A DNA stretch of 64,000 bases, from the NCBI RefSeq assembly GCF_036321535.1, contig NC_087458.1, positions 3,162,001 through 3,226,000 on the forward strand, read 5' to 3'. The DNA is from Camelus dromedarius. Its lineage: Eukaryota. This document shows, one piece after another, positions 1 through 64,000 of the stretch. Both the position numbers and the translations under genes were made by a program. Every line of letters begins with the position of its first letter. Positions within the stretch are counted from its first letter, which is position 1. Below the pieces are notes generated by a model, which had not been told where the DNA came from, made no database searches, and saw only the letters and a program-made list of their open reading frames with translations.

Positions 1-437
1 CAGCTCTCTCCTGTGGAGTGGGGAGCAGGCAGGAAGGTGAGAAGCGGGAAATGGAGGAAGATGACCCCCATCCCTTCCAAATTGTGAGCGAGGACGTAGA
101 GGGAAACTGAAGGAAGTCAGAGAACAAGGCAAAAAATTTTAGATTCCTGGGGGTTGGGGAGAAAGGGCCCTACACCAAAGCCCCAGTGTTGGCTCTGGAA
201 CCAGGATCATGAGGAGGGAAGCACAGGGTGGGGGTGTTCCTGGTTTTGGTTCCAGCCCTTCTTGTCTGAGGTAAGGCCTCATCTCTTGCCAGCAGCATCC
301 TCGTGACTCAAAAGTCAGGCTGCAGGTCTGGGGAGATCAGAGGCTTCTTCTTGTCCCATCTGAGGCCCCCAAACTCCGCTCTTATGCAAGTCTTTTGGAG
401 AAGCTGCCAGGAGGACTTTCTAGAGTTTATTCCACAT

Positions 438-3400
438 TCACTGTTCCAGTTTCTCTTCTCTTTTTTCTCCCTCGGGGATTTTCTTACGGGTAAAGAAGCC
501 AAGCTATAGAGGAAGAGATAAGAGTCATTGCCAAATGCCCTGCCTAGGGGCCTTGCCAACAGCCCTGAGATGTATCTGAAGTCTTCCATTTTGTTCTGCT
601 TCCAAAAATGAGGTTCAAATTTATTGTATTTGGCTTAGTTTAATTCAACCAACATTTGCGGAAGAGAGTGAAGGCGATCTGGGCATGACACCCACAGCCT
701 GCTTAGCTGTCCCGCACAAATCCAGTTCTCCGGTGCTATAATCAGGGATCCCTTAACGCGTGGGCGCCGTGCCCAGTACTCCTCACCGGAGCAGGGCTTA
801 CCTTCCAGAGGCAGAAGACAAGGAGCGCGAGCAGGAGCAGCCCTCCCAGGATGCTGCCAACAAGGACCCACAGGGAGAGGAGCACGGGGCGGGTCTGAAT
901 CACCTCCAGGAGGCTCTGTACAGGGAGGAGAGTTGTTTTTTACTTGCACACTTTGGGCCAGCTAGCCTCGCCCCACACTGTAGCAAAGCCAACCTTAACA
1001 CAGGAGAATAAAAGGAAAGAAACTGAGGTAGGAAGGGAGGCGGTGGGACCCCCACCATTCTGATTTTTCCCTTCTGACCCCCTGACTGCAGCCTAATGAA
1101 GATGCCTCTGTTCTGAGAAAGCTCACAGGTGCCCTTATCTCATCCCCACCCTCACAAGTTTCACGGCTCTCAAACTCAGTCTCCAACCTACCTCACTCCA
1201 ACGGGAGGCTTCAGTCAGCCGCAGGACACTCCCCTCCTCAGTTCCCAGCTCAAAGGTGCTGACCACTGTTAGAGACTTGAATTTGGCCTGTGGATGAGAA
1301 GACATTTAAAGTGAGCCATCATCACGGGATATGGCTCCCAGAACCCCTATAGCAAGGGTGAGGCTGAGAGGTGCAGCTCCCAGGACCCTCCAGACCAGAG
1401 GAAAAGATTGGAGAACAATGGGGAAAGAGAGGAAGGGTTATAGATGGAAAGCCTCTGACCCTTCCTGTACTGTGTTTGCTCAGCTTGAAATTCATTCAAC
1501 TCCTACCCTTCCTTCAGGCTGAAGTTTAGATGTCCTCCCCTCTGGGAAGCAGGAAAGTGTCTTTTCCAAACCTCCACCACCCTGGGCTGGGTTAGAATAT
1601 TCTCTTTACTTCTCTTTCAGCAGTGAGCTATAAGATTTTTGAGGTCAAGGGTAGTACCTTAGTAATTTATGTGTCCCAAGTACCTAGCACAGTTTCTCAA
1701 CAAATCTTTGTTGAAAGAATAAATAAATGAATTTTTAAAAGGATACCAAAGGGAGATAAAGAGAGAACCAGACTTAGAGAGGGATGGTCTGTCAGACCTA
1801 ACTTCCCTGAGACATACCTACACCCCAGGGATCTTGTGTTATTCAAAGTAGATGGCACGTGGGAAGGCACAATATAAACCCCTAGCACTAAAGAGCTGTT
1901 ACAACCAAGATTTCATCTCCGTGCTCAGGAAATCACACCGACTCCTGCCTGCCTGTCCTGTTAAGTTCAATTTCATCTCCCTAGCTTTAAAGAGCTTTCA
2001 TACTCTAGATCCCTTTCAGCTATGCAATGTCACTTCCCAGCACCTCCCTGCATGTGATGTCAACTATTTATTCATTCGTTTAACAACAATCTATTAAATC
2101 AGCACAGTAAGTTAGGCATGGTGCTAAATGTTGGCCATATTCTCCTCAGTGTCTACCTAAGTCAGGGCCTTTTATACAGTAGGTACTTGATGGGTCGATT
2201 GAATTTAGGTGTCCTGTAAATGTTGACTGATTATTGATACAGCACTAAGCAATGATAAACGGAGGGAAATAGAAACACAAGGATAGTAACTAGCTTCTAG
2301 TGAGTCCATCTCATTGTTCATCATTTTTTCACTCTTCTTTTAAATTCTTCTTTTGGGGGGGAGTCATTAGGTTTGTTTGGTTGGTTGGTTGGCTGGTTAA
2401 TAGAGGTGCTGGGGTTGAACACAGGACCTCGCACATGCAAAGCAAGCCCTCTACCACTGAGCTATATCCCTACTAATTTATTCTTTACAAAAACCCCATG
2501 AAGTAGGTATTATCTTAGAGATAAGGAGAAAGAAGCTTAAAAAAATTAAATAACTGTGGTAGAAGGAGACAAAGCTAGAACTTGAACAGAGTCAGTCTAC
2601 CCGAAAAGCCTGTGCTAAAGTCCCAGATAGGAGCAGAAGGGGAGAGCAGTAAGAAAGGAAGAGTTTACCCTCCGGAAAAATTCATTGTGAACCAGCCTCA
2701 GTAGCCCGACAGACACCTCTGTCCCCTTTGCCAGTCGCCCAAGGTGGCACCTCACGACCTGACACCGAGCATTGCTCCCGTTCTACCAGAAGAGAGAGAC
2801 AGATCAGGACCTTGGGGTAGAGAGACCCCCCTCCGCCCCACAGCTCCCCCCTGCATTCCCATGCTGGAAGCCCTCTTCACCCTCTGTGACTCGTACCAGC
2901 CTGCTTGTGTCCTGAAGCTCCTCTGGATGCACGGGGCGGCCTGGGGGATCAGTCAGGTTCTGCACTGTGCAGCTTGCCTAGAGGAAGATCCAACTTAAGG
3001 GACCCTCCGATGGTGAGGGCCAGCCACTCCAGGCTGAGCAGGAGCATACTGCCCACACTCCTGCAGTTCTTCCCTGGGTAATCCCGTTCTTTCTTCTCAA
3101 GGCAGCTATGTGCGTGAAAGAAAGGTCTCCCAGGGAAGGAGGAGCCCTGAGAGCAATGACCCAGCAGACAGGGAGCTGGGTGAGTCCACCAGATCGAGGT
3201 GGCGGGGTTCCATGCGCCCCTGGCCCAGACTCACGTTGTTAGTGATGACTTGAGACAGGGACAGGAAATAATGGCCCCCATGGGCCACAGCTGGAAGGAG
3301 GGCTGAGATGATGAGGCCACTGACCACATAGCAGCCAAGGTTCTGAACCTAAAAGGAGGATTGGAAATGAGAAGAGGTGGGAGATAGAGAAGGAGCCTTC

Positions 3401-6400
3401 TTATCTGTTCCCTTTACCCTGGATACCACTGAAATCTACAAGAGATGCTTCCGTCACTTCCCCAGGACTCCCCCCCTCCCCCTGCTCATGCCAAGGCCCC
3501 TCCAGCTTCTCACCCTAAGAGTGGTTTTGAATTCGGGGCCAGGGCCCACTGGGAGGGTCCCATGTGGGTGAACCTCATAGCGGTGCAGAGTGGACTCACT
3601 GCATGGACACCAAGTCAGGAAGTACATGGTCACAGCCATGACACAGACGCAGGGGCACATGATCAGCACACAGACATGGATTCAGGGGAGGCAAGGCCAG
3701 CACATGGATAAAGAGATGGGGGTACACAGAGAAGACAGAAACGGGACATGACATAGACTTGGCATATACTTCATGACCACATCCCATTTTCCCTCACCCG
3801 AGCTCCAATCCCTAGGGCACAGCAAAGCCCTACGCCTAGGAGGTATAGGTATACCCATGCCCAGGGAAGTAAGATGTTTAAAAGAGAAATTTCAGCATGA
3901 GTGGGACTGAGGGCAAAAAGATGGAGGAGCCCCAGGGGTTTGGTGTTCAGGAACGCTGAAGCACATGGAGGGAGAGGGAGGAAATGGAGTATGAATCTGA
4001 GGTCAGGATGGAGTCCCAGCGGGAAGCTAGGCCGTACCTAGCAAATAGGAGGTGAGGCTCATATTGGATGTAGGCTGAGGTCTGGACTGTGTTGTCTTGA
4101 AGGGTTCCGTTTCTCTCCAGGCTGTTGCTGTAGGGTCAGGGGGAGAGGCTCATGTCCCAGCCCTGTCTCAGGCACCCCTCTCTGGAGTAAAGGAGCCAGT
4201 GCTGTTTCCACCCCTCCACCCCCTACCTCCCCACTGCCAAGACCCAGCAGGAGAGGGCCAGGAGGAAATTCTCCTTGTCCTCACCTGGCAGCAGTTAGCC
4301 TCACAAGGACCTGGCTCAGGAGGAAGGAGCAGCTAAACTCAAACTCCAGAAGAAAGGTCACCTGAGGGCAAGGGACATGGGGTCACAGGAGATTTCTTTT
4401 CATGGGGCCGCTACAGAGGAAAAGGAGTCATTGTGTGCCTCCTCCCCTAAACTGCCAGGCCCCACAGATTCCAGCCNNNNNNNNNNNNNNNNNNNNNNNN
4501 NNNNNNNNNNNNNNNNNNNNNNNNNNNNNNNNNNNNNNNNNNNNNNNNNNNNNNNNNNNNNNNNNNNNNNNNNNNNNNNNNNNNNNNNNNNNNNNNNNNN
4601 NNNNNNNNNNNNNNNNNNNNNNNNNNNNNNNNNNNNNNNNNNNNNNNNNNNNNNNNNNTTTCTTTCTTCTTGAAATAGTCCCCTGGGCTATACAGTAGAA
4701 ACTTGTCACTTAACTATTTTATACACCGTAGTTAGCATCTGCACATCTCCAACTCCTAATTTATCCCTTCCACCTCCCTTTCCCTCTGGTAACCATAAAT
4801 TTGCTTCCCCTGTCAGAGCCCCTTTCTCATCCCGGGCCCCAGCTCACCTTGCCTCCAGACCGGAAGACAGGATGCCCCACGCTGCAGAGTCGGGAGTGAG
4901 GGGAAGGGGCTGCACATTCCACCTTTACTGCGCTGTCCCTCTGAGAGCAGAGCACCGAGGGTGGAGGCTGGAGCTGGGGCTGCCACTGCTCTCCTGCCTG
5001 CAGCTTCTAAATGCAGCCTTTCCCCAGAGCCCCTCACAGCCAACACCCCAGTCTTCTTCCTCCTCCTTCCCCGACTCCTCCCCAGCTCCCTCCCGCAAGG
5101 GCACCTGAGGAGTGAAGCTGGACAGATGGAGGTTTCTAGAAAAGCTGAGGCTCAGGCTCGTGTTGTAGGCGTTTTCCTCCCTGTTCTCCAGAGCTGCTGA
5201 CACGAGCACCTTCCGCCGACCACCCCGAACCACAAAGGGCTCCTTCCTAGGAGGGGCGGGTAAAGGAGGGCCCAGACTTGAGGGGTGCCAGAAGCCTCAC
5301 TTCTCTTTTCCTGGGTGAGAATCAACCCTCCGTCTCCCTTCAGGCCCCCTCTGGTCTGTCTCAGGTCACCCTGGTTTGGCCAGGTCATGTCCATCCCACC
5401 TGGAGCCTCTGATGTCCATACTGGCTCGAAGTGCCAGATCTGTGACACATTCATTGTCGGGGCCGCAGTCCTTTGAGAAGGGGACCTAGAGGGGAGAGAA
5501 GGGCTGAGGGCTGAGAGGAAGACAAGGAGAAGGAACGGGACTGGAGGAGAAGTGGAAAGACAAGAGGGGGTGCCCAGGTCAGATTCTGCTGTCGTCCCAT
5601 GTCTCCTCCCTCTTTAAGCTTGAATGCACTGAGAAGGGCAGCGTTGGGACCCAGGGGCAGGGCAGGGCTTGGCACTGCTGACCAGCTTTCGTATGAAGGT
5701 GGGTGAGCCCTCTTCCAGCACAGGTCCTGGCTTTGTGGTGTTGTCCAAAGCAAAGGTCACAGTCAAGACGACTGGCCGGAGGTAATCTGATGTGTCCTGA
5801 GAGAAACCAGGGTCAAGGATCACGCAAAGCCGCGGTTAGGGATACAACCCAGGCCACCGGCTGAATGCGATCATGAGGGTGATCATTTACTGAGCATTCT
5901 CCGTGTGCTTGGCACTGTCCTCAGGTTTTATGAAGACTATTACATTTGCTGGGAGGGTATAGCTCAGTAGTAGAGTGCACACTTAGCATGCATGAGGTCT
6001 TGGGTTCAATCCTCAGTAATTCCACTTAAATAACTAAATAAACAAATAAATAAATAACCCTAATTACCTCCCCCTCAAAAGACTATGACATTTAATTCTA
6101 AGACACCTCCTATGACACAGTCATCTTCACTATCCCCCCTTTCCAGGCAGGGAAACTAAGGCTTGCAGGTTATGTGGCTTGCCGGAATTCACAGGTAGTA
6201 CATGGCAGAGCTGCGCTTCAAACCCGGACTAGCCTCGCTCCCAGGTTTGGACTTTCTCACTTTCCTGGCTTTGGCTTTCTTGCCAGTCCAGCAGAAACCT
6301 CCCCTCTGATCCAGCCTTCCTCTCACCCCCAGGCCCTGATGCAAAGCAGTTCCTGCCCACTCCTCACCTGCACGTGGAAGTGAAGCTGCTCACAAGTGAC

Positions 6401-9400
6401 ATTCCCCACACTTAGCCAGAGCCGCCGAGGGGACAGTCTCTGGCCAGAGCCATCAAACGCTGCACGGGCCCCAGCTGTCCACTCATCCAGTGATGCTGTG
6501 AACCGCACATCTGAATGAGGCAGGCAAGAGTGGAGGTGGAGAAAGGTCCAGAGACCATGGCAGGCTGGGGTTCAGAGTTGCCTGGGATGCACTCTAGTCA
6601 CTCACAGAATCGGCGATCCCAGCGGCCAGGAGTGCGGGAGGTCACTTGGAAGCAAAGGGCTGCGGATAGGCAGGCTGCCTCCTGGCCTCGCCGCCTGCAG
6701 TCCCTCTGAACCACACTGATGGCTGGCGGGGTCACTTCCAGTGAAGGGGCCAGGTGGACAATGGGCCGGGAGCTGGGAATAGGGAGGGAAAGAAATTCTA
6801 CCAGTGGAAGGAAAGCCCTTTGAGAAAGGCAATCTCCAGTGATTCCCTCCCTGAGGTCAAAGGAAAGAATAAGGGGCTAGGTGACAGGTGACACATGTGT
6901 CTCCACCCTGCAACCTTCTGACAGAAGTAAGATAACAGCCAACATTTAGCAAGGACTTTGCACGTGCTAGGCCCAGTCTTATGGTCTTTACATGGATTAT
7001 TGTATTTAATCCTCACAACAAGCCTACAAGGCAGGTACTATTATTATTCTCATTTTATACACTAGGAAATGGAGGCACAGAGTAAGCTGATCAAGAAATC
7101 CAAATCCAAGTTTGTGACCCCAAAGCCCTTGCTTTTAACAGCTGTGCTATGCCATCCACTGCTACCCGAGCTGGGACCGCTCACCTGAGCAGGACGGCTG
7201 CCCCTTGGGCACCCACAGCCACATCTACCAGGTCATCTCCATCCAGATCTAGCCGGCCATCCACACTCCGGCCGAAGTAGCTGAGGGCCTGTGGCATGGA
7301 GACAGCAGCAACCCGCTGAGAGGGAGAGAGGAGGGACTGAGCAGGGGCTTACACACCGGGTTCCCTAGGTCCCCCACCTGGCTCTTTCTAACTCTCCCCC
7401 CAGGCATGAGGCGGAACAGGAGGAGCTTGCCTGCGTTCAACAGTCCCTGGTACAGCAACACGTTTCCTACCCTACCACTTACCTTTTCGACTACTGATAA
7501 AAAAAGCACTGGTTCAGTTTGGGTTTCAAGCCCAGGGGAGCAATGATCAGCAAAGAGTGCACCTCCCTCCCCCACCCTTCCTCCCACCACACCCCAGCTT
7601 TATCTGGGCACTCCTGACCTGGGCAGGACGGGGCCTGACTCCACTCCGGCTCCCATGGTATATGTACAGAGCTCCGCGGTGCCCGTCCTCCAGGGGCGCC
7701 CCCACAGCCACATCAGCAAAACCATCCTGGTTCAGATCAGGAAGGGCACCCATGGCAAAGCCAAACCGAGCATCCTGGGGGGGTTCTGGCTGAAGTGTTC
7801 CCTGGAGTGTCAGCAAGGACTGCTGATGGAGGTGAGAAGACGGACAATGCTGATTTGACAGTCCCAGCCTCTCAGCCAGCCCTCAGATGCACGCGCCTTC
7901 CCTTCTTCCCTCCCCTTCCCCCCGACAAACAAATTCTAGGAGGTCCAGCAAGTCTCACCTGGCCCACCAGATACACATAGACACGTCCTGTCTCCTTGTT
8001 CTGGGGCCCCAGGAACATGGGGGCGGCCACGAGTAAGACGTCAGTTGTTCCATCTCCATCCGTATCCAATGGGCAGAGCTCACTGCCGAAGTACGAGCCA
8101 ATCTGGGGAGTGGTGGGTAATGGTGACCCCAGAGGAAGGAGAAGGGAAGATTATAACAATGGGAAGCACCTTCCAATCTGGGCCTCACCCCCTTGACAGA
8201 CTCTGCCAACTAGAATTCAACGCAGACTTTTCAGGCCCCTTCACTTCCCAGCCCCCACCCCTAGCCTGGAGATCCCTTAGGACCCAAGGGTCCCACCCTC
8301 CCTTGGATGCCCTACCTGCTCCCCCTGGAGGCTCTGGGCGACCCTCACAGCCCCATCTTTCTTAAACTGGAAGGCGATGACCTTTCCTCGATGTCTAAAC
8401 CGAGGAGCCCCTGAGAGAAAGAGGCGGCGTCCACCCCGCAAAAGCATGGAGGAAACAGAGTAACCTGGAAGCGGACAAGGAATCAGGGGTGAAAGGAAAA
8501 GAAGACGGGGCCAGAGTAGGAGGGCTCCCTAAAGGTACACAAAGGGTCCCAAGGAAAGTAGCAGGTCAGCGAGGACCTGCACAAGTTAAGAGTGAGAACC
8601 TTACACCCCGCACCGAGGCAGCATTTTTCTCCCTCCCCTCCACCCTCTCTAGTCCTTTGCAGTTCTCTGCTACTCACCCAGGTAGGCTGCATGGTTCTGT
8701 AATGCAGGGGGGAACTCATCTTCTAGGGCTGTCCGTGGCGGGAAGAGGCGGTGATCTTCTCCAAGCCATAACACTGACCCCCCCCAGTCATAAGCCCCTA
8801 CCATCCCAAAGAGAATCCCATCCTGTAGGGCAGAACCAGATGGATTTGCTGAAAAGACAGTAGGGAATGAGAAGAAACACACTTTCCGGGAGTGAGAGGG
8901 TCACTGAGGGCATGCTTTGGTCAGTTAGAAAAGCATGGGAAGGTCAGCGTGGACACTGGTTAAGGGAGGAAGCTAGAAGAACCCTGGGGTTGTTGTCTGA
9001 ATTAGAGGTTGGAAGGAGTCATGTTGAGAGGAGTTGTGGAGAGGCCAGAGTCTGTCCAACCTTTAGCTGATGAGTAGAGAAACCAATCTGAGACATTTCC
9101 AGCCCAAAGGAGCTTTCATTTTCTCCGTGGGACCCTGAGCATGAGAAAATACGGAGGCAATACAAGAGAAGACCATTCCCTCCCTGACCTACCAAACTCC
9201 TTCTAGAACCCCACCTTTATCCCAGCGCTTCTCCTACCCTGTCCTCCACCTCTCCAAGGTAACCATTACCCTCAAGGCCAAAAATTCGGTCCCCTAATGC
9301 ATCCACGATATCAGTCAGCGCAGCTTCATCTGTGACATTGAAGAAGAACCTCTCGTCTGGATCACTGGCAATAGCTCTGATTTCTCGCAGGAAAGCACTG

Positions 9401-12400
9401 GGGTCTCGCTGCCGCCGGAGGTAGTGACCAAGGACCTGGGGTCAGAGATCAACATGGGGTCTGTTGGCTGTGCGGAGTGAGTGTCAGAGCTGGTACAGAT
9501 CCCAGCCAACTGAAGAGAAGAAAGGGAAACACGGCTGATGTCTGGGAAGTGGTTAATGCCTGTGTTCCTCAGGTTCCCAGTCCTCAGTGTCGCTACCCCC
9601 ACCCGCTGCCGTCCTTTCAGATCCAGAGCTGATTCTCACAGCTATCCCGTAGCGTGTCACTCTTCCAGCCTCACAGGCCTTCAGTGCTGCGGGGAGCTCC
9701 TCTCCATCATGTGATTCTCCATCAGTGACAACCACCAGTAGCCTGGCAGCCTCTGGTCGGCCCCCACGGGACTGACTGAATCCTTCTGTGCTAAGAAGAG
9801 AGAGGACTGAAGTACAATGAGATGTATGCAGACAGATACACGCCCACACAGTACTTAACACTGCCAGCCATCCACTGAGGTCAGGCCTCTTGCCTGTAGC
9901 CCATCTCTCCAACTGTCTAGCGCAGAGAAAGGCACGGAGTGCAAGCTCAAATGTCTGAACATCATAGAACATGTGGAGCAGTGTATCATCAATCCAAAGA
10001 AGTTTAAATCCACACATTCATAGATTCAATCGGCAAATATTGTATTTGAAAGGACAAATATTAAGGGAATGTAGAATAGAGAAGAATGGCCAGGCCAGGG
10101 AAGTCTTCTGGGAGACGAGTTTTGTCACGTTTGGAGAATGAGCTAGGACATGAGTGGCGGAGAACCTGAGGGCCAAGGTCAAAGTGGGATGGGGGTGTAC
10201 AGACAGACAGAATTCCGTCTGCAGAGAGCAAGAAGCGGAAATGTGGACAGACACAGACACAGACACTGTGGAAACGCAGGGAGAAGGAGCGCAGGGGCAG
10301 CCCGCCTCGCCTCTCCCACCCACCGTCCCGGCGCAGACAAAGATAAGCTTGCAGGACACCTTGGGACATACACACTGCACTCCAAACCCGCCTCTAACCC
10401 TTCTAGACCCTCCCACTCGCCTCCCACTCGCCTCCCACGCTCCCCCTCCCAGTGCCTCACCAGGCCACCGTGATTGCTTCAGCAGTCTTTGTTTCTCGCC
10501 CCTCTCGTCGGCTCAGGTTCCTTGCTGCTCTCACCACTTCTTCTTTGGTTCGGAAATCCCCCAGGGACCACTCGTGTACAGAGCTCTCTCCATACTGTAC
10601 CAGCCCGACCTGAGAATGCAGTGTGCACGTTGGAATGGGATGTGCGGGGGGCGCAGGGGGTGGGGGTGGCAGAAGAAGGTATGTGAGGGAGGGGAGATGG
10701 GCACCTGGATACTACTGAAGCTACTGTCCACATCTTCCTCCTCTCTCCCTGTCTCTCCCCCTCCAAGTCCATCTGTATTGCCTTCTCTTACCTGTATCTG
10801 CTCCGGGTCAATAAACAATCTCCCTACCAGTCTTCGTAGGAAGGTCTGAACTTCAGACCAGGGATAGATGCTGTTGGAGCCATCCAAGACAATGACGACA
10901 TCCATGTAGGTGGGGCAGCCTAGGAGGAGGGGCGTGGTGATGAGGAACAGAGGGGTAGGGGATACTGGGCATGGGGGTGACAGGGGAAGAGGTCACAGGA
11001 AGGCACGTTCAATTCAAACATTTATTAGGCACTTCTTACATGCAAGGAAGGTAGTGTGCCAGGTCCTGGGTAAATACAGAAATAGGTAAAAGAAACAAAC
11101 AAACAAACAAAAACAAAGCGTAAATACAGGACAGAAATAGACTCATAGACAGAGAATACAGACTTGTGGTTGCCAGGGGGGGTGGAGGGTGGGAAGGGAT
11201 AGACTGGGATTTCAAAATTGTAGAATAGATAAACAAGATTACACTGTATAGCACAGGGAAATATATACAAAATGTTATGATAACTCACAGAGAAAAAAAT
11301 GTGACAATGAGTGTGTATATGTCTATGAATGACTGAAAAATAGTGCTGAACACTGGAATTTGACACAACATTGTAAAATGATTATAAATCAATAAAAAAT
11401 GTTAAAAAAAAAAAGAAATAGGTAAAAGAGAAGATGAGCATACATACAATTTACTAAAAAACAGAGAAGAAGGAATTAAGTGCTAGGTAGAAACATAGCA
11501 CCACTCTGCTGCTGGAGAACAAAAGAGGGTCAATTCTGCTGGTGGGGAAGCAAAGGAGGCAGCAACTGAGAAGATACTGAAGACTGGAGGTGCTGGAGGA
11601 GCGGGGAATATGAGGAAAGGCATCTGGGTGGAGAACACTTTAAACAAAGGGAGGTAGAGGTATAAAGATAGATGACACACAGGAGAATGGCGAGGTGAAG
11701 GCTACAGACGAGGTGCAGGGTATGGAGGGACACAGGTGGAGTTGGTTAAATCAGTTCGTGGAGTCTTGATACCCTCGTAAAGAGTCTGAATTCTAATCTG
11801 TTAGGAAACATGGAGCTTTTGCAGGCACATTAGGTAGCAATGAGGATAGCCATGCAGGCCCCCCGCCAAGCATCACACCCTGCAGCCCCATCTTTTCCCC
11901 ACCCTGCACCCTGTTCTGGGAACCGAGTCCTCAGTCCCTGCTCCTGGCTCACGTTGCGCGGTGGGTGCCAGACTTCCCTGGGGCTGAAACGAAGCATCTA
12001 CGTGGGTGCAGATCCCAGAACTGAAGACAGAGGAGCCGCAAGCACGCGACCAGAGAGGGGCACAAGCCTGGGGATGGGTGGGGGGAAACAGTTACTCCCA
12101 GGCTTGGGAGGGCACCCTCAGAACATGCTCCTGGTCAAAGGAGCCATTGAGTCCACTCCCCGAGAGTCCCCTCCTTGCTGTCTAGGTTTAACTCCTTGAC
12201 GGCTACACATAGACCAGTTTCCCTTATCATGCCACCCTTTTCTCTACCACGAACTTTCAGAAACCCCGCCACCACCCTTTCCTTAGCTTACCATGAATCC
12301 CCCGTCACCATCTGTCTCTAGTAGTGACATCCCCAGGTGCATATTCACAGCAGGACGAGATGAATTTCCTAGTGGGTAGTCACCTGGTTGGAGGGGAGTG

Positions 12401-14543
12401 GAAGAGATCATGGGGGTCACAGATGGGGTGCTGGAGTTCAGGGTGATTTGGGAAGAGGGTGACATCAGGCTTGAGTCAGGAGCGGGGAGTATGTGGGATA
12501 TGGAGGTGAAGTGGTGAGGTGTAAGGGGTCAAAGCTACTCATCGAGGTTAGAGTTTAGGAGTGGAAGCATTGGGAACCTTCTTACCCAAGTGGCCCTTGG
12601 CACATGGGGCATTGTGAGAGCCCCCTACAGGGCAGCGATAAACGTCCCCTCTTCGGTCGCCTGAAGGCCCATCCCAGGGGGCACCCACCAGCATCCTGGG
12701 AGGAGGACATGAATACAAGCATAGTGTGAATATGACACTTGAGATAGACCAGAGGGAAAGGGCACGGGGATAGCAAGTCTAGAGCTCCAGCCACTTCCAA
12801 AGAACCAGACAAGTTTACATATCCATCTACTTCACCTCCCCTTTAACAGCTCTAGCACAGTCCCAGTCCCATGGCTCTCTGGTTTCCTCCTCACCATCGC
12901 TGTCCACCCCCAACATGTTGCAAGACACTGTATCCAAATTCAGCCTCAGGTGGCCCTGGAAATAGGCGTGGGCGATGCACATCCAGGTTAAAGGGGCAGC
13001 AGAGACCTGGGGGCCAGGATCATAAAGTTAGCAGGATTCAGTTGGTGTGGCTAATGAATGCCCAGAGGTACAACCAGAGAGACGCCATAAAGGGCATGTT
13101 TTGATCTCAATCTCTCTCCCTTCTTCTTACTCATAAGCTCTCCTGGCCTCTGTCAATGTCATGCACCCAGAGCTCCAAGCAAGGATGAGCTCTTTCCTGT
13201 GTTTGGGTCAGATGTCTAACGTGTGGCCCTCTGCCATGCTGTTGCACAGCTGTATTTCCATTCCCACCCCCGAAATCTCATTTACAGACATGTCTGAAAG
13301 GGTCAAGTTCCTCTTTTCTACATCATTCCTCCTACACATCCTTCTCTCCAAGCTATGAAGGTCAAAAGAGGGAGGCCTTTCTGCAGCCTCAGAACAACTG
13401 TTCCTTCCAAAGTCTCCCCAAACCCAGGACCACAGGGAGACAAGAGGTTAAGGAACACTGCAATCCAGGTCTCTCCTTTCCTTCCTCTCTCTTCTTGACT
13501 CCCAGCATCGTTACATCCTCACTTCTTTCTCCAATGTCTAGGTCTCTGGTTGATTCCAGCCCTGAAAACCTCAGTGGTAATTAACTGGGTGGAGCCACTT
13601 GCCTGCCCACACACATGGTTTGCCATCCATCCTTTCCAAGTGTCCCATCACCCCCAATTTCTCACAACCCGCTTCCTTTCTAACTCATCCCCCAGCCAGC
13701 TGCCCCTACCTACCTGCCTTTCTTCCTTAACTCTCAGCCAACTCTAAGACAACCCCTCCGTCTGTACTGGCTGATTCTTCCCTCCCAACCCCTACCCCTT
13801 TAAAATCAGAGCTGGTATTTTAGGAAACGAAGATTACAGGGCACTGATGAGGAAAAATTCCAGGCCTCTTGTCCCTCCCATGGTTCTTTCCCTAACTGTG
13901 TCTTGTTCCTTCCTTTCAAGCAACCCCCTCTCAGGTCACCCTACCACCACTTACACCAATGGTCACAGTTCTGTCTTACAGCATGCTCAGTTTCAGAAAG
14001 GTGTATGTGAGCCTTTTCACATCTAGGAAACCGGCAGGACTGTATGAGCAGGAACTGTATCTCATTGGTTAGGTAAACCCAGGGCTCTGACCATAGTCAA
14101 TCAGTTATGCCTAGGCCCCAGAGACCACCAAGAATAGGCAGAAATAGGGAGGCGGTAATAGTAATCAGACTAGCCACGAGGAAGGTCAGATCATGTTTCC
14201 TCTTGGTCCCTTCACTCCTCCAGGGCTTAGGAGAAAGTTTTAGATGATTGCACACAAATATTACACAAGGCACTGGACAGCTTCAGCCCCTGCCAGGCAG
14301 TCATCTGTGTGGGCATAAGAATGCAAACGTGTGTGCACGCGCGCACACACACGCACACACACACGAGGAATGTAGAAATCAGTTAACCCCTCAACCTAAC
14401 TCCCAAAGAATTTTAACCATAAAGGTCCCAATGCTAAACAATCTCTATCTCTTCCATTCCCACCAGAAACCAAGAACTTAACCTCCCTCACCTGTCAGGA
14501 GCACCAAGGGCAAGGACAGGTAAGGGATGAGGGGGAGCTCCAT
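438..14543 (-). CDS. ITGA10: Integrin alpha-10, complete 30-exon CDS (3504 nt, 1167 aa)
   Basis: Coding exons (5'->3' on minus): 14492-14543, 12895-13006, 12586-12695, 12292-12383, 11953-12067, 10792-10919, 10461-10609, 9640-9790, 9270-9435, 9061-9134, 8678-8822, 8316-8464, 7959-8102, 7619-7822, 7185-7315, 6606-6772, 6368-6510, 5683-5796, 5400-5485, 5105-5246, 4848-4940, 4285-4361, 4038-4127, 3514-3598, 3235-3348, 2897-2977, 2669-2782, 1192-1287, 802-915, 438-503. All introns are GT-AG with consistent phases. Signal peptide [18 protein letters not shown]-domain MIDAS DGSNS...TDGES, FG-GAP and Ca-binding repeats ([18 protein letters not shown]), TM segment, tail [21 protein letters not shown]. 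Confidence 0.98.
2345..2470 (-). mobile_element. tRNA-derived SINE (camelid vic-1-like)
   Basis: Minus strand GGGATATAGCTCAGTGGTAGAG...TGTGTTCAACCCCAGCACC (A and B boxes) followed by a simple-repeat tail. Confidence 0.75.
4477..4658. other. Assembly gap (182 N), ITGA10 intron 21
   Basis: Run of N. Confidence 1.
4659..4815 (-). mobile_element. LINE-1 3' UTR fragment adjoining a gap
   Basis: CCCTGGGCTATACAG...CCCTCTGGTAACCATAAATTTG matches the reverse complement of the L1 3' ends seen elsewhere in the window. Confidence 0.65.
5951..6080 (+). mobile_element. tRNA-Ala-derived SINE (camelid vic-1-like)
   Basis: GGGAGGGTATAGCTCAGTAGTAGAG...CTTAGCATG...GGGTTCAATCC, then an (AAAT)n tail and TAATTACCTCCCCC. 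Confidence 0.8.
11094..11413 (+). mobile_element. 5'-truncated LINE-1 with 16-bp target-site duplication
   Basis: TSD AGAAATAGGTAAAAGA at 11078-11093 and 11414-11429. L1 3' UTR motifs (GACTCATAGAC, TGTATAGCACAGGGAA), AATAAA and an A-tail. Confidence 0.9.
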
Positions 14544-15407
14544 GCCTGGTCGTTCCCTGTCCGTGTGAGAAGTCCTCTGTGCCTCTGTCCCTCTCCTTCT
14601 CTGTTTTCTTTACTTTCTCTCCCATCCTGCCCCCTCCCACTGGCAGCTAAAAATAAAGTTGGGAGGAATGGGAGGAGTAATGGTGGGGAGCCCCAGACCA
14701 AGGAAAGGAGGACTGACCGATTTTAGTGTATTTCTCTGCCTTGGTGCTGCCCCCTGGAGGCGTCGTCTTAGCATCCAAGGAGAACACAGTTCTTGACTTT
14801 CTGTCCTTTCTTTCCCTTTCTTTTAGTCTATCTTTGTGGTTCCAGGCAATGCTTTCCTCGAGTTTGGAATAGAAGGCAGGAGCGGGAGATAGATTCTTTT
14901 TGCTTCCTAACCTTATTTATCTCAACCTGGGATATGGAAGACGAAAGAGCTGACAACAGTGATACATTTCCCACCTACCCAAGGGAGTCCCACCGTGTGA
15001 AGACACAGCCCGCCCACAAACCACGACTTACCATCCCCGCTCCACTTGGTTTTGTTTGTGACTCTTCACCTATGCTGCCTATGACACCATAGTTTTTGGA
15101 GGAGCTATAAACTAGGAACCTGGTGGGAGATGCGCCTTGTGGAACCAGTGTGACTACTTTGCCACAAGGCCCCCAGCTCCTCAGCTGGGCTCTAAACTTC
15201 TGAAGTGGGGGCCGTGGAGCCTCTCAGCTTTTTGTGTCTCTACCATTTAGTATTATGCCCTGCACACTGTAGGTGCTCAATAAAAGTCTGCGGACAATGA
15301 TGCCAGTGGCTAATTCCATGGAAAACCCAAACCACAGTGACAGAAATAGGCGCCTCAGAGGACCAGAACACATGGGACCAGACCAAACTTCAGTGAGTGA
15401 ATTGATC

Positions 15408-15413
15408 TTTAAT
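15408..15413 (-). terminator. Candidate PEX11B polyadenylation signal (ATTAAA)
   Basis: TTTAAT on + strand about 840 nt past the PEX11B stop, followed on the minus strand by a GU-rich tract (GGTCTGGTCCCATGTGTTCTGGTCC). Confidence 0.55.
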
Positions 15414-16250
15414 CTGCTAACCTGGAAGGCTTGCTCTCCATCATGGGCAAGGGCCTCAGCTATTTACACAGAATCATTGTACAGTATTTACAGCAAGATG
15501 CCAGACACAGCATCATTGGATAGGCAAAGAAGGGGTAAGAAAAGGCCAGATCAAGCCATGAAATCAAAGTGTAGGCAGAAATCTGCAGGTGTACACAGAG
15601 GGAAGGGTAAGGGCAAGTCATGAGGAAGGTTGGTGAGGCCGACACGGGAGAGGAAGAAGAAGCGTGAAGCCAGCTCTGGGGCCCGTGGGAAGGGCTCACT
15701 GGAACGTAAAGCCCTTAAATTTATGATGTGGAGTATGAAGGGGGGAGTAACTGCCACAGGTCACCCTTGTGAGAAAAAAGAAGGCAGTTAGAACTCCACA
15801 GACCACATGGGACTTCTCTTTCTGACTATACTTCAATAAAAACAATAATAATTTAAAAAAGAACTTTACAGACCATACCTTCTACCTCCCACATCAAAAA
15901 GTAATTCTGCTGTGGATTAAATTCCTAGGATAGGGTACTGAGAAGGTAAAAGAGATGCAGACACAGAATCTTAAACAGACTTGAAAGAGACACAGGAAAA
16001 AGAGTCAAGACAATACAATGAAAGAGGAAAAGAACAAGAAATCAGCAGATATGAACATCAGAATCATCCCACCGACTTTGCAAGACAGCTTTCCTCCCCT
16101 CATCTTCCCCAAAGCTTCCCCCTCTACCCTTGAATCTCTGGATTTCAACTTTAACCAAGGAGTAGAGTTAGAATGGGACTGCTACATGGGGACAACCTAA
16201 AATTCCATCCCACCAATTCAGGCCCCTCCTTATCCTGTACCACCAGAACA

Positions 16251-19200
16251 TCAAGGCTTGAGTCGTAGCCAAGGGCAGATTAGGGTGAGAATAGACAGGA
16301 TGGAGGACACAAGGCCACAAAACCCCACAATCCCAGGGCCACAGTGCCAGAGGCCTAGCTTGTCCAGTGGAATGAAGAGATCGCAGGCATTTCTGACCAC
16401 ATCGAGCAGAAGAGGGGGATGACCTCGAAGGACCCGAGCCAGGAGCAGGACTCGGAGTCGAAGCTTCAGAGCTACTTGGGGCAGGCTTCCTCCTGGAGTT
16501 CCTGGACTCCCAGCTCCCCCAGTTTCAATTCCTCCTGGGACTCCTCCTCCAGAGCCCTTCAGTCGCCGGCTACAAGCTGAAGACTCTTGTTCCATCAGGA
16601 GGCGAATCTCATAAGCATCACGGCTCAAATTCATGATGAGGGAAAACAGATAATACCTGGGATACACAGGGCAGTAGAGTCGGTAAGGGTACGTATACCT
16701 ACTTACATCCAACAGAACACTTACACTTCTTTTTTCCCCCCATAGTGCAAAAGGATTACACATTAGAATACCAGAAGGGAATGTTATTGCCCACTCTCAC
16801 AAATGGCCTTCCACCTTTCTGTAACTAATGGGATTTATGTGCACCTTAAGATCCTCGCTTAAAATTCATGAGTCATGAAATATTCCAAGATCAACCTCAA
16901 ATTTCACTTTTCCACTTGGCAACCCATTAGTGCACACACATTCAACTTGAACTATAACAATGCAAATTTATTTTAAAAGAACAGCTTCAGTTGTTTCAAA
17001 GACTCAGATGTATAGACCATTTAAATCCAATCCTTCCATTAAAAGAAAAAAAAAAAGCTAAGCCCACCTTGCCAAATGAGTTGGATTATAAATTCCTTAA
17101 GAACAGTCTATGTCTTTTTTATTTTTAATCCATTCTGACAACAGTGGTCTGTATTCAATATAATTGTCCTAACTCTAAAACATATCCTGACTCTGACCAC
17201 ATCTATCTTTTATACTCCACCACCACAGTCTGAGCCACCATCATCTCTTCCTTGAACTACTACTTTAGTCTTTTAACTGGTTTCTCCACAGCCACACTTG
17301 CTCCCCACTCCCAACAATCTAATCTCATACAGTAGCTGGCATAAACATAAATCACATCATTATTCCCTTTCTTAAAACTCTCCAAGGTTTCCTCCCTACC
17401 ACATTTAGAATAAACTACTTTAGGCAGGCATATAGAACTCAACATCTGACTCTGTCTCTCTAACTTCATCTTGTACCATGCTTTCCCTTAATCGCTATGC
17501 TCCAAACACATTAGGTTCTTTCTGTATTTTGATCCTATTAAGCTCGTTTCTGTTTTAGAAACTTTATACCACATACTCCCTCAACCTGAAATATTCTCCC
17601 TCCAAAATCTTCTCATGGCTGGTTCTTCCTTGCACTTCAAGTTTGAGCTTAAATGTCACACTTCAACGTGATACACACACACACACACACAACTGAATAC
17701 TACTCAGCCATAAAAAAGAATGAAATAATGTCATCTGCAGCAACATGATGAACCTAGAGAGCTTATCACACTAAGCGAAGTAAGCCAGAGAAAGACAAGT
17801 ATCATATGATATCACTTATATGTGGGATCTAAAATATGACACAAATGAACTTATTTACAAAACAGAAATAGATTCACAGAAAACAAACTGATAGTTACCA
17901 AAGGAGAGGGGTGTGGGGGAGGGCCATATTAGGAGTATGAGATTAGCAGATATAAACTACTGTATATAAAATAAACAACGAGGTCCTACTGTATAGCACA
18001 GGGAACTATATTCAGTATCTTGTAATATACCATAATGGAAAAGAACATGAAAAAGAAAAAAATTTATATATATATCTCTGAATCACTTTGCTATACACCA
18101 GAAACTAACAAAACATTGTAAATCAACTATATTTCAATTAAAATAAATAAATAAATAAATAAATATTATCTCTTTAGGGATGTATTCTCCGACCTCCCAA
18201 TTCTAAAGTAGCGAGCCATTTACTGTCTACCACATGACTTTTTTAACTTCCTGCATTGCATTTACCACTCTCTGTCATTTTTCTCATTTATTGTTTCTTT
18301 GCTCTTACTGTTACAATGTAAGCACCACTGGAGCAGGGATCTTGTTTGTCTTTAGCACTGTGTCTAGACCAGTGCTCGGCACATACTAAGAGCTCTATAA
18401 ATATTTATTGAATAAAATGAATAAACATGGCATATAAACCCTTCTGGGGAGTTGTTTCTCCATACCACTCCAGCCATGCCTCCACTCCCACCCCTCATAC
18501 ATCCTAAGCCATGTTATAAATATAAATGATAAAGATGAAGAGAAAAGCAAGACATAAATGTAGAAGGAAAGATGCTAATGTAAAATGACAAAGAATCATT
18601 GGAGAACAAAAAACCAATACAGATGATATGTATACAGATCATTTAACTCCCAAATCATGATTCTTTCCACTTTCATCACCAGCCTGCTCCTCAGTCCAAG
18701 CCAACATCATCTCTTGACCACATTAGGGCATCTCCTCCTCTTTTGCTCTACAGCAATCCATTTTCCACACTACAGCATGAGAGATCTTTTTTGAACACAA
18801 TTTGAATTATGTCACATCTCTGCTCAGAACCCACTGTACTTAGGATAAAATTTAAACAAAAAAAAAAACCCTTACCATTGCCTACAAGGCTTTGCATGAA
18901 TGACCTGGACCCTGTCTGCCTCTCCAGTTTGAACTTTTAGCCTTAAGTCCATCACACTGGTTTTCTTTCTATTTCTCTAATTCCATGAAGTCTTTCTTGG
19001 CTCAGTCCTTAAAGTGTGCTATTTTCTGTTTGGGAAGATCTTCTCTGCTACTGTTTGCTTTGTATAACTTCTACTCAGACTTCAAGTCTGAAACAAATTT
19101 AATTTTCTCAAAGAATTCTTCCTTGACTTTTCAATCTAAATTAGTTCCCCGTGTTATATATCTCATAACATCGTGTACTTCCCCACAAATATTTGGTTTG

Positions 19201-21239
19201 GTGATTATTTGTCTTAATCCCTGACTCCTCCACTAGACTAGAAGCTTCATGAGAGCAGGAACCATAACTGTTTGGCCCTTTGCTGTATTCCCTGGCTCAC
19301 AGCAAGAACCTACTAAATATTTTTAGAATGAATGAATGAGCAGGCAATGAGGGGCATAACCTGTGGTACAGACAGACGCAGAATTAAAGAAATAAAATTA
19401 ATATCTAATCTTGCCCGATCTTAGTCATTCATCATGGAAGAGCATCTGTCTTCCATCTTCCCCTATTCATTATTCTCTGATAGTTTAAGATCTAAATGAA
19501 GATTGGAAGCCAAGTGATTAAGATGTGTATATTCTCAGAGAAGCCCCTGAGAGACTGTTCTTTCATAAAAGGCCAGCTATGCAGTATGGAGAATACAAAA
19601 GGNNNNNNNNNNNNNNNNNNNNNNNNNNNNNNNNNNNNNNNNNNNNNNNNNNNNNNNNNNNNNNNNNNNNNNNNNNNNNNNNNNNNNNNNNNNNNNNNNN
19701 NNNNNNNNNNNNNNNNNNNNNNNNNNNNNNNNNNNNNNNNNNNNNNNNNNNNNNNNNNNNNNNNNNNNNNNNNNNNNNNNNNCTCGTTTGGCTGACTCAA
19801 GGGCATCTGCCGAGTTACCGAGGCGTAGGACTTGCGGAGGTTAGCAAAGAAAAGCAAGGATTTGGGAAAGCAGAGAGGCAAATAGAGAGCAAGACACAGA
19901 GAAAGAGAGAGCGCAAGAGGGTGAAAGTCGAGCAAGTGATAAAAAACAATAACAAACAATTTTAAGTGCAGAAAGAGTTCATTCTATTTTACTTCAAGAT
20001 TTAATCAATTTGTGTCCCAGGTTAGTTTTCTCAAATTTGCCCCATTCTTTCTAATCCTTCATTACTCTTACCCCTGCTCTCTTGTCCGGGTCAGGAGGCA
20101 TGCAGAGAGTAAGTGCAGAGGAAATGAGGGAGAAGAACCGGCAGAGAAGGTCAAAAACAGGACGGAGGGACTAAGGAAGAAAAGCTGGGGATGGAGGAAG
20201 TGTTGGATTAATAAAAGGAAAGGCACAGTTACTTACGCTTTCTTCCTAGGCTCAGATGACCCTCCAGTTGTCGAATCTGTTTCTGTAACTCAGGACTGGC
20301 CCCATGTTTCTGTAGAGCATGGCCAAGAAGGGAGCAAGCATACTGGGCAGCCCTGGAGGAGAGAGAGGACAGGTAAGGTAAGGTGGAGGCCTCCCTAACC
20401 TCCCTCTCAAAAGTGTCCTCCAAAAGGCGAGTCCTCCCTGGACCCCTCCTTTTCCCCGTTTGAGACATTTCCCTCTCCTCCTCTTCATGCCCACATCTCA
20501 CCGTTTCTCCTCCAGGCCAGGGGAAGAGAAAGACGTAAGGATTAAAAAAAAAAGGAGCCTAGAAGGGGGTGGGGAGCACTCTCTAGAACTGAGGAAACGA
20601 GAGATTTGACAATGACGAGGACTGAAGGGGATAATGAAGGCGGCAGGGGGTCCATCACAAGCACATCAGTGTGAGCATCTTTGTGATATGTGAGGGAGTG
20701 GGGGATAGCTGGAGGGCAGATTATTCTTCAGAATAGGTGGACTAAGATTTTCAAGGCCCTTGAGATGAATCGAGACTAAAAGCCAGGGCGGGGAGACAGA
20801 GGAGTTCGCGGGTGACAGAAGGCTGAGGGGACAGGGAAACTTCGGAGCGCCTCGTCAGCCCTGGGGACAGAGTCCAGGTCGCTATCCGCCACGGGGCGAA
20901 CGCTCCTCGTCCCACCGGTGCCCAGTGAGGAAACTGTCGGTCTCATGTCAACACGCAACCCTGAGCGGCCTCCCCGCTGGCCCACTCGTGCCTCAGTTTT
21001 CCCATCTTTCCCGCGGGCAGAAACGAATCATGGCCTCATAGCCGGCTCAACAGAGAGCCTCGCGTTCCGTCCGGGACCTCGTACCCTGAGTTGACCCTTT
21101 TTGACCCCCGTAGTGGGAACCTGACCTCGCCTCACGAGGCTCTTCCCCTGCCCGCCCTCCCCCAACTCCTCTTCGGGCCGCACCTACACAGCCGCTCCCG
21201 GGCCTGGCTCTGAGCGCTGAAGCGGACCCAGGCGTCCAT
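16251..21239 (-). CDS. PEX11B: Peroxisomal biogenesis factor 11 beta, 4 coding exons (exon 3 mostly in N-gap)
   Basis: Exon 1 21184-21239 ([18 protein letters not shown]). Exon 2 20237-20352 ([38 protein letters not shown]). Exon 3 starts at 19830 ([15 protein letters not shown]) and runs into gap 19603-19782. Exon 4 16251-16656 ([20 protein letters not shown]...PWLRLKP*). Confidence 0.97.
17180..18430 (+). mobile_element. Ancient L2 fragment interrupted by a younger L1 3' end (17691-18164)
   Basis: L2-like CTTCAAGTTTGAGCTTAAATGTCAC resumes after an L1 3' segment (TACTCAGCCATAAAAAAGAATGAAATAATG...TATAGCACAGGGAACTAT...(AAAT)n). L2 tail AAATATTTATTGAATAAAATGAAT. Confidence 0.7.
19603..19782. 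other. Assembly gap (180 N), covers most of PEX11B exon 3
   Basis: Run of N. Confidence 1.
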
Positions 21240-21650
21240 GACAGCGGCGGCCCCGGCTCCGCAGATCTGCTCCCGCCCCACTTCCCGCCCCTAGTCACGC
21301 CTCCCGGACGACCCGACGGTGCCGCGCGAGGGACAAACATCATCAGGAAAGAAAGCGCCTGCAGCCGGCCCCTGAAGCGGCATTTCAGAACGAGCAGCAC
21401 TTGTCTCTGGGCCTACACCTGCGTGTTTTTGCGCGCGTCTCCATCAGCGCGTCCTTTTGTCAGATGATCTCTATTTCTTAAGCCCGCCTGCGGAGGCACA
21501 TTTTCCTTTAAATAGTCTGGACCAAGGGCGGGGCTTGCAGGATGCGGCCGGGGCCAGAAGGTGCCGCAGTGCTCTCGCCGGGGCCTCTAGGATAGCGTTC
21601 CCTCCACCCTGGAGCGCGTTCAACAGAACACCCCAGTGAGTTCACACACT
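20800..21650. promoter_or_regulatory. CpG island; PEX11B / GNRHR2 head-to-head promoter
   Basis: High CpG density and GC boxes (CCCGCCCC, GGGGCGGG). The two ATGs (21239 -, 21931 +) are about 690 nt apart. Confidence 0.8.
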
Positions 21651-21930
21651 GACTCACTCGCACGCTCCAGCCGAATCCAGGACTCTGGGCGCTAAAGAAG
21701 TCAATGGAAGCAGAAGCCTACACCGGATTCCTGTTCCCTGCAGGACCCTGACAGTTGGACAGGTGACTTCCAGAATACGGATGGAGTCTCCAGAGACAGA
21801 CGCTTTAGTGGACGAAATTCGCCAAACAACCAACTTAAGATCCTAAAAGGGAGAGAGAACAATCAGCGGACGCAGCTAATCTCTTCAAACCCACACTTTA
21901 TCCCCTCACCCCTTGCCTTTCCAGGTCACC

Positions 21931-24900
21931 ATGTCTGCAGGAAACGGCACCCCTTCGGGGTCAGCAGCAGGGGAGGTCTGGGCGGGGTCAGGAGTAGAAG
22001 TGGAGGGCTCAGAGCTGCCCACCTTCTCAGTTGCAGCCAAGGTCCGAGTGGGAGTGACCGTTGTGCTGTTTATTTCTTCGGCTGGAGGGAACCTGGCTGT
22101 GCTGTGGTCAGTGACACGGCCGCAACCTAGCCAGCTCCGCCCCTCTCCGGTACGACGACTCTTTGCTCATTTAGCAGCTGCCGACTTACTGGTCACTTTT
22201 GTGGTTATGCCTCTAGATGCCACCTGGAATATCACTGTTCAGTGGCTGGCCGGGGATATCGCATGTCGGACACTCATGTTCCTGAAACTAATGGCTATGT
22301 ATGCCGCAGCTTTCCTGCCTGTGGTCATTGGGCTCGACCGCCAGGCAGCCGTACTCCACCCGCTTGGACCCCGCTCAACTGGAGGGAAACTTCTGGGGGC
22401 AGCCTGGGGACTTAGTTTCCTGCTTGCCTTGCCCCAGGTGAGTGACTTGCCGGCACTTACGGCTAGACTCAACAAGAATTTGGGTATACAACATGAGCCT
22501 TCGGTTTCAAGGGGTGTGCGTGGCCGCGGTCACCATTAATCCTCAGCGGGGGAGCCTCTGCTATCTCTTTTGCAAGTTACCATCATCGAGTGTTAATTTG
22601 TATTTTTGTAAAGAGCCTTTGATTTTACTACACTTGACTTCCACCTTTTTGCATCCTCCCTCCCAACCTTTTTCAGATGCAGAACTCTAGGGCAGGGAGG
22701 AAACATATATGGGAAGAAGACAGTTAAGTCAGTGACTTTGGACAAAACTTTGTGGTATTCATTCATCAATCCAAAAAATAATGTGCATCCCCTAGGTACA
22801 ATCAAAAGTTCTATCAAGGATAGAGCGACAAAGTCTTGCCTCCAAGAAATTTTTAAACTAGTGCAGAGTCAAATTAATATGCAATTAGAACACAGTGTGT
22901 AGTCGAGCGTTAATCTAAGCATAAGGAGCTAAAGAACAACGGAGATGTCTGACCCACTCTTGGACAGTTAGGGAAAGCTTCCTGACTTCCCAGAGACGTT
23001 AAAAGTTGATTCTTGGAAGTCAGACAAGTTAAAGCAGGACTGCTGGGGAGGGTAGAGGGTAGACAATCTCACAGTGGTTGCAGCTCAAGATGAGGGCTAG
23101 AGAATGGTGAATAATGAACCCTGGGGGGAATGAAGAACGAGATCACAAATATTAGGCTTGTAGTTTATCCTGAGGGCATTGGAGACTCTAAAGTAAAAGG
23201 TAGAGAGTGACAATTAGATTTGCCATTTTTTACTCTAACTTTATGGTGGGTGTCAGAACCGGGGGAAAGGGGGAGCATCTGAACTTGAGGACCAGTTAAT
23301 CAAATCTCAATACTGAAAATGAACTAGAAATCTAGAAAAAAGCAATTCTTTCAAAACCAAAACCACTACCACTATCTGGGAGGAGGGAGTAAAGCAGCAT
23401 CTCTGAGACAAGGATTAGGGTTATGTCAGGACGGAGTCTATAATTTCAGCCTCTGGAATAATACATTCTAGAGCCAGATTTAAGATTTGACCCTTAAATC
23501 CTTAAATATTATAAATTAACTATCAGTTAGTCTGACCGTAGTTCTAAAGTAGGAAGTATTGCTTCCAACAGTATGTTGCAAACAGGACCTCTGCTACCCC
23601 AAGTTTTAAAAAGCAGCCTGTTGCCTCCATGCAAAAGGAGTTACAGTTGAATTTATATGAAGCGAATTTTAGATGTGAGCTGGGAGTTAGGAAGAAGCCT
23701 GTTTTTGACGTTTGCTTGTTTTACTTTTGCTTTTTGAGTCTAGGCTCTACCACAACTAGCTGTATGACTGGCTAAATCCCTTGAAATATATAGGCCACAA
23801 GATAATGGAATAGCAAATGAATTTCATCCTTTCTTGCAGTCTGAAAACCTGACAATAGTGCAACCTCCATTTGCTTCAACAGCAACCTGGTAACATCATG
23901 ATTGAGGTTCAAAAGGTGCTATTTTGGGTTCCACATTAGCATCCTCCTATGTAAATTCTGCACTGCCCTTATGTTGCACTTAAAATATTAGTGTCAGTAA
24001 AAAAAAACTTTTTTGTTAGTGTGGTGAAGGGAACATTCTTGTAGTTAGAAACTATTTTTATAGACTCGAGTTTCCAAGTTATCAGAAGTAGCTGAAAAGG
24101 TTTCCACAGTCGATGGTAAATTGCGTATCAGATAAGAAAAGAAGAGGCAGAAGTGGGGCCATGGACCAAAATGTGAGTCCAGGAGCCCTGCCTATTTTAA
24201 ACTCCTTCTCACAAGGTGTCAAGTATTTCTAGGTGTACTATAACCCGCCCCCCCCCCAAAACAAAACCCTCAAAATATATGGACTCAAGATAGGGGAAGA
24301 GGAAAAACCACTCCCCAACTGACTTAGAATCGCCTGATCCTAAGTCCAAGCAGTTCATTTAATTGCATGTCTGTGGCTGATACTATTTACCTTTCCTAAA
24401 AGTCCCTCATGTTTGCTGAAATCACTTTCCAAAATGCCTTATATCTAAGAATCTGATACCTACAAAGCTTGCCTTCTATCAAACTAATAGTGACTCAATC
24501 CACCTTACCTGAACTGAGGTAGTCAACCTGAAGCTCTCAACTGAAAAATACTCCCTACTGACTCAAAGCAAAACCCCAGCAGTTTGCCAAAAAGGGGAAG
24601 GGGCAGCCAACAGCATTTGGAAAATGTTAGATTTTATTTAACATTGTTTCACCATCATAGTTACTGTACATATGACTATTACTAAAGGTCACTTTACAGA
24701 GTGGCTGCAAAATGGCCTGAAACTTTAGCAGCACCTGTTTTATACAAGATTTCTTGTTTTCACAGAATCAATCACACACATCATGAAAATCATTTCAGCT
24801 CAAAAGGTTGGTGAGGTGGTAGATACCCTTTTATGAAGTTCAATGTTAGAATAGTATTTGAAAAGGCAAGGTTTTTTTTTTCCTTTTTGTTCTAAATGTA

Positions 24901-26285
24901 GGTACTGGGGATTGAACCCAGGTCCTCGTGCATGGTAAGCATATGTGCTACCTCTGAGCTGTACCCACCCCTTGAGAAGACAGGATTCTTTAAATTCCGG
25001 ATTTAACAAACATAGCCTAAGGGGAAGAGGGATTTTCGAGATACATTTCTACACTTTTAAATATGGCACCATGGATGTACAATTACTCGGCACTGCAGAG
25101 AATTAAGAATGAACTGGAAGGAGATACTGCTGAACTGGTGGGTAGGCTGGTGGGGAGGGTAAGGGGAACCAGCTCTAACAGTCCCCAACTCCATTCTAGC
25201 TATTCCTGTTCCATACTGTCCGCCGAGNNNNNNNNNNNNNNNNNNNNNNNNNNNNNNNNNNNNNNNNNNNNNNNNNNNNNNNNNNNNNNNNNNNNNNNNN
25301 NNNNNNNNNNNNNNNNNNNNNNNNNNNNNNNNNNNNNNNNNNNNNNNNNNNNNNNNNNNNNNNNNNNNNNNNNNNNNNNNNNNNNNNNNNNACAAGAAAG
25401 GGGAACCATGGTGAGACCCCAGACCCCAGGCCCTAACCCATACCCTACTGCTTCTAACCTCATTTATTTGATAGTGATCTATCAAACCAAAAGTGAAATA
25501 CCACCCATATCTCTAGCACCTGATGCTACACATAATGTTATTGAATGCCTTCAATTATAACTTCATTCTCTGAAGTTGAGTTAGCTGGGCAAGAATAAGG
25601 AGAAAAGGGATCAGTATTCTCCTGTTAGACACCAGCACGTCTTCAAATAGACTTGGCAGCTTCATGTAACACAGCATCTTAATCGAAACCTTTTTTTCCC
25701 AGCATGTCTATCATAATCCCTGGGGGGAGGAGAGTGTATCGTCCTAGGCTGGGAAGGGAAAGGCGGCATGCAGCATTTTCTTCCTTGTAGAGGGGGAGAG
25801 CTCTATTTATGCCCATTCATCAACTCAGGAGCTGAGTGGTTCTGAATTTGAGTGTGTTTTCTAAATTCCCAGCCTCTGCCGGTGAATTTGCCCTCCGCCG
25901 CTCCTTAGACAATCGTCCCCGTGTTCGTCTTCGGGCCCTGCGACTGGCCCTGCTTGTCCTGCTGACCTTCATCCTCTGCTGGACACCTTATTACCTGCTA
26001 GGTCTCTGGTACTGGTTCTCTCCCACCATGCTAAATGAAGTGCCTCCCAGCCTCAGCCACATCCTTTTCCTCTTTGGCCTCCTCAATGCTCCTCTGGATC
26101 CTCTCCTCTATGGGGCCTTCACCCTTGGCTGCCGAAGAGGGCATCAAGAACTTAGTATAGACTCCTCCAGAGAAGGAGGATCTGGAAGAAAGCCCCCGCA
26201 GGAGATTCAAGCCCTTAGACAGATGGAAATACAAGCAAATGTGGCAGCAAAAGAGGCAGGAGAAACAAAAGAGACATTTCTATAA
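21931..26285 (+). CDS. GNRHR2: Type II GnRH receptor, 3 coding exons, open in all visible sequence (376 aa if the gap length is correct)
   Basis: Exon 1 21931-22437 (MSAGNGT...LALPQ, 169 codons). Exon 2 25200-25410 (LFLFHTVRR-gap 25228-25391-TRKGNH). Exon 3 25873-26285 (SAGEFALRR...ETKETFL*). Lengths 507+211+413=1131 nt. Class A GPCR motifs LAAAD, DRQ, CWTPYY, DPLLY, ECL3 PPS motif and a retained C-terminal tail. Confidence 0.93.
24633..24638 (-). terminator. Candidate distal RBM8A poly(A) signal (AATAAA) inside GNRHR2 intron 1
   Basis: Minus strand ...CAATGTTAAATAAAATC. A further AATAAA lies at 25463-25468. Confidence 0.45.
24872..24971 (-). mobile_element. tRNA-derived SINE
   Basis: T-rich tail followed by the reverse complement of a tRNA-like head (GGGGATTGAACCCAGG...TGAGCTGTACCC). 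Confidence 0.75.
25228..25391. other. Assembly gap (164 N) inside GNRHR2 exon 2
   Basis: Run of N. Confidence 1.
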
Positions 26286-26582
26286 CATCCATTTGCTCAG
26301 GACAGAGTACACAGGAACAGAATAATTATTCTTTAGTATCACAAGAATATCTGACTTCTACCCTGCTCTCTTAGCTTCCAAGAAAAAGAAATACTGAGCA
26401 GTCTCTACTTTGACCCCAGCTGAGACTTGAGACTATGTCTACTGTAGAAACTCACACAGAATTCAGTCCCTGGGAGAAGTATCTTCACAGTGACCCACAC
26501 TACCTTACTGTAAATAGTGCTTCAGAGCTTGCAATGTCAGAACAGGAAAGTAATTTTAAATGTAGAAAACAAAAATGGGACA

Positions 26583-26588
26583 TTTATT
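26583..26588 (-). terminator. Proximal RBM8A poly(A) signal (AATAAA)
   Basis: TTTATT on + strand about 140 nt past the RBM8A stop. Confidence 0.65.
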
Positions 26589-26627
26589 CATAACTCAAAA
26601 GAAACACTAAGCAGGAAAGGGTAAGAG

Positions 26628-26633
26628 ATTAAA
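26628..26633 (+). terminator. Candidate GNRHR2 poly(A) signal (ATTAAA)
   Basis: First canonical-type hexamer I found on + strand downstream of the GNRHR2 stop (26285). Confidence 0.45.
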
Positions 26634-26729
26634 TATAAAACACAGTGAGTTCCACCCCAGCCCTATTTCCCCAAAGCTGCATGGTCAAATGGAACCTCTG
26701 GAGAGAACACCAGAACAACAGAAGATGGG

Positions 26730-28520
<1,791 letters not shown>

Positions 28521-30849
28521 GAGACGCCCATCCTGGTTTTTTTTTTTGTTAAAGGCTTGCTTCGCGTCTCCTTTCACTCCATACTAGGGAATGGAAGTTG
28601 AAGAGAGATTTTTTCTCTAGAAACTTCCAGACCTATACTGTGCCGAGGAGCAGCCTGATCTATGATGGAAGCATTAAAAAAAAAAAATGTAGTTCAGTCA
28701 GCAGTTCTGCCTCAAAAAGCTGCTTCTGGAACGTACTGCAGCACGAATTTTCTCTCCTAAAAAAACCCTAGCAGACCTGGTTGTCCGGTAAAATAAGATT
28801 GGGGAGACAAATATCAACCTTAAAGAAAAAGAAAACTCACTCAAATTCTTTCCTCCACTTATGGAAATTAAAAAAGAAAAATCACGGCTTTGAACAAAAT
28901 AGGAGCTTTAGCTTCTCTGAGGATGGTACAAATATTTAACATTTAAAAACCTAGGAGTTGAGGCAAAACCCATGTTGCCCCCACATTCTGGAATCTACAT
29001 AGACCTTAAACAATAGTGGACTGTGGGTTTATTTATTAATGTTAAAGTCAAACAGTTATGAATGTCGATATGTGTGTCTAATATTTTAAGAGGTGCTGGC
29101 AGAACGGGGAAATTCCTGTGTTGTCAACAGTCACTTTATAATTACATTAGGAAAGTGATCATTGCCATAGCACAAAGTTCTATGGCGGAACAAAGAAAAT
29201 TTCTAATAGGACTGGAAGTAAGGAGAGTGCATGTAAGGGGGGCCCTCCATTTGAACTAGGACTTTAAGGTTGGGTAGTTTTACAGGGAAAGCAGTTGTAC
29301 TGAGACTTAGATACATCTGTTCTCTGCAGTAGGTACTGTGGTCTTTGGAAAAATGAGTTGGTTACATCTCTACTGAAAATCCTCCCTTGACTTACTTTTG
29401 CACTTAGAATGAAAAAGTTCAGGCTCACACAGCCTGCTCTGCCTCTCTCCCACCTCTTCCACCACCATTCTTCCCTCTCACCCATTAAACTCTCCCTATA
29501 CTTTCTCTCAGCTATGTTGTACTCCTTCCCATCTAAGGACTTTTGCAAATCTCTGTCCCTGATCCTCTCACTCCAGCTCTTGGGGTCTTCACTCTTATTT
29601 CCTTCACAGGATTTAAACTCAAAGCTTTAATTACCTTGCTTACTTTCTGACTTGTTTATTGTCTATTTTGACTTGTTTATTGTTTATTGTCAGAATGGCA
29701 AGAAACTCTGTATTCCTGATGCTCTATAACTAGGAAATAAAGCTGGAAGTATAGTTTATGGTCAAACTGTACGCCATGCTAAGGATTTTGGAACTTACCC
29801 TGTAGGCAAGAAATGTTTCTAGTTCAATATTTTAGTACTCATAATTTTTAATGTTTGCAAATAGCCCCCACACTATTTTTGGTTCTTATTTTTCCTTAAA
29901 TAGACTGGCATTTTAAAAAGTTTACACTAAGTTTAAATATCACTGCCATAAATGGAAAAAAAATTTTTTCTATTACAAACTCAGATTAAAACATAACTAG
30001 AAAAAATAAAAATGTTTCCCCATCTACCACCTAAAGTCATCTCAGGTAACACCAAGGGTTCACATATAAACCTTTGGGAAGTGCTGCCAAAGGTAAAGAT
30101 AGCTAAGTGATGGTTTAAGCAAGGGATTGGTACAGCTATAAGTATTTTAGAAAGAAATCTGATAGGAGTGTGGAGGATGTTAAGAATGAAGGTAGAGACT
30201 AGTTAGGAAAAGACTGCTGTGGTCCAGCTCAGAGGTGAAAAAGGACTGAACTAAGAGAGTAGATATGGACAAAGCAGGTTAGGAAGTTTATATAGGAGGT
30301 AAACTCAACAGTAAGTGACTGATTAGATGATATTAGGGGAGAATTGAGGATGAATCTGAGGTTCTAGCTTAGATAACTGGGCAGATAATTTCAATAACAG
30401 ATCTGGGGAGTCAAAGAGGAGCATGTATGGAGAAAAGGATTTTATTTTAGTTATGTAAGTTCAAAGAGCTTGTGTCATCCGGGTGGTAATGTTCAGTGTG
30501 TGGAAATATAGATGTAAGAGCTCAGGAGAAAAACAGAAAAGCTCAAAACAGGTTGGGATGGAAGAAATAGGTTTGAGAATTGTGTGTATGATAGCGTTTA
30601 AGCCACCTTTGTGGGTGAGATTGCCAGCAGAAGTGGGGAGAGCTTGAGGAGAAAGTGCCAAGGACAAAATCCAAGCTCCTCAAATGTCTGGAGAAGGGGA
30701 AACGGAATACCCTCCCCTGGTAGTACAACCTTATTTCTACCACCCCAAAAATACTCATAGGAGTTCTTTTTAAGTGTATATATGTAAGAGAAAGTATCCT
30801 CTGATACATAAGTCTCAAGAAAGAGTCAGTCTGGCTTACTAGACAAAAA

Positions 30850-30855
30850 TTTATT
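30850..30855 (-). terminator. Candidate LIX1L poly(A) signal (AATAAA)
   Basis: TTTATT on + strand at the end of ~2 kb of mostly non-repeat sequence past the last exon; L2 repeat begins beyond it. Confidence 0.5.
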
Positions 30856-32772
30856 TTTAATTGTATTAAATTGTACATATAAAATACAAAGAAAGTACTA
30901 AAAAGGTAAGTAAAACTTTAACACCAGAAGTGGACAGATACGGGAACAATTTTTCTCAAGTTCTTTGGGCTCTTACTGGTAGATATTTGAGAAAAATAAT
31001 CCAGGGGGTGCAAGGACAAATTCTTCCCACAACTCACATGCCTTAACACTTCCCAGAGAAAAGAGCACAGGAGAAAAGAGGGTTTATGATTTCTGGATTA
31101 TAAGTATCCATAAAGACTGAATAGACACACGTCTTATTTAATGTAGGAGCCTCTGCTCAAACCCTACATTTGCTTCATGGAATACAGAGATGGGGCTTGG
31201 AGAATTCAAGGACATCTCTTTCAAGCACTAATACAATTGCTGCTAGATTCCTTACCTCTGATCCCACAAGTACTGGTCACCAAGATGATTTCAAAAGTAA
31301 GAAAGCTAACTTTCATCTTTTCCCTATCTGATCCAAAACAGCAAATTGTAGCATGTTTCCTAACCTATCTCTAAAAGCAAAGTGCATAATTGTTAAATGG
31401 GAAGTGCAACTGCAGGAGCATTGAGTTTCTCAAACTCAGTTTAGAAAGTGCATTGAACTATAACACAGCATAAAGGAGATTACAGAAAAAAGGGGGAAAT
31501 ATATTTTAGAGAGACCCACAAAAAAACTTCCCAAAGGGAAATGCTTTCGCTGTACTCCAGATCATTTCTGTCCTATTTCCCCTAGGAAAGAGGTGGGGGA
31601 AGAGAACAGTATTAAAAACACAAGCAGCTGATCAATGATTCTCTTTCCTTTCCTGTAGTCTCTCAAGGTTCCAATAAGGAAGTGCCATAATGCCAAAGTC
31701 TCATCTAATTTTCCTGATCAGCTCATGCTCTAATAATCAAAGGAAAGGAAGAGGAAAGAAAAGAGAGAAAACATGAATCTAAGGTATGTACATCCAAGGT
31801 AGTAAACAGCAGCAACTTCGTGGGAATAGGAGGGACATGGCCCTCACCAAATTGGACAGATACTGTTTCCAAAGGGCAAAATGATGAGAGGAGAGAGAGG
31901 AGGGAAACATGTTTTACCTTCTACCAATCTTTGCAGGCAGGAATGTCTAAAGACAGGGTTTGACTAAGGTAAGGAGGGGAGGAGGAATGAAAAGGGAAAA
32001 CTGAAGATAAGCGGCTTCAATCCTGACCCCTTCAGCAGAGCACATCTGGAGACCTGGACTGCTGGTGTGGTACCTGTGCCCCAGAAGCAGCATTACGTGA
32101 TAAACCCCTACAGGTTGTATTTATAAGTCTTCTCTTATTCCTGGGCAGTTTCTCAGCAATAATTTTAAAAATAAGAAACCAGATCTTCACTTCCTTCTAA
32201 ATAATAAAGTAAGGAAAGCCTCAAAATGAAGTACCATCTGGAGGCAGAGGAGGAGTAAGGTGGTGGGGGGAGGGGGGAGAGGGTGGTGTAGGCTATGAAA
32301 TATCTGGTTACTGGAGGAACAGCTTGGTACCACATAGGCCCAGCTTAAGATAAGCCAAAGCCAAAGTCTTCATTTTCATGCCCCATTGGGTCCAAGAGAA
32401 AGGAAGAATGAGGGTTAGGGTGGGGCACACAGTCCTTATTCAAGCTCCCTGTTATTTGAAAAGAAGGAAACATGAACACAGTCAATCATTTTGCGCTGTT
32501 AAAATGACTACAGAGTTACTGGGAGTGTAAGAGCCAACAAAGCTCCAAAGACAGCCTGCTCTGTTTGTCAAGCGACACGGAGATGTTTCAAATGCAACTA
32601 CATCCCAAAACTAGAAGTAAGAAAAATGATCTCTTAGCAAATAGGAATCCAAGTGTAGAATTTATACATACATACACATATATATTCTGTATTTTAAAGT
32701 ATAAAGTTGAGAAAGTATGTACAGGAATCACACTAAGTTTTAGAAAGGACATATAAAAAAGGGCCTGGGGAG

Positions 32773-32903
32773 NNNNNNNNNNNNNNNNNNNNNNNNNNNN
32801 NNNNNNNNNNNNNNNNNNNNNNNNNNNNNNNNNNNNNNNNNNNNNNNNNNNNNNNNNNNNNNNNNNNNNNNNNNNNNNNNNNNNNNNNNNNNNNNNNNNN
32901 NNN
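32773..32903. other. Assembly gap (131 N) over the LIX1L stop codon
   Basis: Run of N. Confidence 1.
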
Positions 32904-49720
<16,817 letters not shown>

Positions 49721-50576
49721 AGACCGGATGAGAGGATTCTCAGAGAGCCTTTGTCCCCGACCATTGCATTACATAAATATAGATGAGGAAAATGGTTCAG
49801 AGAAGTGATGTGACTTGTCCAAGATCACATGCAATCGGTGGTGGAGCTAAAGCAAGGAAAGATACTGACGTTTAATGAGCGTATACTTACTATATATCAG
49901 ACACTAAACAATATACTGTAGTGCAGTTTAATTTAATAATCACAATCACTAACTAGATTTTCTTATTTTACAGATAAGGAAGCTGACTGAGAGGCTAGAA
50001 AAATTGCCCAAAATTAAACAGTCAGAAGATGGTAAAGGGGATTCAGACATAAATCTTCTGATTACCAACAGTTTTATTTTTTTCATTACACCACATCATT
50101 GGGTAATTTTCTGATTTCATATATTTTAAACTTGAGAGAGTAGGGAAGAGTAGAATGGGTTGCTCCCCTACCTCTCATTAGAGTAAGGAAGAGTTAGAAT
50201 ATAGGAAGAAAACCAGCAAGCTGAAAGGTCCACAGGGAAGATTAAGACAGGTACTTTTGTTCATCAAACCTGCCAGGCTGGGTTCCTCCAATTACTTCTA
50301 CACAATTACACACACACACATTACACAGCCTTTGTCAGTTGACAATCATACCATTTTTACCTAGGTGAGGTTATAATAACTAATTCTCTCTCCCTTTGTC
50401 TCTCTCTCTCTGTCTCCAGATTTCTCTCTTTCTCTCTCTCCATCCTACAGTGGCTCAGAAATCAAAGATGGGGAAACGGAAGGCAGAAGTGGAAGAAAAT
50501 GGATAAAATACACCTGGTAAGGTGACAGTTAAACCCCCAAGGAAAGACTGAGTGGTTAAGAAATAGGAAGCTTGAA

Positions 50577-50686
50577 TGTATGTGTCTTCGTGTATGACTG
50601 AAGCATTATGCTGTATACCAGAAATTGACACATTATAAACTGACTATACTTAAATATATGTATATACACACAGACACACATTAAAA
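50577..50686 (+). mobile_element. Very short LINE-1 3' stub with 19-bp TSD
   Basis: TSD AAGAAATAGGAAGCTTGAA at 50558-50576 and 50687-50705. Insert ATGACTGAAGCATTATGCTGTATACCAGAAATTGACACATTATAAACTGACTATACT resembles the other L1 3' ends in the window. Confidence 0.88.
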
Positions 50687-51017
50687 AAGAAATAGGAAGC
50701 TTGAAAGAGGGACAGTTAACCTACTGGGATATATCTGCTGATGGTGGGAGGGATTCTTTGTAGGAATCTTAAGTAAAGCATTTGAGGATGGACATAGGAG
50801 AGAAATGAAAACCTATCAAATGCCTTAAAACCTTCAGGACACAGGACACGTACCTTTTCTTCTACAACCACAGTTGGTCTGGAAAGAATGTGGCTAGAAT
50901 CTTGACGTATCCTCTAGATACTTACAGCTGCAGTTAGCATCACCCTCCCTCCCTATTCCTCATTCCCCACACCCCCCACTCCCGGCAGAAGTGACAAAAC
51001 AGAGACTTCTGAACACA

Positions 51018-51023
51018 TTTATT
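51018..51023 (-). terminator. Candidate ANKRD34A poly(A) signal (AATAAA)
   Basis: TTTATT on + strand about 820 nt past the ANKRD34A stop. Confidence 0.6.
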
Positions 51024-51840
51024 TGATATGTCAAGTGGAGAGAGAAGTGATTTAGGGTTACTCCCCACTTCTACCTGTGGGGGTGTTCATAAGCTCTGAC
51101 AGAAGAGCAGCTTAGAGCCCATGACCCACCCCCTGGGAAAATGAGACAACCTGTTGTATTGGTTGGGGCAACAGGGTGGGAAGAAAAAGCAGGAAGTTGA
51201 GAAGTAAAGCTGAAAGCAGGAAGGGCAGCAGCAGAACTGAGGCTTAGGATTGCTGCAGGAAACCCCTAAGGAGAGTAAAGAAGATATCCTGAAAAGTGTT
51301 TAGGGCTGGAAGCAGGGTGTGAACAAGAAGCCAGTCCTGGAGAGAGAAGCAAGACCTGCAGATGGGGTGGAGATTCACGAAGAGGGTGGAGTGTCCAAAA
51401 TCATGAGCGGGCTGTGTTGCAGGGCATACATGGAAAGCAAGGGATTGCTATTGCAGGAGGGTAAAGAGATTTTTGACTACCCCATAAATAGGGGCTCACT
51501 ACTGCTTTTGAACAAATGCAAGTGAGTTTGGGACCCTTTTGGGGCCCTAGCACAAGTGGCCCTGTGTGTGTCGTGCCTGTGGGTACACAAGTAATTCCCA
51601 CATGCATGTGAAGTGACCAGGGCATGAATGCATGTCCCTATGCCCAATAAATTGAGTACTTACCCTTCCCTGCAAATATGGGTACTGTGCTTGTGGACAC
51701 ATGTTTACCCATGTGTGTGTGCACCGTGCCCATGAGCACATGCAAGAGACCCCTATGTCCGTGGTGTGTGTGTGAGCTGGTTGTCCCACCTGTCCCATCG
51801 AGGTCCTGATCCCCACCCTTCTTGGCTCCTCTCACTCCTC

Positions 51841-53331
51841 TCAGCGGCCGGGCTCCCCAGGCCCGCCTAGACTCTGGAAGCCCCCTAGCAGGCGGATCTG
51901 CTCAGTCTGCATGGAGTGGCGCCTCACCAACTTGCGCTTGGTCCTGGGAGAGCCTGGCGCCCCCGCCTGGGGAGGGGCGGGCAGCGAAGGCGCCCGACCT
52001 CCGGGTTGGGGGCGAATGTCGGGGATGGGAGGGTGGGGGCTGACATTGAGCGGGGGCAGGAAACCAGGCCGCGTTTGCGCGATGTGGTCCAGGAGCAACG
52101 TCCCCGAGCCCCTCCGCTCCAGCAGCCCTGGACTCCGCCTCCGCCCGCTGAGTGGAGACACAGCCCCAGGCAGACTCTCTTGGGACTGGCGCGGGGAGGG
52201 AGCCGAGCCAGCTGGAGGGAGGCTCAGCGGGGAGGCGCTGTATCGGCGGCGCTCCAGGGACAAGCGGCTGCACTCCGGCGAGTCGGGGCAAAGATTTCCG
52301 GGGGTATCGAGCTCCACCGGCTCCATGCGGCTCAGTTTCTGTCTCAGCCCGGAAGGAGGGCCAGACTCCTGAGCTTCTGGCGCGGTGTTTCGGCGCGAGA
52401 GAGGACCCCCACCGGTCACTTTCTCCGCCCACGGGGGCGGGTCCTCTGGGCCTTCAGTGCTGTGACGTCTGGAAAGACGCGGTCGACCTGTCAGGGTCAG
52501 GCCGTTGAATTCGGCGGTCAGGCGCTCGATCCCCGGCCTCCCTTCGGCGGGTGGGACTGGTTGAGGAGGCGCAACTAGGCCCCAGGGCTCGGAGTTGAGC
52601 CTTTTGAGTGGTTTTGGAGGATGACGGGGTGGTTTGGGGAGTGGCTCAGAAGGGGAGGGGTCATCGGGGGGTTTAGGAAGAGGGAATTCAAATACGTCCC
52701 GCTTCTCCTCTTCTTCCTGGGCGCGAGGGGATAGCAACCCCCGTCCTCCTCCTCCTGCAGTCTGCAGCTGGATTTCCGAAGGCGACGTGCAGACCCCTGG
52801 GCTAGGAGGAGCGGGAGCTGGGTCCTCTACCCCCGGGGACGGTGGGGAATTGAGATACTGCCGGGTCTTCTTGGTGCCCGAGGGCGAGGTGTCGGTGGTG
52901 ATGATGATGACCTCCGTGCCTTTGGCCTTACAGGCGTCCAGCAGCGTGGCAAGGGTCTCGCGATCCCCGCGGTCCAGGGCGTGGACAAGCGCCGAGGCGC
53001 CCGCGTGATCTCGGACTGAGGGGTCTGCTCCATGGGCAAGAAGCAGAGAGGCCACGGCGGCGCCCCCACCGCCCGCGCAAGCGTGCATGAGGGCCGTGCG
53101 TCCTAGGCGATCTGCGATGTTGGGGTCCGCGCCTTGCTCCAGGAGGTAGCGTACCATGCGCGCCTTGTTCTGGGGGTCGTCGTAGCGGGCCCGACAGGCC
53201 GCCATTAGCGCAGTCTCCCCTTGGGCATCACCCTCATTCACGTAGGCGCCCCCCTCCAGAAGCAAACGGGCCAAGCGTAGCTTACCCTGACCCACGGCCC
53301 GAAGAAGAGCGTGGCCCTCGGTGTGCAGCAT
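51841..53331 (-). CDS. ANKRD34A: Ankyrin repeat domain 34A, single coding exon, 496 aa
   Basis: Uninterrupted ORF MLHTEGHALLRAVGQGKLRLARLLLEGGAYVN... with N-terminal ankyrin repeats and a Pro/Ser-rich C-terminus ending GGPGEPGR. Acceptor of the coding exon at 53446 (tttttttgcag|GG). Syntenic position between LIX1L and POLR3GL. Confidence 0.96.
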   Translation of the reverse strand: MLHTEGHALLRAVGQGKLRLARLLLEGGAYVNEGDAQGETALMAACRARYDDPQNKARMVRYLLEQGADPNIADRLGRTALMHACAGGGGAAVASLLLAHGADPSVRDHAGASALVHALDRGDRETLATLLDACKAKGTEVIIITTDTSPSGTKKTRQYLNSPPSPGVEDPAPAPPSPGVCTSPSEIQLQTAGGGGRGLLSPRAQEEEEKRDVFEFPLPKPPDDPSPSEPLPKPPRHPPKPLKRLNSEPWGLVAPPQPVPPAEGRPGIERLTAEFNGLTLTGRPRLSRRHSTEGPEDPPPWAEKVTGGGPLSRRNTAPEAQESGPPSGLRQKLSRMEPVELDTPGNLCPDSPECSRLSLERRRYSASPLSLPPAGSAPSPRQSQESLPGAVSPLSGRRRSPGLLERRGSGTLLLDHIAQTRPGFLPPLNVSPHPPIPDIRPQPGGRAPSLPAPPQAGAPGSPRTKRKLVRRHSMQTEQIRLLGGFQSLGGPGEPGR

Positions 53332-56039
53332 AGCTGCCGCTGGGCGGAAGCACCGATGGAGCCGGGACTAGGACCTGCCGAGGGTGGCTAGGGGTGTGGG
53401 GGTGGTGGCTGGCAGAGGTCTGAGGGCTCAGTGGCGAAGCCAGTCCCTGCAAAAAAAGAGAAAGATCTTATTGACTGATTTAGGCAGGGAAACTGAGGCA
53501 CAGGTAGAAGGACCCGCGTGGGGCGGGGGAGAGCTTCACGGCACGGCACACAGTCCTTCTAACTCATGCCTTTGAGCCGCCCCCATCCCCCCAGCGCATG
53601 CCTGAGGAGGTGGGAAGGGTGCACCCGCATTGAAGGATGAGCGCGCGTGCAAATGCGTACGTGCACGCGCAGGAATATCCGCACCCCCACCCTCACCCCA
53701 CGGCTTATCAGACCTTTCCAGCATCCCCCTTTTCTTATCCGCACTTGGAATCCCCCTTTCTAGGATGCTGAACGCCACCCACCCACACACATGCACCCAT
53801 ACATTCACACACATATTCCCATTCCTAACCTCTTTTAGGTTGCCACAGCCCCATAATTTGAATGGGGGGAGGGAGGCAGCTTGCATTTGGGACCTAAAAC
53901 GGGTGGGGGATAATTGGGGGATTCTTTTGCCCCGGCTACGTTCCGCATCACTCCTTGCTCTTTCCCCTCCCAGACTGTACACCCAAATAGATACCTGTCT
54001 GTCCGCAGAATCTTCGCCGGGCCAGGACTGAGGCCAGGGCCACTGGACAGCTGGGGTGGCGGAGCCCGGTTCCTGGGGGCCCACATGGCGTGAGGGGGGG
54101 CACCCGGATTCCCTTGGTGTCAGTATCAGCGCCTAGGCACAGAATCCTGGTCCCTCCTCCCGGTGCGCCCCGGGCACAGCGCCGGCTCGGGAGGAGAGAA
54201 GCTGGCTGGGGGGGGGGGGGGGGGCGGAGCTCTGCCTCGCTATTTATAGCCTAGTCTCTGCGGTTGGGGGCGTCGGGCACCAGACCGTTACCCCACCCAT
54301 GCACACATAAACCCTCAAAAGCTAGAGGCTCCAATCCTGACTTCCCTGGTTTAGCCGACCTCCCCTCAGCCACAACAAACCTAAATGTTCCTTAGGAGAC
54401 TCCTCAGCGACCCGGACTGGGACCATCCCAATTATTCATTGAGCATCTGCAATCTGCAGATCCTCATTCTCCGAGCATGGTGTGTTGAAGCGCGCCTGTG
54501 CGCCAGAACTGACCTGCCACACACGGCACATGGCACCCAGTGCAGAGAGGTGGAGAGAGGCAATGGGGATCCATAGCCGTGGTCCTTACTGTGCAGAGAG
54601 AAGCAAGCGATCCGGCTGCCTTCTCGTAGTTTAAATGTCAGCGGGAGCTGGAGTCAGACACAGCGACACATCTTCATTCTACCTTCCCCAAAACGAAGCA
54701 TGCAGCACAGATAAACTTGGACCTCAGCTCCCTTGTGCAGACCTCTTAGATAAGTATGAGGAGGCTGGATATCTGGGGTCATTTTTAGATACAGCAAAGG
54801 GCATTCCCGGATGCCGCCTCCCCATATTCTTGGAGGAGGGGTGGGAAGAGAGATGGAAAAGGAGTAGAGAAGAGTGAACCTTTTAACACATCCTCTCTCA
54901 CTGCATCTCTTAACTCTCAGTGTTGCCTGGATTCATTATTTTTCCATTTTGCTTGAAGGCCTCGGTTCGAATTGCTCCTTAAAGTCTTTCTCCCTGTCTG
55001 TAGCAGTCGGTTTCTCTGTCTCTGCCTCTCCTCACCACCTGCCCTGTCTCCATGGTTACCATAGCTTCCATCTGCATATTTTAGGAAAGAGTTTGTGTCC
55101 AGCTGGAAAGCATCAGGGGAAGTAGAGGGTGCAGAAAAAAATCCTAAGGATGTGGAAAACTCACTTGAGGTACTTTAGAGGCTAGAGGCCACCAGACACA
55201 AGATACTAAAAACAACGTTCCCGGAGAAGGGAGAGAGAGACGTATTGGCAGGGAAGCTACCCATTTTTCACTAGCTACCACTTATTGGACACCAACTATG
55301 TGCCAAGTACTTTACATACATTACATCCAATTCTCACAACAATGCTATAAGGTAGGAATTATCTTATAGATGAAGAGACTGAGAGTAAAGTTAAGCAAGT
55401 TCTCCGAGGCCTCACAGCCCTGTTTCTGTCCTATTCCAATGACTGGGTGCTTGCCACTCTACTTACAACCATCCCAATCCAGAGGCTTCACTCCCAGGGC
55501 CATTTTCCCTGACATGTGGGTTATTCCTCTTGATTAACTCCTAGATCTGTTTCTACTCTGAATGCTTTCCCTCTGTTTCTGCTTTTTGTGAAAGTGGGAC
55601 TCCTCCTCCCACTATGCCCTCTTTTACCAAAGGCTAGGAGGAACTGGAAGGCAGTGGAAAATGGAGGAAACACTGGGCTCCAGCCCTGCCTCCCCAGCTC
55701 TGGTTTTCTGACTCCTAATCCTTCCTTCCCCAAACTTTCTTTCCATCTTCTCACAGACATGGCAGCAACCCACAGGACTTTTTTTTTTTTTTAAATAAGT
55801 ATTCATTGGTAGTGTTGGAGAGAAGCAGTGATGTAGGATTGAGGGGAAGATTGGAGTAATGTTGGAGTAATAGAGGAGAGGCCAGGCTGTGAAGACAGAC
55901 TCACACAAAGACTGACCCCTAAGGAGCAGGTTTCATGGGGGTTCATTTCTCTGCGGAAGCGCTCTCGACAGAGTCCCCTGGGGAAGTCTGAGTGTCAAGT
56001 TCCCTCTGTGAACTCTTGCTAGCCAGCGGGGCCCTCCAT

Positions 56040-56460
56040 TTGAGATGAGGTCTGAAAAGACTGACCCCCGGTTGATTCTGCAACCCCATCTCTCTCCTCG
56101 CCCGGCTTCTCAAGCCTGAGTTTCGGCTAATTCTCTCGGTTGCTCCTTCCCCTCCCCGGCTTCAAGTGGGCGGACCTCCCTCCTTGGCTTCTCCTAGATT
56201 GGCTGGGAGAACTCACCAATGGGGAGCTCTGGGAGGCGGACCTAGAACGCCACCAGCTTGAGGAAGACAGAGAATTTCAAGTTGGCTGCGGCGTGTGCTC
56301 CGCGTGGGGGAGGGGCAGCAGGTAAGGCTCCGACCTGGTGGCTCTGATCTGGCTCCGACCTGGTGGCTCTGATCTGGTTCCGTCCCACACTTCCCGAGCT
56401 AGTTCACCAGGGCCAAGCTGCTGGGTGCACAGACAACGCTTTTCGGCAGCCTGTTGGATC
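56040..56460. promoter_or_regulatory. POLR3GL / ANKRD34A divergent promoter
   Basis: CpG-rich. Oppositely oriented CCAAT boxes ATTGG 56198-56202 and CCAAT 56216-56220; GC box 56168-56173; POLR3GL exon 1 donor at 56322. Confidence 0.7.
56326..56375. repeat. Exact 25-bp tandem duplication
   Basis: GGCTCCGACCTGGTGGCTCTGATCT twice, followed by a degenerate third copy (GGTTCCG). Confidence 0.95.
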
Positions 56461-56968
56461 AGCCTCTTTCTAGTTCCCTACGCTTTTCCTCTGGTCTCCC
56501 ATTGCTGTGTTGTTTGTATACTGGAGAACCGTAGTTTTCTTTCGCGCATAGGGGTGTTATATTAAAGGAGAAAGTGAAAGAATCACTCTGGTACCTCTGA
56601 CTCTTTGTTATGGCATCAGCTTCCCCTGAATCTATAAATATTATTCCCCTAAAAGGCTGACAAGCTCCGGTTATATATCAAGACTCTGATGAAATATTAC
56701 CTCCTACCTGTAGCTTTCCTGAACCACTTTTTTTTTTGCAGAATTAATTGTTCCCCAGTCTGTCGATAGCTTTTTACGCCTACTTCTATTAGAACCCTTA
56801 GTGCCCGCTCCATCTTTAATGTTTCTATTCTTATAAAGTTTTGTAGGGCAGGTTCTAGTACTTAATAATAGTGTCCAATAAAGGTTAATTGAATGGAATT
56901 GATTGGGGAGTAAGAATTTAAACTCCTAATGTAATTGGGGAACAATCAATAAAAGACAAAATAAAATG

Positions 56969-59097
56969 CAATACAGCATCTAATTATGATCTCTTAAATT
57001 AGTGGTTTGTAATATAATTGTTCCCACAGTCCAGAGAAGGGAGAAAGCTAAGAGGACTGGGATGGTGAGGGGAGGCTTCAGGAATCAGAGGATCTCAAGT
57101 TTGGAACAGCCCTTAGAAATCATGTATTCCTTCCTTCCTTCCTTCCTTCTTTTGGCAAATATTTATTGAGCATCTACTGTATGCCAGACACAATGCTAGA
57201 CGATGGGGATCATAGCGAAGCCTCTACTATAGACATGCATCCTTCCTCTCATAAAATATATTTAGTAAATTGTTATCCTAGCTTCAATTTAAACTTCTTC
57301 AGTAAGAGAACTCCCTATCTCACTTTGCAGGTCATGCCATTTTTGGATATTTGTCCTTCAATCAATATCCAACAAATAAAGCAAGAAATCTATGGCTCAA
57401 GAAAATGCATTCTACGTTTCCATTGTAAAAGAGAGAGAGCTATCCTAGTGGTAACATTCTTGATAAAGAAAACCATCCCTTTTGTTTTCTGATTATAGAA
57501 GTAATATACATGTATTCAAGAAAATTTGGAAATCTATAAAGGTATAAAATACCTATTTCATGACAATTACGTGATAATAATTATTGTTTAATATGTGTCC
57601 TCCCAATTCATTTTCTGCATGTATGTATGTGTGTGTGTACGTATTACACAAATAGAGCCATACAACAAATACAGTTTTATGTCACGCTCCACTCACTTTA
57701 TATTATATTGTAAACATTTTTCTGCCTTTAAGTATTATTTGAAATCATTTTTATGTCTACATAATAGTCTAAAATGGATATTTGATTTTTTTAACCATTC
57801 ATATTTTGTTGGACTATTTAGGTTATTTTAAAATTTGAGCTACCATGGATAGCTCTTTGATGAACATGCTTTTACTTATATCTCTGACTATATAACTGAT
57901 TTCTTTAGAATAGGTTTTCAAAGTAGGATTACTGGATTAAGGATATGAACATTTAAAAGGCTGGAGCTTCAAGCGGTCATATTGCTCCCCTGAAAGATTG
58001 GGTTTAGAGTCCTTCCAGTGAGGTATGACAGTGTCCATCTAAAAAAAAAAAAAAACTCATGCCGAGCTAAAGCTCTAAACGTTCTTAGAAACGATGAACA
58101 GTACATATATGTAAATTTTAAAAATATGAACAGTATATTATGTATATGTATTTACATGCAATATATTGTATATGTGCAGTCAAACTGTAACAATTCTACG
58201 TAATAAAACTGAAAAATGAAAGAAAACCAAAAAACCAAAAAACAAAACAAAAACTCATGCCAGCCTGATTATATTTTAAATATTTGTCAGTTTGATAGGT
58301 AAAGAGTGGTTTCATTGGCCATTCTCTGTTAATTGCCTATTCATGTTCTTTGCACATTTATTCTTTTGGGGTGATTTCTTTAAATTTGGATTTTCATGAG
58401 TTCTACTATAATGAGTGTTAACTCCTTATCTTATTTATTACAAATATAGCAAACTCTAAGCAAACCTCAGTCCTTGAATCTCTTCTTTGTTCACATCCAC
58501 TCCTTCAGGGATCTCACCCAGTCTCATGGCTTGAAATATTTGTGTACTGATAACTCCACTAGAATGTAAGCATCATTTAAACTCCATGGGTGCAGCAGTT
58601 TTTTGTCCTTTTGCTCACTGCTACATCCCTAGCACTTGAAACAGTTCCTGGCACATAGTAAGAACTCAGTAAATGTTTGTTGAATGAATTAGATAGTTTT
58701 ATTATTATTATTACTCCCATTTTACAAATGAAGAAACAGTTCTAGAGTTATTAAATAAATTGCTGAAGATTGTGTAGCTAGAAAGTGACAGAACTGGGAT
58801 TCACACCCTGTTATCTGGATAACAGTTTACTAAATATGATGTATCAGACGAAGGATGCATGTTTAGAGCAGAGAATTCACTATGACCTCCATTGTGTCTG
58901 GCATATAGTAGATGCTCAAAAATATTGGGGGAATGAATAAATGAATGAATGAATACATGATTTCTAAAGGGTGTTCCTAACTTGAGACCTTGTGATTCCT
59001 AAAACCTCCCCTTACCATCCCAGTCTTCTTAGCTTTCTGTGGGAGCAATTATATTATGAACCACTAATTTAAGAGATCATAATTCTGTACTGTATTG
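56969..59097. repeat. Long inverted repeat pair in POLR3GL intron 1 (arms 56969-57195 and 58890-59097)
   Basis: Hand alignment: 56982-57029 vs rc(59037-59084) 45/48 identical; 57042-57129 vs rc(58951-59038) 78/88 identical; the match continues into an L2-like tail. Confidence 0.93.
58064..58248 (+). mobile_element. TSD-flanked polyadenylated insertion of unrecognised origin
   Basis: TSD AAAAACTCATGCC at 58051-58063 and 58249-58261; AATAAA at 58202-58207; degenerate A-rich tail. Confidence 0.7.
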
Positions 59098-59109
59098 TCT
59101 CCTATTGTT

Positions 59110-60700
59110 CCATAACTAGCATGTTGTTAGTATATAGCCTTAATATAATGTGTTGAAAATGACACTTTATCTCTGTGATCCCCCTCCCCCAAACATACAA
59201 CCCCAGTCTAATCAAGAGAAAAACATCAAAAACATTGCAACAGAGGACCACCCTGTAATATTCCTGACCAGTACTCTTTAAAACTATCAGGGTAATAAAA
59301 AACAAGGAAGGTCTGAAAAACTGAATTTTGAATTGCTACTCAAGTTTGTTTCTTTTTTTTAATTAATGGATTTTATTTCTTAAAACAGTTTTAGATATAT
59401 GGAAAAACTGAGCAGATAGTTTCCATATGCCTTGGCACCAGTTCCTGCTTTTATTAACATCGTATACTAATATGGTACATTTGTTATAACGAATGACCCA
59501 ATATCGATACGTTATAATTATTTAAGGCCCGTACTTGATTTGGACTTCCTCAGTTTTACCTAATGCTCTTTCCCATTTCAGGATCCCATCCAGGATAACC
59601 ACATTATCATGGCCTTGCACACACATGCATATATACACGTGCACAAATACATGTGTGTGTATATATACAAAAATGCAATTGAAAGGATACACATGAAAAT
59701 ATTAGTATTGATTACTACTACATCATGGTCATGAACTAATAAGTATTTTTCTTTATAACTTTATGTCTTTCCAAGTTTTCTAGAATAAATACGTAACGCT
59801 TGTATAACTAGAAAACAAAAGGAGTGATTTTCTTTATTTTTAAGTCTGCCACTAGAACAGCTCTGTCTTCTTTACAATGAAAATATGAACATTCCTTGGT
59901 TTTGATGACCTTGACAGTTTTGAAGAGTACAGGTCAGATATGGTATAGGTGCTTCTCCGCTGGAATTTGTCTGATATTTCTCTCCTGATTAGATTGGGGT
60001 TATCAGTTTTGGGGAGGAGAATCACAGAGGTAAAGTGCTGTTTTCATCACATCGTATTAAGGGTGCACACTAACAATATGATCTAATGTTGTTGATGTTG
60101 ACCTTGGTCACCTGGCTGAAGTAATGCTTGTCCACTTGCTACCCTGTGAAGTTACTCCCTCCACCTTTTCAATATTGTATTGGACACAATTCCCTCAACA
60201 CAGGCCACACTTAAGGAGTGGGAAGTTACATTCTCCCTCTTTAGGTGGAATCTACGTAATTTATTTGGAATTCTGCAAAAGAGGTTTGTTTTTTTCTCTC
60301 CTGTATGTTAATTTATTCAAACGTTTATTTATATCAATATGATTTCATGGACGCTTATTTTATACTTTGATGTTATAATCCAATACTGCTTTGTTTTGTT
60401 GCTCAAATTGTTCCGACTTTGGCCATTGGGCGCTCTTTCAGTTGACTCTTGTGCCCCCTTGACATAGCCCCATCAGTGTGTGTGCTGTCGTTGTTGTTTT
60501 GGGAGCACTTCCTTACTTTCTGGCACTACAAGATGCTTCAGTCTCATCTTGCATATTTCCTGCCCGATCCCTAGAATCAGCCTTTTCTCCAAGAAGCCCT
60601 GGTTCCTTTTGTTGGAAGATGGTATTAGAAGCCAAGATCTGGGAGCTAGGTATGCTCCCTGCCACTGGGACATCATTTCTTTCAACTTGCATTCCATTGG
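59110..60700. mobile_element. Old L1 (L1MB-like) 3' UTR fragments: 59110-59320 (+) and ~59350-60700 (-, interrupted)
   Basis: TTCAGGATCCCATCCAGGAT, TTGATGACCTTGACAGTTTTGAAGAGTAC, GTTGACCTTGGTCACCTGGCTGA resemble L1MB 3' UTR motifs. Confidence 0.6.
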
Positions 60701-61088
60701 ATTGAATTGGGGCCTGTTTGGGTTTGGAAAGCCAGGAAGAGAAAAAAGTCAAAGGTCATATGGAGATATGCAGATGGTGATAAACATACAATTAACTTAA
60801 GGACATAGGGAAGCTTTATCCCAGGGTGCTCCAGTTACGCCACATTGCAATTATCGGTCCTGTTGGGGCCATGTCTCATTCATGTTTATATTTTTAGAAA
60901 TATCTTGCCTGCCACTGTGCCTTCTCAAAATTTATGGAATTAAACTGGCTTTTCAGGTCTCAGGGAGAAAAGGTTGAATGTCTTGTACCTCCCTGGCTTC
61001 CTATTCATTCCTCTGTACTTTTTCTCTTTGCTTTTGTCTTTATCAGGTTTTCCTCATTGGATCTCTGACTCCCCAGGCCCCCTCCACC

Positions 61089-63907
61089 ATGGCCAGCCGG
61101 GGCGGGGGCCGGGGTCGCGGCCGGGGCCAGCTGACCTTCAGCGTGGAGGCTGTGGGCATTGGCAAGGGGGATGCCTTGCCCCCACCCACCCTGCAGCCTT
61201 CTCCTCTCTTCCCTGTGAGTGTCTGCCCTCCTTTCCCAAGACTTCCACATGTCCCTGGCTGACTGTATGTGATCCTGGGTTCCTCCTGGGCCATTATAAA
61301 ATCATCCTCACCTTGCCCCTCCCTGTCTCTATACTCCCAACTTACATGGGATGTTTTCCAGGTAAGGAAGTGTCTACCCTTACTTCTTACACTCTCAGCT
61401 CCCCAGCTTTCAAAATGCTGTGTTGCTTCCCCCATTTTCCTTTGGTCCTCTGCTCAGCAGGAGTGTTGGATTGAATTGGGGGGAGAGGAGAGACCCTTCC
61501 AGATTTGTACTCCAGCATTTTCTCCCTGAACTGACCATTGCCTCTGCCTCCTTAGCCCTTGGAGTTCCGCCCAGTGCCTCTGCCCTCGGGAGAGGAAGGG
61601 GAATATGTCCTGGCACTGAAGCAGGAGCTACGAGGGGCCATGAGGCAGCTCCCCTACTTCATTCGGCCTGCTGTCCCCAAGAGAGGTCAGTTAGAATGTA
61701 GCGTCATGTTTTCAGTGCCTTCTGTGAGTAGTACCCTGTACTTAGCGCCACTGGGGCCCAGAGGGGCCAGGAGAGGCACAGGAAGCTCACTGCCTAACAG
61801 GAGAGATCATAATTATTACCCCTGCACTTGAAATGCATTACAGTATCCATGGCTTGTTTTGAATCTTGCAATAGTCTTGGACAGTAGGAGGCTAAGTATT
61901 AAGATGCCCATGTTACAGGTGTAAATGGGGGGTTGTATAAAAACTTGAACAATCTGGATATTGCAGGCACCAGCCAATCAGAAGGGGTTGGGAAGAGGTC
62001 TCTGAGAAGCCCTGCTAATTAAACTATTACCCCTTTGGTGTGTGGATCAGGGCGAGGTCAGGGAGTCCGGGAGGGGCTAGAGAAGGGGGTGCACTTGAGA
62101 GGCTTGGGGTAGTGGATATTTACCAACTGGTGTGGAAGTACAGTTTTTCAGTATTTTGACAACCGGTGTTTTCCTGCTAAAGCCCTAGAAACTGAAGCTC
62201 AGGGAGATGAAACACTTGCCTGAGTTCGTCCCATTAACAAGCAGGAAAGAGGGAAGACTGAAACCGTAGTTTCTCGCTCCCGTATAATTTCCACTGTACC
62301 ACACTACCAGTTAATAGAGCCGTGCCTTTAGGTTAAGGGAGATAACCAACATTGTCACTTTGGGTGGCAAAAGGGCAGGTTAGGACAGTGTCGAAGGTCC
62401 TCACTGAAGCTGACCGCCTGGGCTCTGGGTCTGAGGTGAGGGAACAGAGAGGACTGGGCACAGAGGAGCAACCCTGTTCTAGGGCACTGAAGGAATAAAA
62501 CTTTGAACCCTGGCCTCTGATCCCTTAGATGTGGAGCGTTACTCGGACAAATATCAGATGTCAGGGCCAATTGACAATGCCATCGACTGGAATCCAGGTA
62601 GGTGATGGGCTCTTTCATTGACTTGCCTTCTTTCAAATGCTTGAGATGTCTCAGGCCATAAGACACCGGCCTGCTTACCCTCCTCTGTCCCCACCTCCAC
62701 CCTATCAGGAGCCTTAGATGTGCTACAAAATACTCTTCAGACTCTACCTAAAAACCTACTGAATAGCCCCCACTCCTCTGGAGGCATCCAAGCCAGTTTT
62801 GTTCTGAGCAACTCTGGCCCAACCCCAACCTTCCTCGCCCTTACCCTGGCCCTCATCTCTCCTTTAAAAGTCACCATTCATAGGAGACCCCAGGCAGAGT
62901 CTTACTGACTTTTACGTTCCCGCTCTTCCTAGATTGGCGACGTCTACCCCGAGAGCTAAAGATCCGAGTAAGGAAGCTACAGAAGGAGCGTGAGTGTATC
63001 TGGAAAAAGGAAGGAGAAGAGAGGTTTTCTTTACCACCTGGAGGGCCAAGGCTGCTGGTGGTCTCTGCCCTACCCGTTGCACCCAGTGTTGTTGCTGGAT
63101 GCCATGGTGGCCACATGAGGGCAGCAGAGTGACACGGTGGGTGCAGGAGGGTGGGGTAGGAAGTCTGTTCCCTGATGGTTCACCTTTTGATCCTCTCACC
63201 AGGGACCACCATTCTACTCCCCAAGAGGCCCCCTAAGACCACAGAAGATAAGGAGGACACAATACAGAAACTAGAGGTAAGGAAGAGATTTGCATGGAGA
63301 CCTCCCGGGCCCTGGTCCATCCCTCCCCTTTGACCCTAAGCTTTCCCTTCTGTGGTCTGCACCTGCATCTCTCTTCCTATTCACCCTCACACAAGACCCT
63401 GGAGAAGAAGGAGGAGGAAGTGACTTCAGAGGAAGATGAGGAGAAAGAAGAAGAAGAAGAGAAGGAAGAGGAGGAGGAGGAGGAATATGACGAAGAGGAG
63501 CATGAGGAGGTGAGGGGCCTCCTTTCACTCCTAGTCCCGCTCCCTTCCACTCCTGAGCTCTGGGGATCGCAGCTCCGTCCACGGGATGCTGTCTTCAGAG
63601 GGCGGGAGGGCCAGAGGGGACAGTGCCTCCAGAGGATTGTGGCCTCTACTTTCTCTGTCCTCAAGCGCTTCTCAAGAGTGAACTACAGCTTGGAAGGCCT
63701 TCCCATGCCTGGAATGGTGTGATGGGGAGGGAAGGGGACTGGTACGCAGGGAGGAAGGAGAATGCTGAACGCCTGCCTGATCCATGTTCCTTCCATCCTT
63801 TCTTTCTTTTTCTATTTCAGGAAACTGATTACATCATGTCATATTTTGACAATGGAGAGGACTTTGGGGGTGACAGTGATGACAATATGGATGAGGCTAT
63901 ATACTGA
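61089..63907 (+). CDS. POLR3GL: RNA polymerase III subunit RPC7-like (RPC32-beta), 7 coding exons, 218 aa
   Basis: Coding exons 61089-61214, 61556-61685, 62529-62597, 62933-62989, 63203-63276, 63396-63509, 63821-63907 (657 nt). MASRGGGRGRGRGQLTF..., acidic tail ...DDNMDEAIY*. Non-coding exon 1 ends at 56321 (CAG|GTAAGG); exon 2 acceptor at 61047. Confidence 0.97.
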
Positions 63908-64000
63908 AGAAGGACTCTAAACAATACCCTGGACCTTCATATCTTTTTAAATTTAGGATACAGAGAGTAATTGTCCCCTATAATTTGGTTTTGTGGACAA

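Follow-up and report, generated by a model that had tools for sequence, protein, structure and literature searches.

Judged from its sequence, the segment at positions 21931-26285 on the plus strand of the dromedary window (the whole 64,000-nucleotide stretch of DNA analysed here) is the camel orthologue of GNRHR2, the class A G-protein-coupled receptor gene that encodes the type II GnRH receptor. Mammals have lost this gene again and again, which makes it a textbook example of gene death; the human copy is among the dead ones, and to the best of our knowledge few livestock species keep a working gene, the pig being the only one studied. The observations are best explained overall by a three-exon camel GNRHR2 that is intact where visible, that is constrained, and whose receptor quite probably works. 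All protein-level results given below cover 321 of the 376 codons, the other 55 lying in a run of Ns at 25228-25391.

The reading frame opens with the ATG at 21931 and is distributed over exons of 507, 211 and 413 nt, with canonical GT-AG boundaries at all splice sites. Exon 1 (21931-22437, plus strand) holds 169 open codons that encode the N-terminus and TM1 through to the start of TM4, and is followed by the donor GTGAGT at 22438. Intron 1 (22438-25199, plus strand; 2762 nt, GT...AG) is 97.3% identical to its alpaca counterpart, and a tRNA-derived SINE is found inside it near 24890-24975. Exon 2 (25200-25410, plus strand; 211 nt) is bounded by the acceptor TTCTAG and the donor GTGAGA; its two visible ends of 28 and 19 nt translate into residues that match those of the orthologues, and the masked part corresponds to the remainder of TM4, ECL2, TM5 and the start of ICL3. 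Intron 2 (25411-25872, plus strand; 462 nt, GTGAGA...CCCAG) is 96.8% identical to that of alpaca. Exon 3 (25873-26285, plus strand; 413 nt including the TAA) begins after the acceptor CCCAG, remains open, and encodes the end of ICL3, TM6, ECL3 with its PPS motif, TM7 with DPLLY, and the cytoplasmic tail. The coding lengths add up to 1131 nt, or 376 codons plus the stop. With the N-run counted at its nominal length, exon 3 continues in the frame of exon 1. An earlier note on this DNA had proposed this same three-exon model, with no visible stop, canonical splice sites and a sum of 1131 nt, and our translation recovered each of these elements.

Several lines of evidence place the encoded protein among the type II receptors. 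Pfam 7tm_1 matched exon 1 at 1.4e-18 (profile positions 1-120) and exon 3 at 1.1e-8 (197-260), both far above chance, the middle of the domain being masked. The solved GnRH receptor chain 9u4y_R was matched at 7.6e-45 by exon 1 and at 2e-36 by exon 3, and the camel exons are nearer to this chain than to the human type I structure 7br3 (156 versus 111 bits, and 128 versus 86-89 bits). Exon 1 is 82% identical to an opossum protein named ‘Type II GnRH receptor’, and 169 of 170 positions are identical to alpaca GNRHR2. The motifs D-A-T-W-N, the TM3 Cys and Lys, DRQ, CWTPYY, WYWF, PPS and DPLLY were all found again in the translation and in alignments to solved GnRH receptors. Among them are the type II hallmarks DRQ, the PPS of ECL3 and the DPLLY of TM7, to which the Asp of TM2 (position 2.50) is to be added. 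The type II identity put forward in the earlier note is thus one on which best-matching proteins, exon structure and synteny agree.

The human type I receptor GNRHR (PDB 7br3 / 9u4w) was compared with the camel protein. Both belong to the same subfamily and have the D-x-x-W-N and TM3 Lys ligand contacts in common, and Gq/11 coupling would be common to both as well. However, type I carries Asn in TM2 (LANLL) where camel carries Asp (AADLL), DRS in place of DRQ, and SDP in place of PPS in ECL3. It also has no C-terminal tail, whereas the camel protein extends approximately 50 residues past TM7, further than the type I chain reaches.

Pig GnRHR2 (NP_001001639.1 / AAS68622.1), a cloned receptor of 377 aa, is encoded by exons of 510, 211 and 413 nt, as are alpaca and sloth GNRHR2, versus 507, 211 and 413 nt in camel and 507, 211 and 404 nt in mole. 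The camel protein (376 aa) is without one Glu of the pig N-terminal ectodomain. In total 295 of the 321 visible residues are identical between camel and pig (92%), the 26 visible replacements being mostly in the tail and ICL3, and the type II motifs and tail are common to the two. There is experimental work on the expressed pig receptor, whereas the camel receptor is known here from its sequence.

This GNRHR2 protein has already been annotated by RefSeq in all camelids. The visible pieces of the window are identical to C. dromedarius XP_010998010.1 (376 aa) over 178 of 178 and 143 of 143 residues, which makes this the same gene and bears out the camelid host that had been suspected from the DNA alone. 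The C. ferus (XP_006172806.1) and bactrianus models differ from the window at one position (R254H), and V. pacos XP_006212503.3 differs by 4 substitutions and 1 indel. Later camel models of 405 aa are labelled ‘LOW QUALITY PROTEIN’; they switch frame 3 codons before the stop and then add 29 residues, at a point where the window reads ...ETKETFL-stop. We weighed whether this label marks a disrupted gene and decided against it, given that it reflects a frame switch only, 3 codons before the stop.

The substitution pattern indicates that purifying selection has been acting on the visible codons in the camelid lineage. At 190 columns that are near-invariant across 22 other mammalian GNRHR2 proteins we found 0 departures in camel, compared with 1 in pig and 5 in green monkey. 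Against pig, dN/dS over the visible codons is 0.17 (NG86; dN 0.04, dS 0.22), hence not near the value of 1 expected of a dead gene. Intron divergence between the same two species is 0.16, and since dS is at or above this rate while dN is low, it is the protein sequence that is constrained, rather than the DNA as a whole. Between camel and alpaca there are 4 replacements where 14.2 would be expected at the intron rate, a ratio of 0.28 (Poisson p = 0.0015, Fisher p = 0.006), and the visible exons have accumulated 0 frameshifting indels versus 10 indels in the introns. A single replacement, in the tail, seems to have arisen on the camel branch.

Selection along branches was assessed with our own GY94 branch model on a local codon alignment, which returned a background omega of 0.25 and an omega of 0.38 for the camelid clade, where omega = 1 was rejected (2dlnL = 7.4, p = 0.006). 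For crown camelids alone omega was 0.52 and neutrality was not rejected by the codon test (p = 0.36). The branch leading to the deer pseudogene likewise rejects omega = 1 (p = 0.02), and the test is therefore blind to a gene that dies part-way along a branch. Taken together, the conserved columns, the branch model and the camel-alpaca replacements uphold the earlier reading of the visible sequence as intact, and add that it is under purifying selection.

Upstream, GNRHR2 stands head-to-head with PEX11B, and downstream it stands tail-to-tail with RBM8A, as in alpaca, pig, mole, sloth and deer; this flanking arrangement has been described as holding in all species (PMC5732264). PEX11B (16251-21239, minus strand; Pfam PEX11 at 3.5e-22) has its last coding exon at approximately 16251-16760 and its start codon at 21239. 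Between the two genes lies a shared divergent promoter and 5’ UTR region (21240-21930) with a GC content of 0.58 and a CpG observed/expected ratio of 0.8, and the two start codons are 692 bp apart in camel versus 616 bp in pig (PMC5732264).

This proximity bears on the RNA data. Exon 1 was fully covered in 2 documented RNA-seq runs, both from reproductive-system samples, and in approximately 12 probable RNA runs; intron 1 coverage was 0.23-0.46 in those exon-1-positive runs that were also listed for the intron. Exon 1 is thus enriched over intron 1, in a comparison across RNA runs that carries no strand or junction information, and with the PEX11B start less than 700 bp away the exon 1 signal could be divergent promoter transcription. 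In a search of Logan with the exon 3 peptide, the sole camel-like product was an unspliced ORF of 149 aa from a Bactrian-like sample, and a spliced exon 2-3 product returned by the same search belongs to another species.

The run of Ns within exon 2 raises the question of whether its two sides are truly adjacent and in frame, for if its length were a mere estimate the three-exon model might be an illusion of the assembly. We found instead that the 164 masked letters, or 55 codons, behave as a mask of true length. In alpaca exactly 164 nt separate the equivalent flanks, and exon 2 measures 211 nt in alpaca, pig, mole and sloth, so that the frame is kept with no net frameshift. A second N-run, within PEX11B (19603-19782), is 180 nt long and equals the alpaca spacing there, and all 4 N-runs in the window have irregular lengths. 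The introns on either side are also collinear with those of alpaca at 97%. A gap of unknown length was rejected on the two alpaca spacings and the exon 2 length, and the assembly-artefact reading as a whole on these together with the intron collinearity; we regard the latter as scarcely credible. With the N-run as long as the alpaca spacing, its flanks are continuous and in frame. Public camel models are of equal length at the masked codons, contain no X and are mutually identical, and may share one source assembly.

A weightier objection is that the gene is recently dead or dying, whether from damage within the 55 masked codons, regulatory loss or loss of GNRH2, a fate that GNRHR2 met independently in ruminants, carnivores, the horse and humans. 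GNRHR2 has been lost repeatedly in mammals, and those of cattle and sheep are pseudogenes (PMC5732264). Our own control, the red deer, has a pseudogene with the same locus, flanking genes and exon layout as camel and 89-90% nucleotide identity to it in exons 1 and 3, yet it carries 1-nt insertions in both of these exons and an in-frame stop, none of which occurs in the visible camel sequence. The non-significant crown-camelid test, the lack of a camel-like spliced product in the exon 3 search of Logan and the flagged newer RefSeq models would also fit a dying gene. On the other hand, no damaging change was seen in 321 codons, the 190 conserved columns included, and the deficit of camel-alpaca replacements implies constraint after those two lineages split. 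The flagged frame switch sits near the stop and leaves the receptor body without a lesion, and the true length of the N-run argues against a net frameshift. As for the ligand, a survey of 118 cetartiodactyl genomes recorded GNRH2 defects only in whales and hippo, where the cleavage motif is missing, along with a longer signal peptide in Bovinae, and no defect in camelids (PMC9144646). On balance we consider loss of the gene unlikely. Alternatively, the locus might be transcribed while its conserved role is non-coding and the animal has no use for a receptor protein, the transcript being a by-product or regulator of the PEX11B promoter and the RBM8A 3’ end. The maintained gene arrangement and the position of exon 1 beside the CpG-rich shared promoter would suit such a role, and the broken GNRHR2 genes of human and sheep are still transcribed (PMC5732264). 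However, a role of this kind would spare synonymous and replacement sites equally, which is at odds with the dS and dN values above, and the deer locus, where the protein is dispensable, accumulates frameshifts and stops. We therefore hold a non-coding role to be very improbable, and return to a protein-coding camel GNRHR2 in what follows.

Going by its cloned pig and monkey orthologues, camel GNRHR2 would produce a receptor protein that binds the decapeptide GnRH2 and signals via Gq/11 and phospholipase C to IP3/Ca2+ and PKC. With a cytoplasmic tail, the receptor would be capable of fast desensitisation and internalisation, unlike the tail-less type I receptor. GNRH2 genes have been listed for camelids in the literature, and we put forward, tentatively and with some doubt, that camelids, unlike ruminants, might have a GnRH2-GNRHR2 pair that still works and plays a part in reproduction. 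After pig, musk shrew and marmoset, candidate roles for this pair would be testicular steroid output and energy-linked mating behaviour.

Camelids are induced ovulators, in which the LH surge is triggered by beta-NGF and is GnRH-dependent. That GNRHR2 could act as a modifier of this surge is the least likely version of the proposal, and we give it very little credence. In pig, the best studied of the species with a working receptor, published expression data are dominated by the testis and the male reproductive tract (PMC5732264). These data would direct attention to the testis no less than to the ovulatory axis. An ovulatory role in camels would be a new claim, one made without support from the pig model. 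The earlier note went from the intact gene to a live GnRH2/GNRHR2 axis as a candidate player in the reproduction of these induced ovulators, a step that goes further than the present data.

The camel GNRHR2 observation is confirmed as a sound but modest finding. With the gene model already in RefSeq, the gain lies in confirmation and in a selection test, not in discovery. A 2017 review listed camelid GNRHR2 genes as present with their function unassessed, and the present data would move camelids from “gene present, function unknown” to “probably functional”. They could thus serve as a second large-animal model and as a reasonable target for the study of reproductive physiology in induced ovulators.

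At the 3’ side of the gene, RBM8A-like ORFs are present on the minus strand of the window, and projection of the alpaca gene call (RRM_1) by blastn places the RBM8A coding region at approximately 26730-28233 (minus strand). This region lies about 445 bp past the GNRHR2 stop, versus a gap of 423 bp between the two genes in pig (PMC5732264). A pattern scan returned a single candidate poly(A) signal for GNRHR2 within 1.1 kb past the stop, an ATTAAA at 26628-26633 on the plus strand. An AATAAA at 26583-26588 on the minus strand would end the RBM8A mRNA, and the relative positions of these two signals would imply a short tail-to-tail overlap of the transcripts.

GNRHR2, encoding the type II GnRH receptor, lies on the plus strand at 21931-26285 and is divided into three exons: exon 1, of 507 nt from the ATG at 21931 with a GTGAGT donor at 22438; exon 2, of 211 nt (25200-25410), with TTCTAG before its start and GTGAGA after its end; and exon 3, of 413 nt from 25873, preceded by CCCAG and closed by TAA at 26283-26285. 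These lengths add up to 1131 nt, or 376 codons plus the stop, and no stop codon interrupts exons 1 and 3 as read in the window, which reproduces for the visible letters what an earlier note had read from the sequence. The core observation of that note, an apparently intact camelid GNRHR2, is correct for the 321 of 376 codons that are visible, and judged from its sequence the camel locus is very probably a live gene. RefSeq already has a gene model for every camelid, and the question of function has been raised in the literature; what the present analysis adds is a gap-length check, a residue audit and selection tests.

Pfam 7tm_1 is matched by both exon 1 (1.4e-18) and exon 3 (1.1e-8), and the solved structures closest to these exons are GnRH receptors, with the human type I chains (7br3, 9u4w) scoring well below the non-type-I chain 9u4y_R (7.6e-45 for exon 1, 2e-36 for exon 3). 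All the motifs listed in the earlier note are present in the translation and structure alignments (D-A-T-W-N, the TM3 Cys and Lys, DRQ, CWTPYY, WYWF, PPS and DPLLY). The reading ends ...ETKETFL-stop after a C-terminal tail of about 50 residues, unlike the type I GnRH receptor, which is tail-less. In a HMMER search of the full library with exon 1 the top full-length representative was a marsupial ‘Type II GnRH receptor’ (82%), and a second search returned a 90% cluster with GNRHR2 of alpaca, three camel species, pig and warthog. Since the visible residues are all identical (178/178 and 143/143) to the 376-aa Camelus dromedarius model XP_010998010.1, the genome belongs to a camel, with the dromedary the likeliest species; the initial guess of a camelid was right. 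Over the same visible part a single residue (R254H) sets the window apart from the C. ferus and C. bactrianus models; from alpaca it is separated by four substitutions and an indel of one Glu, and from the cloned pig receptor by 26 of 321 residues. A tRNA-derived SINE inside intron 1 (24860-24975; GGGATTGAACCCAGG core with a T-run ahead) fits an artiodactyl or camelid genome.

At the 3' end of the reading frame and just beyond (26262-26375), newer RefSeq camel models of 405 aa and an older alpaca model of 406 aa exit the frame three codons ahead of the TAA, at an AAAGAGACA stretch, and their 32 further codons, in another frame, are open in the window. The ‘LOW QUALITY PROTEIN’ label of the 405-aa camel models was dismissed as a warning sign, the only difference being this switch three codons before the stop and the 29 more residues that follow; the switch may stem from a genuine 2-nt polymorphism or else be an artefact of annotation.

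Upstream and head-to-head with GNRHR2 on the minus strand is PEX11B (last exon with Pfam PEX11 at 16251-16760, start codon at 21239), a CpG-rich stretch of 692 bp separating the two start codons, and RBM8A, also on the minus strand, lies tail-to-tail about 445 bp past the GNRHR2 stop. By the candidate poly(A) signals at 26628 (+) and 26583 (-), the 3' ends of GNRHR2 and RBM8A would overlap slightly. The corresponding published values for pig are 616 bp and 423 bp, and the antisense arrangement with the neighbours is stated to occur in every species (PMC5732264); both genes also flank GNRHR2 in the alpaca, pig, star-nosed mole, sloth and red deer loci examined. Together with minus-strand ITGA10 (integrin VWA-domain exon, 9553-10014), LIX1L (LIX1-domain exon, 38317-38799) and an ANKRD34A-like single-exon ankyrin-repeat ORF of 496 aa (51841-53331), they reproduce the gene order that mammals conserve around GNRHR2.

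Exon 2 is readable over 28 nt and 19 nt, either side of an N-run at 25228-25391. This is one of four such runs in the window (4477-4658, 19603-19782, 25228-25391 and 32773-32904), whose irregular lengths of 182, 180, 164 and 132 are unlike placeholder gaps; the runs behave not like assembly gaps but like true-length masks placed over conserved exon sequence. Two of the four were checked against alpaca, where the visible exon 2 ends are separated by exactly 164 nt and the spacing at the PEX11B exon run (19603-19782) is likewise 180 nt, and exon 2 measures 211 nt in alpaca, star-nosed mole, sloth and pig alike. This exact spacing and constant exon length indicate that the masks keep letter-for-letter length with continuous flanks, and the GNRHR2 frame is therefore maintained (1 + 164 nt = 55 codons), which settles the length of the gap that the earlier note had proposed to fill. 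Judging from the window alone, the masked codons might hide a stop or paired compensating indels. Public camel protein models carry an equal 55-residue span here by count, mutually identical and free of X, and may derive from one and the same assembly.

When camel GNRHR2 was aligned with 22 other full-length mammalian GNRHR2 proteins, keeping columns where at most one other sequence dissents, it departed at none of 190 conserved visible columns (pig 1, green monkey 5, orangutan 12). Pairwise dN/dS (NG86, 321 visible codons), a check proposed in the earlier note against pig, was 0.17 for that pair, 0.17 against sloth and 0.18 against mole, on a level with pig versus sloth (0.16). Since camel-pig synonymous divergence (0.22) is no lower than that of alignable intron (0.16), the constraint acts on the protein and not on overlapping non-coding functions. 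In a GY94 branch model (own script; camel, alpaca, pig, deer, mole, sloth) the background omega was 0.25 and that of the camelid clade, stem and both tips, 0.38, with omega = 1 rejected (2dlnL = 7.4, p = 0.006). With omega at 0.52 on the camel and alpaca tips alone, the model fails to reject neutrality (p = 0.36), since the two differ by only eight substitutions. To regain some power we used camel-alpaca introns as a neutral yardstick (65 of 3226 aligned sites, or 2.0%, and 10 indels): replacements numbered 4 at 706 sites against 14.2 expected (Poisson p = 0.0015, Fisher p = 0.006), synonymous changes 4 against 5.2 expected, and the one coding indel is an in-frame 3-nt event. By outgroup comparison a single replacement, Gln to Pro at tail residue 348, is apparently specific to the camel branch.

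The control was GNRHR2 of red deer (Cervus elaphus hippelaphus, L002:3001-7600). There, 1-nt insertions occur in both exon 1 and exon 3 and a stop lies in frame, the state to be expected of a pseudogene in a ruminant. The deer branch likewise rejects omega = 1 (omega 0.55, p = 0.02), and the clade-level test is thus compatible with death part-way along a branch. The deer copy nevertheless has an annotation, OWK04722.1, a ‘hypothetical protein’ of 276 aa that changes frame and omits exon 2, and another ruminant, the musk deer Moschus moschiferus, has a 376-aa model (P0297). Common shrew and ground squirrel receptors are tabled as disrupted in a 2017 review (PMC5732264); current NCBI/UniProt models for Sorex araneus (P0183) and Ictidomys tridecemlineatus (P0171) are full length at 376 aa. 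Low assembly coverage may explain the older calls, or else lesions may be concealed in the newer models.

The sequence evidence establishes the gene's identity, its architecture, the conserved residues and the selective constraint. That a protein is produced is inferred, as are its ligand, coupling and role: by orthology it would most likely be a Gq/11-coupled GnRH2 receptor, whose cytoplasmic tail would permit rapid desensitisation. The window contains no GNRH2; records of GNRH2 and GNRHR2 exist for alpaca and three camels, the functionality of the camelid genes being called unclear and both alpaca genes marked ‘?’ (PMC5732264). In a survey covering 118 cetartiodactyl genomes, GNRH2 is reported as defective in whales and hippo and as having a longer signal peptide in Bovinae; no camelid defect is mentioned (PMC9144646). 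For pig, the tissue table of the 2017 review places the receptor in cells of the testis and along the male tract, and studies of musk shrew and marmoset suggest a part in mating behaviour and feeding (PMC5732264); a tie to beta-NGF-induced ovulation is pure conjecture.

Exon 1, the source of the RNA signal, adjoins the divergent promoter and is fully present (0.96-1.00 of sampled words) in two RNA-seq runs documented as reproductive-system samples, and likewise in some 12 further runs, drawn from several studies, that are probably RNA. Intron 1 reaches 0.96-0.99 in genome runs; only four of the exon-1 RNA runs appear in its list at 0.23-0.46, and X4 and nine others are absent from it, which we read as a lower share, provided that the listing orders RNA rows by share. 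Such a pattern fits a locus that is transcribed and at least partly spliced, although these shares are blind to strand and to exon junctions. A search of assembled contigs with the exon 3 peptide for a spliced camel product found only an unspliced 149-aa product in a Bactrian-like sample. A spliced exon 2-3 GNRHR2 transcript does occur as a 1049-nt Logan contig (P0299) assembled from the public run of another mammal: its product of 159 aa matches camel exon 3 at 89% identity, and exon-2-type residues (…TRKGND) precede the exon 3 part.
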